Of a stretch of DNA of 10,449 bases, positions 1 through 10,449 are shown piece after piece. The translations under genes were made by a program, and so were the position numbers. Source of the DNA: Arcobacter sp. (GTDB taxonomy: Bacteria; Campylobacterota; Campylobacteria; Campylobacterales; Arcobacteraceae); NCBI GenBank assembly GCA_965662175.1, contig CBFIGT010000079.1, forward strand, positions 1-10,449. Direction: 5' to 3'. The number at the start of each line of letters is the position of its first letter. Within the stretch, counting starts at the first letter, position 1. The notes under the pieces were generated by a model. The model made no database searches and had not been told where the DNA came from. It was given only the letters and a program-made list of their open reading frames with translations.

Positions 1-430
1 CATCAGTTACAATAATTACAGAATCAAAATTTTTAGCAGCTGATCTTACCATTGCAGGGCCACCAATATCAATATTTTCGATAATCTCTTCAAAATCATC
101 AGTTTTTTCAATTGTTGCTTTAAATGGATAAAGATTTACACAAACTAAATCAATTCCCTCTACACCTAACTCTTTTGCTTGGTCAAGGTGTGATTGTTTA
201 TCACGTCTATGTAAAATTCCACCATGAATATATGGATTTAAAGTTTTAACTCTACCCTCAAAACATTCAGGGAATTTAGTAACTTCATTTGCTTCAATTA
301 CAGCTATTCCTGCATCTTTAAGTTTGTTGTATGTACCACCAGTTGAAATTATTTCATATCCTAATGCTACTAACTCTTTTGCAAAGTTTTCAACACCACT
401 TTTGTCACTTACACTAATTAATGCTCTCAT
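1..430 (-). CDS. purH: Bifunctional AICAR transformylase/IMP cyclohydrolase PurH, 5' part (runs off the left edge; not in the ORF track)
   Basis: Manual translation from ATG at 430: [33 protein letters not shown]...[15 protein letters not shown]...[10 protein letters not shown]...[19 protein letters not shown], which are hallmark PurH IMP cyclohydrolase (MGS-like) motifs. AAGGGT RBS-like sequence about 10 nt upstream. Confidence 0.97.
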
Positions 431-480
431 ATTAAGATTTACCCTTTGATTTGTTTTCTTAGACTATTTTAAAGGGATAT

Positions 481-486
481 ATTATA
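481..486 (-). promoter_or_regulatory. Putative sigma70 -10 box (TATAAT) for purH
   Basis: Plus-strand ATTATA at 481-486 reads TATAAT on minus, about 50 nt upstream of the purH start and downstream of the 515-541 hairpin. The AT-rich background lowers specificity. Confidence 0.5.
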
Positions 487-514
487 TTGAAATGTTATTT
501 ATAAAAGGCTTTTA

Positions 515-541
515 CAAAAAAGAGAAAAATTCTCTTTTTTG
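515..541 (-). terminator. Intrinsic terminator-like hairpin after the nosL-family gene (possibly bidirectional)
   Basis: Perfect inverted repeat CAAAAAAGAGAA-aaa-TTCTCTTTTTTG (12 bp arms, 3 nt loop) immediately after the stop at 543; a T6 tract follows the GAGAA/TTCTC core on either strand. Confidence 0.7.
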
Positions 542-542
542 A

Positions 543-1253
543 TTATTTGTTTGTTAGATATAATCCGATAGCTTGTAGAGTTTTACCTTTAACATCACCA
601 CAGATTTTTGATGACATTAAATAAGATTTAGCTTGGGCAGTTGTTTCAAATCTTTTATCTGTTTTTGTACAGTTTTCATTATAAAACTTTTCTCCCATTT
701 TTATCATTTTTGCTTGTCTTTTTTCAATCATTGCTTTCTCTTTTTTTATACCATCAGCAACAATTTTTTCAAGTTCTGCAAAAGTTTTTAACTCTCCACC
801 ATTCTCTTTTATAAAAGCTAAAGCTGCCTCTTTTGAGGAAAATGCATATTTACTGACCATACTCATAGTTCCAGGTTTTTTACTTCCAACTACATAATAA
901 GCATCTTTTACATCAATAAACTTTAGTGTAGAGTTATCAACAACTTTCATAGAGCTTAGTTTAGAGTTTTTTATCTCTTTATCTTCAATCATACAATGAA
1001 CTGAACAATACTGTTTTGTTTTTGCACCATCATTTGCAGCATGATTAGTTTTGTAAAACATAGGTAAAGTCATACCACAAATAGGACAAAATGTTTTTTC
1101 ATCACCCTCTTGAAGCAAAGTTGCATCATTTGGATTAACAGCTTGATAATTCATTTTTTGCATCATTTTTGAATGGTCATGCCCCATATGCTCAGATGCA
1201 TATAAATTTATAGAAACTAATAATGCACATACTACTAAAAAAGCTTTTTTCAT
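543..1253 (-). CDS. nosL: Secreted NosL-family protein with N-terminal His/Met-rich segment and C-terminal two-Cys module
   Basis: Sec signal peptide (MKK...NLYA/S), HMGHDHSKMMQKM, CPICGM, YCSVHC, FIDVKDAYYVVGS..PGTM and AFSSKEAALAFIKENGG (NosL/MerB-like pattern). AAGGA RBS. Symbol denotes family only; no nosZ nearby. Confidence 0.8.
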   Translation of the reverse strand: MKKAFLVVCALLVSINLYASEHMGHDHSKMMQKMNYQAVNPNDATLLQEGDEKTFCPICGMTLPMFYKTNHAANDGAKTKQYCSVHCMIEDKEIKNSKLSSMKVVDNSTLKFIDVKDAYYVVGSKKPGTMSMVSKYAFSSKEAALAFIKENGGELKTFAELEKIVADGIKKEKAMIEKRQAKMIKMGEKFYNENCTKTDKRFETTAQAKSYLMSSKICGDVKGKTLQAIGLYLTNK

Positions 1254-1290
1254 TGTTTTCCTTTTTTTCTTTTATTTTATAAAATATTTG

Positions 1291-3528
1291 TTAATTATCT
1301 GTTAAGTTACCATTTACTGAAAATGTTATTTTAAATAGGGCTCCATAATATTTTTTACCCTTATACTCAAACTCTTTATTTGAAACCTCAAGTAATCCAC
1401 CATGACGCTCTCTAATAATCTTATCAGCCATAGAAAGACCTAATCCTGTACCTTGGGATTGATGTTTGGTTGTAAAATATGGCTCAAATATTTTATTTAT
1501 AATATCTTCACTAATTCCTAATCCACTATCTAAAATATCAATTTCAATACTCTCTTTGCTGATTAGTTTTGTGCTAACAAAAAGTAATCTATCTGATTCA
1601 TTTTTGATATTAGTTTTTAAAACATCTTTGGTATTATTAAATATATTTATAAAAGCTTCTGCTAGCTCATTTTTATTAGCAAATATTTCTAAATCATCTT
1701 TTAAATCTATTATTTCATTTATAAAGTTATTATGTAAAGAAAAATGAACTAAGCTTAATGCATTTTCTAATACAGATCTTATGCTAATCTCTTTATTGCT
1801 TTTTTCACCTTTAATAAAGTTTCTAAAATTATCTATAGTACTTGATAAATATTTAGCTTGCTTTAAAACACTCTCTTCACAAATATCAATATCCTCTTTT
1901 TTGACACCAAATAAATCAGATTTTAGTTTTAATCCACTCATATTAGTTGTTATTACGCTTAAAGGTTGTCTCCATTGGTGAGCAATATTTCCTATCATCT
2001 CTCCCATTGATGCTAACTTAGTCTGCTCTTCCATAATCTTTAAATTTGAAATATCTTTTATATTTAAAAGAATAGTTTTTTTATCAGGTAGCAATGATGC
2101 TGATATATTAACAGTAATTTTTTTAGCACTTTTTGTAAGACAAAATTTTTCAATATTGCTAGAGTGACCGTGAGTTATGGCATCATTTATTAATTTTTTT
2201 ATCTTATTAGCATCTTCTGGGACTGATAAATCACTACAATACTTGTCAATTAAATCATCCTCTTCATACTCAAGCATTTCAACAAATGCTTTGTTATATT
2301 TTAAAAATTTTGTATCTAAATCCACAATTGCAATACTGTCATGACTATAATTAAAAATTGTTTCAAACTCCTCTTTTTGTTTTAATAGTTTATCTTGAAG
2401 TTTTTGTTTTTCACTTATATCTCTAAATGAACAATAAATAAACTCATTATCTTCAATCAAAACTCTTACAATACTAACTGTAACATCTATCAAAGAGTTA
2501 TCTTTTCTTCTATATTTTGTATCAAAATATAATGGAGTAAAACTTACATTTTTTATATTTTCATCAATTTGTTCTTTGCTATGTATAGCTTCAAAATTAG
2601 AAACATGTAGTTTTAATACCTCTTCATCACTATAGGCTAAACTATTTTTAAATAATTTACTATACTCAATAACATAACCCTCTAAATTTACAATAAAAAT
2701 AGCCTCAGATGAGCTTTCCATAAATATTTTATATTTAGTTCTCTCTTTTTCAAGCTCTTCTTGATATTTTTTTATTTTAGTTAAATCTTTACCAATTCCT
2801 AAAACTCCAAAAATATTTTTTTCTTTATCTAATATTTTTACTTTTGTGGTATTTAAAAACTCTTTATGTCCATCACTTGCAAACTCAAGCTCTTCAAAAT
2901 TTGATAAGGGTCTATTGCTATGCATAGCTAAATTATCATTCTCTTTAAAAAAATCAGCTAATTTTTTATCTACAAAATCATAATCAGTTTTACCAACTAT
3001 CTCTTCTCTTTTTTCACCATACAAATCTTCAAATCTTTTATTACAAGTAATAAACCTACCATCTTTATCTTTTATCCATAAAAGGTCAGGTATATTATGA
3101 ATAATTGTCTCTAATTTACTTTTTTCAAGCTCTAACTCTTTTTTTTGTTTATTTAATTTTTCTTCGTTAAGCTTCTCATTTGTAATATCCCTTGAAGATG
3201 CATATATAAACTTTTCACCATCTATTACTAGAGTTTTTGCATTTATTCTAACATCAATTATTGTTCCATCTTTTTTGATATGTTTTGTTTCAAAAATTTC
3301 ATCAATATGTGTGGGACTTGCAATAAAAGATTCAATAATATCTAGTATCTCATCTTTTTGAAATTTAATATCAAAATCTTTTACATTTAGATTTTTCATA
3401 TCACTATTTGAAAAGCCAAGCATTTTTGCAAAAGATTTACTATATTCAACAACATAGCCATCTTTATTTACAACATGAATTCCATCTGAGACTAAATCTA
3501 ATAAAATTTTGTATTTTGTATTATTCAT
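1291..3528 (-). CDS. Cytoplasmic multi-PAS (4 PAS/PAC) sensor histidine kinase
   Basis: Four PAS-like units (e.g. IPDLLWIKDKDGRFITCNKRFE, EIVGKTDYDF, FETKHIKKDG); H-box GEMIGNIAHQWRQPL; N-box FINIFNN; G1 DSGLGI; F-box IFEPYFTTK; G2 GTGLGL. No hydrophobic TM segment. Confidence 0.93.
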   Translation of the reverse strand: MNNTKYKILLDLVSDGIHVVNKDGYVVEYSKSFAKMLGFSNSDMKNLNVKDFDIKFQKDEILDIIESFIASPTHIDEIFETKHIKKDGTIIDVRINAKTLVIDGEKFIYASSRDITNEKLNEEKLNKQKKELELEKSKLETIIHNIPDLLWIKDKDGRFITCNKRFEDLYGEKREEIVGKTDYDFVDKKLADFFKENDNLAMHSNRPLSNFEELEFASDGHKEFLNTTKVKILDKEKNIFGVLGIGKDLTKIKKYQEELEKERTKYKIFMESSSEAIFIVNLEGYVIEYSKLFKNSLAYSDEEVLKLHVSNFEAIHSKEQIDENIKNVSFTPLYFDTKYRRKDNSLIDVTVSIVRVLIEDNEFIYCSFRDISEKQKLQDKLLKQKEEFETIFNYSHDSIAIVDLDTKFLKYNKAFVEMLEYEEDDLIDKYCSDLSVPEDANKIKKLINDAITHGHSSNIEKFCLTKSAKKITVNISASLLPDKKTILLNIKDISNLKIMEEQTKLASMGEMIGNIAHQWRQPLSVITTNMSGLKLKSDLFGVKKEDIDICEESVLKQAKYLSSTIDNFRNFIKGEKSNKEISIRSVLENALSLVHFSLHNNFINEIIDLKDDLEIFANKNELAEAFINIFNNTKDVLKTNIKNESDRLLFVSTKLISKESIEIDILDSGLGISEDIINKIFEPYFTTKHQSQGTGLGLSMADKIIRERHGGLLEVSNKEFEYKGKKYYGALFKITFSVNGNLTDN
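2655..3473. repeat. Diverged internal repeat of PAS1 and PAS3 coding segments (2655-2693 vs 3435-3473)
   Basis: ATTTACTATACTCAATAACATAACCCTCTAAATTTACAA vs ATTTACTATATTCAACAACATAGCCATCTTTATTTACAA: 33/39 identical by manual count, offset 780 nt (260 codons, in frame). Confidence 0.7.
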
Positions 3529-3543
3529 AATTTTTCTTAATAT

Positions 3544-4254
3544 TTAAATATGACAACTAAGAATTGATTTATTTGGGTCAGTTAAATATTCATAACCACT
3601 ATGCATAACATAGATTCCAAATAAAATCACCAAAATAGATGCTATTGTAATAAATAGATTTCTTAAACTTGTTTGCTTAAAAATTCCTACAAAAAAACCT
3701 AGTGAAAACATAGCTGGAATTGTACTTAGACCAAAAATTAGCATTACAAAAGCTCCCCAAAAAGCACTTCCTGTACTAGCTGCTGTTATTGCAAATACAT
3801 AAACAAATCCACAAGGAAGAAGTCCATTTAACATACCAAGCAAATAAAAACTTGTAAGGGTATTAGAGCCAATTAAACTTCTAAAACTATCTTGATAAAG
3901 TTTTGATTTTGAAACAGAGTGCTCTATATTTGTAAGAAACTTTAGTTTACCACTTAATGAAATTCCAACTATTATCATCAAAAAACCAGTTGTTAAAAGC
4001 ATTATTCCGCTAGTTGTATTATCAAAAGTTACAACACCACCAACAAAACCAAAAATAGCACCTAAAAGAGTATAAGTACTTACCCTACCAATTGAGTATA
4101 AAAAGTGAGAAAGGGATTGTTTTAATTTACTAAATTTATTATCTATTTTAGTACTTGAATATGCTACAACTATACCACCACACATCCCAATACAGTGACC
4201 AAAAGAGCCTAAAAATGCAATAGTTATAATACTTATTATACTTATATTTTCCAT
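3544..4254 (-). CDS. DsbD_2-like (CcdA/UreH-related; usually annotated sulfite exporter TauE/SafE family) membrane protein
   Basis: About 6 hydrophobic segments with family motifs GSFGHCIGMCGG, GRVSTYTLLGA, GMLNGLLPCGFVY and MLIFGLSTIP. Start overlaps the upstream stop (TAATG). Confidence 0.88.
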   Translation of the reverse strand: MENISIISIITIAFLGSFGHCIGMCGGIVVAYSSTKIDNKFSKLKQSLSHFLYSIGRVSTYTLLGAIFGFVGGVVTFDNTTSGIMLLTTGFLMIIVGISLSGKLKFLTNIEHSVSKSKLYQDSFRSLIGSNTLTSFYLLGMLNGLLPCGFVYVFAITAASTGSAFWGAFVMLIFGLSTIPAMFSLGFFVGIFKQTSLRNLFITIASILVILFGIYVMHSGYEYLTDPNKSILSCHI

Positions 4255-4757
4255 TAATTACCTAACAGTTTTTTTCGTATAAGTGGATTTGTAAGATTTT
4301 CACCCCTATACATTCTAAGAAGCACCTCATCAAACTCAATCATATTATCTTTTTTACTTTCATAAGCTGCAAAACCATATCCCATCTCTGTTTGTGAATC
4401 AATAGTATACCACGCTTTTCTAGCATCTATATATTTTAAACTATCCCTTGAAAAAACCCAAACTATAGCTTCATCTTGAAATTTTATATTTTTAAACCAA
4501 AGGGCAAAACATCCCATATCATCAAAAAACCAAGTTTTTCCATCAGGTGAAACAGCTTGCACTGAGTCCTCTTCTTTAGTAAGAGTCATACCACATTGTG
4601 TATCTTGGAAATGATTTAACTCTATGTTTACTGGTTTATGTTCATGGTTACCCTCATGTATTACAATCATCTTTTTTTGGTTTGACATTGATAAAAAGAT
4701 AGCTACTATTATTAAAATTAATATAAATATGGTTAGAAGTGGTAGAAGTTTTTTCAT
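4254..4757 (-). CDS. Membrane-anchored NosL-like protein
   Basis: N-terminal hydrophobic anchor without lipobox Cys, HEGNHEH, DTQCGM, GKTWFFDDMGC, YIDARKAWY and TEMGYGFAAY (cf. NosL CGM / FDDxGC / TPMGxG). Confidence 0.72.
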   Translation of the reverse strand: MKKLLPLLTIFILILIIVAIFLSMSNQKKMIVIHEGNHEHKPVNIELNHFQDTQCGMTLTKEEDSVQAVSPDGKTWFFDDMGCFALWFKNIKFQDEAIVWVFSRDSLKYIDARKAWYTIDSQTEMGYGFAAYESKKDNMIEFDEVLLRMYRGENLTNPLIRKKLLGN

Positions 4758-4904
4758 AAAATATAGACCTGAATTTTTTTTTAATGATATATAAACTATC
4801 TTAACAATAAGGTTAAAATATTACAAATTTAAATGATGTTAAAGTTTTTATTCATTAATATATTAGAAAATTTTATATTTAAAATTAAAAATTAAGGGTA
4901 ATTT
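4758..4904. promoter_or_regulatory. Divergent promoter region for both arms, containing palindrome TTAAC-N6-GTTAA (4801-4816)
   Basis: 147-bp intergenic region between head-to-head genes. Minus-strand TATCAT -10 candidate at 4784-4789; AAGGG RBS at 4894-4898 before the TTG at 4905; recurring TTAA words. Confidence 0.6.
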
Positions 4905-5630
4905 TTGTCAAGTTTAAAAAAAATTCTATTGATTCTTCCGTTTTTGTTTTTTCTAAACTCATTTGCAAATGATTTAGAAAAAAACTCCCAATTAAGTAAG
5001 GCAATAAAAGAGAAAAAAATCTATCCAAAAGGTAAAAAGATTTTTGAAAAGCTTTGTAATCAAGAGTTATCACTAAATGAGTATAAAACATTATATGAAT
5101 TAAAAGAGTCAATTTTAAAGAAAAATTTATGTAAAAAAATGAGTGAAAAAAATCTTGATATTTTAGCAATATATCTTTGGGATGTAAAAAGAGTTGAAAG
5201 TAATAATATTACAATAGTAGAAGAGATAATAGTTGATGAAAAAGAGAGATGTCCTGTTTGTGCTATGTTTGTAGCAAAATATCCAAGATGGGCAGCTCAG
5301 GTTTTTATGGAAAATCATAAATTCTCTTTTGATGGTGTAAAAGATTTAATGAAATTTTATTTTGAACCTAAAGCTTGGGGAAACTATCCTTTTGAAACAA
5401 AAGATATAAAAAAGATTTTAGTGACTGATTATTATACCCAAGAAGCAATTGATGGCTTTAAAGCATATTATGTTATAAGAAGCGATGTTTATGGACCTAT
5501 GGGACATGAGTTAATACCCTTTGAATTATTAGAGGATGCTCAAACATTCAAAAAAGACCATAATGCAAAAGAGATTATAAGATTTGAAGAGATAACAAAA
5601 GAGGGTGTTTATAAATTAGATGAATTATAA
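4905..5630 (+). CDS. nosL: Secreted NosL-family protein with N-terminal two-Cys module
   Basis: TTG start with AAGGG RBS; Sec signal peptide (…LNSFA/ND); CPVCAMFVAKYPRW, FDGVKDLMKF, VTDYYT..AIDG..AYYV..SDVYGPMGHELIPF....A..F...H. Symbol denotes family only. Confidence 0.85.
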   Translation: MSSLKKILLILPFLFFLNSFANDLEKNSQLSKAIKEKKIYPKGKKIFEKLCNQELSLNEYKTLYELKESILKKNLCKKMSEKNLDILAIYLWDVKRVESNNITIVEEIIVDEKERCPVCAMFVAKYPRWAAQVFMENHKFSFDGVKDLMKFYFEPKAWGNYPFETKDIKKILVTDYYTQEAIDGFKAYYVIRSDVYGPMGHELIPFELLEDAQTFKKDHNAKEIIRFEEITKEGVYKLDEL

Positions 5631-5940
5631 AAGTAAAATCTATTTTGGAACAATAATTAGTTTAATGACACTACTTTTTTTATTAATTCTTTTTTTATTT
5701 GCTTTTAAGACACTTAATAAAAGTCAAATTTCTGATAAAAATATATTAGTTACTAATGTATCACTTCCTGATTTAGCTATCTCTACAGAGGCTATGTATA
5801 TAAGACATAGGTCTTTAGCTGATATATTTTCTTACTTTAAAGAGTCACCATCTCTTTTGGAGTATTTTCCCTCAACTTTTGTATATCATTATCCAAAAAA
5901 TATAAATAACTACCCATCAAAGATTTTACATGAAAAATAA
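5620..5940 (+). CDS. Small single-TM hypothetical protein
   Basis: Overlaps both neighbours by 11 nt and fills the operon gap; N-terminal TM helix followed by LPDLAISTEAMYIRHRSL. Confidence 0.8.
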   Translation: MNYKSKIYFGTIISLMTLLFLLILFLFAFKTLNKSQISDKNILVTNVSLPDLAISTEAMYIRHRSLADIFSYFKESPSLLEYFPSTFVYHYPKNINNYPSKILHEK

Positions 5941-7117
5941 GATTAATCTATATTTAGTGGAGTATGCTTTAAATGCCCTCTTTAGACAAAAAGCAAAAAA
6001 TATTTTTATCTTAATAATATTTACACTTTTGATTTTTTTACTTAGTTCTATTTTTTTTATCTCAAAATCAATTCAAGAAGAGCTTAATACTACCCTTAAC
6101 TCACTACCTGATATTACAGTTCAAAAGTTAAAAACAGGAAGACATCATAATATTGATGTAGCACTTGTAGATGAAATATTAGAGATTCCTGGGATTAAAA
6201 GTGCTGTTTCTAGAGTTTGGGGATATTACTATTTTGAAAATGCAGCTGTTAATTTTTCTGTTGTTGGAATTGATGAGTTTGAGGAGCAGTATAAAGAGAG
6301 TTTAAATAAAATTACAAAAAACCATGATTTTTCAAAAGCTTTGGAAAATGACTCTATGATTGTGGGAAATGGTGTGAAAAAGATTTTAGAAGAGAACTAT
6401 TATAAAAACTATTTTAACTTTATAAAAGGGGATGGTGTTTTCAAAAAAGTTAATATTTTAGGTACTTTTAAAGACTCCACAAACTTAGAATCAAATGATT
6501 TAATACTTTTACCAAAAGAGTTAGCCCAAGAGATATTTTTAATGGATACAAATGAAGCAACTGATATTGTAATTAGAGTTTCAAATCCTATTGAAGTGGC
6601 AACCATTGCAGCAAAAATAAAACTTATATATCCTGATTGTAGAGTAATTACTAAACAAGATTTAGCTATCTCTTATCAAAATATATTTGATTATAAAAGT
6701 GGTATTTTTTTAGTTTTCTTTGTCATCTCTATTTTTACTTTTTTTATAATTGTATTTGATAGAATTAGTGGTTTAAGCAGTGAAGAGAAAAAGGAAATTG
6801 GTATTTTAAAAGCTATTGGTTGGAGAGTTGAGGATGTATTAAAAGAGAAGTTTTATGAAGCCTTTATTATCTCTTTTACAGCTTATATCTTAGGTATTAT
6901 TTTAGCTTTAATTTTTGTATATATTTTACAAGCTCCACTTCTAAGTAATATTTTTAGTGGTTACTCAGTTTTAAAACCTAGTTTTGATTTACCCTTTGTT
7001 TTAGATATAAATAGCTTAGTTTTAATCTTTTTATTATCAGTACCTATTTATATAGCAGCTATAATAATTCCATCTTGGAGAAACTCTACTATTGAAACAG
7101 ATAAGGTTATAAGATGA
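5930..7117 (+). CDS. ABC transporter permease, FtsX/LolE/MacB (type VII) family
   Basis: One N-terminal TM, ~210-aa soluble extracytoplasmic domain, three C-terminal TMs, and the EEKKEIGILKAIGW FtsX-type motif. Confidence 0.92.
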   Translation: MKNKINLYLVEYALNALFRQKAKNIFILIIFTLLIFLLSSIFFISKSIQEELNTTLNSLPDITVQKLKTGRHHNIDVALVDEILEIPGIKSAVSRVWGYYYFENAAVNFSVVGIDEFEEQYKESLNKITKNHDFSKALENDSMIVGNGVKKILEENYYKNYFNFIKGDGVFKKVNILGTFKDSTNLESNDLILLPKELAQEIFLMDTNEATDIVIRVSNPIEVATIAAKIKLIYPDCRVITKQDLAISYQNIFDYKSGIFLVFFVISIFTFFIIVFDRISGLSSEEKKEIGILKAIGWRVEDVLKEKFYEAFIISFTAYILGIILALIFVYILQAPLLSNIFSGYSVLKPSFDLPFVLDINSLVLIFLLSVPIYIAAIIIPSWRNSTIETDKVIR

Positions 7118-7785
7118 TTGAGTTAAAAAATCTAACAAAAATATATGAAATAAATAAAAATAATAAAACAGTAGCTATAAACAGTATAAATTTAAATATC
7201 AATAGAGGTGAATTAGTTGTTTTAAAAGGTGCAAGTGGAAGCGGTAAAAGTACGATTTTATCCTTAATTGCAGGTTTAAGTAAGCCAAGTTCTGGTGAGG
7301 TAATTGTTGATAATAGACAAATATCAAAATTTCCTGATAACTTTGCATCTGATTTTAGGCAAGAGTATATAGGATTTATTTTTCAAAAATATAATCTTAT
7401 TCCTAATTTATCTGTTCAAGATAATATTTTACTTCCTTTAGTTCCTAAAAATCTTGATACAAAAGAGGCAAAAAAACTTTTAGAAAAAGTGATGAGTGAT
7501 TTTAAAATTGAGCATAAAAAAAGTGAAATAGTAAAAAATCTCTCAGGTGGTGAGCAACAAAGAGTTGCAATAGCTAGAAGTCAAATAAATAATCCAAAAA
7601 TAGTAATTGCAGATGAGCCAACGGCAAATTTAGATAAAGAGTTATCAGAGCATTTTATCTCAATTTTAAAAGAGTTAAAAAGTCAAGGAAAAACTATAAT
7701 AGTAGCTAGTCATGACCCTTTATTTTTTGATTTGGATTTTGTTGATAAGATGATTGAAGTTTCAAATGGAAAGATAATTTTATGA
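7114..7785 (+). CDS. ABC transporter ATP-binding protein, LolD/MacB-like
   Basis: Walker A GASGSGKS, Q-loop GFIFQKYNL, signature LSGGEQQRV, Walker B/D-loop IADEPTANLD, H-loop ASHD. ATGA overlap with the permease gene. Confidence 0.95.
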   Translation: MIELKNLTKIYEINKNNKTVAINSINLNINRGELVVLKGASGSGKSTILSLIAGLSKPSSGEVIVDNRQISKFPDNFASDFRQEYIGFIFQKYNLIPNLSVQDNILLPLVPKNLDTKEAKKLLEKVMSDFKIEHKKSEIVKNLSGGEQQRVAIARSQINNPKIVIADEPTANLDKELSEHFISILKELKSQGKTIIVASHDPLFFDLDFVDKMIEVSNGKIIL

Positions 7786-8744
7786 TTTTATCTCCTGAAG
7801 TTTTAACAATATTAATACTTGATGCACTTTTATCAATTTTTTCATTTATAGCTCTATTTATCTCTTTAAAAATTGTTTTTAAATGGGATTTTAATTCCAC
7901 TTCAAAATCCCAATACAATCTAGAAAAACAGAGTTTTTTAGGTGCAACTATTATTAAATATACCCTTTATCTAAAAATATTACTTTTTGTTTTTTTTATA
8001 TTTACCTTAGACAAACTATCAAATGTAATTCATGGTGCCATGTGTGCTGCTGGAGTTGTTGATGCAACATCTTATGGAATATATCTTCTTTTATTTAAAA
8101 TCTTAAATATCTATTTATTTGGTTTTTGGTTAGTTCTTCATAATCATGATTTAAAACATGAAAAACTTCCCTTTACAAAACAGAAGTTTATTTTCTTTTT
8201 AGTTATTTTTGCTTTATTTATGATAGAAACTATTTTAGAAATTACAATGTTTGCTTCAATTGATATTGATAAATTAGTAAGTTGTTGTGGGACTTTATAC
8301 TCAAGTTCTCAAGACTCTTATGTTTCATCACTGTTTAAAATGAATCAAAACTATTTTTTGATGGCTTTTTATGTGGTTTTTATTTTACTTTTAATTTTTA
8401 AATATTTAAAAAACTCCTATTTATATACTATTTTTAATCTACTATTTTTAGTTTTAGCAATTATTACTTTGATACTATTTTTCTCAACTTATATTTATGA
8501 GCTTCCAACACATAACTGTCCTTTTTGTATATTACAAAAAGAGTATGATTATATTGGATATTTAATCTATATACTTCTTTTTTCAGGTACATTTTTTGGT
8601 TTTTGTGCTGGAATTTATGATATTTATTTTAAGCAAAAAGCTAAACTATTTTTTAATTATTCAATTATTTTAAATAGTTTATATTTGCTTTTAGTGAGCT
8701 ATTTTGTACTTAGTTATTATATTAGATTTGGAGTATTTTTATAA
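7782..8744 (+). CDS. Polytopic (~8 TM) membrane protein of unknown function with Cys/His/Met loop motifs
   Basis: ATGA overlap with the ATPase gene; about 8 hydrophobic segments; HGAMC (84-88), SCCG (C168/C169), THNCPFC (H244, C246, C249). Confidence 0.85.
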   Translation: MILSPEVLTILILDALLSIFSFIALFISLKIVFKWDFNSTSKSQYNLEKQSFLGATIIKYTLYLKILLFVFFIFTLDKLSNVIHGAMCAAGVVDATSYGIYLLLFKILNIYLFGFWLVLHNHDLKHEKLPFTKQKFIFFLVIFALFMIETILEITMFASIDIDKLVSCCGTLYSSSQDSYVSSLFKMNQNYFLMAFYVVFILLLIFKYLKNSYLYTIFNLLFLVLAIITLILFFSTYIYELPTHNCPFCILQKEYDYIGYLIYILLFSGTFFGFCAGIYDIYFKQKAKLFFNYSIILNSLYLLLVSYFVLSYYIRFGVFL

Positions 8745-8749
8745 AAAAT

Positions 8750-8776
8750 GATTAAAAAGTTTAAAACTTTTTAATC
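8750..8776. terminator. Bidirectional terminator-like hairpin between the convergent membrane-protein gene and ppk2
   Basis: GATTAAAAAGTTT-A-AAACTTTTTAATC: perfect 13-bp inverted repeat (12-bp stem with 3-nt loop as RNA), overlapping the ppk2 stop codon. AT-rich, so thermodynamically weak. Confidence 0.6.
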
Positions 8777-9670
8777 TAATTTTAGACCCCAAATCTTTGC
8801 ATTTTCTTTCATATTCTCTAACTCTTTTTCGCTAGAAATTACAATCTCAGGGTCAACATCAAAGTTAACTCTTTCATCTTTCCCCTCATAATCAACTTTA
8901 TTTAAAATAGTTTTTATTGCATTATATCTAGCAATAAACTTATCATCACTTCTAATAATAGTCCAAGGAGATTTTTCTGTATTTGTTTCTTTTAACATTC
9001 TATATTTTTTTATTGTAAACTCATTCCATCTCTCTTGCATTTGAAGGTCAATTTCACTTAGTTTCCACTGTTTTAAAGGATTCTCTTCTCTCTCTTCAAA
9101 ACGTCTTGCTTGTTCATCTTTAGTTACTGAAAAATAGATTTTTAAGAAATGTATTCCATGCTCTATTAAATCCTCTTCAAATCTTGTAACAGTTTTCATA
9201 AAAGTCTCATATTGCTCTTCTGTACAAAATCCAAAAACAGGTTCTACCATAGCTCTATTGTACCAAGACCTATCAAGTATAACTACCTCTCCACCCTTTG
9301 GAAAGTGTTGAATATATCGTTGAAAATACCATTGTGTTCTTTCAACCTCAGATGGCTTACCAAGGGCAACTACTCTATAATGTTTTTCATTCATATATCT
9401 AGTAATTCTTCGAATAGCTCCACCTTTTCCTGAAGCATCCCTACCCTCAACTAAAATAATCATCTTCTCATCATTTTTTTCTAAATGCTCTTGAAGCTTT
9501 ATAAGTTCAATTTGAAGTAATCTTAAAGCCTCTTCTTGTGACCTATACTCATATTTTTTGTGAAGCTCTTTTAGAAAACTCTCATCAGCCTTTGTTCCAA
9601 TTTTTTCAACAAATTCCTCAAATCCTAAAATATCTTCAATTTCTCTATCATAAAGTTTATCTATTTTCAT
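8771..9670 (-). CDS. ppk2: Polyphosphate kinase 2 (single-domain)
   Basis: Walker A EGRDASGKGG, VVALGKPS..E..QWYFQRY, Walker B DRSWYNR, lid PLKQWKLSEID, PWTIIRSDDK. GGGGAG RBS. Confidence 0.96.
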   Translation of the reverse strand: MKIDKLYDREIEDILGFEEFVEKIGTKADESFLKELHKKYEYRSQEEALRLLQIELIKLQEHLEKNDEKMIILVEGRDASGKGGAIRRITRYMNEKHYRVVALGKPSEVERTQWYFQRYIQHFPKGGEVVILDRSWYNRAMVEPVFGFCTEEQYETFMKTVTRFEEDLIEHGIHFLKIYFSVTKDEQARRFEEREENPLKQWKLSEIDLQMQERWNEFTIKKYRMLKETNTEKSPWTIIRSDDKFIARYNAIKTILNKVDYEGKDERVNFDVDPEIVISSEKELENMKENAKIWGLKLD

Positions 9671-9696
9671 ATATTCTCCCCAAAAATAAAGTAATT

Positions 9697-9705
9697 ATTA
9701 TAGCA
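9697..9705 (-). promoter_or_regulatory. Extended -10 promoter (TGnTATAAT) for ppk2
   Basis: Plus-strand ATTATAGCA reads TGCTATAAT on minus, a perfect extended -10 about 27 nt upstream of the ppk2 ATG. Confidence 0.75.
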
Positions 9706-9758
9706 ATAATTAGTTGGATTTTTAACTCTATTTTATTTTAAATTTGAAAAATTTTCTA

Positions 9759-9772
9759 TTGATTTGTGTCAA
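9759..9772. promoter_or_regulatory. Crp/Fnr-family (FNR/Nss-type) binding box
   Basis: TTGAT-TTGT-GTCAA: 9/10 match to TTGAT-N4-ATCAA and exact TTGA-N6-TCAA; centred at -41.5 if TAAACT (9795-9800) is the -10. Confidence 0.75.
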
Positions 9773-9794
9773 TGCTGAAAATACCAAAAAGAGT

Positions 9795-9800
9795 TAAACT
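9795..9800 (+). promoter_or_regulatory. Putative -10 box (TAAACT) of the DUF2249-like gene
   Basis: TAnnnT hexamer at class II spacing from the FNR-type box; predicted +1 at A9807; AAGGT RBS at 9818-9822. Confidence 0.55.
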
Positions 9801-9828
9801 TTCAACATATTAAATTAAAGGTTAAATC

Positions 9829-10158
9829 ATGGAAAAAATAGAAGTATTAGGCTCAACAGTAGATTTTTTTAAATCAATTGAAAATGGCTTAACAACATAT
9901 CAATTTGATACAAGTAAATGTGGACCACCAGATCCAATGGTAAATGCAATGGCAGGATTACAACTATTAGATGAAAATAGTCAACTAATAATGATAAACC
10001 ATAAATCTCCAGGTGGACTTTTCCCAAAAGTTGAAGCTGAGTTTGATTTTATAGAAGATAAAACAGAAGATGGAAAAGCAAAAGTAATTTTTACAAGAAA
10101 ACAAAATGCAATTAATTCTACAGATTTTACTCAAAATACTTGTAGTGGCGGAAAATAG
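9829..10158 (+). CDS. Small cytoplasmic DUF2249/TusA(SirA)-like protein
   Basis: FDTSKCGPPDPMVNAMAGLQLL...LIMINHKSPGGLFPK resembles the DUF2249 pattern (D....PPEP....L..L...L....H.P..L). AAGGT RBS. Confidence 0.7.
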   Translation: MEKIEVLGSTVDFFKSIENGLTTYQFDTSKCGPPDPMVNAMAGLQLLDENSQLIMINHKSPGGLFPKVEAEFDFIEDKTEDGKAKVIFTRKQNAINSTDFTQNTCSGGK

Positions 10159-10164
10159 TTTCAT

Positions 10165-10449
10165 ATGAATATTTCAACTGCCTTTGCACCACCTTTTAAG
10201 CTTATAGCTCCATTTTTTATATTAGCAGCATTTGTTTTTGTAATAAGTATTTCAATGCTTTTTGGTTTTGATGTACAAATTATTCATAATTTAGATAGTG
10301 CTGTATTATCATGGGTTCATTTATTTTTACTTGGCTTTGTAATGATGATAATCTTTGGAGCAATGGCACAGTTAGTTCCTGTAGTTTTAGAAGTTGGTCA
10401 TTTTGCAGTTGATTTGTATTATGCAATATATCCTTTGCTATTTATTGGA
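10165..10449 (+). CDS. Membrane protein, NnrS/heme-copper oxidase subunit I-like, 5' part (runs off the right edge; not in the ORF track)
   Basis: Open frame from ATG 10165 to the window end: MNISTAFAPPFKLIAPFF...SWVHLFLLGFVMMIIFGAMAQLVPVVLE..., with an intramembrane HLxxLGxxxxxxxGxxxQxxP motif; begins 6 nt after the previous stop. Confidence 0.75.
   Translation, partial: MNISTAFAPPFKLIAPFFILAAFVFVISISMLFGFDVQIIHNLDSAVLSWVHLFLLGFVMMIIFGAMAQLVPVVLEVGHFAVDLYYAIYPLLFIG

Follow-up and report, generated by a model that had tools for sequence, protein, structure and literature searches.

Six or seven of the nine genes in the locus analysed here belong to a widespread, unstudied membrane module. 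Defined by sequence conservation, its core comprises one or more NosL-A/C-type chaperones, a small anchored protein, an FtsX-type permease, an ATPase, and an eight-helix protein. On balance, we favour the interpretation that this core is a periplasmic Cu(I) relay, powered by ATP, which puts copper onto its own NosL-type chaperones or takes it off them. In this genome (G000), where the PCuAC-Sco pair is missing, the relay would likely provide copper to the cbb3 oxidase instead. The observed basis is gene content, synteny, conserved ligands, co-occurrence with the NosL-A/C subfamily, linkage to nos and mcc genes, and a trade-off with PCuAC.

The window (the whole stretch of DNA analysed, 10,449 bp) is an entire contig. 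Nine ORFs lie between purH (minus strand, start near 429) and ppk2 (8771-9670, minus strand) in two divergent arms (Table 1), with intergenic gaps of 37, 15, and -1 bp in the minus arm and -11, -11, -4, and -4 bp in the plus arm. An earlier note on this DNA had described nine genes, a 147-bp divergent gap, two perfect hairpins, and the purH/ppk2 flanks, and we confirmed each of these; its title left out the ninth and largest gene, which encodes a 745-aa histidine kinase with four PAS domains. It also had each arm ending in a hairpin. Both stems are indeed perfect over 12 bp, but the right one is not the arm's alone, as it overlaps the ppk2 stop codon. From their sequences, the left hairpin is likely the intrinsic terminator of its arm and the right one likely a bidirectional terminator shared with the convergent ppk2. 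A terminator scan gave 2 sites against 2.4 in shuffles and included the left hairpin only. A promoter scan was at chance level (75 against 70.4), and no promoter is established in the 147-bp gap. An NssR-like box with one mismatch lies at 4829-4842; L036 has it too, and the other seven aligned regions are without it. Such sites occur 0.115 per kb, and we set the box aside as regulatory evidence. Rfam and plasmid searches gave no match. Beyond the contig end there is likely a norCB cluster.

Table 1. Features of the divergent locus, with positions in the window
Feature	Position	Strand	Properties
Left hairpin	515..541	.	Perfect 12-bp stem directly after the NosL-A stop; z -4.56 on the minus strand, 0/200 shuffles
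NosL-A	543..1253	-	236 aa; Pfam NosL 60.6 bits
PAS histidine kinase	1291..3528	-	745 aa, four PAS, no TM helix; His box at residue 517; GC 24.9%
DsbD_2-family protein	3544..4254	-	6 TM; GHCxGMCG, LPCG; Pfam DsbD_2 (PF13386) 172.7 bits
NosL-B	4254..4757	-	167 aa, N-terminal membrane anchor (hydropathy 3.31); Pfam NosL 20.7 bits, cut-off 24
Candidate divergent promoter region	4758..4904	.	147 bp, AT-rich, TTAAC/GTTAA-type repeats
NosL-C	4905..5630	+	241 aa; Pfam NosL 104.4 bits; aligned to PDB NosL
Small anchored protein	5620..5940	+	106 aa, one TM helix; no significant Pfam family; unnamed Atlas clusters
ABC permease, FtsX/LolE/MacB type (type VII)	5930..7117	+	FtsX 56.7 bits
ABC ATPase, LolD/FtsE type	7114..7785	+	ABC_tran 125.4 bits
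8-helix protein	7782..8744	+	320 aa, 8 TM
Right hairpin	8750..8776	.	Perfect 12-bp stem, AT-rich, overlaps ppk2 stop codon; z -3.46 on the plus strand

The module is common in the order. Among 201 sampled Campylobacterales genomes, the 8-helix gene was found in 102 and the NosL-A/C subfamily in 102, with 101 genomes common to both; the two co-occur even where they lie 370 kb (G017) or 619 kb (G201) apart. The view of a conserved, syntenic, uncharacterised envelope module that probably handles copper was supported. Gene order is retained in distant loci. Among 18 long distant loci checked, a gene for a multicopper oxidase, CusA/CzcA, or Sco lies close by in eight, and one for a TlpA-type thioredoxin in five more; Sco stands beside the module in three distant loci, and two distant loci sit among nitrogenase-like genes. 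A search of mostly open literature, main texts rather than supplements, found no functional study of the module. A cassette that appears to be the same, matched by gene order rather than sequence, is in the nos cluster of Sulfurospirillum cavolei, where a five-gene insertion (a hypothetical, an ABC permease, an ATPase, and two hypotheticals) separates nosL from nosY (PMC4794192, 2016). We found the same order in the Sulfurospirillaceae loci L061 and L079 and in L121. That report lists the insertion without a function, a family description, or copies outside nos clusters.

The earlier proposal that all nine genes form a self-contained machine did not survive comparison with relatives. The kinase gene is missing from the same position in the closest relatives (L036, L037, L041, and L044), which marks it on sequence comparison as a lineage-specific insertion and likely a passenger. 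It is not a misassembly, because contigs of run X1, which may be the source sample, bridge both its borders (324-1467 and 3421-4188). We rejected it as the cognate regulator: the locus has no response regulator, the relatives lack the kinase here, and the genome has many PAS-kinase paralogs. It could conceivably act as a regulator in the G000 strain alone. The DsbD_2 gene is far more widespread than the module (144/201 Campylobacterales genomes), is near it in just 7/80 loci, and was kept at purH in all five same-genus genomes examined, every one of them module-less. It is an older resident of the purH-purL interval and no dedicated subunit. Its C21, C25, and C148 are invariant in 12/12 alignment rows, and the protein may help to hold thiols reduced in a putative redox role. 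The earlier note had offered metal loading or thiol redox as the function; the copper reading stands as probable, and the thiol-redox reading is weakened because it rested largely on this non-dedicated protein.

All three NosL paralogs retain Cu(I) ligands, as judged by alignment and motif. In S. denitrificans NosL, Cys62, Met64, and Met145 are required for Cu transfer, and NosL requires Zn (PMC8457098). The counterparts of the three Cu ligands are C59/M61/M130 in NosL-A, C119/M121/M199 in NosL-C, and C55/M57/M125 in NosL-B. NosL-A has a signal-peptide-like N-terminus (by eye), a NosL domain, and then a two-Cys helical domain of ~60 aa; its ligand positions, assigned by alignment to S. denitrificans NosL (C56/C59/M61/C83/C87/M130), are invariant in 24/24 rows. 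In NosL-C, the two-Cys helical domain precedes the NosL domain, whose ligand positions C116/C119/M121/D143/D147/M199 are conserved in 59/59 rows. In most relatives, A, the helical domain, and C are instead fused into one protein of 360-380 aa (41/58 are long), and the predicted model of one fused relative matched 7og7 with Z 16.8 and rmsd 2.2 over 123 aligned residues. The count of three NosL paralogs in the earlier note needs one qualification: A and C score above the Pfam cut-off, whereas B scores below it yet has the Cu ligands (C55 in 47/51, M57 in 48/51, and M125 in 50/51 rows), with D80/C83 at the zinc positions, all placed by motif, the PDB match spanning the C-terminal half only. NosL-B is a frequent but optional companion of the module. 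By sequence inspection, none of A, B, and C has a conserved Cys that could be lipidated downstream of its N-terminal hydrophobic segment.

The remaining four genes encode the transporter and its putative partners. The 106-aa protein lies directly upstream of the permease in 58 of the 65 loci with enough upstream DNA and is likely an accessory subunit. Four hydrophobic segments and a periplasmic domain of ~210 aa after TM1 (loop 44-257, weak MacB match) give the permease, with its FtsX C-terminal domain and LolD/FtsE-type ATPase partner, the features of a type VII system. Walker A, the LSGGE signature, Walker B, and the H-loop of the ATPase are all intact; FtsE/LolD models score it at 193-194 bits, every one below the equivalog cut-off. 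LolCDE, MacAB, and FtsEX proper were rejected (lolCE 47.7 against a cut-off of 362, MacB 20.7 against 966), and there are no MacA, TolC, or LolA genes in the locus. The permease alignment showed no conserved Cys/His site and no conserved metal ligands. In the 8-helix protein, M87, C88, C168, C169, H244, C246, and C249 are invariant in 103/103 rows and fall on loops predicted to be periplasmic (topology from charge bias), pointing to a likely metal-handling subunit. Neither Pfam nor NCBIfam matched it, Pfam over 71 family members gave nothing beyond chance rows, and Foldseek of the protein against the PDB had no match at E 0.001. The AlphaFold2 model has a pLDDT of 84.9, and a VIA search returned generic four-helix bundles over residues 1-165 (best Z 13.8, rmsd 2.4, 126 aligned), the C-terminal half being barely covered. 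Complex prediction weakly suggests that permease and 8-helix protein associate: the pair scored 0.59 against 0.00 for the best control (contacts 97% alike, partner pLDDT 76), in a range that held just 18 of the 157 solved complexes, along with the two mismatched pairs that passed.

Which enzymes might such a module serve? The earlier note left the client open, and context now points to NosZ and MccA where these are present. Nos genes lie within 10 kb of the module in 26/80 loci and in 18/36 long loci, and in the close relatives L037 and L038 the 8-helix gene leads straight into nosY-nosL-nosZ. All 21 genomes with close MccA, a haem-Cu sulfite reductase, carry the module, within 13 kb of mccA in 20; six mcc-linked copies group together as a single clade (SH-aLRT 98 in a quick tree, not a finished search). 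In mcc operons the module comes last, and in nos clusters it lies within. It is nevertheless required by no client, because nosZ genomes and MccA homologues exist without it: 19/85 nosZ genomes lack the module, 11 of those 19 also lacking PCuAC. The idea that module-less MccA homologues lack the Cu cysteines proved false, since six divergent ones keep both, at the presumed positions as placed on the 4rkm alignment. Nor is the module confined to nosZ genomes: 66/102 carriers have nosZ and 36 do not, and 26/102 have neither nosZ nor mccA, among them G000 and the single-contig genomes G008 and G017. In G000 (94% complete), tblastn gave no match for NosZ, NosD, NosY, or NosB, and other genome searches gave none for NosZ. 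Here the likely client is the cbb3 oxidase, because nosZ and mccA are absent and because of the PCuAC trade-off.

That trade-off is clearest within the family, where 93 of 147 sampled genomes have the module only, 39 PCuAC only, 11 both, and 4 neither. The 11 with both compare with 23.4 expected (sd 1.7), and 0/100,000 within-genus shuffles reached 11, a test that leaves relatedness inside genera, the genomes being kin. In the order sample, a PCuAC match is absent in 160/201 genomes, and 71/201 have neither system. PCuAC occurs in 0/26 carriers without nosZ and mccA, and in all 13 genomes with both module and PCuAC, no more than 13 kb separates the module from nosZ or mccA. As a control, PCuAC and nosZ were not mutually exclusive (19 seen, 17.3 expected). 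There are exceptions: G215, a complete genome, combines the module with PCuAC-Sco and gave no nosZ or mccA match, and 4/11 family genomes with both systems lack nosZ. In G000, the PCuAC-Sco slot has been cleanly replaced; on one contig, an unrelated ORF stands between the two conserved genes that flank PCuAC-x-Sco. The genome has ccoN and a second, distant Sco-family gene. Window proteins had no match to the PCuAC (PF04314) or Sco (PF02630) domains, and there are no cco genes beside the module in the labelled loci. Because the module is mostly present where PCuAC-Sco is missing, it is likely a second copper route to the oxygen-reducing oxidase. The trade-off makes this reading directly testable: within a genus, there are natural pairs of strains that carry different systems.

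We propose that Cu(I) arriving in the periplasm would be bound by the Cys/Met/His cluster that the 8-helix protein exposes on its outer face. ATP hydrolysis would then move the permease, which would act mechanically on the 8-helix protein and in this way deliver Cu(I) to the NosL domains or withdraw it from them, a step suggested because of the analogy with NosFY acting on NosD/NosL. The NosL proteins would carry Cu to the client: NosZ or MccA for modules in nos or mcc clusters, and the CuB site of CcoN for the others. Such a route would be accessory and non-essential, mattering at low copper. We extend this more tentatively to a third, unrecognised envelope copper route. In it, a type VII ABC transporter would drive a new 8-helix Cys/Met/His protein, and this protein would load a dedicated subfamily of NosL. 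In most free-living Campylobacterales the route would replace PCuAC-Sco for cbb3, and nos and mcc clusters would have taken it up to mature N2O reductase and the haem-copper sulfite reductase. In marine and low-oxygen habitats, free-living Campylobacterales are among the main N2O sinks and sulfur oxidisers, and little is known of how their cbb3 oxidase, clade II N2O reductase, and MccA obtain copper. If the proposal is true, a module found in half of the sampled Campylobacterales fills this gap, type VII ABC transporters gain a metal-loading role, and NosL acts as a general chaperone.

Other explanations account for parts of this pattern. The association with nosZ in 66/102 carriers, the arrangement in L037 and L038, and the first record of the apparent cassette inside a nos cluster (PMC4794192) would fit a module dedicated to helping NosZ and MccA mature, with the G000 copy left over from a nos-linked ancestor. 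We consider this improbable: carriers with neither enzyme include single-contig genomes, and in genus g11 the module is in 32/37 genomes and nosZ in 0/7 sampled. A relic would not follow PCuAC loss, and all genes are intact, with dN < dS for the eight shared genes against two relatives. A general periplasmic copper buffer or detoxification system, passing Cu(I) to efflux or storage with no specific enzyme, is an unlikely reading but the least so of those weighed here. CusA/CzcA pumps and multicopper oxidases adjoin distant copies, G000 and G215 have no multicopper oxidase match, and several chaperone domains would add buffering capacity; against it, the mcc-operon-end and nos-cluster positions fit biogenesis, and the trade-off partner PCuAC is a delivery chaperone. 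Deletion of the Campylobacter jejuni PCuAC/Sco operon lowers cbb3 activity by more than half, and the mutant is not Cu-sensitive (PMC8267372).

Along the lines of the C. jejuni FetABCDEF model, the module might instead serve thiol redox or reduce Cu(II), keeping chaperone and client cysteines in the reduced state with DsbD_2 as the electron entry. Such a role could explain the five invariant cysteines of the 8-helix protein (including CC and CxxC) and the TlpA-type thioredoxins of distant loci; Sco, half of the replaced pair, has a thioredoxin fold, and FetA is likewise an 8-TM Cys protein adjoining an ABC transporter (PMC10783030). We doubt it, given that DsbD_2 is rarely near the module and also found without it, that the invariant Met and His fit metal ligation, and that electron transfer needs no ATPase. 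We rate as very improbable that the substrate is sulfur or a metal other than copper (Zn or Fe), as in filling the structural Zn site of NosL or serving the adjacent NO reductase. The zinc requirement of NosL (PMC8457098), the likely norCB cluster beyond the contig end, and the two loci among nitrogenase-like genes are in its favour, but copper is common to the nos, mcc, Sco, Cus, and oxidase contexts. NO reductase as a client is unsupported: G215 has the module and a single COX1-family gene, so no NorB, and close NorB relatives occur in 7/201 genomes, by a query that misses other NorB types.

The proposed copper relay has partial parallels among known systems. The NosDFY ABC transporter is, as Muller et al. 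reportedly put it in 2022, thought to act mechanically on the periplasmic side. Like NosDFY-NosL (PDB 7osf-7osj and 7znq; S. denitrificans NosL, 7og7), the module pairs NosL-fold chaperones bearing the three essential Cu ligands with an ABC transporter. It differs in having no NosD, an FtsX/LolE-type permease rather than NosY, an extra 8-helix Cys protein and small anchored protein, and NosL paralogs with no lipoprotein Cys seen; it also occurs without nosZ and beside a complete nosDFY set. PCuAC-Sco (PccA-SenC; C. jejuni cj0908-cj0911; PMC8267372) likely does the same job of accessory periplasmic Cu supply, with a largely complementary distribution, but has no sequence or fold relation to the module, no ATPase, and no polytopic Cys protein. 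FetABCDEF (PMC10783030) resembles the module in that a Cys-bearing 8-TM membrane protein adjoins an ABC permease/ATPase set with a part in handling metals in the periplasm; unlike it, that system is iron-linked, with FetMP, two permeases, two thioredoxins, and a FetA carrying DUF2318 and YHS. The 8-helix protein matched neither of those families, the window has no fetMP, and the module has one permease. The accessible part of the NosPQ preprint concerns other proteins, and PMC6976685 has no passage on copper or nosL. In the Shewanella sir cluster, which encodes an MccA-type sulfite reductase, nosL and nosY stand at the matching place (gene table, PMC5955497). A NosL plus an ABC system follows sirCD/mccCD in both settings. 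Presumably, Wolinella MccL is a comparable NosL-plus-ABC case after mccCD. In the Campylobacterales mcc clusters, the slot is filled by the FtsX-type module, not by nosDFY-type genes.

Nine ORFs lie between purH and ppk2 in the genome carrying the window (G000; 2.6 Mb, 94% complete, GC 27.8%, closest titled relatives Arcobacteraceae), where the window makes up all 10,449 bp of contig C79. ORF and hairpin analysis bears out the layout described in an earlier note: two divergent arms 147 bp apart, with a hairpin at each end (perfect 12-bp stems, the right-hand one overlapping the ppk2 stop). The genes named in that note's title exist, although the title omits the histidine kinase and the small 106-aa protein. 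The note had also presented the nine genes as one self-contained unit, which does not hold. The four closest loci (L036, L037, L041, and L044) have the identical purH layout minus the kinase, and the DNA match between the window and L036 is interrupted across the kinase gene. DsbD_2 is near the module in just 7 of the best 80 GTDB loci, is present in 144 of the 201 Campylobacterales genomes of our order sample, and is kept in five same-genus genomes that lack the module and read purH-(other genes)-DsbD_2-purL. Distribution and gene order indicate that the kinase was inserted later and that DsbD_2 has occupied the purH interval for longer. The stretch between purH and DsbD_2 varies within this genus, with NosL-A and the PAS kinase in G000 and ammonium-transporter-like and signalling genes in relatives (L238-L242); in genome G005, DsbD_2 reads as two pieces.

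Features of the window and of compared loci
Feature	Location	Details
NosL-B	left arm	167 aa
DsbD_2	left arm	236 aa
Histidine kinase	left arm	745 aa, four PAS domains
NosL-A	left arm	236 aa
NosL-C	right arm	241 aa
Small protein	right arm	106 aa
FtsX-type permease	right arm	395 aa
ABC ATPase	right arm	223 aa
320-aa protein	right arm	320 aa
Helical domain, NosL-A	window 543-720, minus	C-terminus
Helical domain, NosL-C	window ~5007-5183, plus	N-terminus
Palindrome TTGA-N6-TCAA	window 9759-9772	upstream of DUF2249 gene; sole exact copy in window
DUF2249 gene and cut membrane gene	window 9829-10449	correspond to residues 1-95 of a protein in L044
mcc cluster	L118:137-2607 (G045)	cut by two insertion-sequence-like ORFs inside mccC; no mccA match in genome; downstream module intact
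903-aa membrane protein	L146:6070-8781 (G215)	fused 4Fe-4S (Fer4_5), NosL and DUF4198 domains; TonB-dependent receptor/DsbD_2 pair on one side, further genes on other; may serve to take up and reduce metal
NosL-B and DsbD_2 pair	L147:7581-8788 (G017)	far from core module; beside TonB-dependent receptor and ABC uptake system

The recurring unit, or module, comprises NosL-A/C, the small protein, the permease, the ATPase, and the 320-aa protein. Among the 65 of the best 80 GTDB loci with at least 3.6 kb of upstream DNA, the ATPase was found in 64, the permease in 62, the small protein in 58, and NosL-A/C in 48. The small-permease-ATPase run is broken by extra ORFs in four metagenome-assembled loci (L051, L058, L104, and L115). 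All eight genes common to the window, L036, and L041 have dN below dS, with dS near saturation. The 320-aa gene was detected in 16 of 41 relatives and in 0 of 7 same-genus genomes searched. Across the order sample, 102 genomes carry the NosL-A/C subfamily and 102 carry the 320-aa gene, 101 of them shared. The profile drew on module loci, however, and linked copies therefore match by construction. The real test lies in unlinked cases, where both genes are present 370 kb (G017) or 619 kb (G201) apart, and in 19 nosZ genomes, which match neither.

Is the module an accessory of N2O reductase? In the order sample, 66 genomes have both module and nosZ, 36 the module only, 19 nosZ only, and 80 neither. 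Thus, in the profiling proposed by the earlier note, the module is not confined to nosZ genomes (36/102 carriers lack nosZ). In 26 of the best 80 GTDB loci, nos genes are found no more than 10 kb away. A second candidate client is MccA (identified via PDB 4rkm), which is listed as a copper enzyme (PMC7558416). All 21 genomes with a close MccA homologue carry the module, within 13 kb in 20, and its mcc-linked position is the end of mccA-fkpA-mccC-mccD-ccsA1; a quick tree of 107 rows groups six mcc-linked copies in a single clade. However, six divergent MccA homologues keep both copper cysteines (placed on the 4rkm alignment) in genomes without the module, five of which have PCuAC, and this argues against a strict need of MccA for the module. 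Loci L123-L128 hold a divergent subfamily of MccA (46-48% to the query, both cysteines kept); next comes a protein of ~690 aa that combines rhodanese, six-haem, and cytochrome b parts, then ccsA1 in three loci, with no adjoining mccCD. In the gene table of PMC5955497, nosL and nosY follow the Shewanella sir cluster.

Neither nosZ nor mccA is found in 26 of the 102 carriers. Searches of G000 for nosZ, mccA, NirS, and multicopper oxidase gave no match in the 94% recovered, and it has ccoN. The distribution of PCuAC (PF04314), which with Sco forms the known periplasmic copper-chaperone pair for cbb3 oxidase, points to this enzyme as the likely client. PCuAC occurs in 41 of the 201 genomes, 13 of which also have the module (20.8 expected), in every case no further than 13 kb from nosZ or mccA; PCuAC occurs in 0 of the 26 carriers lacking both enzymes. 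A follow-up in 147 family genomes, mostly new relative to the order sample, gave 93 with the module only, 39 with PCuAC only, 11 with both, and 4 with neither. The split recurs within numbered genera (module versus PCuAC: g11, 32 versus 5, no overlap; g12, 18 versus 4, one overlap; g88, 16 versus 14, seven overlap; g1, 1 versus 7; g7, 6 versus 1; g13, 1 versus 1). Within-genus shuffles predicted 23.4 genomes with both (sd 1.7) and 0 of 100,000 reached the observed 11, a figure that is not a probability since kinship inside genera is kept. The control pair, PCuAC and nosZ, shows about the overlap expected by chance (19 versus 17.3).

Same-genus genomes carry PCuAC, a small gene, and Sco as three consecutive genes. 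In G000, both flanks of this slot are present on one contig (C43) and enclose an unrelated ORF of 258 aa, and the absence of PCuAC-Sco there is therefore not an assembly gap. C. jejuni with its PCuAC/Sco operon deleted loses more than half of its cbb3 activity but keeps some (PMC8267372). Several observations count against the trade-off. The complete genome G215 (Ca. Marinarcus sp. PCE-1) has both module and PCuAC system, yet neither nosZ nor mccA is matched in it; nosZ is missing from 4 of the 11 family genomes with both; and 71 order genomes have neither system. G000 itself has a further, distant Sco-family gene, and in three distant loci Sco is beside the module.

The NosL ligands are consistent with copper handling. 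S. denitrificans NosL binds Cu(I) through Cys62, Met64, and Met145 and Zn through Cys59, Cys88, and Asp92 (PMC8457098). All three paralogs keep the copper set, while the zinc positions read C/C/C in NosL-A, C/D/D in NosL-C, and D/D/C in NosL-B. A helical domain of ~60 aa with two conserved cysteines is common to NosL-A and NosL-C, and A-helical domain-C fusions make up 41 of 58 NosL-C relatives. In the model of one fusion (pLDDT 92.3), structural alignment pairs this domain with folds of class I cytochrome c (Z 4-6, no CxxCH), a lead towards a small haem-less version of that fold. The 320-aa protein, placed in no family by Pfam and NCBIfam searches and given no specific match by structural fold searches, has eight predicted helices (pLDDT 84.9). 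Its M87, C88, C168, C169, H244, C246, and C249 are invariant in 103/103 rows, and nearly so in distant homologues, on three loops predicted outside by charge bias. The permease has four helices and a 210-aa outer domain, and its alignment contains no conserved Cys or His. The predicted permease/320-aa complex scored 0.59, whereas the best of 3 controls reached 0.00; its contacts were 97% alike and the partner had a pLDDT of 76. In calibration, 18 of 157 solved complexes and both false passes fell in that range, so the score no more than hints that the two may pair.

Distant copies were sought in 80 metagenome loci retrieved with distant homologues (GC 0.40-0.70, many short). The NosL-small-permease-ATPase-320-aa order recurs, with the ATPase in 68, the permease in 44, the small protein in 33, and NosL in 29. 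Look-alike clusters in the Atlas are mostly from Nitrospirota and Thermodesulfobacteriota (recognition low), and one homologue is named Anaeromyxobacter. A neighbour scan took in 64 of the 152 unlabelled ORFs and reached 18 of the 23 long loci. Of these 18, 8 have a gene for a multicopper oxidase, CusA/CzcA, or Sco, another 5 have a TlpA-type thioredoxin, and 5 have neither. At L183, L199, and L227, the distant copies have as neighbours nitrogenase-like genes (NifH, component 1), NMT1-type binding proteins, or cobamide methyltransferases; NosL was the sole copper gene among the ORFs scanned there.

The simplest account is that the module would use ATP to drive a Cu(I) relay in the periplasm, equipped with NosL chaperones of its own and adopted for several different cuproenzymes. 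In G000 and similar genomes, it likely stands in for PCuAC-Sco at cbb3 oxidase. We are fairly confident that the module handles copper, and lean modestly towards the full statement, with re-use and cbb3 oxidase as client. Such a relay would work like NosDFYL, but the module is not a member of that system, having no NosD or NosY and a different permease type; nor is it FetABCDEF as outlined in PMC10783030. In 2016, a five-gene insertion was listed for the nos cluster of S. cavolei (PMC4794192); it seems to correspond to the module. Our literature search (subscription papers and supplements outside its scope) found no functional study of the module.

The L044 protein matched at the window's right end also matches, over residues 125-415, the start of G000 contig C129 (L148). 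C129, followed by C10, continues with a DUF59 gene, a COX3-like gene, Rrf2, norC, norB, and a norD-like gene, arranged as they are in L044. Judged from this shared order, the module likely lies ~1 kb from an NO-reductase (norCB) island that probably adjoins contig C79, in a genome without a nosZ or nirS match. The palindrome upstream of the DUF2249 gene, one mismatch from the FNR box, is possibly an NO-responsive Crp/Fnr site.
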